Assembly (NCBI GenBank): GCA_013265495.1
Contig: MU058054.1
Coordinates: 496,001-560,000, forward strand
DNA: 64,000 nt
Direction: 5' to 3'
Source: Vicugna vicugna
Taxonomy: Eukaryota
In this document: positions 1 through 64,000 of the stretch, one piece after another
Layout: every line of letters starts with the position of its first letter
Position numbering within the stretch: position 1 is the stretch's first letter
Translations under genes and position numbers: made by a program
The notes under the pieces: model-generated
What the model was told of the DNA's origin: nothing
Databases searched by the model: none
What the model saw: the letters and a program-made list of their open reading frames with translations, nothing else

Positions 1-728
1 CTCCATCTAGACGCCACCCTCCTCAGGAAGCCTTCTCTGTCCCCAAAGCTAGATCAGGTGCTCCTTCTTTGTGCTCACAGAGCATCTAATGCTTAAGCAT
101 TTACCACTCTGCCTGGTAATTATGAGTCTTCCTGGTCCTCCCACATGGAACACTGTTTCCTGTTACCCTCACTGACTGGACCGTGAGCTCCTTGAAGGAA
201 TGAACTGTATATTCACTGTACCTCCATCACCTAGCACAGGGCTTGGCTAGATAGTTGCTATCCCATAAATATTCACTGTATGGAAAACTGGCCATATAAA
301 TAAGAGAAAAACCCAGCGAGAGATCTCAGGTCCCCGCTTTACATTTACCAGCTGAGTGACCTTGAGAAAGGCATGTGATTCGTACCTTGGTGTTCTCAAC
401 TATAAAAATGAGAAAAATGCCTGCCTTGCTCACCTCCAAAGTGTTAGGAAGATCAAAATCAAGGAAGCTGGTATGTGGGAAACTTTCCTAGACAGTACTT
501 TAAAAAAATCTTAAATAGGGCCCAGGGCTATGAATCGCCCACTTCCAAGCAACAGTACATAGAAGAAAACTGTCCATGACAATGGATGATACAGAAACAA
601 GATGACTGAAATGTTTAGACCAAGTACAGAGGCAGAATTTAACTGTTGATCAAGGCTATCAGTATCTCCTTCCCTTCCATCAATTACTATAGTATAATTA
701 GATAATAAAACAAGTAAAAGGGCTCCAT

Positions 729-836
729 TATATGTCCATGAATGACTGAAAAATTGTGCTGAACACTGGAATTTGACACAACATTGTAAAATGATTATAA
801 ATCAATAAAAAAATGTTAAAAAAAATCACATAAAAA
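729..836 (+). mobile_element. Young 5'-truncated L1 3' end
   Basis: tgacacaacattgtaaa...aataaaa tail; TSD AAAAGGGCTCCAT at 716-728 and 837-849. Confidence 0.8.
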
Positions 837-1879
837 AAAAGGGCTCCATAAGGAACACTGCTTCTCCTTCTGGAAGTTCATCAAGGGCAGGGAACATGTC
901 TTGTATTTTCTCTCTTACAGCAGAGGTATTAACCTGGGGTCTATGTGGGCCTTGGGACACCCTCGATGTTCCTGAACTCCTATGTGAAATGCTGCACCGT
1001 GTGAATTTTCTAGGAAAAGAATAAACAACTTTCCTCACATTTTCAAAAAAAGGCCCATGTCCCCAAAAATGTAAGGAACTACCGCCATACAGTGCCTAGC
1101 ACTGTGCCATACAGCTAATGGCTGCTCCCCGATTGCTTAAGGGAAGGAACCAATACAGCAGCGGTGATTACGTACTGTCACTGATCTAACTCACTCAGTG
1201 GCAAGTCTTAGATATCAAATCACATCTATTATTCTTCTGTACGTTTATAACAGAAACGCTTCCCAAATCTCTCCTTAGCATGCCTTCTAACAGACAATAT
1301 AAATAGTACCGGTATGAGGAATATACTTACAAGGAATAAGCATGCTGGCTTTTTGCTACTGATGATAAAATTTTCAAATTCCTGTTTTGTCAGTACTGCA
1401 AGCACACCCCATTATATGTAGCTCAATCAGTAATTACAGCAATAATCAATAAACTAACCAACTATCTGCAGTCCATAGTTAATTTATCAGTTTTCCTAGT
1501 GAAGAACCCAACTATCGTAACTCTGTCAAACGGCTACAGATTCGATTACAACACTACTCAGATGTGTTACCAGTTATATTTTCTTTCAACTATTTCTTAT
1601 ACTTTACATTAAGAGGCTCTCTGACGCTGAGCTCTCAGGAAGCACATAACTGCTCCAGTCAAAAATGACATGTGATGATAATCTATTTCAAATACCAAAT
1701 TAATAGCTGTATTTACTTACCTGGCTTCAGGTCCCCCCAGCTCCCTGATAACTCACTGCCTCTGCCTTGAGGTGACTACAAGTGTGCACATACTCTTCCT
1801 TAAATGACCCTAGAGGGTCCGCATATGGTCATGGACCGATCAAACGATGAGAAAGAAATCACAATGAAAAGTCTTCCAA

Positions 1880-2190
1880 TGAAAAGGTCAACAGGGAAAA
1901 ACTCTGGGGCCTGTTTATAGGCTAATGTTATTAGACAGATGTATTTATTAGTGATTTGAAAATGAAAAAGACGGTAAGTCGGCCAAGTTTAACGATAACA
2001 CTATTTGTTTTGGACAGTAAAACCATAAAGGATGTTGGGGGCTCCAGATGGTCTTAATAGAAGAGAGGTTTGGATAGCCAACGGCAGACAAAGTTCAACT
2101 TGGCTAAGTTCAAGGTAATGTGTGTTGGCAGGAGGAGTTTAAATTTGTATTCAGCAATGGATCCAAAACTTGTAGGATCCTCTCAGCTGA
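1880..2190 (+). mobile_element. CR1/L3 LINE RT fragment
   Basis: Frameshifted FISDL...SAKFNDNTICF...QTKFNLAKFKVMCVGRR resembles CR1 FINDL...AKFADDTKLF...QMKFNVDKCKVMHIG. Confidence 0.75.
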
Positions 2191-2288
2191 AGCTCGCATA
2201 GTCATCACCATGGCCAGCCTGGGGCTTTGTCTACACTGACCTTTCACCTGACTTTAGCAATTCTGCTCTATTTCCAAAGTAGAAGTTT

Positions 2289-2402
2289 TTTTTGTTTTTG
2301 TTTTTTTTTAATTGAAGTACAATCAATTACAATGTGTCAATTTCTGGTGTCCAGCACAATGTCCCAGTGATGCATGTACGTACATATATTCGTTTTCATA
2401 TT
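2289..2402 (-). mobile_element. Young 5'-truncated L1 3' end
   Basis: Same family as 729-836 in reverse; TSD CAAAGTAGAAGTTT at 2275-2288 and 2403-2416. Confidence 0.8.
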
Positions 2403-5400
2403 CAAAGTAGAAGTTTAAATAGCTTCAGGGAACCTGCCACTTAAATAAAACAGGACCATCAGGTCATGCAGACAGCAGGCCTAACAGGACATTCCCTTAC
2501 AAACAGATAGCTTTATTTAGCCAGTCCCAATAATGCTCAATAAAGGTCCAGCCTACTGTTAAACTGCTATTAAAAAAGAAACAAATGAAAAGGTAGTGAG
2601 GAATGAGTAAAGAACACATATGTAACAAAGAAATATATATTGAAAGAAACAACTTGTTTTGAAATTGCCAACTCCAGGTTGACAATTTACTGAATTCCTC
2701 TAACTTTACTGTATTACAGCAAATTTATGTTCACCTTTTAGATGTATGTAGAAAATACCCCTGTTGTTTCCAGTAAAACTGGTCCTATGAAAACAGGCTC
2801 ATTAGGAGTACCAACAGGAGCCTCACACGTTGGTTATGCCCCAGAGCAATCCTACTGCTGGACGTCCATCCTTTCCCCGCAGCTCGCAGCTCACGTGTCT
2901 CTGGAAGAGGAGCTCCTAGCTGTAGCCCCCAGGGGACTAACTGATGTCCTACAGGGTTCTGCCCCCTCACACCAGCTGCCTCGGGAGAGGACCCTAGAGG
3001 AACCCACCTAAGCCCTCCACGGCTGATGCTGAACTGAGAGCATGGCCACCTTGATGACAAAATACTGGTGATTCAAAGGACGCCGAGTGCCCCGGGGCCA
3101 CCCTGGCTGAGGCCGGCTGCCTCTCCCTCTGCTTCCATGAGCTGCACAATAAACTGGTGCCCATTTCAGTGTGCTTCTGCTCCTTGCTGGCAAAGGTGCT
3201 CTAAGATACTTCACAACAGGGGCTGAGTAAGGGGCTACTATAGCCTGAGCACTATTTCAAGGGCATCCAAACGTCCCAGACAACACAGAGAAAAGAATTA
3301 AAATAATCTGTCTTGGAAAAAAAAAGTTGTATTCTTTAACTAGGATGAGAAAACCAGTAATACAAAAACTTCATTATAGCTTAGAACATGTCACTATTTG
3401 AGTTTAAAACAATTAAATAATGTTCCAAACTATGTACTGATTTCATGAGGTTCTCACAGTCCTGTCCCCACCCTGCCAGGAGAGGGTCATGTGTTATCAG
3501 TTGTTTGGATGGATCGCATTGAATTAGGGGACTAGCCACTCACTGAAGACAGAGCTGACTTTGCCTCCCGCAGAGTTCAAAGTAGGGCCCCTACTTAATA
3601 TGGAGCGTGTTTAAAAGCACCATGTGGGAAATGAGCCTCCAATCTCTGTTCTTTGAAGAAAACTTCCTACCAGCAAAGGCCCTGGGGCTGTTAAACATTC
3701 AGCTCCTAAGTGGGCAACAAATTCTCAGCCTTGGAGGTAAGGACGAAATCTCAATCTGGAAAACTTCAAAAGCCCACAGAGTATTTGTTTACATTCCTTT
3801 GCAAACTCAAGCACACCAACATGCTAGTAAATAGCATTATTTTTCACCATCAGGAAAAAAGTAGTATTTGCAAAAGCTTCCTCAGCAGGATCTCAGCAAA
3901 TGCCAAAACAAAAACACCACTTAAAACCACCAGGAGCGCAGACTGGGAGTCCAGGGCCCAGGTCTGTATCCAAGCCTTCCCGTTCACTAGCAATGTGGCC
4001 TCAGCACTGAATCTCATCTCATTAGACCTCAGATTCCTTATCTGCAAAGAGACAGCTGGACAAGACCCCTAAGGTTCCCTTCCAACTCTGCTTGAGTACC
4101 TGTGATTTTTGAGGGAATCTCCAACTCATGCAGACTAGAATAAAGCAAATCATATCCCAAAATTTACAAGGTGCTACAGAGGTCAAAAAGTATCTTCCCT
4201 CAGGTGACCAACACCTAACAAGGAACACTAAGGTCAAGTACACCAAAGGGAACACTTCCACTCCACTAAAACACAAGGTCTCTGCCATGATGGGAGGCAT
4301 TGCAGTCACACTTATCTCGTCCTCTTCCGGCAATGTGGAGACATGGTATAAAGAGAGCGGGCAAAATGAAGAAAACGATTCTTGTTAATACTGTGCTCCA
4401 CTCAAACAAGCCTCTCAGTATCGAGAGAACCAGGTGTAATAAATCCTTTATTACACATGGGATTTAGCAGAAACAAACGTGAATCCATTTACAAAAGCAA
4501 GATGTACTGCTGAGTTTCTTGATGAAAGGTCATCTGAAAGCAGAGGTTAACATTCAAATAACCCCCTCCTATAAAAGGGTCTCAGTGATAAATAAAGCTT
4601 ATAATGAATCAATAAATAAGGCCCAGCGTTGTTTGATGCTCTAAGGAGATGAAGCCAGCACTACTAGACAACCGATACGAACAGACAGAAGAAAAGTGGC
4701 GTATTATCTTCAATCTCTCTAGAAAATGAGAGGGGGAAAAACAGGAACAACAAAAAAATGTAAACTACTTTAAGGGACCATTTAATAGGGTCCTTTAAAT
4801 AATTAGCAGTGATCAGGTATTTAGTTTTCAGAATATGTAGGTTGTGTGTATTTGTTTTTCTAATAAAGCATTTCAAATTCTAATTAAAAAAATACTTTAT
4901 GGAGAAGTTAAAAAGATACAATAGTGTCAGAGGAAAAGCCATGATCCCAGAAGTGGAATATTCCAACAACATAACTTACAAGAAACTACGCTATAAAAAC
5001 AGATTGTTGATTAACACAAACTCATAACAAAACGCAGAGAGCTATCGCAATGGTGCTGTAATAACACTTGGCGGCTGAATTCTCTCAATACATTAAATAT
5101 CTCCTTGGAGACCAAATTACTTTACATTTTCTTAAAAGACAATTTATTATAGCTTTGTTTTCTTCTCATTATCTCTTAAAAATATATCTAATGAAGAAAG
5201 GAACACAACTTCTAAATAACTTACATAAAATGGTACTAATGTGTGACAACAGACTTTGGTTTAATATGCTGGTTATTATCTACAGCCCACAACAACCTGC
5301 TGTCGTGACAAATCCTTACCACAGAGCAACAGTCCACGTGTCACATGTATCACAAACCACTGTATGCCATTATTATGGCACACATAAAGCGAGCAGCTGA

Positions 5401-5782
5401 AGGCTGCTGGCAATTTAAATAATTGATAAGTTTCCAATGAAAAAGGCAACATTTTCAGGTCTAATACAAAAATCTATTTAAATTACTGATAAAAACGCAT
5501 GCTTCTGTTGGCCCAAAGCCAGAAAATGCTTGCATCCAAGGGGGAAAAAAGTAATTCTCTAAGTTTCAACTCAGAAGTTGCTGGGGTTTTTTGTTTTGCT
5601 TTGTTTTGTCTTTTAATGCAGAGATCCAGGTGGTTTATTCATTTAACCTTTATAATCAATGGAAAAGAATGATCAAAGGATTTATGGTGACAGTGTGTCT
5701 CATTTTGCCTTCCCCATATGGTTTTTAAAGAAATACTAAGGTGACTGCAAATTTATGGAATTCCATATGAAAAACTAAGCTT

Positions 5783-5847
5783 TATATATATATAAATAGT
5801 ATATATATAGTATATATATATATAGTAAATATATATATAGTAAATAT
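5783..5847. repeat. (TA)n-derived low-complexity repeat
   Basis: tatatatatataaatagtatatatatagtatatatatatatagtaaatatatatatagtaaatat. Confidence 0.9.
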
Positions 5848-6975
5848 GTGGTCATTTTTCAGTGTCTTCCCCATGCCAACACCCAAATCCTGGAATCATT
5901 TTTCTGAACCAAATTGAACCTAAAAAATAAGAGACCAATGCAGGTGTTTAAAAACAGAGTGGCAACTTAAGACTACCAACCAAGACCTATTTTAAGATTA
6001 AGGCCAAATGGTTCTCTTTATGGCAAAACTGTAACCCAAAGGAATCTCAGCCATAAGAACCAAGACAGACCAAGAGGACAACAAGCCAATCTTGTCTATG
6101 CTTTCTGAGACAGAGATCCCCCTACTCTTTGCTTTTTAATTGTTTATTCAGACCTGACTCTGCTTAAACAAAGAGTATGTGATGGTAGGCGCTGCCTCAA
6201 GAAATAAGGGGGAAAGGAAACCCACTTAGGTTTTAAGGAACTTAAAACGTTATCCTTCTCAAGTGTATTTTCACCTTCTTTTTCATTTTAAAAATAATTT
6301 GCCCCAACACTCTGAATTAGGAGAGTGGGGCTCTAGTTTAAGTTAAAATTCTTTGGGGCCTCAGGCTCTCACTATAAACATTAAGAGAATTCATGAGAGG
6401 ACCTGGACTTGACATCCTGACCCAGTCCGTGGACCACTGCCAATTCACAAAGAAAGTTTTCACCACCCAGAGCAAATCAACAAAATTAAGAATAATATAG
6501 TGAGTTTTACATAAAACTAAATTTACTCACTTAGTGATCATCTTTACTTTCGAGGTTATGTACTGCCCACTGTTTTAATCTTTAAATGACTCCCATTCTT
6601 TTTCTTTAATAAAGTAATGGTTAACAGTACATTTTTATTAGTTTATTTTATTGTTTTTATTTAGCAAAATTAAAAGTTATCATGCCTATGTCTCTCCCTC
6701 AGTCTAAAAATGAAAAAATTGATTAGTTCACAAAATCCAAATATTTGGGGATCAGTAAGTTAGATGAGCATTTTTCAGACTAAAAAGTGGCTCTCAAGAA
6801 ATCTCAGGGACTTTTAAGTCTAAGGACAATTATATAACTCTGATATTTTACTACAGTGCAAAAATAAACACTGCATTTGAGAAAATAAGCATAAGTCATG
6901 AGGAATATATAATACAGATAACTAAGATATTATATAAACACAAATCATTTAGAATGTAATTACGGTGGTAACATA

Positions 6976-7355
6976 TGTTAAAAAAAGAGACAACAGGCCC
7001 AAAATGGAGTCACGTGTGCCAAATCCAAGTCACCAAACCAAGACTTAAAATACCTATCCTAATTATAGTCCCAGCCTCTCCCAGGAAGGTAATCGTAACC
7101 TGTCCGTCTGCAATTTCCTGGTCAGCACTAATGAGGTAATCCACCCGATAGACCCCCGCTGCCTCCTAAAGGAAGGTGACCTTGCCTGGAACCATCAGCT
7201 CTTGGCGAAAATTACTTCCTTGTCCTGCCTCCTGCCTACAGAAGTCTTCAGACTGCCTTTCTATCTGCTAGATGGCTTGCTGTCCTACTCATGAATCACT
7301 GCATCAGGCCCGTAAGAGCTTGAAAATCTACTCAGTTGAATTTTGTTTTTCAACA
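6976..7355 (+). mobile_element. Solo LTR, ERV1-like (380 bp)
   Basis: TG...CA termini; ggcccaaaatggagtcac 5' motif; 4-bp TSD CATA/CGTA differing by one CpG-type change. Confidence 0.7.
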
Positions 7356-8254
7356 CGTAGAAAGATCCCAATGCTAACGTGCAAGAGTGGATGGGAGACA
7401 AAAAGTGTAAAACAGTGAAGCAGCATGGGCTCTGGCATAAGGAGAAGCTGAACTTAAATTGCATATTCACATTCATACTAGCTATAAGACCTGGGGCAGG
7501 TCTCTTAACCATAGCGTCCTCATCTGGAAGACAGGGATGGTAATATCTACTTTGCAGAGTGGTTATTAACACCAAAGAAAATTAAATACACCTAGGGTAC
7601 AGTGAGCACTTAGAAACGGAAAGCATTATTACCATTATGATCACATGCCGCAACATTTCCCAAAGAGCACGATTTGTTAGATCTGCCCAAAAGTCCATTT
7701 TTGAAAACACACCTTGTGCGTGTGGTTATGTCAGGGACACAAGAAAAGTACACTGATGTCAGTAATGTACACTCTGCAGTTGGATGTATGCGAAAAAACT
7801 AGAATCCATCTGTGCGTACGTGTGTCTTCTAAAAATAAGCATGTCACATTCTCAGGAGAGTTAGCCAATCCATCAATACTAGTGCTAGACCTTTCAGCAG
7901 ACAATCCTACTCTGCCTTTCAAGGTACCGACGAGCTCTGCTCTAAATTCTCAGGGCACAAAGACTCTCAAATAAGGTAATGGGAAGTCAATGGGAAATTG
8001 ACTTTTCCTACTCTGTGCTGGTGTGAATGCAACGCTCTGTTAATCATGCCCTCCTTCTTGTTCTCTTTCCTCCCACCCTAAATTAAAACTATCAGCGGAA
8101 ACCCATACAGATGTTTTACAGTTTTCATTACAATGAAACAATGTCCTGGTTGAAGTTGAGGTCTATCAAAAATCCACCACCTAACTGTTGGCTGAGATGA
8201 GAGTCTGGCAGACAAGCCAGGGCCCTGATTCCATCATTTCCACCATGATACCAC

Positions 8255-8480
8255 TTTGCATTTGTATAGAATCCTCTTAACTTTTCAAAGGGCTTTCACA
8301 TCTATTACCCCATTTGATCATTACAATGACCCTGTGCAGGAGAAAGGACAGGCATTATTATCCACAATTGACAGATGAGGCAACCACAGCACAGAAAGGT
8401 TAAGTGTTTCGCCTAAGGCCAGGAAGCCAGAGGAGAGCAGTGGTTTCTGGACTTCAAGTCCGGTGCTTTTTTTTCACCAG
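8255..8480 (-). mobile_element. MIR (representative; similar remnants at ~330, 3930, 7410, 9750, 19190, 21690, 22985, 25270, 25620, 32550, 51460, 57040)
   Basis: ggcattattatccacaattgacagatgaggcaacc..aggttaagtg..gcctaagg is the MIR core. Confidence 0.7.
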
Positions 8481-9244
8481 ACCTCTGGACCAGGTTTTGT
8501 ACACAGATTGTAAAGGCAGATAAAATGAGTAAGAGAAAATAAAACAGAGTAAAAGAAAAGAACAAATGAGGGCTCAGGGAAGCTATGTCTCTTCACTGTA
8601 GTTGAATTTTTCAAGCTTAGAATTTAAGTTTTTAGAAATGGATTCTTTTTTCATCTACTTCAGTCCTGAGACAAATGTTAATGCAAATTTTCTCTGAAAT
8701 TTGAAACACAAAAGAAAAGTCATTTCAGGATATATTCAAAGGACTTAGATTCTGTAGTTCATTTTGGGGTGGGGGGCAAAGGGGAGTTAGGGCATAAAAT
8801 AACTCAGAATACATCTTTAAATCACATATCCATATCAAGCCTGCAGCTACATTATAACTACAGTCTGTTTGGAAGGGTGAAAGAGATCTCCAGTCGAAAG
8901 TAGATTTTGAAAAATTTTTTAGAGCCCAGGGGTTCATTTTTAATGAGCCGTTACTTTAAGTACTGCATAAAAAATACAGGAAATTGATAGTCCATTTAGT
9001 CTGCACCATACCTAATGCAAAAGTCATTAAGATGCATTATTCTTAATGTTCATGATATGATCAGTAAGTGCCTTTCAAAAAGAATGCTCTTAACTTTCAC
9101 GTAAGGAAATGTTTAAAAAGATTATATATTACACAGAAAAATATTATAGGAACTGTGATTTACTTTTATATCTTCACTATGCCAAGAAACAGCATCCTCG
9201 ATTACATGAACTTTTAAAAAAAAAGTCATTTGTAATATACTTAC

Positions 9245-9312
9245 ATATGACAGCATTGCCTTCATTTCTTCATCACTTCTCACTGTAATTCGATCACCAT
9301 CTTCATCTTCAT
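9245..9312 (-). CDS. MAP2K5: MAP2K5 coding exon 3 (68 nt): (Y)EDEDGDRITVRSDEEMKAMLSY, acidic OPCA motif of PB1
   Basis: Acceptor aaacag| and donor |gtaagt; phase 1 start matches exon 2; cumulative CDS 252 nt. Exon 4 was not found and presumably lies left of the window. Confidence 0.97.
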
Positions 9313-12300
9313 CTGTTTAAAAAGCAACATCATGCAAGTCATACGATTTGCATTTGTGTAATGTACAAAAACTACATCAACTGGGAACGTAATATAATTG
9401 GTTTGTACAACGTGATACCCAAATCCTCAACACCACATTTTAGGGATGGTGACTTTATTGGTTTGTTGGGGTTTTCTTGTTGCTGTTCAGAAAACAACCA
9501 CAATCTCAATAGAGAACTAAAAATTTTAGGGACAGCTGAAAATTAAAATAGTGCTCACATCATTCATGACACATATCTAAGTTAAGGTGAGCAGAACTTG
9601 AGTATGACTAAATAGGTTTCGTTAGGAGAACATTAAAAACCAGAGAGGCCAATTTTACTCAACTATTAGTACTTCTTTTCCCACATGGCATCCCATCCCT
9701 TGATCCCTCCCCATCACCCTTTCTCCCAGGCAATCTACCACATCATAATAGCATAATAAAAATGGCTAACATTTCCTGAACACTGCTATACACAAGGCAC
9801 TGAGATTTATGCTCCACACACAACATCCCCTTAACCTCACAACGATCCCCTGATGTGGACAGTACAACTTATTATCATCACTCCCTTGATGCAGAACTGG
9901 AAGCCTCGTGTAAGGTTAACGTCAACGGTTCTCGTCATCACCCACTTGACCTTGTAGCTCTTCTCTTTTCCAACTGCTCCATTTGTACTGGGTACTCTGG
10001 GACCACAGGAAGCTTCAAATGGTGGTCTGTGCTACTGTGAAATTATTTAATGGTCCCAAAACTAGAGGGTAGTAAGACTTCCCAAAATACTTAACCAGAA
10101 TGGATACATTTGAGTAAGTGGATCATCAAAGTAGCCACAACCGGAAACAATGTACTTATTTCATTAATGCTTCTCTTATTCAAAATAGTTTTGAAATACC
10201 TCTTCAAAACAGCTTTAAGAACCTGAAGATAAACCACGTGAACATATCAGATCTCATTTTTAGCCCTAAATGGAACTGTCCATCTGATCACTCACTCAAC
10301 CTACACAATGTACCAGGCAGGACCAAGAATAACTTTTGGCTGTTTCTGAATATTTAGTTAGTTACTTCACTCTACTAAAGATAAAAGTCTGTGAACAGGA
10401 GAACAACCTATGCGGTAGACTCTACATGTACAGCTGAAAGAAAAATGCCAAAACATTTTGAGCGATGGCGGCACTGCTGGAAGACACAGCCTCCCAGGGG
10501 GACAACTTGGAAGGGACAGGCTCTCTCTCATTTTCGTGCCTCAGCTCTGGTGCACTTGTTAAACTGTGTTATTATTATTTGGTGGGGGAGGTGCTCTTAG
10601 GCATCTAATTGCTGATTTGATCAGATGCAGAGAACCTGATCCCAGGCACTGGAGAAAAAGATAGATCTCTCATCATAAAGACAGTAAGCTAGCATGACAT
10701 GCTCTGGGGACTCTCACTGAAAATGCAAGGGAGCTCAGTTCAGCACCTGGATCTCAGCCCACACCCCTCAGCAGGCCCTCCCTCCTGTCCACCTACAGTT
10801 CTTAAGCTATCCCCCTACTGGTGAGCAGGCCCTGGGAGCCCTGAGAGGGAGCTTGTATTCGCTCCTAAATAACCACTTCAGAGCAAAATGCTACCTGCTT
10901 TTTCTCCTCAACAGCCAACAGCAACCTGACAGCATGAGGCAGACTGCCACTTGTGCCTGCCCTGCTCAGTGACCAAGCCAACAGCCCTCACTGGGGTCTT
11001 CTCTCTAAAGCAACCGTTACCTGGATCTGAGATACCGTTCACTCCCGCAGAGTTCCCACCTCGATGTAAATCAGTATCATCAAGTCACAGTGTCTGAATA
11101 TCTGCGTAGCTGGGAGCCGTCAGTCACTACTGGTGTCATTACTACCAAGAGTTGCACGCAGGGGACACTTTCAGTAACAAAGAAGGCACATTCCTACGGA
11201 GGTTACATATAGAAAGGACTACACAGAAATCCAGCATTTTCCTGTCCTCTTTTTTTTTTTTTTAAGATACAAATTAGGAGAGAAATGCTATTCTAGTTTT
11301 GGAAACAGAAGGAGTTTCTACACAGGTTTGAGAAACTAGTATTTTCAAGGTTAAGTCAAAAAACTTTCTTGCAAACGCAGGCAACAAAAGGGGCAAAATG
11401 ATACTGTATAAAGGGACATATTACCACACATGAAAGCACTTAACATTTTTGTTTTGAAGCCAAATCAAATGATCGGTTTGGATGTGTACTAAAATGATTT
11501 GTTCCTGATGAAGTCCTGAACTTGGTAAAATTTCCAGCCTGAATAAAGTAGCTTTTTGTAAATCTCACCTGTACACCAGAGCTAGCTATAGAGATGGTCA
11601 CCACACAGGGACAGATGACAGTCAAGTTCAACATTCACAAGGCCTCAGCAAGGCACTGTTCACATGGAACGAGGAAGTGCTTCGAGTTTAATACAACAGG
11701 TGAAAAACCTTTTTATAATTTGTAAAGGGAGGGCACAGATTCCAGAAGAAATCATTTAAACACCGTTTTCTCTAAATCAGTAGCAACAACAAGGACAAAA
11801 AAGAGTTCTTTAAGCTCTCAGAGCCAAGGCTTGAACATTTAAGGTGACTTAGAACAAAGGATTCTGGAATTCTATGAAATCTCGGCGAGATAATTTCAGC
11901 AAAAAAAACTGTGAGGGGGGTCAATTACCAGAAAAAATCATACATATGTAACATATATAACCAAACATACATACATAGAAAATGTAGCAGTTCCATGGAA
12001 AGCAGCTATGAAACACTAAAGGGTACCTTGTGTTAAGTGGACAGGAAACTGAGGACAAATGGCCAGAACAGTTTTTGGTGCAAACTTAAAGCGTTGCAGC
12101 TGTCCCATAAAGAGACAAGGTAGGTTGAAAGACGCATCTTGATAAAGCCTGAGGATAAAACCAGCTTTATATGACACAGTGATGAATAGTTCTTAACGGA
12201 TTAACAAGAGACTCCATTTCACATAGGTACTGCTTTCCCTTACAGAAACTGCTCTTTGGAGGGCTGTTTGCTTCACTCTTTAATATTTGCAATTAGTAGT

Positions 12301-12505
12301 TTCAATGAAGACTTCCTGTTCTTGTCAGAAAGGAGACTGAGTTGGAAAAGTAATTATACATAAGAGAAGACTAATGATTCTGGTCCAAAGGCAAAATCCA
12401 AGCTATCAGACCCTGATGGCAACCCAAGGGCAAACCATAGGCCTTGGCATTTCAAATGAGAATACACTTCTCTCTCAAGACAAGGGATTCCAAGGGAGGC
12501 ATAAA

Positions 12506-13440
12506 AATAACCAAACAGGTACATGAAAAGGAGCTCCATATCCCTAATTATCAGGGAAACAGAAATCAAAACCACAGTGACATATTATCTCACACCTGTT
12601 ACATAACTAGCTTCAAAAAGAGATAGCAAATGTTGGTGAGAGTGTGGAGAAAAGGGAACCCTTGTGTACTGTAGGTGGAAAGGTAAGAGGGACAGCCACT
12701 ATGGAAAACAATATGTGGTTCCTCAAAAAATTAAAATTACATTAACTTCTGATCCAGCAATCGTACTTCTGGGTCTATATCCATAGGAATTGAAATCACA
12801 ACCTCACAGAGAGATCTGCACTCCAATGTTCATTGCAACAGTATCACAATAGCTAAGATATGTAAACAACCTAGGTGTCCATCAATGGATGAATGGATAA
12901 AGAAGATGTGTGTGTGTGTGTGTATAAACACACACGCGCGCGCGCACACACATGCAGAGGAATATTATTCAGCCAAGAAAAAGAAACACGGATGATGAAA
13001 CTTGAGGGCATTATGCTAAGTGAAGTAAGTTAGAGAAAGACAAATACTGTAAAATATCACTTATATGTGGAATCTAAAATAACCCAAACTCAAGAGAAAC
13101 AGTAAAGGTTACCAAGGGCTGAAGGATAGGGAAATGGGGAGATATCTGTCAAAGAGTACAAATTTCCAGTAATAAGGTTAACAAGGTCTGGGGACCTAAT
13201 GCACAGCATGGTGATTATAGTTAATGACACTGTGTTATATACTTGAATGCTGCTAAGAGAATAGATCTTAAATGTTCTCACTACAAAAACAAAATGATAA
13301 TTATGTGTCAGGATGGACATGTTAGCTAACACTATGGTGGCAATCATTTTGCAATATGTAACTGTCAAATCAACATGTGTACACCTTAAACTTACACAAT
13401 GTTATGTGTCAATTATATCTCAAGAAAGCTGGAAAAAAAT
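12506..13440 (+). mobile_element. L1M (L1MA/MB-type) ORF2 end plus 3' UTR
   Basis: atcagggaaa..aaatcaaaaccacagtga, gtccatcaatggatgaatggataaagaa, ending ttatatctcaagaaagctggaaaaaaa. Confidence 0.85.
12907..12951. repeat. Compound (TG)n/(CA)n/(CG)n microsatellite inside L1
   Basis: tgtgtgtgtgtgtgtgtataaacacacacgcgcgcgcgcacacaca. Confidence 0.9.
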
Positions 13441-13519
13441 TCTTTAAATGAAGCAAATGAATTGATAGGAATGAGAAGTGAGGGAAGTGGAAGAAAGCAG
13501 AAACACACACCAAGCAATT

Positions 13520-14620
13520 TAGTATGACAATAACTTAAAATACTTTTCTGAAGAAAAAGTTGGACATACACAGTCAGCCTATCTAGCAAAGACTCTGGCT
13601 ACTGGCCTATCAAATTGGATTAGCTTTAAAAAGTACATTAACTGGAACCGTAAATCACAAAAACTCACTAAAATGGTGCAAAGAGTTTCAAAGGTATAAA
13701 TATACTGAAGAGCACTAGAAAGCCAAGGCCCTAAGTAGAGACAAGTAGAAAAAAAATACTTTGAACTCTTTTTGTCTTACACGTGGAGGTTCTTTGCCAT
13801 CTGACCAAAAAAGCATTACTAGATATGGCCAAGGTGGGGGGGAGGATCCGATACCCTGGTTCACAATGAGAATTCCAGGCTTCTCTCGTTGCCTGGGGCA
13901 CAGTAATATGATTTTCCAGCACATTAGGGAAGCAAAAGTAGAACCAGAAAGTCTATGTACTGGCTGGATTTTGTTAATGTCACTTAAAATGGAGGAAAAA
14001 ATCCTAGCAAGATACCAAATAGAGTGCAGCAGATGGCAAACAAATATTATGAAGCAATCTTCACAAAATCTGCAGTGTGTCACAAATATACAAAATGGCA
14101 GAGTTTGGGAAAAGAGAATCATAACGGGCCATATGTTGTTAGCGATTTTATTTGAAGCAACATGCAATCCAAAAGAGAAACCAAGAGGAGGAACATAAAG
14201 GCCCAATAGAGGAGAGGCAGCCCCAGGTAAGGGGCGGTCAGGATGGCAAGCGGGGCGCCTACCGAGTCAACAGCAGACAGAGAGCAGACTCCGGGGAGCG
14301 CCCGGCCCACTGGCACCCACCGCTGTGGCAGGGCTCAGGCGGGCTTTTGAGAGAAACAACCTAGCATCTACCAAGAGCAACAGGAAGTCAAGCCAATACT
14401 GTATTTTATATGTCATTTGTCATATCACTTCAGTGCCAGGGAAGAGTCGATTAGAACTACAGCAAAGGCATTTTTCTCAGGCAAGAGGAAAGAAATGAAA
14501 ACACAACTGTAGAGGTTAGAAAGACATCAACAGGAAATTACCAGAAAAGTCGTCAAGTTTAGAGCCCTTCTCAGGTGTGGAATCTGAGATCTGGTGTGGA
14601 CTAGAAGCCATAGTGTTCGT
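13520..14620 (+). mobile_element. Degenerate non-LTR retrotransposon RT fossil, Hero/R2-like
   Basis: Collinear frameshifted motifs TLFVLHVE, FFAI, DTLVH, IPGFSRCLGHS..IREAK, WLDFVN, IP..V..M..KYY, WQSLGK, IITG..L.ILF, KGP..RQPQVR..QDG, KLPEK/KFRA resemble Hero RT domains as recalled. Confidence 0.7.
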
Positions 14621-14709
14621 GGTTGAATCTTCACATCCGTGAGGTGTAATTTCGCCCCAGGCCTCTCACCGCTGCTTCTTTCTCACTTCTTTGCTTCCTT
14701 TCTCTTTCC

Positions 14710-15330
14710 AAAAAATGTGTAAGCGCTGCCCACCACGCAGCAGGCAATGTTCTGGGCACTGGTACAGTTTAACAGCGGGAAAAGGAAAAGGCCTGCCCTC
14801 ATGGAGTTTGCACTCTACTTAAAAGGGATGAGGAAGTGAACCCCACAGGTATCTGGGGAGAGAATATTCCAGGCAGAGGGAACAGCTAATGCTAAGACCC
14901 TGAGGCAGAAGACCGCCTGGCATGGTCAAAAGAATGACAGAAAGCCAGAGTAGCTGGAAGAGAACTGAGAATAGGTGGGGGAGAGAGGCAAGTCCAGAGA
15001 AGTAATGGCGGGGCAGGGTTGGGGGCAGACGAAGAAGTGCAGGGCCTTGAAGGGCACGTTAAGGACTTGGCATTCACTCCCAAGTGAGATGGAAACCACC
15101 AGAGGATCTGGAGTGTAGTGACCGCACTTAACTTCTAACAGGATCACTTTGGCTGCTGTGTGGAAAAGAGGCCATGTGGGGCAAAAGCAGAAACAGGGAG
15201 ACCAGTTAGGCAACCACCGTCCTAGCCTAGGGGAGAGGGGCTGGTGGCCTAAAACGGGCTGAGGTTTTGAGCAGTCATCACATGCTGGATGTATTTTAAA
15301 GGCAGAGCTAACCAGATTTACTGATGGATG
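14710..15330 (+). mobile_element. L2 fragment
   Basis: gccctcatggagtttgcactcta, ccaggcagagggaacagc, aggatcactttggctgctgtgtgga motifs typical of L2 (element antisense to + strand). Confidence 0.7.
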
Positions 15331-16419
15331 CGCTCTGGACGGCTTGTCCATGTTACTTCATTCCTTCAAGCAGCCGTGCATTCCAGAAACACATGCTGAG
15401 AATGTACTATGTACCAGGTACCACGCTGGGTTACTAGGGATTCAAAAAGGAGCAGCACCATCTCTGACCTCAAGGAACAACTGGCCTTGTGCTTAGGTAA
15501 GACTTAAACCTCTTACTGCTCACGTGAAATAGCCAGACTACTGACCCCTACTCCTACAAACAACTACTTTCCTAAGACTAAAAAAGACTCGTACTTTTCA
15601 CATCGATACTACGGAATTTGAATAAATTAAAGCTCTCTTCAAATCATCTCAGATTCGAGGTACACAATTCTTAGGTGTTATATAATTTGTAGACTCAGTG
15701 TATGTCTACTGTTAATTACAATTTTCATTAATCTACCCAGTTTTATTTACAGGCAACCAGTTATCTTTTACATATGCTATAGTTTAAGCAAATAAAACTT
15801 CATTTTTCCCAGAATTTTTCCAGAAATTCACAAAACAACTGAAAAAGATTCCATTCAATGAGAAATGAGTATAAAATAATCATCATTGAAGAAAAACAAA
15901 TAAAATAAAGATTTATCCTATAGTCATATTTTCTGAACCAAAATTCAGACATGATTTGATGAGTGTGAAGATATTTAAGAGGGCTACAGACCAAAAGATG
16001 TGAAGTCAGAGCATCATGGAAAAGCAGGGCCATATGGTATTTATAGATATAAGTCAGCATTTGTCTACATAGGCTTAAAATGCCATCTTTCAAGTCACCA
16101 GTAAGATCTTACTATCCAGCAACACCAGCCCAACAGTCATTTTACAGCAGTAACTTGTCTAGAGAAGGTCCAGGGAAAGGAACACATGTAACAGACACGC
16201 ACAGGAAACTCATTAATGGGCACAGTGGATTTCCGTCACCTCATGTGTTGGTGTACTCATCAATCTGTTAATGAAACTGTGCAAATCAGCAGGGGCCTTT
16301 GGGCCCACAGCATATGGAAGGCCACTACATGCAAACATACAAGATATTCTATGGTTACGGAATTTAGCTGCATCTTGGAAAAGACAAATTAGTCAATAAC
16401 CAGTATCTGCTTGAAAAAT

Positions 16420-17590
16420 AAAGTTGGCTCCCCTTCTGACTCCTCCTTTCACCAAAATAAAATGAAGATGGCCCAAGAATTTTTTAAAAATCTTCTGTGT
16501 AATAAAAATGCATGCTGTTTTACAAAATAAAAAAATCTACACAAATACATATTTATAACATACTTAATGTGCATGTTTACTTAACCCTATTAAAGTGGAA
16601 AGAAAAGAGAGTATGAATGAATGTTTTTTCAACCTCTTGGAATGTGGAAGACCTTTCTAAGCGTGACATAAACTGAGAAGTCACAAAGGAAAATAGGATA
16701 AATCTGACCATGTAAAAACTTAAAACTTCTCCATGGGGGGAGAAAAAAAGAGAGGAAAAAAAGACCAAAACAAGCTGAAAGGAAAGGCAATAAACTAAAC
16801 AAGAAGATTTATAATGTATAAGACAAAGGGCCAATTTTCTTAATATTGGAAAGCTCTTAAATCAACTACAAAAAGACAATCTAATAGAAAAATGAGCAAA
16901 GGTGATAAATAGTTCACAGAAATTAAATACAAATGACCAAAATATAAATGAAAACATGCTCAAGCTCATTTATAATTGAAGAAACACAAAATAAAACAAT
17001 AATAGAATAATCCTTTTCCACATATCAAACTGGCATCAACTAAAGTCTGCTGGTACCCAGAGCTGGTGAGAGTAGAGGGAAGTGGGCGTTCTCAAACACT
17101 GCTTGTGGGAATGCAAACCGGTTCTAACTTTCGAAGAGCAACATGGAAACAGCTGTTAAAATGTAAAGTATGGATACTCTTTGTCTCAGTAGTTCTAAAT
17201 CCTAGAAATTTTATCCTACAAACACATTTCTACAATGTGGAAAACCATAAGGCAATGCTGTTGACTGCAGCATTTTTTCTTTCTAATACTACTGAAAAAC
17301 TGGTAACAACTTAAACTTAAAACTGGTCCATCAATAGGTTAAATAAAGCCACAGTTATAAAATTAAGTATAATGTAATCATCCGAAAGAATGAAGTTGAT
17401 TTGTGCACACTGATGCTGGAAAGACTCCCAAGATATACTATTAAGCGGGGGCATAGGAAACTGGTTGCAATATAGTTTATATCATGTATGAAAAACATTC
17501 TGTAAGGACAGAGAAGAAACTGTTAACTAGTGAATTGGGGAAATGAGGACTTTTCTTGCTTTATTTCAATACTGCTTGAATTTTTAAAAA
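16420..17590 (+). mobile_element. Old L1 (L1ME-like) fragment
   Basis: A-rich degenerate ORF2/3' UTR motifs (aaatgagcaaagg, aacactgcttgtgggaatgcaaa, ctagaaattttatcct). Confidence 0.65.
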
Positions 17591-18076
17591 ATATCATCTA
17601 TATCTTCTCAACTAAAAAAAAAAGATCAGACACTGTATGCTGAAAAGTAGTACATTCATTTGTATTTTTGTTGTAAGAGAAAAAGGATTTAAAAGTGGTA
17701 GAAAGAAATTTAGGGCCATCAGTCCAAGAGGTAACTTTGGCACAAACGGGCCTCCCTCCCCCATTCACCTCTAACCCCCCTTGGAAACACCATCCCCAGG
17801 GATAGAAATAAGAAAGCACAGAGCCACCACAGACCCTCTGCCCCCTCGGGACAGGGGGCCCAGTCAAATGTGGGAAAATTGGAAGCTGAAGCCTGAATTG
17901 TCCACCACCAACCAATTATATCCCACACCTGGGCAACTGCACAAATAATCCTTAAAGAGCAAATTACTTACTTAGCTTTAGGTTACATGCATTTTATAGT
18001 TCTCTTTTAAATACTGACATATATAATATTCCATTCTATTCATCAAGAGTGTTTCTACAAGGCACGAAGTTAAGAA

Positions 18077-18249
18077 CAGTCAACCCTCATTATCCACGAG
18101 GGACTGGCTCCAGGATTCCCCTGTGGACAGGACACCAAAACCTGTGGATGATCAAGTCCCTTATATACAATGTTGGTCCTCGGGATCTCCAGGTTCTGCA
18201 CCTGCAAATCAGGCGGATATGGAACCTATGGAAATGAGAGGGCCAACTG
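18077..18249 (+). mobile_element. MER2/Tigger-type MITE
   Basis: Terminal inverted repeats CAGTCAACCCTC...GAGGGCCAACTG followed by TA. Confidence 0.7.
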
Positions 18250-21200
18250 TACTAAGGGGAGCAGGAGTGAAACAAAAGATGGTCCCTGTCATGAAGTCAT
18301 TCAACATCTAGTGAGGAAGGGGAACTCCCACACAGCCAACCAGATGGCAGGCCCAACAGGTTACCTGCTCTAGGAAAGTGCCTGGAGATTAACCACACCT
18401 GGGGGATCAGAGGTTTCACTGAAGAGATGGCATTTCTCAGAACTGAATGATCAGTAAGGTTACCTGATCTTTCCCCTCTTTTCCACTTACTCAACTCTCT
18501 CGTTTTCCCTATGTTTATGTAAAACAGGTGAATTTGACACTGTCCTTTCTCTTGTTGCTTAATTCAAATTACTAAATGTAATACCACCTCTTTGGTATAA
18601 GAAACCAATTAGTGTTAGGTACACTTAGCAGTATTAAATTATTACCATAAATATCTTTGGTTAAAGTTTTATTTATTCAAGAGTTGTTTCAAAATATCAT
18701 AAACCACCAAAAGAGCTCAGAAAGTTCAGTAAATTAGCTTCCAAACTACATCTGTCCAATTATTTTTTATACATAGATCTCATTTATTAGTGCGGATCTT
18801 TGGTACAGAAAATAAGGCCACCCTAGAACAATCATGAAAAACAGCCAGTCTAAGATTTTCAGTCTGTAATAGAAAGTACATGATAATGTAAGCACAAAAA
18901 ACAAACAGCTATCACTATTTTGTCTCTCTGTATTTTTTATCTTAATCTTTCCACCTAAAACTGGTCTGGATGCAGATGGTATAGCACTTGCTGAGGGAAA
19001 AAAAGGAAAGCGATCTAGGAAGTTAAACCTAGGAGTTTAAACATTTTTTCTGTTAGGTTCAAGTATACTTTTCAGTGTTAGTTACCACAAATATTTCTTT
19101 AAACAAAGTTTTATTTATTCAAGAGTTGTTCCATCATACCCATAAACTGTAAGCCGCAAACTACACTTGACACACGTCACAGGCTTTCAACACGCTAGGT
19201 TTTAGAGAGTGCAAGTTTGACATCAGACAGAGCTGTGTTTAGATACTGGCTCCACCGCTTCCTACCTGACCACCTTCAGCAATCTTCTGAGCTTCAGTTT
19301 CTTCACAGGTATACCTGCCCTACCTCGCAGAGTTGCTGCCAAGATTAGCAACAGTCCACCTAAATCATCTAGTACCTCGCCTGGCCATCAACAGATGATA
19401 GCTAAAATGATCGGTATCATTCCCATGAACCCCAGCTCTGGAAGCCAGTACAGCACAGGCATATCGAGCCACTGTGAGGGACCCAGAAAGCAGGAAGTAC
19501 AAAGTACAAGTTGTTTTCTTTTTTTTTTTTTTGGCCATGCTTAAAAACAATCAGAATACACGATTTCAAGAATTATGACAACTCTCAGACCAAGTCTCAA
19601 CTGCGGCTGAGAACCTACACGTGAGAACTTCCTCTTTACCCCTTACTAGCCGTGAGGCTCGAGCGAGTGGCTTAGCAGAGATGTCCTCTCCTCGGAGCTA
19701 GCAACTGTCCTTCCAAGGACTTCCTGGGGGCCTTGTGAAGGTTAAATTAAACAAGATCACCCACGGAACTCTCTCAACCCCGCATCTGCCAACAGGAAGC
19801 GCTCCAAATGTTAACTCTCAGACTGTCCATGAAATCCCTGGCACCCCCAAGGAGTTACCGCAAGGGGTCTGAGAAGCTTGCAACACTTGTATTCCAGATA
19901 TACAGCCTATTTTTCAATAGTATATGGAGTCCAGTGTGGCTAATAAAATACTAATTATGGTAAGAATTCTACTCAAGTAGCTTTTAAAACCAGGAGATGA
20001 TTGTTGAAGAATATTCAACAGCAAATAGGGAAACAGCAATAGAGAAATACATAAAGTAACAAGTGTGCTCATTGAGCCAGCTTTTCCCCCATTCCAGCCC
20101 CAAGTCACTTTCCATGGGAAACCAGCAGAAAGCACTGCTGGGCGCATTTTTCAGATCCCTGTCTCTCAGTACACACACGAAGCTGGAAGGAGGAGGCGGG
20201 ATTAAACGTTTTACAAAATGGGATCGTACCACATATAGTTTGTTTAATTCAGTAATGTATCATGAATGTATTTCCATGTCAATGTTTAAAATCCTCTTTC
20301 TTTTTAGCCACTGCTTAATGCTTCAGACTATGGATAAATAATTAACCCACTACCGTAGGCATTTAGCTTACCTCTTGTTTTTTGCTATCAAAAATACTTC
20401 CACCAATGAACAACTTTGGCTGAGGGGCATTCAACACATGCGTAAGTAGTATTTCTGTTGGACAGTTTCCTAAAAGTGGATGTGCTCAAAGGTTTTGAAC
20501 ATTTTATATTTTGTTAAGGATTGCCAAACTGTCCTCTAAGAGAACATAAATAAAAGAGAGGATACTGTACTCTGTCTTTAACCATTTGCTTAAAAAACTA
20601 GAACAAAAAATATACAATCATATGGAGAAATGGTACATTCTGCTTCATAGAAAAGTGGCCCACATGAAAAAAAAAACGGGGACCACAGTTACAAATACTT
20701 ACTTTATCCTTAACACCAGACCCCTGTGCTACTGACTGACTTAACATCACTGAGCCCCTGACCAACCTGGACTGGTTTTCTAGTACACGCTGTCCTTACC
20801 CCAGTCCCCAAGCCAGTTGGTCTGGTGGGGTGTGGGGAAGGCTCAAGACCTGAAGTGTTTCCGACATCATTGAAAAGCCGTGCCAAGTCCCACTAAAACA
20901 GAATTATTCCAGGCAACGTTCACTTAAAAGCTCTACTCTGTTGCTGTTTTAAAGCAGCAAAGGATTAAAATCTTTTAATCAATAATCATTGGCCTACAGG
21001 TAGTTTACACGCTTCATTTTGCCCAACAATATTATTACAGCGAGGAGCAAGAGCAGATAAAGGTCATGTTGGTAATTAAAGCTATATTATAGAAATACGC
21101 ACACCCAAGATATGATTAAATAAGAAAATATTACTCGGTTCAGTATCATCATTAAACTTGCATAAATTTATAAATATTTAAATGTACCATATGATGACCA

Positions 21201-21304
21201 TAAATAATCTGTTTTTGTCAGTTTCTAAAGTAGTGCAACCCATAAACCCTTTGAAAAATTACTGCAGAAAGAAACAGTCAAGAAAGTGTACGAGCCAGAC
21301 TTAC

Positions 21305-21353
21305 ATTCAAATGCTGTGGTTGTTGCTTCAGGCAGAACCTGGCCTATCACATC
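21305..21353 (-). CDS. MAP2K5: MAP2K5 coding exon 2 (49 nt): DVIGQVLPEATTTAFE
   Basis: Acceptor tgtttag| and donor |gtaagt; in frame with exon 1; MEK5 PB1 sequence. Confidence 0.97.
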
Positions 21354-21906
21354 CTAAACAAAGAAAGAATAAAGAAACACAATTAGCCATCTTCTTTATT
21401 GCTAACATGTGGCAAATCCTAGAGGAAATATGAGAACCTGGGAGAGATTTTTTGAAATGCTGGCATAAACTATAAAAACATTAGCTCATAATCACACTTA
21501 GCCCAGCAATCTAAGTCCAGAGTTTAAATCTCTATTTGGGGCGGGAGCGGGGAGGGGGGGTCTTTAAAAAATCCTTCTACTTTGTATTAGTAACATAATG
21601 TTTTACTCTCGATTCAACAGTGTAGACAAATACACTGTTGTGTATTTACAAAAAAAAAAAAATAGGTTTCTTCTATGGGAGGCTGTAGGAAGAAGGTACT
21701 GTTAGTAGAAAAGGAGGTCTGGGGAGTTGGCCTGGGTTTAAATTTCAGCTCTACACTGTGTGACTGGAAACAAATTACTCAACCTCTCTGAGCCTCATAT
21801 TGATTATCCTCCAGTACAGGTCTAGTAATGCTTACAGAGGTAATGTAAAAAATATTAAGTAATGTAATAAACATGAGCTACACTGGCAACATTCAACAAA
21901 CTTACT

Positions 21907-22131
21907 TCTTTTTTTTTATTGAAGAATAGTTAGTTTACAATGTGTCAATTTCCGGTGTATAACACATTGCTTCAGTCATACGTGAATATACATATATTCA
22001 TTTTCATATTCTTTTTCACCATAAGCTACTATAAGATATCAAATATAGCTCCCTGTGCTATACAGTATAATCTTGTTTATCTATTTTATACATACCAGTC
22101 AGTATCTGCAAATCTCGAACTCCCAATTTCT
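21907..22131 (-). mobile_element. Young L1 3' fragment
   Basis: ttttttattgaag..agtttacaatgtgtcaatttc..ccctgtgctatacagta..agtatctgcaaatctcgaactcccaattt; same family as 53604-53881. Confidence 0.8.
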
Positions 22132-23372
22132 TGATACGTAACTACCAACACCTGGCCTTGCACTCACAGTGGGAAGACTTCAAAAAGACAACTTTCCATG
22201 GATTTAAATCAATAATATTACATTTAATATAAACAATTCTTATCAACCTTTACTTTTGAGCAACTGAAAAACATATTTACTGACACCGAAATAAAGTTAA
22301 GCTAGCCTACAAGAAAAGAGTTTATGTGCATATACAATCTGGTATCAATGTTTAAATGAACCTATAAAGTTGAAAACACTTGAAAAACAGTCTGCAGGGA
22401 CAGCTTAATTAAAGAGGCACAGAGCACTGCTGACAAATAGTTCTGGAGAAAGTGACCCTCCCCCATGTCCGGTCCAACCCAAGTGGCCTGCAAGCCTCAC
22501 TGCTCTGGCGGAGCTCTGCCACTATGTCCCTCCTGGGCTGCGCCAGAACTGTCGCCAGGCAGCCTGGGGACAAAGCTGCCTGCAGTATTTCTCAGCAGGG
22601 AGCCCAGAGCCCTCCTTACCAGGGCACTTAGAGGAGTGGCGGCTGCAACTTCCTTCTAAAGGCGGCCTTTTAGAAGCTTTTGCTGCAGTGGCAATTTGCA
22701 TAACAGCCTTGTCTCTACAGTGCTTTTTTATTTTTTTACATAAATCTGTGTATATAGAATTGATCAAAGGGAACTATCTTAGGCAACCTTTACTCATTAG
22801 AGCCAAAAGAGATTTTTTTTTTCCTTCTGGCTCTAGGATTAGCAAATGAAACATCAACCTTTTAAGGAAATGTTTGTAAAAGATTTTAGTGCTGAAAAAA
22901 ATTCTTTCTACCTACTTGTAGGCAAAAAGTGTGAATGACAGGTAAATGAAAACTGCAGAGCGAGCACGGAAAACATAGGCAGCCAGTGTAAGGCCTAAGA
23001 GTGTGGACAGGAGCCAGAATGCTGGCGTTAGACCGTGGCTCTGCCACTCAGTCACTGGGTGGCTGAATCTCTCTGTGCCTCAGTTTCCTTCTGTGTAACA
23101 TGAGATCATAACTGTTCCTACCTTGTAGGACTAAGGAGTTAATATTTGCAAAGTGTTTACAAGAGTGTCTAACGCATGGTAAGTATTAATGTCTATTAAA
23201 TAAATAAAACTAGTCACTGATGACTGGAACATTACAAATCTTACTGCACAATGAAACTCACACGTTTCAGCGCCTGACAATGAGTAAAGGATGGTCTCTG
23301 GTTCACTTACTTCATCATTCCAAAGCATGTACTGAGGACTAGCCAGTATTGGTTTAAAAAAAAAGGTGGGGT

Positions 23373-23477
23373 GTGCTCACTTCAGCAGCACATATACTAA
23401 AATTGGAATGATACAGAGATTAGCATGGCCCCTGCACAAGGATAACATGCAAATTCATGAAGTGTTCCATTTTTTTT
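23373..23477 (+). pseudogene. U6 snRNA retropseudogene
   Basis: GTGCTCACTTCAGCAGCACATATACTAAAATTGGAATGATACAGAGA-TTAGCATGGCCCCTGCACAAGG...TTCCATTTTT is near full-length U6 with CpG decay and a 3-nt deletion; flanked by similar ttaaaaaa..gg(t)ggg sequences (degenerate TSD). Confidence 0.93.
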
Positions 23478-23557
23478 AAAAAAGGGGGGGAGCACCCTCT
23501 ACTTCCCCAATCCTCCAAGTCTAAGTTATCACTGCTTACTTTCCGACAACCAATCTT

Positions 23558-23650
23558 TTATTTATTTTTTTTTTTGAAGGGGGTACTGGGACTTGAACCA
23601 GGACCACATGCATGCTAAGCACAAACTCTACCACTGAGCTGGTTGTCCCA
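23558..23650 (-). mobile_element. tRNA-Ala-derived SINE (vic-1-like, camelid type)
   Basis: Minus strand AGCTCAGTGGTAGAG...GCTTAGCATGCATG..GTCCTGGTTCAAGTCCCAGTACC plus A tail; perfect 13-bp TSD GACAACCAATCTT at 23545-23557 and 23651-23663. Confidence 0.8.
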
Positions 23651-26600
23651 GACAACCAATCTTGAGATGTGAACCCTACAGTATTAGCCAACTAACTTAG
23701 GATCCTTCCTACTTGTGAATAGCAGATCCCATCGAACAGCAAATGTCTAGTAACTAGCTGAAAACCCTGCCGGGCTGCAACAGCATCCTTTGCCCATCAA
23801 CATAAACAAGGAGGCACACCTACTTTACAGCTAGTGTCAGGGAAAAGAGAAAGAAAAAGTAAATCTGATTGAGAGAATCATGAGAATCACATGAACACTA
23901 CCGACCATCTTGTTCTGTTAAAGCAAATAAAGTGGGGCTATCATAACGACAAAGGGCTAAAAAGTTTGAAAACCACTCTCTACTGGTCTTTTCTAAGCAG
24001 GCACATTTAATTTTATGTGTATTTGCTAGCTGTATTTTAAGTGATGATTTATTTCAAAACGACCCTGTCTTATTCTCAACATTTTGCGTTACCCTAAAGA
24101 AGGTTTCAAAAGAAAACGGGAGTTTATGTCTCTTGATGATGATCTTTTCTTGATCCTTTTCTTCTCCTTCCTTGCAGTAAATCAAAGAAATGGCAAGCCA
24201 AAAACATAAATGAGCAGCTACAACGTGCCAGGAGAATAAAGATCATAAATTCTTGACTTTAGGAAGATTATAATCTGTAACAAGGGTAAAGACAAACCTA
24301 AAAGACTAACTATTCAGAGCACTTACAGTACGAGAAAAGGGCCAGACAAAAGACATAAATGAGGGAACAGTAGTTTGTAACTCAGGAGGCAGCAAAAGCA
24401 CAGTCCTGGTTTAGACAGAAACTTCACAGATGAGGGGAAACCTGGGCTGGGAGCTGGGAGAGAGGATTCAAGCAGCAAGAGCTCCTGCACAATCTTCCCC
24501 AGACTGGGGGCTGTGTCACCAAGGAAGAAGAGAAACACAGAAAGCTGAAAAACGCAAAACCCAAACGCCTCTGCCCGTGAAGACCAGCGAGGCCTCCTTC
24601 ACACCACAGCCAGTCCCTCATCATTCAGATGAAGGACACAGGGCTGGAGAAACCCAGGGCCCTGCCCCAGGGAGTCCGAGCCACTTGATGGAGCTGTGAT
24701 CTGAGCCCTCAACTGCTGACTCCAAGTCCACAACACCTCAGCTACAGTTAACTCGGGGACTACAGACTGCTTCTGGCTTCTGCGTCTGGTTCCACCACAA
24801 AGTAGCTGTGTGGCTTCGGCATTTTCCCCGTCCGGGGTTCAAGCTTCCTCACTTGAAAACTGGAGTGAGGAGAGTGATCTCAGATGCAGGGGAACATTCC
24901 GGGTTTCACCTGGCTTTAAATTTTAAGGTTCCAAGCCAAAGATGCTGAGATGCACCTGTTGGTTTTTTGCCAATTTCTTGATGACAAGATCAGGTAAACC
25001 TGGAGAAGAGACGGCAGGAGTCTTCCAGGATTTGAGCTCACGGTTCAAAGAACTTGACAGACAGCATGGCACCTGCTGTCAAGAGCCCTTCATCAGGCCT
25101 GCCAGACATAGCAAGCCCCACCTGGGTTTACCTGAGCAAGCACGTGCGAATGCTCTAGACGGTGCGACCACTTGTGCAAAGTTTACTTTTAGGCCAGTCA
25201 TCCGTGAGCCAAGGTACAAGAGAGCTTGCACGAGAAGCAGAAGGCCAGGCCGTGGCCCTTCTGCTGCGTAACAACAGAGCACTTACCACGTGAGGCTGCT
25301 GCGAGTGCTTTATGAGTATCAACTCCAGGAGTTCCCAGAACTCAATGAGGTAGGCACTATTTTTATTCCCTAAACCTTTTTTTTTCCTTCTAACAGATGA
25401 AGAAACTGAAATACAGAAGACACTTGCCCAGATGAGCCTGGTAAGGCTTGCAATCTAAACCCAGTCCGCCTGGCTCCAGAGTTTGTGTTTTTCATCACTG
25501 TACCATTCCACTTAAAATACTGCCTTTTGTTGCCTCAAATGAGTAAAGTGCAAGAAAGCTCATGTCTCTTCTCATCAGGGACACAATCTCACTTACTCCT
25601 TACAAGTCTTTGATGCAGGTCTCATTATCCCTAATTTACAAGTAAGGAAACTGAGACTCGGAGAGGTAGAACGATTTGCCTATTTAGTGGGATGGCTTGC
25701 AATTAAAACTCAACTTTCTTGATTCAAAACCTGTCATGCTGTCCACAAAACCGTAACGGCATATAACCTCTTTAAAGCTCCCCTTACACAAATATTTTAG
25801 GGTCCCATGAAGCATCAGAAACAGAGAGGAAACAGAGGTGTGCACCTCCTCCAGAAGTTTACAATCTAGTGGATGAGGCAGACAAAATTAGCACAAAACC
25901 CATGTACTTGGCTGCAGGAACAGAGAAGAGGGGCGTGTAACCAAGGCCAACCCAGAGGAAAAGTGAAGCTGGGCTTTGAAGGACAGATAGGAGTTGTCCA
26001 ACTGAAGAAAGAGGCCAATTGGAGATGGCCTGGGCACCTGAGAGAACTCAAGGTTAATTCTACGTACCTGGAGCACAGGATGCTCAAGGGGGTGTAGTGA
26101 GAGATGAAACTGGTGCCAGACAGGCACCAGCCAATCCAGATGTGCCTAGAGGACCATGCCAAGGAGTTCCGGCCTCACCATGAAGCGAGATCCTCGTGCG
26201 TGTGAGTGTGTGGAGAGCTCTGGATACAAAGAGAAGGATGGCATATGTGTACAAGATTGGAGGCTGCTGGTTTACTCCAGCCTCTGCACTCCTGGCCCAG
26301 ACACCCAAAAATGCGTGTGGTCTGGTTGCTCAGTAACATCCAGAACTCAAATTGAAGGTACAAGGATCAAATTTTGATTGAGTAACCTATCACAATCAAC
26401 AACCACATCACAGATCCTCCTCTTCCCCAAAACGTCCACCTTATCCTGCAGGGAAGCACCACTCTAGTTCTGGTACTTGCAACGCAATCCTTGGCACATC
26501 AGCTCTGCCTTTGACAGCTCAGTGATTCAGTACAAAAAATGGGCACAATGCACTCTGTCTCAAGTAAACGCTAAAAGATAAGACATGGCGCGGCAGTGTG

Positions 26601-27408
26601 TGGGGATAAACACGAAGTAAGGAAATCTGAGTTCTGGTACTGACTCTTCCACTCAAAAGCAACATGGCTTTGGAAAAGCCATTTCACCTCTCTGCTTCTC
26701 CGTAACCATCTGCAAACAAAAAAAAGATCAGAGGGCTCAAAAGGCCACCTCCAAGGTTATACTCAACTGTAACACACCATGATTTTCTCTGAAATACATT
26801 CTAAATATTTATTATGAAAGTCAGACTATATTTTTGACTCTTAAGATGCACATTTCCCCTTCTATTTTAACATCCCTGAAACTGGGTTTTGTACAATGTG
26901 TGGCATGTCACAGATAATCTTTCTTAGTGGTATATACAATATCTTAAAACCTATGACATCTTAGGTTTGCTGAAATATGATTGATTAGAGTTGCCCTGTT
27001 TCCCTTTCCCACTAGTCACCAAGTTCAGGGAACTCAGTAGAAACATGGCTGGATTCTGGCCAGGGGCATTCCACAAAACACTTGAGAAAAACTCTCTTCT
27101 AGATTCAGCATTTTGTATCCCAATTAGTTGCTTCTATGTGTTATGTCCCAGTCCAGTCTGTGAGCTCTTTGAGGGCAGGGGTTCAACCCGATTCACCTCT
27201 ACTCCCCCAGGGACCTGCACATTTATCAGACTTCTGTCCATGCAAATAATCGATGTTTGTGGCTAAAGCAATAAAACTGCCCCAACATGAGGCCAGCATG
27301 GCCACTAGCTCAGGCCACCAAGGTAAGATTCAATGATCAAGGTGCTGACTACCCCACAAATCCCTGCGCCCCCCTCGCTGGGACTGCCACACTGAGATTA
27401 GCACTCAC

Positions 27409-27543
27409 CAGCACGTCCCTGAAGAGTAGCTGCGGCCCGGAGTGCACTGTCCAGTCCACCGCTCCACTATTTGGAATCTTGATGCGAATCACCAGCACCT
27501 GGTTCTCCATGGCATGGAAGGGACCAAGGACCAGCCACAGCAT
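27409..27543 (-). CDS. MAP2K5: MAP2K5 (MEK5) coding exon 1, start of PB1 domain: MLWLVLGPFHAMENQVLVIRIKIPNSGAVDWTVHSGPQLLFRDVL
   Basis: ATG at 27543-27541; 135 nt; peptide matches the known MEK5 N-terminus; ends at CTG|gtgagt donor (27408). Confidence 0.97.
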
Positions 27544-27549
27544 TACAGG

Positions 27550-28500
27550 TTAAAGGGGCTCACATCCTGGTAGGGGGTACCCACTGGCCCCTGGTTAGGC
27601 GGGGGCTCCAAGAGGTGACAAGGGGACCGAGGGTCCGAAGACAGAGAGGGAGGGGCGGCGAAGAGAGGAGGTGGTCCGGAAGCGGCCCGCAGGCCCCCAG
27701 CCAGGCCCAGGCTGTGTGGGGCGGAGGGATGTCTCCCCGGGAGCGTGGACGGGGCGAGGGGCAGGAGCCAGTAGGAACTAGCGGAGGTCAGAAGGTTCTG
27801 GAGTTAGGAACAGGGCAAACCGGATCGTGCAGCAATCCGCCGTCTGTGTGGGCGTGAGGAGATGGCACAGAGAAGACTCCCCGTTTGGGGGAGACAGCGG
27901 CAGGTGTCCACTCCTCCTTAGAAGGAGCGGGGGGGTCCCCGACTTGAGGGGACTGAGTCTGGGGCTGTTCGGCAGGAGCCCTGGGGCCGCGGGAAAGCCG
28001 AGGGGCGCCCTCAGCAGGAGGGTCGGGAGGGGGTCCTTGGCCTCAACCCTGAGCCAGAGTGCGCGGCGCGCGCGGTTCAGCCGTGGGCACCCGAGGCCGT
28101 GCGTCCCGGCGGCGGCGGCGGCGGCAGGAGGGGGAAGGCGACGGCGCGGACACTGTTACTCCGGAACCAAAACGCGCAGCGCCGGAACCCCGGGAGCCGG
28201 CGAGGGGACCCGCCTCCCGCGGCGCCATGTTGGAAGAGGGCAGCGCCCGGCCATGCCCGCCCCCGCCCCGCCCCGCCCCGCCCCGCCCCTACCGGAGCCT
28301 GAGGGAGGGGACCGGCCGGGCTGCTCGTTCCCGAGACCGCCGTCGCCAAGTGACCGCCCGCGGCCACCGAGTGACGACCCTTTCCTTTCCCGACCCTCAT
28401 TAAAGTCAGCGAGGTGGAAACATCTGACAAACGAAGGAGGAAACGGAACGAGGGCAGGGATCCTCCAAAAGCCGATTGGTGGCTTCAGATGCGTAAGGTT
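27550..28500 (-). promoter_or_regulatory. MAP2K5: MAP2K5 CpG-island promoter and 5' UTR
   Basis: GC/CpG-rich; tandem GGGGC/Sp1 boxes ~28256-28289; YY1-like CAACATGGCGCC ~28221-28232 (- strand); CCAAT (attgg) at 28475-28479; directly upstream of exon 1 CDS. Confidence 0.88.
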
Positions 28501-29539
28501 TGCCTTTACAGAAGGCTGAGAGGATGGAACGGCAGCTCTCCTTTATCCCTGCTAGTCTGGCCCTGCACCTAAATGTTCGTGGGGGTTTGTGCATCAAATC
28601 ATCAAGAGCACGGGTGCCTTTTTCTTTTCCTTATTCCAAGTCACAGATCCAGAGATCATCATCTTTCTCCCCAACGAGCAAAGGGAGTATGGATTTTTTT
28701 CAGTAAGGTCCTTCATCCCACCGTTGCCCTAAAATAGTAAACAGCCCCCTATTTAAAAGCAACAGTACATAAGTCCAGTGGAGTTTAACTGCCTGGGGAC
28801 AGCTGCAGTAGTGGCATCGTCTTTTCTTATTAAACCGTTGCAAAAAATATCCGGTCTAGTCCGTAAGTTGTCAACTAGATAGCCATTTTACCTAATCAGT
28901 GATGTCACAGGCAGTAGCAATAACCCTTGGTTATTTTTAAGTGACTTGTTAACCTCAGATTTTTAAATGCATAATTTTGTTGATCTATGATGTAGAAGTT
29001 TGTTTACAAATTGCAACGCGTGGGTTCGTCCTTTATCTCTTTCTAAGAAAATTGCACACACCGCTTTACTTTGGGGGACTGAATTTTGTATAAATTCGCT
29101 GCGGGATGAATGTCATTTTTCTCTCTGATAGTCAAATAGTTGATTAATATGAGAAAAAATAATTTAAATATTGGTCAGTTTGGGTATAATACCAATTTTT
29201 TTCTGCATATTGTTTCTGCCTGCTTTCGTTTTATATTTAATTTGAAAGTCCATTGTAGAAGACAAATTATCTCTTTTCAGTTATTGTAAATTAATGGCTT
29301 AGGTAGGAATTCATTTAGTCAGATACTCCACATAGTGTAGGAATTGCCCCTTTCCACCTGCACTTCAGTCCTGTGAAAAATAAACCATCTGCTCAAGGTC
29401 CCCGTGCACTTTTTATTGCAAGTTCATTTCCTATTATTTGAGAAAATAGACCACAAAACTAGAGATTTTCCATGAAGCCTGATTTGTTAAAATGGCTTTT
29501 TTATTCATAGTACTATGGGGAAAACCAACTCAATTTGTA

Positions 29540-29910
29540 CTTTCAATTCTTTTGGACATATACCCACAAGTAGAATTGCTGAATCATATAATAATTCTGT
29601 TTTTCACCTGTTTGAGGAGCTGCCATTTTCCACGATGGCCACACTATTTTGCATTCCCACCAATAGCCCAAGGATTCCAGTTTCTCCACATCTTCACCAA
29701 CAATTGTTATTCTCTGTATTTTTGTTAGAAGCCATCCTAGTGGGAGTGAGGTGATACCTGATTGTGGTTTTGATTTGCATTTCCCTAGTGATCAGTGATG
29801 TTCACCATCTTTTCCTATGTCTGTTGGCCATTTGTTTATCTTCTTTGAAGAATTGTCTGTTCAAGTCCTTTGCCCATTTTCAGTTGGGTGATATATCTTT
29901 TTTGTTGTAA
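29540..29910 (-). mobile_element. L1M ORF2-end fragment
   Basis: ttttgatttgcatttccctagtgatcagtgatg, ttcaagtcctttgcccatttt. Confidence 0.8.
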
Positions 29911-29999
29911 AGTGATTTTTTAATGAGACAAATTAACATTTTAGTGTTACACCTTCAGAGAATTCATCTCGTTTTACCTTACTCCCAACCTTGAGTCCT

Positions 30000-30735
30000 T
30001 AACCCAGAATGTGATCCCTTCCCACCACTTCACAGGTAACGATCCCAGTCCAAACTATCATTATATTTATATTTCTCTCTCAAACTTCTGTTTCCATTCT
30101 TGCCCCTGCTACCAACAGTCAACCCAACTGCCAGCGTTAGATTAAGTCACTCCTGTGGTTGAAACCCTGCTGATGGCTTCCTAACTTGTGCAGGATAAAA
30201 ACTAAAGTCTTTTCCTTGACCTACAAAACTCCATACATTCTGCCCTCCTTGCCATCTGGCCTTATGATCTCTCAAACCTCGTTCACACCAGCCTCCTTCT
30301 TACTGTTCCTTGAACATTTCAGCATCCCACCTCAGAGCCTTTGCATTTGCCATTTCCATTGCCTGGAATCCTCTTACCCTTGCTATCCACACGGCTCATT
30401 CCCTCACATTCTGCAGATCTTAACTTAAAAATCACCTTCTTGTTGAGGCCTTCCCTTAGCACACTACTGAGAAGCATCCCCAAAGCCACCCTGCCCACAG
30501 GTGCAAGCACGCAGGTGTGCACGATTCCTGGCCCCCGTCCCTAGCTTACTTTTCTCCTGGCACTCATCACTATATGTTGTGCCACACGTGTCACTCATGT
30601 GTTTGTCTCCCCACTGAACTGTAACTTCATGATGGGAGGGAACTGTATGTGTTTTATTCATCGCCACATCCCTCATACCTAAAATAGTACCTGGGACACA
30701 GTAGGCACTTTAGTAATGTTGATTGAATGAATGAG
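30000..30735 (+). mobile_element. L2 3' end; its distal part forms the left arm of the inverted repeat
   Basis: cctcagagcctttgcatttgcc..ctggaat, cctgggacacagtaggcact..ttgattgaatgaatga tail. Confidence 0.75.
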
Positions 30736-32024
30736 TGGATTTTGAAGGCAAAGTGCATTGAGTAATGGGAATGCAATTACCATGAGCATCTCCTGCCTGT
30801 CCTGAGTCTCATTTGTACCTTTGCCTTTCCTCCACCACCACCATCACCACCATCCAGACTGAGACAATATCCATTATAGACTCTCACTGAACTGCAAACT
30901 TTGTAACAAATATTGACTGCCTCGTATGTTCAAGAATTCCACTTGTCTCTTTCAGTGCCTTTGTGAGTCTTCACATCTAACATTCAAATACTTGTTGGTT
31001 AATTTTGATTTAAAAGAATATGATGAGAATAGAGGAAGAAAACAGTAACTTTCTAATGGAGACGCCTGGCAGACACCATCCTAACCAAGTGATGAAGGTT
31101 AACATCACCAGTGATAAGTCAATTTGTTGTTGCGTGCTCTCTGATGTGATGCAGTAGGAATGGCACTTAACCTCTGTGGTCTTCTTCCCAAAACTCATAA
31201 CCCCAAACTAATTAGGAGAAAATGTCAGACAAACCCAAATTGAGGGATATTCTCCAAGGTACCTCACAAGTACTCTTCAAAACTGTCAAGATCATTAAAA
31301 AAAAAAAGAAACTGTCACAGACCTGAGGAGACTACAAAAGACACAAGAGACCTGATGATTAAATGTAATGGATCGCCAATGAAATCCTGAAACAGAAAAA
31401 GGACAGTGATGAAAAACTGGTGAAATCCAAATAAAGTCTGGAGTTTTATTAGTAATAAGGTACCAGTGTTGACTTCCTAGTTTCGATATGTGTACACTGA
31501 TTATGTAAGATGCTAATGTTAGGGGAATCTGTGTGAGGGTACTTGGGAACTCTCTGTACTGTACTGCAACTTTTCTGTAAAACTAAAATTATTGCAAAAT
31601 TAAAAGCTTTTTAAAACTGCCTTGCATTTCGACACGTTTACAATAATGTCTGCGGTTCAGTGGAAGTCTATAATGGTTGTTGTCTCAGTCTGCATGGTGG
31701 TGATGGTGTTGGTGGTGGTGGTGGAGGAAAGGCAAAGGTGCAATTGAGACTCAGGACAGGAAATGCTCATGGTAATTGCATTCCCATTACTCAATGCACT
31801 TTGCCTTCAGAATCCACTCATTCAATCAACATTACTAAAGTGCCTACTGTGTGCCAGGTACTATTTTAGGTATGAGGGATGTGGCGATGAATAAAACACA
31901 TACAGTTCCCTCCCGTCATGAAGTTATAGTTTAGTGGGGAGATAAACACATGAGTGAGACGTGTGGCACAGCATATGGTGATGAGTGCCAGGAGAAAAGT
32001 AAGCTAGGGACGGGGACCAGGAAT
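30524..32024. repeat. Long inverted repeat: arms ~30524-30907 and ~31636-32024, ~730 bp spacer
   Basis: Manual reverse-complement alignment gives about 20 substitutions and a few short indels over ~385 bp. Confidence 0.95.
31010..31615 (+). mobile_element. L1MC/L1MD 3' UTR fragment in the inverted-repeat spacer
   Basis: aaacagtaacttt..cctggcagacacc..ggttaacatcaccagtgataagtca..cagacaaacccaaattgaggga..gcaacttttctgtaaa. Confidence 0.75.
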
Positions 32025-35000
32025 TCTAAAAAGATATAATTTCCAGTAGCAATAATGACTAAACAATAAACTTAAGCATTTTCCTCATGTTGCTTAATAT
32101 CCATTAGTTTAAAAAAGGAGACGGTGAAGAAGCATGGACAGAAGTGATCAGGGACAAACCCTTGAAAGTGTGACAGGGAACTCTGCTCTTTTCTGTTGTG
32201 GTGGGAATGGAAAAGGACAGTGGGAGCAGGTCCAGCACCCAGGCAGCAGCAGAAACAACAGTTCAACAGATACTCATGGAGCACGTACTGTGTACCAGGT
32301 ACTATGGACTTTAGATGCTCTGAAATGAATTAATGCATTAATTTCTAAGGGCACTAGGTTTGATTTCTACCTAACACATTTTCCTTTAGGTAGAGTTCCT
32401 ACAGATTACTTAAGCTTATTTCCCTCTTTTCATTGTGCAAACGTATCTATATTATTTTCTTTATAATAACTAACAAAATATATATCCCACGTTTTTGTGG
32501 CACTTTACAGCTCACAAAACACTTCTCCCTACGTTATCCTGTGCATCATAGCAAAGGACAGAGTAATGATTCAGAACATGGACTCTGGAGACAGACTGCA
32601 GGGACTGGAATAACACTCACCATGCATGACCCTGGGCAAGACTTCTTGGTTTCCACAGCCAAAAAATGGGAACAAAAACAGTGCCTAACTCACAGAGTTG
32701 TTATGAGAGGATTAAGTAAGTTAGAATATGTAAAGTGCTTAGTCTAGGACCTGGCACAAGGTACACTTTGCAAGTGTTAGATAAACTCCTTATTGCATAC
32801 GAGACGCTAAGAAAGCTCTAATTTTTCTCATTCAATCAGTATTGGTACAGCAAGAACTTAAACCGTATTTTTCATCTTCAAAACAAGGTTCTTTGTATCA
32901 CATACATAATGGAACAGCAGTAAACACCGAACTAAATCGCACATAGGTATGCAAGAATGGTAATAAAATTTCAGAGTTAAAGGAAACTTACAAAATCACC
33001 AACCTAATCCTCTGCCCAATTCAAGCATTCTCTCCACATTTACCTGAGGAATTGTCATTCAGCCTCTGGACATCTCCAGTAACAGGACTCACTGCCTCAA
33101 GAGATAAGCCATCCCATTCTTTGCCAATTCAATTAAAACATTTTTCTTGTCTCCTTGTTACTAATGTACTATTTCTAGTTCTGTTTAAAGAGAGCATGTC
33201 CAATTGATCCTAGTATTTTGTGTTTAATATTTCACTTCATGTACTTCTACACATCGTTCTATTTGACTTTAAAATAGCAAATTCCTGCGTGAGAAAAGAG
33301 TTGGCACCTTTTGAAATGCCTTAAAAGGCTAATGTAACAAAATTCTAATCTTTTATTTTGCAGAATGCATAGAACAGTGTAAATGCGTTTATTACATCTG
33401 AGATAATATTTCCACACTTGTTGCTGTTTTATAAGGAATCCATATGATTTCCAATTAAAGTATCCTTTTCTTAAAGCTCTTTAAGATGAAGGCAAGTTTC
33501 CTTTTTAATTTTGAATTATCACATGTTCATTTGACATAGAGCCTTCATTGTATGACGAATACCAGAAACACAAAAATCAGTAACACGCGGTTCTCATTCT
33601 GCTGTGTACAGAAGTGGTATTTTTCAGTATGGCTTGAAGGGACCCTGTATGTAGGTTCAGAATTACTAGATTTTGTTGACAGGTAAAATTACTAAAATTT
33701 GTCTTCAGCATGGTCAATGCAAAAAGATTTGTAGGATTGAATGAATTTTGATTTTTAAATTAAAAGTAAGTCCTACTGTTTAGATTTTTATTCACACTTG
33801 GAAATTCGTGGTTCCTTCATTTTATAAAATTCAGAGGTTTGAAAGCATAAGAAACTAAAATTTTGGCTTTATCTCATAGTCAGAGCCTTAACACCATGTG
33901 TAAAGAAATATTGCAAGATAATCTCCTACCTTTTTGAATTCTTTTCATCCAATTCATAAACGTATACATTTTTTGAAATAAAAATATCCGTTTTGTTAAA
34001 TGGAATTTTAAATTTGTATCTATTTATTATAGTATTGATTTTTATTTTGTATATTTTAATTCTTCCTTTAGAGTTTAGGTAGACAACTTTTTAGATCTGA
34101 TTTTAAATTATGCATTTATATGAAAATAGAGTAAAATGAATCACTTGTGGTTAATAAATTCAATGTTCTGTTTGTTAGAAAAGATTGTTATAAAATCACT
34201 GATACATTCTAGCAGAAGCAGTAAAGGTTATGTCAAATAACTACTAAAAAAAAAAATCATACTACATAGTGTTAATGATGTTACCTTAACATACCAGCTT
34301 CAGGGGCTGCATAATTGTTTCTGCCAACCCATAAATTTTTGAGTAACAACAAAATTATTGTGATTTTTCTTACTAAATAATTCATACATTACAAAGCATG
34401 TATGTAACAAGGTCCATGAATCACTAAAGCATATAATGATCATATATCTAATGACATATCTCTTTTCATAAGATGAACTCAAATAGATTTATGTATTTAG
34501 GTTAACTAAAAAATACTGCGTTTATAAGGTTCGTAATTCTATCATCAGCAGCAACAATGTAAAAAAACTTCAGGTTGTCTTTAGGAAGTACATGATTTGC
34601 TTTTAAAAACTGAAAGCTTTTGTTTATCAAAATCCTTGTTTAAGCTACTTTTCATGAAGTTTTACAGCTTTTAAATTGATACTATAAATATCACTGAAGA
34701 TAAATTAATAATATAATGGAGTGGTACAATGTTCATAAACTGTATTTAAAATGATATAAGTGCAAAGAAAATAGCTATAAGCAATACTATATACAATCTC
34801 ATTCTAGTAGTAGCTGATACTCTGTATCCAGCAACTAGGATCTAAAAAAGGATATTTTCATTTCCTAACATTTTACGTACTTTCCTTTGGTCTTATCTTA
34901 AATAATCTCAAACCAAGTATATCCTTTACTTAGTGCTACCAAAAATGATCCCAAATGAGATTTCATCTCCTTGATTAAAACTAGGATTCATATTAAAATG

Positions 35001-35154
35001 TTTAAAATTCCAAGAATACAACATACAAAGTGTTAAATTAACATTTCACCTCTTTTAATTTCTAGCGTTTTTCTAAACTTAGTTATTTTCTATAGAAATC
35101 ATGCAATCAGTTGTGTTTTATCATAGTAATATTGAATCCTTCACTAATTTTTAT

Positions 35155-36320
35155 AAATTATTTTTATATACGGTAAAATACACATCACATACAATTTACC
35201 ATGTTAACCATTTTTAAGTGTACAGTTCATGTTAAGTAATTCACATTACTGTGTAACTATCAATACCATCCATCTCCAGAATTCTTTGTATCTTGCAAAA
35301 TTGAAACTCTATACCTATTAGATACTAGCTGCCCATTTCCCCTCCCCCTTTACTAATTTTTTAGCAGCTTTATTAAAAGATAATTTACATATCATACAGT
35401 TCTTCTGTTTTGAGTATAGTCAGAGTTGTGCAATCATCACTGCAATCGATTTTAGAACCATTTCATCACCCCAAAAAGAAACCCCATGCCCAGTAACAGT
35501 CATTTCTCATTTCCTCCCAACCTCCCTAGCCCTAGGCAATCACTAATCCACTTTCTATCTCTATAGATTTGCCTATTCTGGACATTCATATAAATGGAAT
35601 CATAGAATATGTGGTCTTTTATGATGGGCTTCTTTCACTTGGCATAATGTTTTCAAGCTTCATCAATGCTGTAGCATGGACCAGTACTTCTGTCCTTTTT
35701 GGGCTGAATAATATTCTCTTGTGTGAATATGCCCATTTTATTTTTATTATCAATTGATATAAAAGTTATTTCCAATTTTTGGCTAGAACAAGTAATATTA
35801 TGGATATTTGTATACAAGTTTTTGTGTGAACATATTTTCAGCTCTCTAGGGTATATACCTAGGAATAGAATTGCTGGGTCATGTGGTAATTCCTTATTTA
35901 ATATTTTGAGGAACCACCAAACTTTTCCGAGTGGTGGCACTATTTAACATTGCCCCACTAGCAATGCCTGAGGGTCCCAATTTCTCCGTATTTCTTGTCA
36001 ACACTTGTTATTATCTGTCCTTTTGATGATTGCCATCCTAGTGGGTATGAAGTATTATCTCACTGTGGTTTTGATTTGCACTTCCGTGATAGTGTTACAC
36101 ATCTTTCATGTTCTCAGTGGCTATTTGTGTAAGTTCTTTGGAGAAATGTCTGTCCAAATCTGTTTTTCAATTGGATTGAGTTATAAGAGTTCTTTATATA
36201 GTCTGGCTACATGTTCCTTTTCAGATATATGATTTGCAAATACTTTCTCTTATTCTGTCAGTTATCTTTTCATTTTCTTGACAGTGTCCTTTGAAACACA
36301 AAAATTTTTAATTTTAATGA
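35155..36320 (-). mobile_element. Two adjacent L1M 3' fragments
   Basis: Two L1 3' starts (~35155, ~35360); ttcatataaatggaatcata, ggaaccaccaaacttttcc, tgatttgcaaatactttctc. Confidence 0.8.
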
Positions 36321-39300
36321 TGATAATTTAAATGATTTCTTTTTGCAGGGTCATTTGCCTTTTCTTTTATCCTTTCCCCAAATAAGGGATTTTTATAGTA
36401 GGCTGTATATAAAAGCAGCTTCTTTACTAGAAAGCTAACTGAACTTTCAGAAATATACTTACTAAAGACAATCTAGATTTATTTCATTCCAGTTGTATTA
36501 AATATACTCTCAATTAGCAGAATAGAGTTCTGAGAAGTTGCTGGATGGCCAAGATTTGTGTCAGTGGAAACTATTTTATCCACATAATCATTTAAAGAAA
36601 AACATTTTTTCCTCAACATCTTATCCCCAATTTATATTAGAAAAATACTCTGTGGACTGTGGTCACTACTACTAACACTTCTTATTGTTGGGAAAGCTCG
36701 TGTGAAACATTTGTCAAGCACATAAAATGGTATAAAAGTGAAATACAGTAATTAGGATTTGTGTCCAATTGATTGTGTAGCTCAAGTAATTTTTCATTAC
36801 CAACATAAGATTTAATAAGTATAAGTAGTTAAAGATTCTGACTTGGCACTAGTCATTAGCATGTAATTGAACTAGTAAAAAAGATCAGTTACAGCTGTGT
36901 TGATTACCACCTTATCTTTGAAAGGCAATTAAAGACCTCAATCATTGCAACAAGATTTGATTGTGCAGCCTTTATTGGACATTGATCTTTCAGCAAAGTG
37001 CAGTTACATTTTCCATTAATTTACAGTAACACAGTTTAACTCTGATACCCTAGACTGTTGACCCAGGTGAGATGTAATGCTAAGTACCTGTTTAGATTAA
37101 GATGCCCCCAAACGTCATTACTGTCTGAATGGTAAGTGCTGAAAAAAAAGCAGATACCCGATCCACCAGCTTTAGGATAAGGTTTCTGTTATCTGCACTA
37201 GCTTTTAAATGAAATGAAACTCCACTCATTCAAACATCATTCATTCTTTAATAGAGCTAAGAGATATTTCATGAAGAATTACAGATGTTCTGTGATTATA
37301 GTTTTGAGTGACTATAAATGACACAAAATAACATGTACATTTTAAAAGAAATACATATGGCTTTTAATGATTAAAAATGTTTCCATTTTTACTGAAGTCA
37401 ACAATTTGCAAAATACTAGTGACCAGATACATGTGATGAAAAATATTAAAACTCTTTGTACAATTTGGCACGTTAAGGCATCAGCACTGAGAAACCAGGG
37501 CTTTTTTTTTAAATTAGCAACCTCGTTCATGCTCTCAGTTCTGTTACTACTTCTTTATGGTGGTTCACAACTTACACATTAACTAAGAATTCTGACTAGA
37601 AATTTCTTCCAACACTTGATAATTGACTTGTATAGAAATTACAACAGAAGAGATGCAAGATTTTATACTAAAAAGACATCTTCATTAGAAAATAGTTTTG
37701 CCTGGATTATTTTAAAGAAAAAAAATCCCACTCAGGAAATATAGGCAGAAAAGCTATCTTTGTTTCACCAATTTAGGAAACTCCTGATATCCAAAAAAGC
37801 AGGACCCACCTGCAACCCTGCGGCATAACCAGCATGTGCCCAGACACACTTCCACGAACTGCTGTCACAGTGTCTCCTCCTCTCTTCCTCTCACCGTGTT
37901 TTAAAAATCCTTTTTACTAATGAAGTCTCTTAAACATAAATATATATGGAACACAGGAATGAGGATTACAAAACCAGCTTTTCTGAAATAGAAAACTGAC
38001 ATTTGCTCACAAGCAGATTCATGAGACATTTTAAGGTGAAGGCTTCTTGTTCTGTCCTCCTCAGATTACTGGTGGAAAAAACTAAGACACAAAGGAGTAG
38101 TTATTAGCCTGAGGTCAAGAAGTAAGACAGCACTCTTACTGAAAATAGAATCAGCCTCCTGACTTCCCGCGTTTATATTTTATCCGTTTTAGGCCATGAT
38201 ACTCTGATGCAATATCTAACTTTAAAGAAAAAACTTAAACCATTACTGTTCAATGAGGAGCATTTTTCAGACGAAATGGTTCACTACAAGACTTAATAAA
38301 TCCAAGGAATGAAATTTAAAATATTTGAGCCATGCCCTTGGCCATCGTTGAGTTCATCCTTCACCATGATCAACTCCATGAGAGCAAGAGGTCTATTGAT
38401 TTTCATGTAATACAAGAAAATATTACATTTGCTTAATTGTTACACAGTGAGCACATCAGACAAGAAATCAAGGCTCTATTTAATGCTGCAAGCAGCAGAG
38501 AATTACGGAGATCAATAGGGTAGTTTGTCAAAGATGTTCTCCAAGGAGACTTACCTATCACTATATGGACAAGAAGTCACTCTGGCTGTAGCTATTGAAA
38601 AACAGGTAAGCAGAGTCAGCAGTACAAATTATCAGAAATCAAACAGGCCAGTGTGAAAAGAAGTGCAACTCTACTGAAAAGCTGTATTTATAGTCTGGTA
38701 ATTAAAAACCATTTTATCAGCCTTGTGTTGGGACCAAACCTTTACAGCCAGTATTGACAAGACCAGCGGCAATGAATGAGCAGTATTTGACTTAAAACTT
38801 ATGAGCTAGAGTTATTTAACTTTGCCCATTACAGAGGAATCAGTTCTAGCCTTCCTTGCAAAATGCAAATAGTCGGTTTTATTATTAATGAAGCTTAATG
38901 TCACACTGTCTCCTTTGTGCAAGCCATTCGTTTAACCAGTGTCAAGTATATTCTTCTGGACTAAATATATTGGCATAAGTACTTCTTTGATTAAAGTGTT
39001 ATTTAGAATGGCTTTTAGACAAGTGAACACTACATATATTTGAAGAACAGTTCACTCTCTGGAACTCATTTAAAATGACTACCTTTAACGAAGCTGGTTT
39101 GTAATACTTCATTATCCTGTTGCTCTCACCTCCATCACTTCCACTCACTTTCCCTACTGACTTGCCAGAAGTAAGCACCCAAATGTTGGTTAGATTGAAT
39201 TTTATAAAATATTTTGCTACAACAATGTGTAAACGTTGCAGATTATCAGCAACACATTAACATAAAATGATATATAATGCATGTTTGTAATTATGGGAGA

Positions 39301-40238
39301 GATCATAAATCTTAAACACCCATTGGTTTAGAGATTAAATAGTTCTACTTAGTTCTCCCTAAATTACTCCAAATTTCTGAAATTTACCATTCGTCTGGGT
39401 ATTTTGTAACTACCCCCAAGGATAAATTTTTTTTAATGACTTTGCTTTCAAAAATGCAATTAACTTAATAAAATTCTAACGCAAAACTGCCATCAGGGCT
39501 TTAAAATTTCAGCCCACTTCCCATCGCCAATAAGTCTATGGATACGTACCATTTCAGCTAATTGCTTTTTTAAACAGTCACCATATTTATTTTTCTGGGT
39601 CTTTCTAGATCTTAATTGTTCTTACAGCTTTATCAGCATGCCATTTTAACTTTTAATAAGCCTTAATTTCATTCATCTTGCTGCATTTATATTAACCAGA
39701 GTTGTTACTACATTAAAAAAAAAAAGTGGTATGGTATTGGATTCTTCAGGTAGTAAGACGTTTCAACATGACACTCACACCTCTCACACAGGTAAATGGC
39801 ACAAGGGCTTTAACACATTCCTATTCAAAATCCTGGCAGCTGAATGGTTTAAATTTCAGATTGCAATTAGAATTCTCATCAATTTGGATTTGCCAATGAT
39901 ATTATACTGTTTCCACCGTCTATCCTAAAATCCTCTACTTCTTTTTTCAATGTTAAAGATTTCTCCCTTTCCTTCTTTGTGTGGTATCTGCATTTTCAAA
40001 GAGTTGATTTAAATTGTTAATACATAACTGTAAGACCTAAAAGTTACAACCATTCTTTAGCTGTAGTTTAACCTAGTTATAGGAAAAAAAACTGGCATAA
40101 GCATTATGTGTTTGTAGTTCCCATTGGCTAGATGGAGTATGCAATATGTAACAGTGTATGAAAAGCTTTGCCCCTTGAGGGCAATGATTCATCTTAAAGA
40201 ACCAGACACTGTAGAAAGGAAAAGGTGTTTGCAAAAGT

Positions 40239-40244
40239 TTTATT
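40239..40244 (-). terminator. Candidate proximal polyadenylation signal (AATAAA) of C15orf61
   Basis: tttatt on + strand ~75 nt downstream of the stop; usage not demonstrable from sequence. Confidence 0.4.
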
Positions 40245-40319
40245 TTAAAGGATCAAAAATAAATAATGCATATACACATGAGAAAATCTACCGATATTTA
40301 TGTCCTCCAAAGCACACTT

Positions 40320-40493
<174 letters not shown>

Positions 40494-43400
40494 TCATGTA
40501 CTCGTATATTTGTCCTGGTACAAATCACACAGCACTCTTGAGCAACATCAACAGATCATAAAGCTACAGAAATATTAAAATATTAGTAAATACTGACTCT
40601 ACCTAAGAGCTCAATTTCATCTACATTTGTGGAACATGGTAACAACGTAACAACTGTGTGAGCCCAGAGATTTTTTAAAACTATAAATAAGACTGCTGTA
40701 AACTCTAATTCAAAGCACTTTACAAGCATTAATTCATTATCTCCGAGTACTTAGGAAGTAGTTCTATATTCTTTTCACAAATAAGCAAACAGAATATTCA
40801 TTAATTTAGCTGATGTTTCCCAATTATTGGCCTTGAGCTTAAATTACTAGGTCATCTTTACTGCGCTTTAAGTTGGACGGTAATATTGATGGCTAAAATA
40901 ATTTTTTGTACAACTTTAAAGAAACTGGGTCAAATAGCTGCCTTCAAAACCAAAGGCGGAAACCAACTCTAAGGAAGATCTCAGCATGATGACAAACACG
41001 AGAAAGAAATAATCCCGTCAGTATTTTTACAACTGATCTGAAAATCTCATTTCAACCTATTTGAAATAGGTACACAGCAGACCCAGACAACATGCTTTTT
41101 CTTTGGAATATTTCCATTTGTGATTAGTTACCATTTGTGATACACGAAACTAAACATACACTACCCAGAGATATGGATTTAAGCACTCATATGCGTATGA
41201 CACTAAGTTGGACACAAAACTAACTTCCACAATTCTTATTTTTTAAGGCACTTATTTAAAACCAACGACTTTTAACATATTAAAAAACATGTATAAAACC
41301 ACAGGCACTTAAATCAATAACAAATATTGGATGCTCTATACGAGTATTAATTTTACTGTTCCTATGTAGGAGTTGGACAGAAAACGACAATTTAAAGAGC
41401 TGTACGTTTGGAAAATGACTTTCTTCCTAGTCAATAGGGAAATGGACATATGCGCAGGACTAATCATATTCCTGATCTTTTTCTTATTTTTCCTGCAAGA
41501 GTATATTTGCTGTATTATGCTCTTTTTGAGTGTTTAAGTATGCTGGCCTATTTTGTGCTTATTCCCTGAAGCTGCACTCCAACCACTGTGATGCCAAAGA
41601 TTAATCAGGAGAAGCATCACTAGTTGGCACTGAGAAGAGGCAAAAATGCCCATTCAGACTGGCACCCCTCTATTTTTAGGAATATACTAGGTCACAGCTT
41701 GTCACTATCACAGGGCTCCCTGGAACTCCTATGAAACCTTTTACAGTATGCTGCCTTCTTCGCCTTGATAATACCTCCCCCCAATCTCTAAATGCCTCAG
41801 GGAATGTCACAAAAAAATCCACAAAAACTAGCATCGTAAAGCTATTTATAAATCATTTAACTGGAATGGAAAAAAAAAAGGCAAGTGTTGGCGGGGAGTG
41901 GGGGAGTGAGGAAGAGAGCAAGAAGACAGGCAGAAGAGAGTCAAGAGTGGAGGAAACAGTTGAAATAAATAAATTTAAAACACGGTATCACAACTTCAAA
42001 AGCTGAAAATCAATGGAGTGAGAAAGAAAAAACAGGCTCTAGAAATAATGATCAATTTTCCAAATACAGTGAGAATAAAATACACAAAATATGACTTGTA
42101 AACCAAAGCTAAGGACATAAATTTAAGGAGTGGCTGATGACCCTGAAATTGCTGTTTTATAGTATTTATCACAGTTTTCAGTTAAAATATTGACACTTAA
42201 AAAAATCACACAAATGGTCAATATTTTTTCAGCTAAGATGTAGGACTGATCAAAGACTACTAGTCTAATAATAACTACATTTTATCTTATTAAGAAGCAA
42301 GTAGGAACCATTATCATTAAGGCTGTTTGTAAGGGGATGGAGAAGTGATATGGGAATCAGAAACTCTTTATTTCTTTTTTTTCCTGCAGTCTACTTAATT
42401 TAATGCAGTCAGGCTAGTATACAAAATGGGAAGATTAATCACTTGTATAATTGACAAATTAAAAAAACCCCAATTTTCTTTATCTATAGCACATATGCTT
42501 TAAAGTCTGTAAGATTCCATGAAAAATTAAATTTTTTCCACACTGTCTGAAACACATAACATCAAAATAAATGTGAAAGTCAGTTCTTTGCATAATGATT
42601 CATTCTGAGTCAGCTGAACAGTAGGTAAACCACTGTCAAATTAAGCACTTAAAAAAAATTAGAACTTTGTGGCAAGTCTCTGATTACCCATTCATTCCAA
42701 TGGTAAGTTGCTTTTCTTAAATCTCAATCTACTTCGCAGCATGATACCCAGGCTGGTAAACCATCAGTAAAATGTCAGCTTCCATTGAAAATGAAGGCAG
42801 AAGAGAAAGGGAACAAATATGTAAAAGGGAAATCTTTAATATTTACAAAATGGAAAAGTGAATTACTTTGATAATTACTAAGTTGGAAGGGAAGAAAAGG
42901 ATTAAATTCAAAAAGATTTTTTAACAGAACTTGTACTTGATGATCCAGAGGGGCAACTGCACAACAAGAACAGGAAAGAATCCTATTATGTAATTCCCTA
43001 TCTTGAGACAAAAATACAAAATAAACATTACCAAATTGGTGAATACTCTTTAAATGGACTTTCTTTTAAAAAGTCCAGCAAAAAAAATAAAAACCCTTTA
43101 TTAGTATAAGCCAATTTGTATTAAAGCATGCTTGAGCAGAAAGTTTTCTTTTGTTTAACTTAAAACTCTTGTTTTCTTTTACGTAGGAATTTTAGAATTT
43201 TCAGAAGACCACAAAGACCATTAAATCACTATTCGGCTTTCTCTTCCACGTCAGAAAAACTACAGCTGTTGTTTCTTTCTTCAAAAGGTTTTACTACTTT
43301 TCTATATGAGAATGTTCTGGGCATCCTATTTTTCTTTGGATTTCTTTACACCTAAAAGAGAAGCCCCTAACCACTAAGGTGTTCTAAACGTGTTAGCTTT

Positions 43401-44530
43401 TAAATGGTGAAAACTTTTTTTAAAAAGGCATTAGGCTCCCGGTTTACCTGTAACCCTCCTGTTAATGCTTTTCCTAACCTATTACTCTACATTTGGGAAG
43501 AATGATTTTTTCTGATTCTGGAAACGCTAAAATAAACTTATTCTTCTTGAATCTCGTCATCACTCCAGTCTTTCCAAATAACTTGGAACTGAATTTTCTA
43601 AGTCACCACAATCTTCAACCTCATATCAACCTCAAAATTAATGGGCATGCTCTATCATCAGTCAAATAATAAAACATATTTTTACAGGGTTACACAGTGG
43701 TAAATAATCTTCTCCTTAATGGACTGAACCCAGAACAGTCCCAGTGGAGCAATGGTTCCAGAACCCCATGAATTATTATAAGCAAAAATACATATACCAT
43801 ATTTAAATTTAAGGACCTCTCAGACTATATAGTAATATTGCAGCTGAACAGGGATTTAGCTTTAATTCTGGTACAAAAAACTGGTTGGGTAACATGGGTC
43901 AGTTCGCACGTCTACATTCTGAATTACTGAAATCTGGATTAATTTGATATGAGCTATTAACAGGTTCAAAACATCTTGAGGCCTATTTTTCACTGACCTA
44001 TAAAAGATACATTCATGTCAATGTTCACGCCTCTTCTTCAGGTCATCAACCAAAAGAAAATAAACATCCCGCTAGAGTAAATACTGTGAGTTAGGATATG
44101 CCTATGAAAATATACCAAGATTAAAAAGACAGTCTTTTAAATATCTTTTAGGCCTAGCATCCGAAGAGGATAACATCACTGCTGAAAATCTTTAGTGCTT
44201 TTAGTAAAACGAACTTGCTGGGATTTCATATAAATAAAACAAAGAAACTTTAACTGTAGTTCCAGTTTTTATAAAATGAACGCACCCACAAAGTGATGTT
44301 CACGGGAAGTAAGTCTGTCATGCAATAAGGCTTTTTTTTTTTTTTCAAACTTCAGAGCCTCTTTCCAGCGGCTTACATCCTCCTTCTTACTGCCCAATGT
44401 ACGGGTCCTCCTAGTTCACAGCCGCAGGAAGTGAGGATGGATTGCCCCCTCCCCAGGGATGATGCGGCAGGGGGGTGGGGGTTTCTCAGTACAGGCCTGC
44501 GGCTAAGCCCCACTTTCTCGGAACCATTCA

Positions 44531-45470
<940 letters not shown>

Positions 45471-47884
45471 TATCAGTTTAGGTATGAGGAAAATTAAGGT
45501 TAAAAAGGAAGAACTTAACCACCCCGCTGAGTGGCAGAACTCGAACCCGTATCTCTCTTCCAAGCCCTGGGCTGAAGTGAAATACTTAGTTCAGGTTGTT
45601 GAGGAAGCAGGAAGGTGTCCTCAGGGAGGTGAGTTCAAAGCCAAGGCCCCAGATTAGCATTGGCTGGTCACGTCAGGGGGCACTTTCGCGTATTTCGGTC
45701 CCCCGCTGTCAATAGTTTAAAAGAAGTCCCAGGTATTTCAGCATAAAAAGTTAATCTTTAAAATAGTCCCCCTTCTCTCTGTGCAGTGTGCATCGCCATG
45801 TCCCCTCTAAGAGCCTGGTGCGCACGAGGCGAGGAGACTTACTTAGAAACCTTAATAACCCCCAGTCACCCATTAGCAAATCTATTACTCTGGGAAAATA
45901 TTTTTCTCAAATTTTGCAGCCTCTTGAAGTACAGACACACCTGCTTTCGAAAGAAGCATTTCCTCTTATATGTTCTAAACGCCTTATGTTTGGAGAAACC
46001 ATATATAAATAATACGTGTCTGGAAAATACTGTATATAAATGAGGTAATTATGAATAGACAAAAATACAACAATTACTGTTACTGTTGTTCATGCTCAAT
46101 GGGAATGTAGGATAGTGTGGCTACCTTTTACATTCTCTAGTTTTTATTGATTCATTCAACGTTCCTTGAGCACCCACTAACGTGTGCAGGATCTTGTAAG
46201 TTCAGTCTTTTCAGGGACCTTGTAGTCATGCAAATAATTTGAACTTTATAGATTCCCTATTAGATAAAAGCTTTTTAAAGATTTTAAGGTGGAGGTATGA
46301 TGTAGTTAGATTTGTACGGAAATGGCTGCAGAGAGGTTAAGACGAGTCAGGGAGGTGGTTCAGTACTTTAATTTTAAATTAAATTTTAAAAAGCACTGGA
46401 ATCCTTTTTCAAACAAAATCTGTCACAGAACCCCAACATATAAAGGAGATGAAAACTTGTATTTTATTACTAAACATTTGTAAGTGCAGAATTTTAACAT
46501 TAACTTTAAAGGTGAATTTTAAAAATGAGGCTAGTTTGCTGTTGGCTTGGGTTTTTATTTTGTTTTATATTGTTTTTAGCAGAAAAGGAATTTATTGAAA
46601 GGAAATTGGATAGCTACAATAATAAATAGGAAGTCTGCAGAACCAAGCTTAGGAATGGGGAGGAATCAGAGGAGGCCAGCCTGCAAAGACACAGGTAAGA
46701 CCCAACAGGAAAAAGTATGGTTAGAATGCCATGGCTGGCCCCACTGCCACTGGTGTCTTAACCCTGCTATTTAATCCTAAAAAAATTTTGAAGTAAGGGT
46801 CTGTGGACAACAGTTGCAGTTAAAGCAACCCCAGAACTGTTTTATTTCTTATTCCTCTGTTTTGGTTTCTATTATCAAGAAAATCCTGATCCCTCGGGAG
46901 AAGTAGGTACAAATCAGAGTGGTTTTTAAAAGAGTGGTTTGAAATCTTCAGCATGTGCTTCAGTTACAGAAATGGCAGAAGGAGATTAATTCTGAGCTCT
47001 ACACTGAAATGACTTAACCTCAAGTTAATTTCTGGCAGTTTGCAATATGTTAAAATTTGACATCATATCTATTTAAAAATCTATTTTTAAATAAGTGAAG
47101 TTTGAATCAAACATTTGGGAAACCTCTGAAGGCTGTCTGAGAAACCCTATATTCTGTACCATTTAAGGTAAAAACTACGGATAAAGGGAACCAGATATTT
47201 ACGTAGGTTTCACTGCATTGTCTCATGAAGGCTAGAGAACTAAAGGATTTCTGTTGGAAGATACCCTCTTGGAAAAACCTCATCAGTGATGAGGGCTTCT
47301 CTAATCCAAGGCTCTTTGACTCTGTCTCTTTTCTCTTCAAGTAGGAAGTTCTTCCGAAGATTTTTCACAGGTAGTAGACCACACCCAGATATTCAAGAGT
47401 GTCTGAATGAAATATTACCCTAATGTAAGGATACAGAGCTGGAGAATATGGCATCTAGATATTTCTGCTGACTTTAAGATTATACTATGTCTCTTCTGTA
47501 ACTGAAATAGGATAATTTCTCAAAAAACCCACAATTCAGGTCATCAGATGCTTGATTTTCTTTTCAGTTCTCATTCTTGATGGCCATGAAACAAAGGGGC
47601 TTAGAAGTTGGCATGCATTCACAAGCCTAAGTCATTGTTCCAAAACTCTGTGTCCAATAATTAAGAATCAAGTGCATTAAATACATGAATACTTAGTTTT
47701 CTACAAAGTATGGAGAAATGGCATATCCCTTAGAAGGAAACCCTTTAAAGTAACTGAATAGTGCTGCTGTGCATGGCATTTAATGTGTGCATGGATATAT
47801 CTTGCTGCTTCTAGAAAGGGGGGCTTTTGTTTTCGTTTTGTTTTAAAGGCACCCAGGACATTGTAGATGTTCAGAGCATGTTAA

Positions 47885-49190
47885 AAATTAGTTATACAAC
47901 GTTGATAGATTGGAATATATTAAAATTAAGAATTTTTATTCTTTAAAAGGCACTATTAAAAGAGAGTGAAAATGTAATCTAAAGAATGGGAGAAGTATTT
48001 GCAATACATATATCTGACAAAGCATTTGGTATTCAGAACAAATCATTAAAAAAAAAAAAGAGAGTCCAATAGAAAGGTGTAAAATATTTGAATGGACTCC
48101 TCAGAAAGGAGAACATCCAGATATCCAATAGACATGTGAAAAGGGGCTTAATTTCAAAATCATCTGAGAAATGGGAATTGAAACCCCAATGCAATACTGA
48201 AACCAGAAAACACCCATCAGAGTGGCTAAAGTAGAAAAGACAGAAAGTATTAAGTGTGGATGAGGCTTGGTGGCAGTTAGAACTTTTATGCACTGCTGGC
48301 AACCACTATGGAAAAATTTTTGGCAGTTTAAATTAAAGCTGAATACATGCATACCTTACAACTCAGCCATACCACTCCTAGGTTTATATTTATATATTTA
48401 TATTAGTGTGGTCAGACTGCTGTAACGAAATACCACAGACCAGGTTTAGCCAACAGCAGAAATTTATTTCTCACAGTTCTGGGGACTGGGAAGTCCGAGA
48501 TGAGGTGCTGGCTGATTGGGTCCCTGGTGAGAGTTCTCTTCCTGGCTTGTGTTTCCTTCTTGCTGTATCCTCCCATAGCAGAGAGAGCTAACTCCATCTG
48601 ACTCTTTCTTCTCTAATGAGGGCATCAGCCCTGTTATAAGGATCCCACCCTTATGACCTCATTTAACCTTTATCACCTCTTCATACATGAGGCCATATCT
48701 CCAAATCCAGTCACACTGGATATTAGGGCTTCAGCCTATTCAGCATATTTTGAGGGGACACAAACATTCAGTCTGTAACAATTCCCAACAGAAACTGTAT
48801 GCATTTGTTCTTCCAAAGACATGTATCAGAATGTTCATAGCAGCACTATTCATATTTGTAATAGTTGACCTGGAAATTACTCAAATGCCTATCAGTAGTA
48901 GAGCAGATATACAAATTGTGGCATATTCCTGTGATGGAATAATGTACAGCAATGAGAAAGAATGATCTACAATCACACACAACATGCATGAATCTCACAC
49001 ACATAAGGAAGAGTGAAAGAAGCCAAATACTAAAGTACTTACTGGACGATTTCATTATATAAAGTATAAACCTGGCCTAAACTCGTCTGTGTTGTTAGGA
49101 GGCCAGATAGTGATCACTCCTGGGCAGAGAATTAGTGGCTAGGAGGAGAATGAGGTGACTTCTGGGGGACCGAGATTATTCTCTGTCTTT
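47885..49190 (+). mobile_element. Old L1 fragment interrupted by an MLT1 LTR
   Basis: tttgcaatacatatatctgacaaag, actcagccataccactcctaggt, resuming with agaatgttcatagcagcactattc after 48780. Confidence 0.7.
48399..48780 (+). mobile_element. MaLR (MLT1-type) LTR
   Basis: gctgtaacgaaataccacagac..atttatttctcacagttctgggg..ttatgacctcatttaacct..acattcagtctgtaaca. Confidence 0.8.
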
Positions 49191-52100
49191 TAAAAAAATT
49201 CTTTTGTTTCTATAGCTCTTTATTTAAGGCTTAATTTGTTTTAGAGTAGTTTTAGGCTCACAGCAAAATTGAGAGAATGATAGAGGTTTCTCATATATCC
49301 CTGCCCTACACATGCATAGCCTCCTCCATTAACATGGTACACTTGTTATAGTTGGTGAAACTGTGGAGTATTCTCTTTCTTGACCTAGATTCTCGTTAAA
49401 TGAGTGTATGCATATTAAACATCCCATTGTTAGTGTTTACTAAGAAATATGTACAAAGGACATATATAGTGGACATGAGCCAGACATGACCTGTACATAT
49501 ATAGAATCTTTATTCTCATGTTGTTTTTACAACCTTACTGTGAAATCCTGATTTACTCACATATTCCTAATAGTGTGACTTAAAAGAAAGTAGAGTAGGT
49601 GTGTAGATTTTAACTCACTGCTATTCTCGAAAGGGGAATTATAGGCAAGATGCTGGGAGCATATGTCAGCATACTGATAAAAGATAAAGGAACTTGAGAG
49701 AAAAAAAAGAGGGGGGATAGAAACGTTTACAATTAGGATTTCATTTACAATTTCCAGTTTGAAGCTTTAGGAATTTTGGTTCAAGGAAAGAAAGACCATG
49801 GAGTTGCTGCTCCCCCAGTTCATATTCCAGCATGTTTTGGAACTTAAAAACATACTCCGAAGAGCCACAGACCTGAGTCTCCTAGGAACCCAAATCTGCT
49901 TCATGGCTCAGTGCCCTCTAAGCCAAGCTCTGCACCAGAGGAAGTGGCGTGAGTTACCCCTACAGCTGGAAGAATGCTCATTCATTCTCCCCGTGGCCAA
50001 TAGTACTTGCTGCTCCATTCCTGTATCCTTGTGTCTGCCCTGGCAAGGACAATATACACTGGTTTTATGCGAAATTATCCTCATGAAAGTACTGAGCTAT
50101 GGCAGGAGTCATTAGGAAAGGAAGGAACCGCTGGATTCTTATCAAGCTCTTTTTGAGTCCTTCTTTGGAGCTGATTGATGTTCTGAAAGCCCCCAAGGAG
50201 TCGGCTGGCAGTTGGGGCTGCAGTTACAAAGAGTGGTGAGAAGAATTACTTCGGTAAAACATTTTACTGTGAACATAATGGGTACAGAGATCTCGTCCAA
50301 AAGCAACCTGTGTCTAAACTACTCTCAAGTTCTCCCCTTGCTGGAATGTAAACTTTCTAGGGCCAGGGGTTTATGTCTGTTTTGTTAACCTTTGTGATCT
50401 CAGCACCTAGTAACTTGGCATATATGGCAGATTCTCTACTTGTTGAATACATGGAAAAAAAAAAAGTGGGTGAAGTGAATACAGTTAGTGTGTTTGAAGG
50501 ATGTTAGAGAAAGGAAATCATAATATGTAGGGTCAGTAGTTTTAATTTTAACTTTAACTTAAATTTTGGTAGTTGGAGAAATTAAACTACAGAATAGGAA
50601 AGAAACTTACCCAAGATCACATACCAGAATCAAGAAACAAAACTGTGGCCTCCCAGCTTTCAGGGAGCTTTTCATTAGGAAGCATGTCTATGCTATTCTG
50701 CTGCAGATGCTGGTGTCCGGTAGCAAGGAGACATATTTGTGACTTTTTGAAACCAGATAATGATTTATGCTGGTAGATAATACAGTCCATTTTATGGGCA
50801 TGTTTTCAATGTTACAATCTTCATAGTATGTAGTCAGTGTTCGGGGAAGCATTTGAAAACATGGCCAAGTAAATTTACCTTGTCACTTGAGTCATAGTTA
50901 TGGTCTCAGCTTTGTACTGTGAGCCTTGTTTTACTAACCGATACATTCATGAATAACACAAGACATTTTTGTAGCAGAAATCGTATTTTCAAATCAAATT
51001 CCTAAGATGTTTTAACTTTATTGCCGATCTTCAGCTGACAGTGGCTCTCAGCACTTTAGCTGTGAGTCTTTCTGCCCCCTCCCCACTCTCACTGTCAAGT
51101 AGTTAATGATCTATAAACAAATACTGAGATGCCCTAAGGGGGCTCTCCATTTAAAGGGGCCTCGAATCATTTTATAATAGAAATACAGTAGTCCGGCCAC
51201 TGATTTACGATTTGTCTGTTTAGGTTTTTGAAGTAGCATTCCAGTGGTATTTTCCAATGGGGCAGGTTTTAAATTTACTGTACAATAGCGTTACATTTCA
51301 TCCAGTTTTTCCCTTCAGGAGGAAACGTCAAAAATGTGAATCTACAATTGCTGTTACCATTGTACGAAGTAACGTTTTTGTTTGTATATGCGTGCATGCA
51401 CACAGTTCAGTTTTCTAAGCTAAAAGTGGCCACAGAGGGCAATCGTGTCAATGTAATAGTATTGACCTGTTACTGAGTGTTTATTTCGTGCCAGGTAGTT
51501 TCCACCTTTTGTTTCACTGAGGTGACACTCCAGAGCAGGGTTTCATTTTCCTCATTTTCAAGCTGAGGAAGCCGAGTATCAGTAGTTAGAGGTTAAAATA
51601 AGCTGCCTGCAGTCACAGGGCAGGCAGGTAGTAGAGCTGGGATTCGAACCTACATTGGTTCAGATTGGCAGGCCTCAAAGCCCCTTGTTTGACCACAGTG
51701 AAAAAGAGTCATCTGATGCTAGACCCAGAGATAAAAGGAGCTGGCACAGTTTAACATCCTTTAAATGCTACACGATTAGTAAGGAATCAGGAAATAGCAT
51801 TCTAGATCAAAAGTACAGCTCATCTAGCCCAGAAATCTGTCTGACACAAAGGAAATTTGGGGGCTTACATGATGCCTCTCAAAGAAAAAAAAATTTTTTT
51901 CCACAATCACTTGCAAAATTTGTTGTTAAACAGCTTCTTCTATGTACATTGAACATACTTTAAAAATATCTTTAAAATTAAGAGGCATGCACTAAGGACT
52001 GTGGGCACCACCAACAAAGATTCCGACTCCAAGCAAGTTCTCAAGCTCTAAAACTTGGATTTCATTTGGGGAACCCGAATAAAGAGTATATAGGAATTCT

Positions 52101-53603
52101 TTGGACTACTTTGACCACTTTTCTGTAAGTCTAAAAATTCAATTCAAATTAAAAAGTTTAGTTTTAAAAACTTGGATTTTAATGGTGCGAGCATCTGGCC
52201 ATAGTTTGGACGGGTGTGAGTAATGCCGCTGCTCAGGGTAGTAGGCACATTGAGCCCGAGCCGGCACTTCAGGGAACCACGACTGTGGCTCAGCTCTTTC
52301 TTTTTATTCCTTGTTGCTGTTTCTGATATAGCAAGATGTTAAAGCTAACTGCATGCTCTATTAATTATATGAAGGTGAACTTGAGTCATATTTGTTACTG
52401 AAGATGATTAATAATTACCAGTTCTGCACACGTTTCTGGTGCATTTCAGTAAATAAACAGGGTACATTGTTGGGTAGTAATTGATTAATTAGCACATTCA
52501 TCCTACACAGCTCAATGGTCTAAGATGCTGAGTTTGAGATATTGCTCATAATTATTACAAGAAACAAATCTGTTCCATTTCTCAGTTTATTCTTCTGTAC
52601 ACTAAGGTTTTTTTTCCTAAATCGAATGTTTAATGGTTCAAAACCTTATAGGTTTTATTCAGATAAATCAACTCATGAAAAATTGCTAGTCATAACCTCA
52701 GAATCTTGTTTTTGTGTGAACTAGGGTGAAAACTTTTACAAGGCTAATTTTAACATTAGATCTTGCTGTTAAACTGGATCAAATTCTGTAAATATAGGGC
52801 ACTTTCCCACCATGCAGGAAATGCTCATTGAGCACCTATGCGCAACAGGGGCACTGGAATCTCATTTGCTTCCCAACCACATCAAATAAGCTCAGGACTG
52901 CAAGTGTTGTCGGGGTGGCACTTCGCAGCGCCAAGTGAATATACTGTGTAATCTTCAGAGAAGTTTAGCAGCATGTATTGGTCACTGTTTAAACTATGCA
53001 GCAAGTTAGGCCCCCCCTCCAAGTTATTGACCCAGTGTGTCATTGAGAGAGAGTGTGGCTGAGACAGCTTTAGACAGGGAGTCAGGAGCCCTGGGTTCTA
53101 GTCTATCTATATTCTTTCTTGAAGAAGCCTTGTGACTCTAGGCACATCATTACTCCCTTCCCTAAGTTTGAATCAGAGCTCTCTATTGCTGGTTTTATTA
53201 TTTGGGGAAAATTATTTAATCTCTCTGAGTTTCTGCTCTGTTTGCATGAGTAGATATGGCACTAAAGTCATGGTCTGGTGTGAATTCTAGAATATTCAGA
53301 CTAAGAATATTAAGCTTAGACTAAAACATTCAATTCACGGTGCTAGGGAACATGCCATTGCTATCTGGTGACAGCTTTGGGACCTTGGAGCAGGGAGGTG
53401 GTTATGATATTCCCAGGCTATGTTCCTAAGTTCATTATCACTTTGGATAGCAGAACTTATAACGCAGAAATTAGTATTTTTCTTTCCCAACCTACCCCAA
53501 ATTAGATTTTTGTTTTACTTGCTTCATTATTTAAAAAAAGGAAAAGTTCATTTTAAGACAGAAAATACAGAAAGAAAAAACTCCACCGTTAAGAAGTAAG
53601 CAC

Positions 53604-53881
53604 AGTTACTCACAGACATAGAAAACAAACTTGGTTACCAGCAGGGGAAGAGGGGAGGAAGGGATAAATTGGGAGTTTGAGATTTGCAGATACTAACTAT
53701 ATAAAATAGGTAAACAAGTTTATACTGTACAGCACAGGGAACTATGTTCGCATCTTATATTGACCTACAATGAAGAAGATATAAAAATGAATATATGTAT
53801 GTATATGTATGACTGAAGCGCTGTGCTGTACACTAGAAATTGACACAACATTGTAAACTGACTATACTTCAATTAAAAAAA
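53604..53881 (+). mobile_element. Young L1 3' end with TSD
   Basis: TSD AAGAAGTAAGCAC at 53591-53603 and 53882-53894; gggataaattgggagtttgagatttgcagatact..gaaattgacacaacattgtaaactgactatacttcaattaaaaaa. Confidence 0.85.
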
Positions 53882-54064
53882 AAGAAGTAAGCACTGTTAA
53901 CATTTTGGGGATTATCCTTACAGTTCTGTGTGTGTGTGTGTGTGTACATATATGTATACATTTTTAAAAAGTCATAATTTGGAGTCATAGATTTCATGCT
54001 GTTTTAAAAATGCTTCTTTACTTAATGATAATTAAATATCATTTCATTTTCTTCTAACGATACC

Positions 54065-54650
54065 TGTTTTTTCATGAACAGCTTTTTGAGGTATAATTGA
54101 TATTCAAACACTGCACATACTTAAGGTGTACAGTCTGATAAGTTTTGACATACATATGCATCCAAGAAACCACTCTCACAAATCAACATAGTGAAGCCCC
54201 AGAATTTTCTTTCTGCCCCTTTGTAATCCTCCTGCTCCTCCCCTTCTCTACCATCCCACTTCCCACCCCCAAGCACTATTGATCTGATTTTTGTCACCAT
54301 AGTTTGCATTTTCTAAAATGCTATATAAATGGGTATGTACTTTTTTTAATCTGAAAATTTTCATTCAGCATAATTATATTGAGATTCATCCATGTCTCTG
54401 AGTTTATCAACAGTTCACTCCTTTTTATTGCTAAGTAGTATTCCATTGTAAGGATATCCCACAATTTGTTTATCCATCCACCTGTTGTTGGACATTTGGG
54501 TTGTTTCCAGTTTGGGGCTATTACACATAAAGCTGCTGTGAACATTTATGTACAAGTCTTTATATGCTTTCTTTTCTCTTGGGTAAACGACTAGGAGTGG
54601 ATTGGCTGGATTATATATTAAGTGTAGTAACATGATTTTCTAAATGGCTA
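54065..54650 (-). mobile_element. L1M 3' fragment
   Basis: ttgaggtataattga, ttgagattcatccatg, gttgtttccagtttggggctatta. Confidence 0.8.
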
Positions 54651-57600
54651 TATAGAGGTCCTTTATGTAGCTATTTATAATTTTTAAGTAATACTCTTTA
54701 TTTTTGAACATTTAGACTTTTCTGATTTTTTATTATTGTTGCAAATGATCTATCATTTTTGGCTTAGGAATGTGGCTATAGATCTTCAATTTGGGGGAAA
54801 AAAACCCAAGCTAATGAGTAGAAAGGCATAGTAAAGGGAATCTGGAGATAACGTGTATGTTGTTAGATAATTTTGAGTTCTTCCATGATTGCAAAACAAG
54901 TATTTAGTGTTCTTTGCTGGGAAGGAAAGTGGCATAAATCTTTAAATGAACCAAAATTTGAATTTGAAGTTGAAGTTTATTTTGCAACCAATGGAAGGTC
55001 TGCCGTTTTGTTGTCAAGTTTATGGAACCATGATTTCATCACAACATTACTTATGAGGCAACTGCAGTAAACTTAGGTGTGGCCTTTTGTTTCTGGGAGC
55101 TATAATTAGCCATCTGGTATACTTTTTAACATTTTTGTTAAATAAAAAAAATCTTAAAATGTAGCATTTTACTCACTTCCCTCTCTCTCCATACATACAT
55201 ACACACACATACATGATATATATGGTGACAAATGAGGAAGTGAAGCAAAATGTTTACAGAAAGGTAAAGAAATGCCTGAGGGGAACCACCGTCATCAAAC
55301 TCCCCAAACCAAAAACACACACGCAGAGATGCCAAAGCTGTATTCCTCTGTGCTACATTTAGGGTCTTCTTATAACAAAACAAAAGTTGTTTTTACCAAC
55401 AGATTTTTAAACAGCAGGGACATGCTTATTATTTACTGTTTTGGTATCTTTCCCTCATTTACATAAATACCCCAGAAACCAGCAGTTCAAAACTAATAAA
55501 AGCCAGGGCCCTCCATCAAGTGCAATAAAGTTTCATAACCATGAGTTAGACTGTTAGAGTGAAAAATAAACCTATATATGTGGTTATGAAAGGATTTCTT
55601 TGGAAAGTGTATAATCACATTTCAAAGTTAGAACTTCCATTGGAAGTTGCAGTGTAATAATAATACTTAAACATTTATGCAGAATGCTTCGTCTTTGAGA
55701 CTTTCCCAACATTGGCCAATCAATCTCTGCTGCTTCCCTAAGGAGCAGGTAGGTATAAACTATCTGCCATTTTCTAGTTAGAAAATTGGGAAAGGGATGG
55801 CCAGCTCAGAGAGACGGAGGACTGGAGAGACAAGGTTCTGGTCCTTTTTATTCTGTGACTCTTTGGGATGTAACTCCTAATAGAATGCCTCAGTTTTCTG
55901 TTCCACATCAATGAACTCATCAACAAAACAAAGATGTGAATAGTAGCTCAATCTGCCTCAGGCTTTTAGACACAGTCCTTATATTCCAGAGGTACACCTT
56001 TTGGAAAGACTGGGATACAGAAAAGATACAGAAGACCCACAGTGCATTCATTTCATCAGCACTTTGAATGGATGGGACCAAACTTCTTCCAGTGAGAAAG
56101 GCAAAGTCAGATGCTTCCTTCTTCCCAGCAACCTCTGCCCTCACATTATCCTGGCAACTTAATTTCTATTTTTCCAAATAAGATTTACTATGATTAGTGC
56201 ATTTAAAGAGTTGAACAAATTTGCTGTGCACATTAAAGCCAGAGGAACAGTATAATAAAACTAATGAACATTTACATTTTTGGAAATATAATTAATGTAA
56301 GCTTGTGAAATTCTGAAAGATAAACATTTAAATGTTAAAATACTTACTACCTTCCCCACAGGGACAGTGTTGGAAATTAATGAGATAACAAATGTAAAGT
56401 GCTTTAAGCTCTTTAGAAGAAAGGTGCCAGATAAATACAAATGGTTGTTAATTGTTAAAGCTATCAGATGGTTACTAATATATTACTTAGGACAAAATGC
56501 ATATTTTCATACTTGAAAATAGGATGCTTGCAATCCTATTTAAGATGATATAGCTAAAGTAATGCTCCTCAAACTCCTCCCAGGTTACTTTTACATCTTG
56601 TTGCAAGTCCTTTCTTAACCTTCCCCCAGTTCCTTGACTTAGTATCCATCTTTTGAGTAAAACTATAAGGCATGATTTCCCAGCTTTCAAACTCTCCTGT
56701 ACCTTCCCATCATCAGTCTTCCACCAAAGTCTTAAAGATCCAACACCATAAGAGTTTCCACAGACACCATTTCTTCTGATTTCTCCAGTCATATAGTTGT
56801 GATGCTTCACAGTGCTGTGAGTTGTCCACATTTATGTTATTAGCAGTAAACATGTAAATTAAACTTCTTTTAAGCAACACACTAGAATGTGTTATTAAAG
56901 ACTGTAAGTCCTTTGCATGATCTGGGACAAGGGAAATTGAACTTTCTACGTTATACAAAAAGGTAGGATTTGTGGTAAAAGAGTTTAAATCCCATTTTTT
57001 TTTTAATTTAGCCTGAAACATGGAGTGAGATACCCTCACTACATCTCAGTTCCCTCATGTAAAACGAGGGCAGGAGTAGTATTTTCCTAACGGGGTTGTT
57101 GGAAAGATGCAACAAAAGAACGTATATAAAGCTTCGAGTACAGTACCCACCTAGCCAGTAATGTGTTCAATAAAAGGTAAATGTAAGTAAATAGTGGAAG
57201 GTAGGGAAGTAGGCAGCACAATTTGTCATTAAATATCATCAATCTGGTTTCTTTAAAATCAGTATAAAATAGGTAGTATGTGAAGGGAGATACTTACCAT
57301 CCAATAGTGAGCTCCTAAATGACTAGTAAAATTTGCTTCTCAACCCATCCCAAACATTCCATATTAAACAGTGGATCCTTTCTCATGCAAAGATAGCTCT
57401 ACTGTCAAATGTATGCTTCTCCCAAAATCTGGGAAAATGGCACATCATTTAAAAAAAATCCTCTTATCGACAAAGATTTCAGTTTCCTATTTAGAATGGT
57501 GAAAGTTCATTAATTTGTCTTGATTAATTTATGTTTTGGATGCATCGTACACATACACTTTTTTTTTCAAACTTTCCTTAGTTTACTGATAGCACAGTAT

Positions 57601-59378
57601 CTTTGCTATACATATATGCTAAAAGATAATGGACTGTCTTCTTTTCAAATGTTCTGTAATTAAAACATTTCACTAATTTAATCTGGTCCTCTGGCTTCTT
57701 TCCCTTAATTACTTGAAGTGATTGTTTTATTATACCAATTTTTCTCCTCTGGTTTTTGAAGCCGTAGCTTTTTAGGTAGAGGACCTGACTCCCAGTCAAC
57801 TTTCTGGTGAGAACTAAATCTGAATGTATGGCCTGAATTTGGAAACAGGCATTCTGTGGTATATGTTAATGACAGAGGCGAAAGAGAATGCATTGTTTGA
57901 GAAACCGATCATGTGGGTAAAAAACCAAAAAACAAACAAACAAAAAAGGTACCAGAGAGTGAACTCATTTTACTACTGCCAGCAGCTTGAGGCTCAAGAG
58001 TGCTAATCAAAATTCACATATAAAACTTCCCTGATTGATTTAGCAGTTTTGTGCTGTTGAGAAAGGGAATCTCACCATGTGAAAGATCCACTGCTGTGCT
58101 GAACAAAACAGAGACAGTTTTCTTTTAAAGTCCTGAGCAGATGAGAGCCATAAGGAGACAGAGGGTTTCATTTACTCTCAGGACACGATTGTGCCAGTGA
58201 ACTAATGAGTCTCTTGGACCTTATGTTGCTCTGGCTTCAATCGAGGCGAGACTCTAATGGGCATGTAGTACTTCCTATCCGTCAAGTGTCTGGACAGTGG
58301 GCCCCTCATATGGATTAGAGCGATCTGGCAAGAAAAAGAGGTCATCGTTGTACCTAGCCCAGGCAGGAAACCTGGCTAGCTAATGTATTTCCAACTATAG
58401 CAAAATAAGAGCTCACACACACACACACACACACGTTAATTTTATTGCAGAAACTCAACCTATGGCTGAGGCATAGTTAACACATTATTGGAATTCCATA
58501 GGTAATAAACGCCCCTCTTTTCCTCAACACATTCAGATATTTTTAAAGATATAAAAGGCCATTCTTTAAAACAGCTCTGTGATTTTGGTGTTGTGACTTG
58601 CATATTTCACCCTTCAGTAAAGCTGGATGATGTAGAAATATTTTGAACAATTATAATTACAAGCAAATGCTCAGAGTTAGTATCAACACTGCATAATTTT
58701 AACAATTTACCCTTTAAAAGGTACTGTTGAATTGAGCTTGTAAAAACACTACTGCTGTATTAAATGGAGAACTAGAGAATACAAATGTTTATTCAAGCTA
58801 GAGCTGAGTTACTCTGTCCCAAACTAAGAGCAGATACTGCCACCTAGATACATTCTTGTGCTTTAGTTAACTAGATGTTGGCTTATCTTACTTTTTGAAA
58901 AATGGTAACAACAAACAGTAGTGGCTTGGTACAATAAAAATACAATAATTGATAAAGGGTCACTCTTAAAAATCCATATAAATGTAGTTTTCTTGGAAAA
59001 AAAGACATTGTGTTTTGCCAAATAGCGATGATTAAGCCTTTATTCAATTTTTTAAATGCAGAAGACAAATTACTATTGGAAATAGGAGGGAAACAACTTT
59101 ATAAAACATTAAAAAAAAAAGCTCCGTAATCCTGAAATTTACAAAGCAGTAGAGGCAGAAGTGATAATAGTAACCCTTGTAACTTTTTTGACAAATTATT
59201 TCTTCCTGAGTTTGAGAAGAGGAAGAGATTGTTTAATACTTTCAAATGAAAACGCAAATAGGTTTTGGTCTAATAAGTAAAATAACATCACTTAATAAAA
59301 TTTTTTCTAAAAAGAATTACATTATAATCTGTTCTAATACACCTCCTAGCAAACAAAGCAAACTGACTTCCCCCACCT

Positions 59379-59384
59379 TTTATT
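59379..59384 (-). terminator. Candidate IQCH polyadenylation signal AATAAA
   Basis: tttatt on + strand ~70 nt after the stop. Confidence 0.5.
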
Positions 59385-59455
59385 CCTAATAGCAAAATAA
59401 ATGTTGCCTTTTTTGGCTCCAGGTTGGAATGAAAAATCAGTAATGTATTCCAGGA

Positions 59456-59581
59456 TCATTCATTTGTCAGGTTTAGAGAGATTTTTTTTTTTTTATCATC
59501 TTTGGACTCTAGCTTTTCTTCAAATCTAATTTTGTTTTCCTCTGTTACTCCTAGAATGTCTTCAATGTCATCAATGGTGGT
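59456..59581 (-). CDS. IQCH: IQCH last coding exon: TTIDDIEDILGVTEENKIRFEEKLESKDDKKKKISLNLTNE* as assembled
   Basis: Acceptor tttacag| at 59582; phase 0 matches the previous exon; similar to the IQCH C-terminus. The stop depends on the A13 run length (alternative TGA at 59460-59462). Confidence 0.88.
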   Translation of the reverse strand, partial: TTIDDIEDILGVTEENKIRFEEKLESKDDKKKKISLNLTNE

Positions 59582-60079
59582 CTGTAAATGAACAGTAAAA
59601 ATAATCCTTGTTACTTAAAAACTTATTACAAGTCTTCCACCCAGCCCCTCAAGCATTTGCTCCTTTTTGGAGTTAAGTATGGTGTAGAACAGTTCTACTC
59701 AAAGTGTGTTCCACTAACCAGCACCCCTCTAAAATTGTTGGTTATCAGTCTTAATGAAATAAGCAAAAAGATTGAGAGTAAGAATTTGGAAGCCTTTATA
59801 GAAATTTTTATGTCTATTAAATCTAATAATAAAAAATATGCTCCTATTTCATGTGTCTTCAGTTTTTTCATTTCATTTTTCTAGGAATTCATTTTGTTGT
59901 ATTTTACAAAAGTATTGATCCACTCACTATAGGTCGGAAAAAAACAAAACAAACAGGTCCTTCACTACGTATAATTTGAGGTCCACTGGTCTAGTCAGCC
60001 TGGAATGAAGGCTAGTAGGCTGATGGGAGAATTTATTTCCACTGGTTTTGGGGAGAAAAAATGGCACCTTTCCATTTTA

Positions 60080-61710
60080 TTTTATTTAGTTATTTTTTAT
60101 TGAGGTAGAATTCCTATACCATAAAATACACCCTTATAAAATGAATAATTCAGTGGTTTTAGTATATTCATAAGCAACCACCACTAGTATGTTATTCCAA
60201 GACATTTTCATCACCCCAAGTATAAACTTTATACCCATTAGCTGCCATTCCCCATTTTCTCCCTCTCCTGGCTCCTGGCAACCTCTAATCTCTTTTCTAT
60301 CTCATTAATGATTTGCCTACCTGGATATTTCATGTAAATGCAGTCATACAATATGTGGCCTCTTGTGTCTTAGCATAATGTTTTCAAGGTTCATCCATGT
60401 TGTAACGTGGATCAGAACTTAATTTCCTCTTTATGGCTAAATAATATTTCATTATATTATACCTATTTTCACTTTGGTTGGTTGCACTTTAGGTATTATG
60501 CCTAAGAAGCCATCGCTAGCCACAAGGTGATGAAGATTTATACCTGTGTTTTCTTCTAAGAGTTTAACAGCTTTAGCTCTTACACTTGTGTCTTTGATCC
60601 ATTTTTACTTAATTTTTGTATGTGCTATAGAATAGAGAGGTATAACTTCATTCATTTATATGTGGATATCCACTTGTCCCAGCATCATTTGTCAAAAAGA
60701 CTGTTCTTTTCCCATTAAATAGTTTTGACACCCTTGTTGAAAACCAGTTGCCTGTAAATGAAGGAGTGTCTTTTGGACTCTCAGTTCTATTCCATTGATC
60801 TATATGTCTGTTCTTATGATAGTATCACACAGTCTTGATTACTGTAGCTTTGTAGTAAGTTTTAATATTGAGAAGCCCTCTAACTTGGTTCTTCTTTTTC
60901 AAGGTTATTTTGACTATTCTGAGTCTCTTGCATTTCCACATGAATTTTAGGATTGCCTTGTCAGTTTCTGCAATAAAGCCAGCTGGGATTTTGATAGAAC
61001 TTGCATTGACTCTGTGGATCAATTTGGAGAGTACTGCCTTTTTAACAATGTTAAGTCTTCCATTCCATGAACACAGAATATCTTTCCATTTACTTAGGTC
61101 TCCTTTCTTTTATGATGTTTTACAGTTTTCAGTGGATAGGTCTTATACTTTTTCTGTTAAACTTATTTCTAAATATTTTTTTCTTTTTGATTTTTAAAAA
61201 ATTGATTTAAAATTAGTTTTTGATTATTCAAAAATTGATTTAAAATTACTTTTTGATTATTCATTGCTATTGTATAGAGATATAATTGATCTGGTATATT
61301 GATCTTGAGTCTTGCAACCTTGCTGAATTTATTTAAAAACTCTTAATAGATTGTTTCTTGGTTCCTTAGGATTTTCTACGTATAAGATCATGCCTGCTGT
61401 GAGCAGAGATAATTTTGCTTCCTTCTTTCCAATCTGGATGCCTTTTATTTCTTTTTCTTGCCCAACTGCCCTGGCTGGAACCTCCACTACAATGATGAAT
61501 AGAAGCGGTGAGAGCAGATATCCTTGTCTTGCTCCTGATCTTGGAGGGAAAGCTTTCAGTCTTGCACCATTAACTATAACATTAGCTGTGGGGTTTTCCT
61601 AGGTGCCCTTATCAGGTTAAGGCAGTTACTTTTTATTCCTAGTTTGTTTGAGTGTTTTTATCAAGAAATGGTGTTAGATTTTGTTAAACGCTTTTTCTGC
61701 ATCACCTACC
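60080..61710 (-). mobile_element. L1M fragment (3' UTR joined to ORF2 segment)
   Basis: ORF 60825-61022 (-) IKIPAGFIAETDKAILKFMWKCKRLRIVK...YYKATVIKTV is L1 ORF2-like. Confidence 0.88.
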
Positions 61711-62137
61711 ATTTTTATTCAGCCTTTACTTTGCTAGTAAATCCTTGTTTACAAGCTGAAAATCCTTATTAGACTGTCATTAGGGTTGTAGATAGAAAAT
61801 GCTACCAAATACCAAATACTACCAAAAACAAATCTTATCTACTTTTCAAGTTTAAAACAATTATTCCAATTTTGTTGAGATTTAAACTTACCTTTAGACT
61901 TTCTAGCAAGTGTAAAAAAAAATCAAGATAACAATGATTCACATGAGAAGGCTAGAAACCATGAGATATTTAAAAGCTACTTAAGAGCATATGACTTTTG
62001 ATGATTTTGACTTGATTTTGCCCTTCAGACAAAGGGCAGAGAAAGAGCCTTTATTTTGTCAACAGTAGTTGGCTCTGCCAACCTCAAGTCCATGCTCGGA
62101 GTCTACTAACTCTGTGTGGTTTTGGGGATAAATCATC

Positions 62138-62577
62138 TGTCTTAGTCTGCCCAGGCTGCTAGAACAAAATACCATAGACAGGGTGGCTTAACAACAATTT
62201 ATTTTGCACATTTCTGGAGGCTGGGAAGTCCAAGGTCAAGGTGTTAGCTGATTCAGTTCCTGGGAATAGCTCTCTTCCTAGTTTGCAGACAGCAGTCTTT
62301 TTGCTGTATCTTCAGATGGTGTGGAAAGAGAGAAAGAGAGAGACAGGGAGGGAGAGAGAGATTAACAGTGTGTGAGAGAGAGAGAGAGAGAGAGAGTGCA
62401 CAAGCATTTTCTCTCTGGTCTCTTACAAGGGCACTCATCCCACCATGAGGAGCCCACCATTCTGACCTCATTTAAATGTAGTTACTTCCCAAAGTCCCCA
62501 TCTTCATAAATCGTCACATCAAGGATGAAGAGTTTAACACATGGATTTTGGGAGGACACACTTCAGTCCACACCACC
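62138..62577 (+). mobile_element. MaLR (MLT1-type) LTR with internal (GA)n
   Basis: tgtcttagtctgcccaggctgctagaacaaaataccataga..ttctggaggctgggaagtccaaggtcaaggtg..gggcactcatccca. Confidence 0.8.
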
Positions 62578-63660
62578 ATCTGATTGTGACTATTAGCTAG
62601 TATTTGGACAGACTAAACTGATCGCGTGCACACAGGCTCAGAATTTTGCACATCACAGTAACAGATGAAATGATGCTAGCAGGCAGGAACTTAGAATATA
62701 AGTGATGAGCATAGATCCTTTAGGACCAGTGAAAGTTGATGCAACACATAAAACCACATTGAAGAACAAAGCATTATTATCATTATTACTGTTACTAGAG
62801 GGACCAGGCATAGTTCAAGGAGAAAAATGTATTCAAAAAGTTTATTTTATCAAGCTTTTTGTCGGGTTTTCCACTGAAGAGAAAAATCACATGTGATTTC
62901 TGATTGAATCCCTTGAGTTACGCGACCCATTCAAACATGATGAAGGCTTAGACTGGGAACCAGGTGCACACTCTGGTGATCAATACCAAGTGTTTGTCTC
63001 TGTTCAGCTGGTACTTTAAAAACCTTCCGACAGATCTTGCTCCTGTTTTCTAGAGTTTGCAGACTTGTAGTCAATTACACATGACTAGGTTTCCTGAACC
63101 AACATCTTTAAAGGACGTTTGGGAGCTTCAAAAGGTTAGTGATGGAACACCTGTCCCACTTTGGCGAAATGGGGAGGAGCAGGTGGCTCACATATACGCT
63201 GAGGTTTTCTTCTGCTTCTCCCTACACACACTGTCCTTCCTGGGGTCTCGGAACTTCTCTGACTTTAGAAACGTGGGCTTCCCAGGAATCCTTAGCCAGA
63301 CGCTGTATTTTCTGAAATATAGGTAGATTATATTCAGGATTTTTGGTTGTGATAGTCTCTGTTTCGGCTCCATTGTGATGGTACAGCTTCGCCTTCAACA
63401 CCGGAAAAGCCCTGTTGTCTTGTAAGCTTAGATTTGGAAATGGAAGCGAGTTAAAACAAGTCTACTATATTTCAAAGAAAAAGTTTCAAACTATTAAATT
63501 TAACTAACGGGTTCAGTGGGAACCTTAAAATATTGACCCTGCACATTGTAAAATATGTACTGCTTACAATGAAAAAAAAATGGTTTAGCACTTGTTTACA
63601 ATACAGCATGAGGTATTTTCAGCCCTTGTATAGAAATTAACCAGGATCGTTAGTTAATTA

Positions 63661-63948
<288 letters not shown>

Positions 63949-64000
63949 TCAACAAAAAGGATTTGTGTAATAAATATTTTTTATTAATCAACTTAGCAGA

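Follow-up and report, generated by a model that had tools for sequence, protein, structure and literature searches.

A remnant of a Hero-clade retrotransposon in intron 2 of MAP2K5 in Vicugna vicugna, probably retained as noncoding DNA

Can a handful of short peptides, scattered over the three forward frames of an intron, be the remains of one reverse transcriptase (RT) gene, and if so, of which clade, over what length, and why has it lasted? These questions are raised by a stretch within 64,000 nucleotides of contig MU058054.1 of the Vicugna vicugna assembly GCA_013265495.1 (the window, that is, the whole stretch of DNA that was analysed). For this locus the original prediction proposed, from the letters alone, an ancient Hero insertion antisense to MAP2K5 in its intron 2, with about eleven motifs in the right order and the catalytic FMDD box decayed to GQDG. 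Three-frame translations and the list of open reading frames (ORFs) contain the eleven peptide pieces on the + strand where they had been placed, at positions 13598, 13690, 13765, 13790, 13850, 13872, 13961, 14012, 14118, 14185 and 14520. The Hero motifs used for comparison were also accurate, as the full-length metagenomic elements L009 and L010 carry them almost letter for letter.

The genomic setting is given by three coding exons and by an L1 copy, which are the following:

~27409..27543, - strand: MAP2K5 coding exon 1 with the start codon (translation holds MLWLVLGPFHAMENQVLVIRIKIPNSGAVDWTVHSGPQLLFRDVL)
~21306..21353, - strand: MAP2K5 coding exon 2 (translation holds DVIGQVLPEATTTAFE)
~9245..9313, - strand: MAP2K5 coding exon 3 (translation holds ..EDEDGDRITVRSDEEMKAMLSY)
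12517..13440, + strand: younger 5'-truncated L1 with the end of ORF2, the 3' region and a closing A-rich run (tblastn, A-run)

The exon translations are the window's own, and we take them to be MAP2K5 by short motifs of this protein. Since exons 1 to 3 lie on the - strand on either side of the fossil, the latter, on the + strand, is antisense to MAP2K5 and located in intron 2, whose length is about 12 kb. Concerning the L1, an intact L1 ORF2 of the same genome matches 12517-12980 (+) in tblastn with an E of 2e-24, and the A-run is found at about 13433-13441, so that the copy lies directly upstream of the fossil. Other L1 ORF2 fragments are present in the window at 29508-29942 (-), 35848-36306 (-), 48159-48389 (+), 54387-54557 (-) and 60533-61703 (-). 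The genome has many L1 copies whose ORF2 is open over about 1293 aa, and L1 therefore looks recently active in V. vicugna.

Homology was measured with a Hero-like profile of 1090 positions built from 33 metagenomic ORFs, using our own local alignment routine that permits frame changes. Against 13300-14800 the profile alignment followed a single collinear path, almost exactly the stitching of the original prediction, and scored 154 half-bits over 13610-14235 (+) and profile positions 304-531. Dinucleotide shuffles of the same DNA scored 37.6 +/- 3.9 with a maximum of 53.9 (0/300 reaching 154), and among 81 further tiles of 1.5 kb, taken from the two strands of the window, the top score was 47.9 (0/81 reaching 154). 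The collinear match to Hero/R2-like RTs is thus significant. Nearly all of its signal is concentrated in one segment:

13872..14153, + strand: core of the Hero RT fossil (profile 149 half-bits, tblastn pile-up, published alignment to HEROTn residues 486-588)

For this core, which corresponds to the published stretch at 13869-14153, shuffles gave 26.0 +/- 3.8 and none of 300 was as high as 149. The same place stands out in tblastn with metagenomic ORFs of at least 140 aa against the whole window, which returned 905 HSPs at E up to 10. The + strand bin of 13-14 kb holds 110 of them and the + strand bin of 14-15 kb holds 22, while the remaining 126 of the 128 bins contain at most 20 HSPs each; the best E was 2.3e-7. 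The core displays the motifs IPGFS..CL.H..IREA, WLD, IPNR..YY and W..L.K.IITG..ILF, which in Malik-type numbering are presumably RT motifs 2a, 3/A (WLD kept) and 4/B (IITG..ILF). They are spread over three frames; the frame shifts near 13944, 13963 and 14108, an insert of 9 bases lies near 13985-13993, and a gap of 10 residues is present.

Short peptides stitched across the frames of AT-rich intron DNA could mimic RT motifs by chance, and some results would fit such an origin. Pfam returned no RT family for six single ORFs or for the three frames translated throughout, stops being written as X. Sequence searches against solved structures, made with the ORF and two read-through frames, returned no R2 or other RT either; all the matches were unrelated, namely glomulin (whole-sequence E 0.0075-0.21), a Fab light chain and VC1899, with domain E of at least 0.045. 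Likewise, the 149-aa ORF that covers the core found no transposon protein among 1.84 billion proteins; its only four matches were short ORFs (49-111 aa), 81-96% identical, which represent the same stretch called in other assemblies. In addition, the outer motifs (13610-13871 and 14520-14566) are not clearly above shuffles. Against chance stand the scores of the core and of the whole alignment, which neither shuffles nor natural tiles reached, and the human orthologue, which was detected independently in print with an E of 3.4e-6 (PMC9004415). Chance resemblance is rejected for the core by the shuffle and tile tests, and we regard its probability as negligible. Some five motifs thus exceed chance by far, another two or three are plausible, and the remainder is indistinguishable from chance.

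How far the remnant of the RT gene extends beyond the core is a matter of degree, and four further segments have to be considered:

14154..14244, + strand: probable continuation on the downstream side, ..HKGP.. followed by RQPQVRGGQD, with the decayed catalytic FMDD box at its end (L009 and L017 alignments)
13765..13871, + strand: possible upstream continuation (TLFVLHVE, FFAI, ITRY, DTLVHN compared with TISLLNVEGKIFF..LA.RLT.Y..DTSVQKGG; profile and L010 alignments)
13610..13764, + strand: possible, weak remnant of the RT N-terminal part, near the APGPNGI.YK.YK.CP motif (profile positions 304-360)
14520..14566, + strand: last motif of the original prediction, KDINRKLPEK / KFRA compared with GLPGKFKAW, unsupported and not counted in the fossil

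The downstream segment contains one further frame change near 14169-14190. With eight single Hero-clade proteins its mean anchored gain was 11.9 (equalled by 2/200 shuffles) and the best gain was 28 (0/200); these alignments pair RQPQVRGGQD with RQPPTRAFMD and RQPSVRGFMD and end at 14244. With the profile, on the other hand, the anchored gain of 4.7 was not significant (94/400 shuffles as good, and 292/500 and 374/500 in the band test). The proposed decay of FMDD to GQDG has the support of the single proteins but not of the profile.

Upstream, the reading of 13765-13871 requires four or five frame changes in about 100 bases. The best local alignment in 13441-13868 scored 34.3 at 13610-13775 and falls on the expected diagonal, and 22/300 shuffles reached this score. 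Anchoring the upstream DNA to the core brought no gain with the profile (106/400) or with four single proteins (48/200). When the test was confined to the expected diagonal, 4/500 and 9/500 shuffles were as good, with band widths picked after seeing the alignment.

Further out, profile positions 501-1090, which comprise the CCHC and the PD-(D/E)XK endonuclease, scored at best 40.0 in a local search against 14154-15600; 9/150 shuffles reached this value, the alignment falls outside 14520-14566, and tiles over 14245-16500 stayed at null level. The N-terminal zinc finger left no signal in 9400-12505, which scored at null level (31-38), likewise with the L1 removed, and the joined score stayed at 154.0. 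Loss of the CCHC and endonuclease through decay would be expected for such an old fossil.

From these results, 13872-14153 is certain, 14154-14244 is probable, 13610-13871 is possible and the rest is noise. The proposed series of about eleven motifs therefore holds in the core, with moderate support in the downstream segment and mixed or weak support upstream, and lapses at 14520-14566. Whether the recognisable Hero remnant is nearly twice as long as the published 285 bp, with the decayed FMDD box still visible, is about evenly balanced. A GC-rich, CpG-containing patch (62.5% GC, versus 34-45% in the bins of 13400-14199) occupies 14200-14400 and starts where the Hero alignment stops; it may have been inserted later or may be an element of its own.

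Assigning the fossil to a clade required reference elements. A degenerate DNA pattern for the motif WLDLANAYG was scanned on metagenome contigs and gave at least 119 stretches, mostly RT genes, from which five non-RT stretches (L002, L082, L083, L118 and L090) were excluded by eye. Several of the elements are full-length, each a single ORF of 990-1260 aa in which an N-terminal zinc finger is followed by the RT, a CCHC motif and an RPD..E..K nuclease motif. This is the build of the R2 group of non-LTR retrotransposons, to which Hero belongs and whose elements carry a restriction-like endonuclease. The link between these elements and named Hero proteins is given by L009, which by eye is identical to the printed HEROTn residues 486-588 at 64/103 positions, or at 55/94 without the nine residues used for selection. 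Apart from this assignment, the marine and freshwater metagenomes (L002-L120) yielded several distinct clades of full-length endonuclease-bearing LINEs from a single 9-residue pattern, one of which is large and carries GLFQGC...YADD motifs (L067, L061, L024 and others). They represent eukaryotic retrotransposons left unannotated in the metagenome assemblies.

Scored one by one against the fossil with BLOSUM62, L009 and L010 reached 142-144 and their clade-mates L034, L098, L028, L011, L017, L076 and L020 reached 64-132. Sixteen proteins of other endonuclease-bearing clades scored 42-101, and seven L1-type ORFs of the V. vicugna genome scored 34-44, which is the null level; an L1 identity is rejected on this basis. 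A phylogeny with metagenomic references was built from 60 RT cores, two L1 outgroups and two fossils (the present one and L144, described below), with X at every break. In it, the fossil joins L009 and L076 with an SH-like support of 0.99, and this group is nested in an 11-tip clade with L010 (0.953). The fossil rows of this tree derive from an alignment to the profile, for which the same elements had been used, and mutual attraction of the two decayed sequences is possible in it.

The fossil might instead belong to another LINE clade known in mammals (Mam_R4/Dong, L2, CR1, RTE or L1) and be mislabelled Hero. The comparison set consists of metagenomic elements and L1-type ORFs of the same genome, and the Hero-like profile also gives intact L1-type RTs of the same genome 97-266 half-bits, so that the profile score alone is not clade-specific. 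Nevertheless, the single-protein scores are graded by clade, the tree puts the fossil beside L009 and L076, and the protein aligned to the human orthologue in PMC9004415 is HEROTn. This alternative is very unlikely, and the fossil is taken to group with Hero RTs, the references being the metagenomic elements and the HEROTn of that paper rather than named R4, NeSL, R2, L2, CR1 or RTE proteins. The ancient Hero insertion that had been proposed is in this way supported by the profile, the single-protein scores, the tree and the published HEROTn alignment.

The HEROTn of Tetraodon, HERO-2_BF and HERO-1_SP are named in PMC9004415 after Kojima and Fujiwara 2004. The fossil shares with these Hero elements the RT motifs in the same order, and its nearest relatives, which are Hero-like, combine the RT with a zinc finger, a CCHC motif and a nuclease of the PD-(D/E)XK type. 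In contrast, only about 95-210 RT codons are left in the fossil, their frame is broken, and no zinc finger, endonuclease or element ends are detectable, the flanks having decayed past recognition and the L1 having inserted just upstream. The fossil and real Hero proteins have at most one 5-residue word in common. Mam_R4 (Dong/R4), which the same source names as the other human relic of an endonuclease-bearing LINE, descends from a parent element of the broad R2-type architecture also seen in Hero; the non-Hero endonuclease-bearing clades of the present set score 42-101, against 142-144 for L009 and L010.

The suggested novelty of the fossil did not survive a comparison with the literature. In Frith 2022 (Mol Biol Evol 39:msac068, PMC9004415), the human counterpart appears in Table 3, Fig. 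5B and Suppl. Fig. S1A. Table 3 lists it as an R2-Hero fossil matching HEROTn at chr15:67,559,478 (hg38), 285 bp long, in a MAP2K5 intron of 13 kb, with the E value given above and an amniote age, among ten Hero fossils tabulated for human. In Suppl. Fig. S1A, HEROTn residues 486-588 are aligned to chr15:67,559,763-67,559,479, and this MAP2K5 fossil is labelled as that of Fig. 5B. The same text describes the fossils of Fig. 5 and Suppl. Fig. S2 as not annotated by RepeatMasker, lying in regions conserved in non-mammals and having strong phastCons conservation in mammals, and the Hero fossil of Fig. 5B as overlapping a CEBPB binding site.

A comparison by eye of the printed human DNA with window positions 13869-14153 shows about 9 mismatches over the 285 bases (about 97% identity), so the fossil of the window can be identified as the orthologue, in another mammal, of the published human fossil. 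Both lie in the same gene and intron class, the intron measuring about 12 kb here and 13 kb in human, and they share the strand relation and the RT segment 486-588. In relation to the published 285 bp, the remnant described here is longer by about 90 bp downstream, to the decayed FMDD box, with moderate support, and perhaps by 100-260 bp upstream, with weak support. Other literature on R2-Hero and human did not, judged by titles and abstracts among the matches listed, concern Hero relics in mammals. The fossil is already known, its human counterpart having been in print since 2022, and what is added here is the likely extension to the catalytic box and a second fossil, L144.

The latter came from a genome-wide search for further copies. 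As DNA, the fossil stretch is single-copy in the 2.03-Gb assembly, as had been suggested. As protein it is not alone: a search of the genome with a 125-aa Hero-like piece gave 23 matches, which included the window locus and L144 (G000:C11982:732082-732249, +, in the stretch 730582-733749; E 3.4e-5), the rest being weak (20-24% identity). PMC9004415, as noted, tabulates ten in human. A search with a 361-aa Hero-like RT was dominated by L1 copies, and no Hero fossil was seen among the 113 of 2630 candidates scored. L144 is a second Hero RT fossil at a different locus that spans the same RT segment as the window fossil (profile 407-542, score 138.5). The two are identical at 40/102 residues at common positions and are sisters in the tree (support 0.983). 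At common codons only 178/306 nucleotides are identical, and for this reason L144 is considered to have inserted separately, long ago, rather than to have arisen by recent duplication. Its human counterpart may be among the other nine Hero fossils of Table 3 in PMC9004415.

Regarding its coding capacity, the RT frame over 13872-14244 shows at least four frame changes, the 10-residue gap and stop codons. Motif A retains WLD, and the catalytic FMDD reads GGQDG. It is a dead fragment that no longer codes, as befits a fossil rather than an active element.

The conserved stretch could nonetheless be a coding exon or a small gene, either as a domesticated RT piece or as one of two ORFs that cover the core, of 149 aa (+, 13749-14198) and 183 aa (-, 13715-14266). 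The + frame of the 149-aa ORF is also open for 49-272 aa in other assemblies (P0001-P0006). However, over about 60 residues this ORF is out of the RT frame and hence no RT remnant as such, and neither long ORF is in the RT frame throughout. We estimate that chance alone predicts about one stop-free run of 183 codons per 64 kb, and no family or structure match was found for the ORFs. Moreover, in the human sequence printed in PMC9004415 one G-to-A change creates a TAG in the frames of both ORFs, which makes it most likely that these frames are a side effect of conservation of the DNA. A coding role as an exon or small gene is thus extremely improbable. A related reading, in which the core is part of a transcript or small ORF that is conserved and runs antisense to MAP2K5 and the Hero-derived sequence was taken over for its product, is conceivable in view of the frame that stays open here and in the other assemblies, and is highly improbable as well, if slightly less so.

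The conservation itself is local. The ORF P0005 of another assembly is identical to the window at 79/88 residues over 13884-14147, and at 22/45 over 13749-13883. Together with the near-identity to the human DNA and with the amniote age and phastCons conservation given in PMC9004415, this places conservation far above that of the adjacent intron and across distant species. A true Hero fossil without function could also have been kept by a locally low mutation rate only. In line with this, the scan for C/EBP motifs, based on a consensus, found no significant transcription-factor motif: a single C/EBP-like site at 14049-14058, with 2 mismatches, at a background rate of 2.7 per kb. Rfam, searched with 13000-15200, gave no RNA family. 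A locally low mutation rate has to contend, though, with the near-identity to human over the 285 bp, with the sharp drop of conservation just outside the core, and with the phastCons conservation in mammals, the alignment to non-mammals and the CEBPB overlap described in PMC9004415. Preservation by a low mutation rate only is very unlikely. Instead, the core was probably taken over as noncoding, most likely cis-regulatory, DNA, as argued in that paper. The suggestion of a conserved, exapted fossil missed by repeat annotation had in fact already been reported there for the human orthologue.

Taken together, 13872-14153, probably to about 14244 and perhaps back to 13610-13765, is very probably the remnant of one Hero insertion that was later adopted by the host as noncoding DNA. 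The homology, clade, position and loss of coding in this account were computed here, and the age, mammalian conservation, non-mammal alignment and CEBPB overlap are those given in PMC9004415. A Hero-clade element would have inserted, in antisense orientation, into what is now intron 2 of MAP2K5 before the amniote divergence. Its coding ability would then have been lost through frame changes, the 10-residue deletion, stops and the change of FMDD to GGQDG. A core of about 260-285 bp would have been adopted by the host as a noncoding, most likely cis-regulatory, element, which may account for its survival over more than 300 million years. Such a takeover would imply that selection has acted on the DNA rather than on the protein. 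The neighbouring parts of the element would have decayed near-neutrally, and this may be why the flanks are barely detectable.

In conclusion, a true RT fossil more than 300 million years old was found by reading alone, and it belongs to a clade that is missing from standard mammalian repeat annotation. Of modest remaining interest are the possible reach of the remnant to the decayed catalytic box, L144 as its closest relative in the same genome, and the near-unchanged retention of 260-285 bp of RT-gene DNA in intron 2 of MAP2K5.
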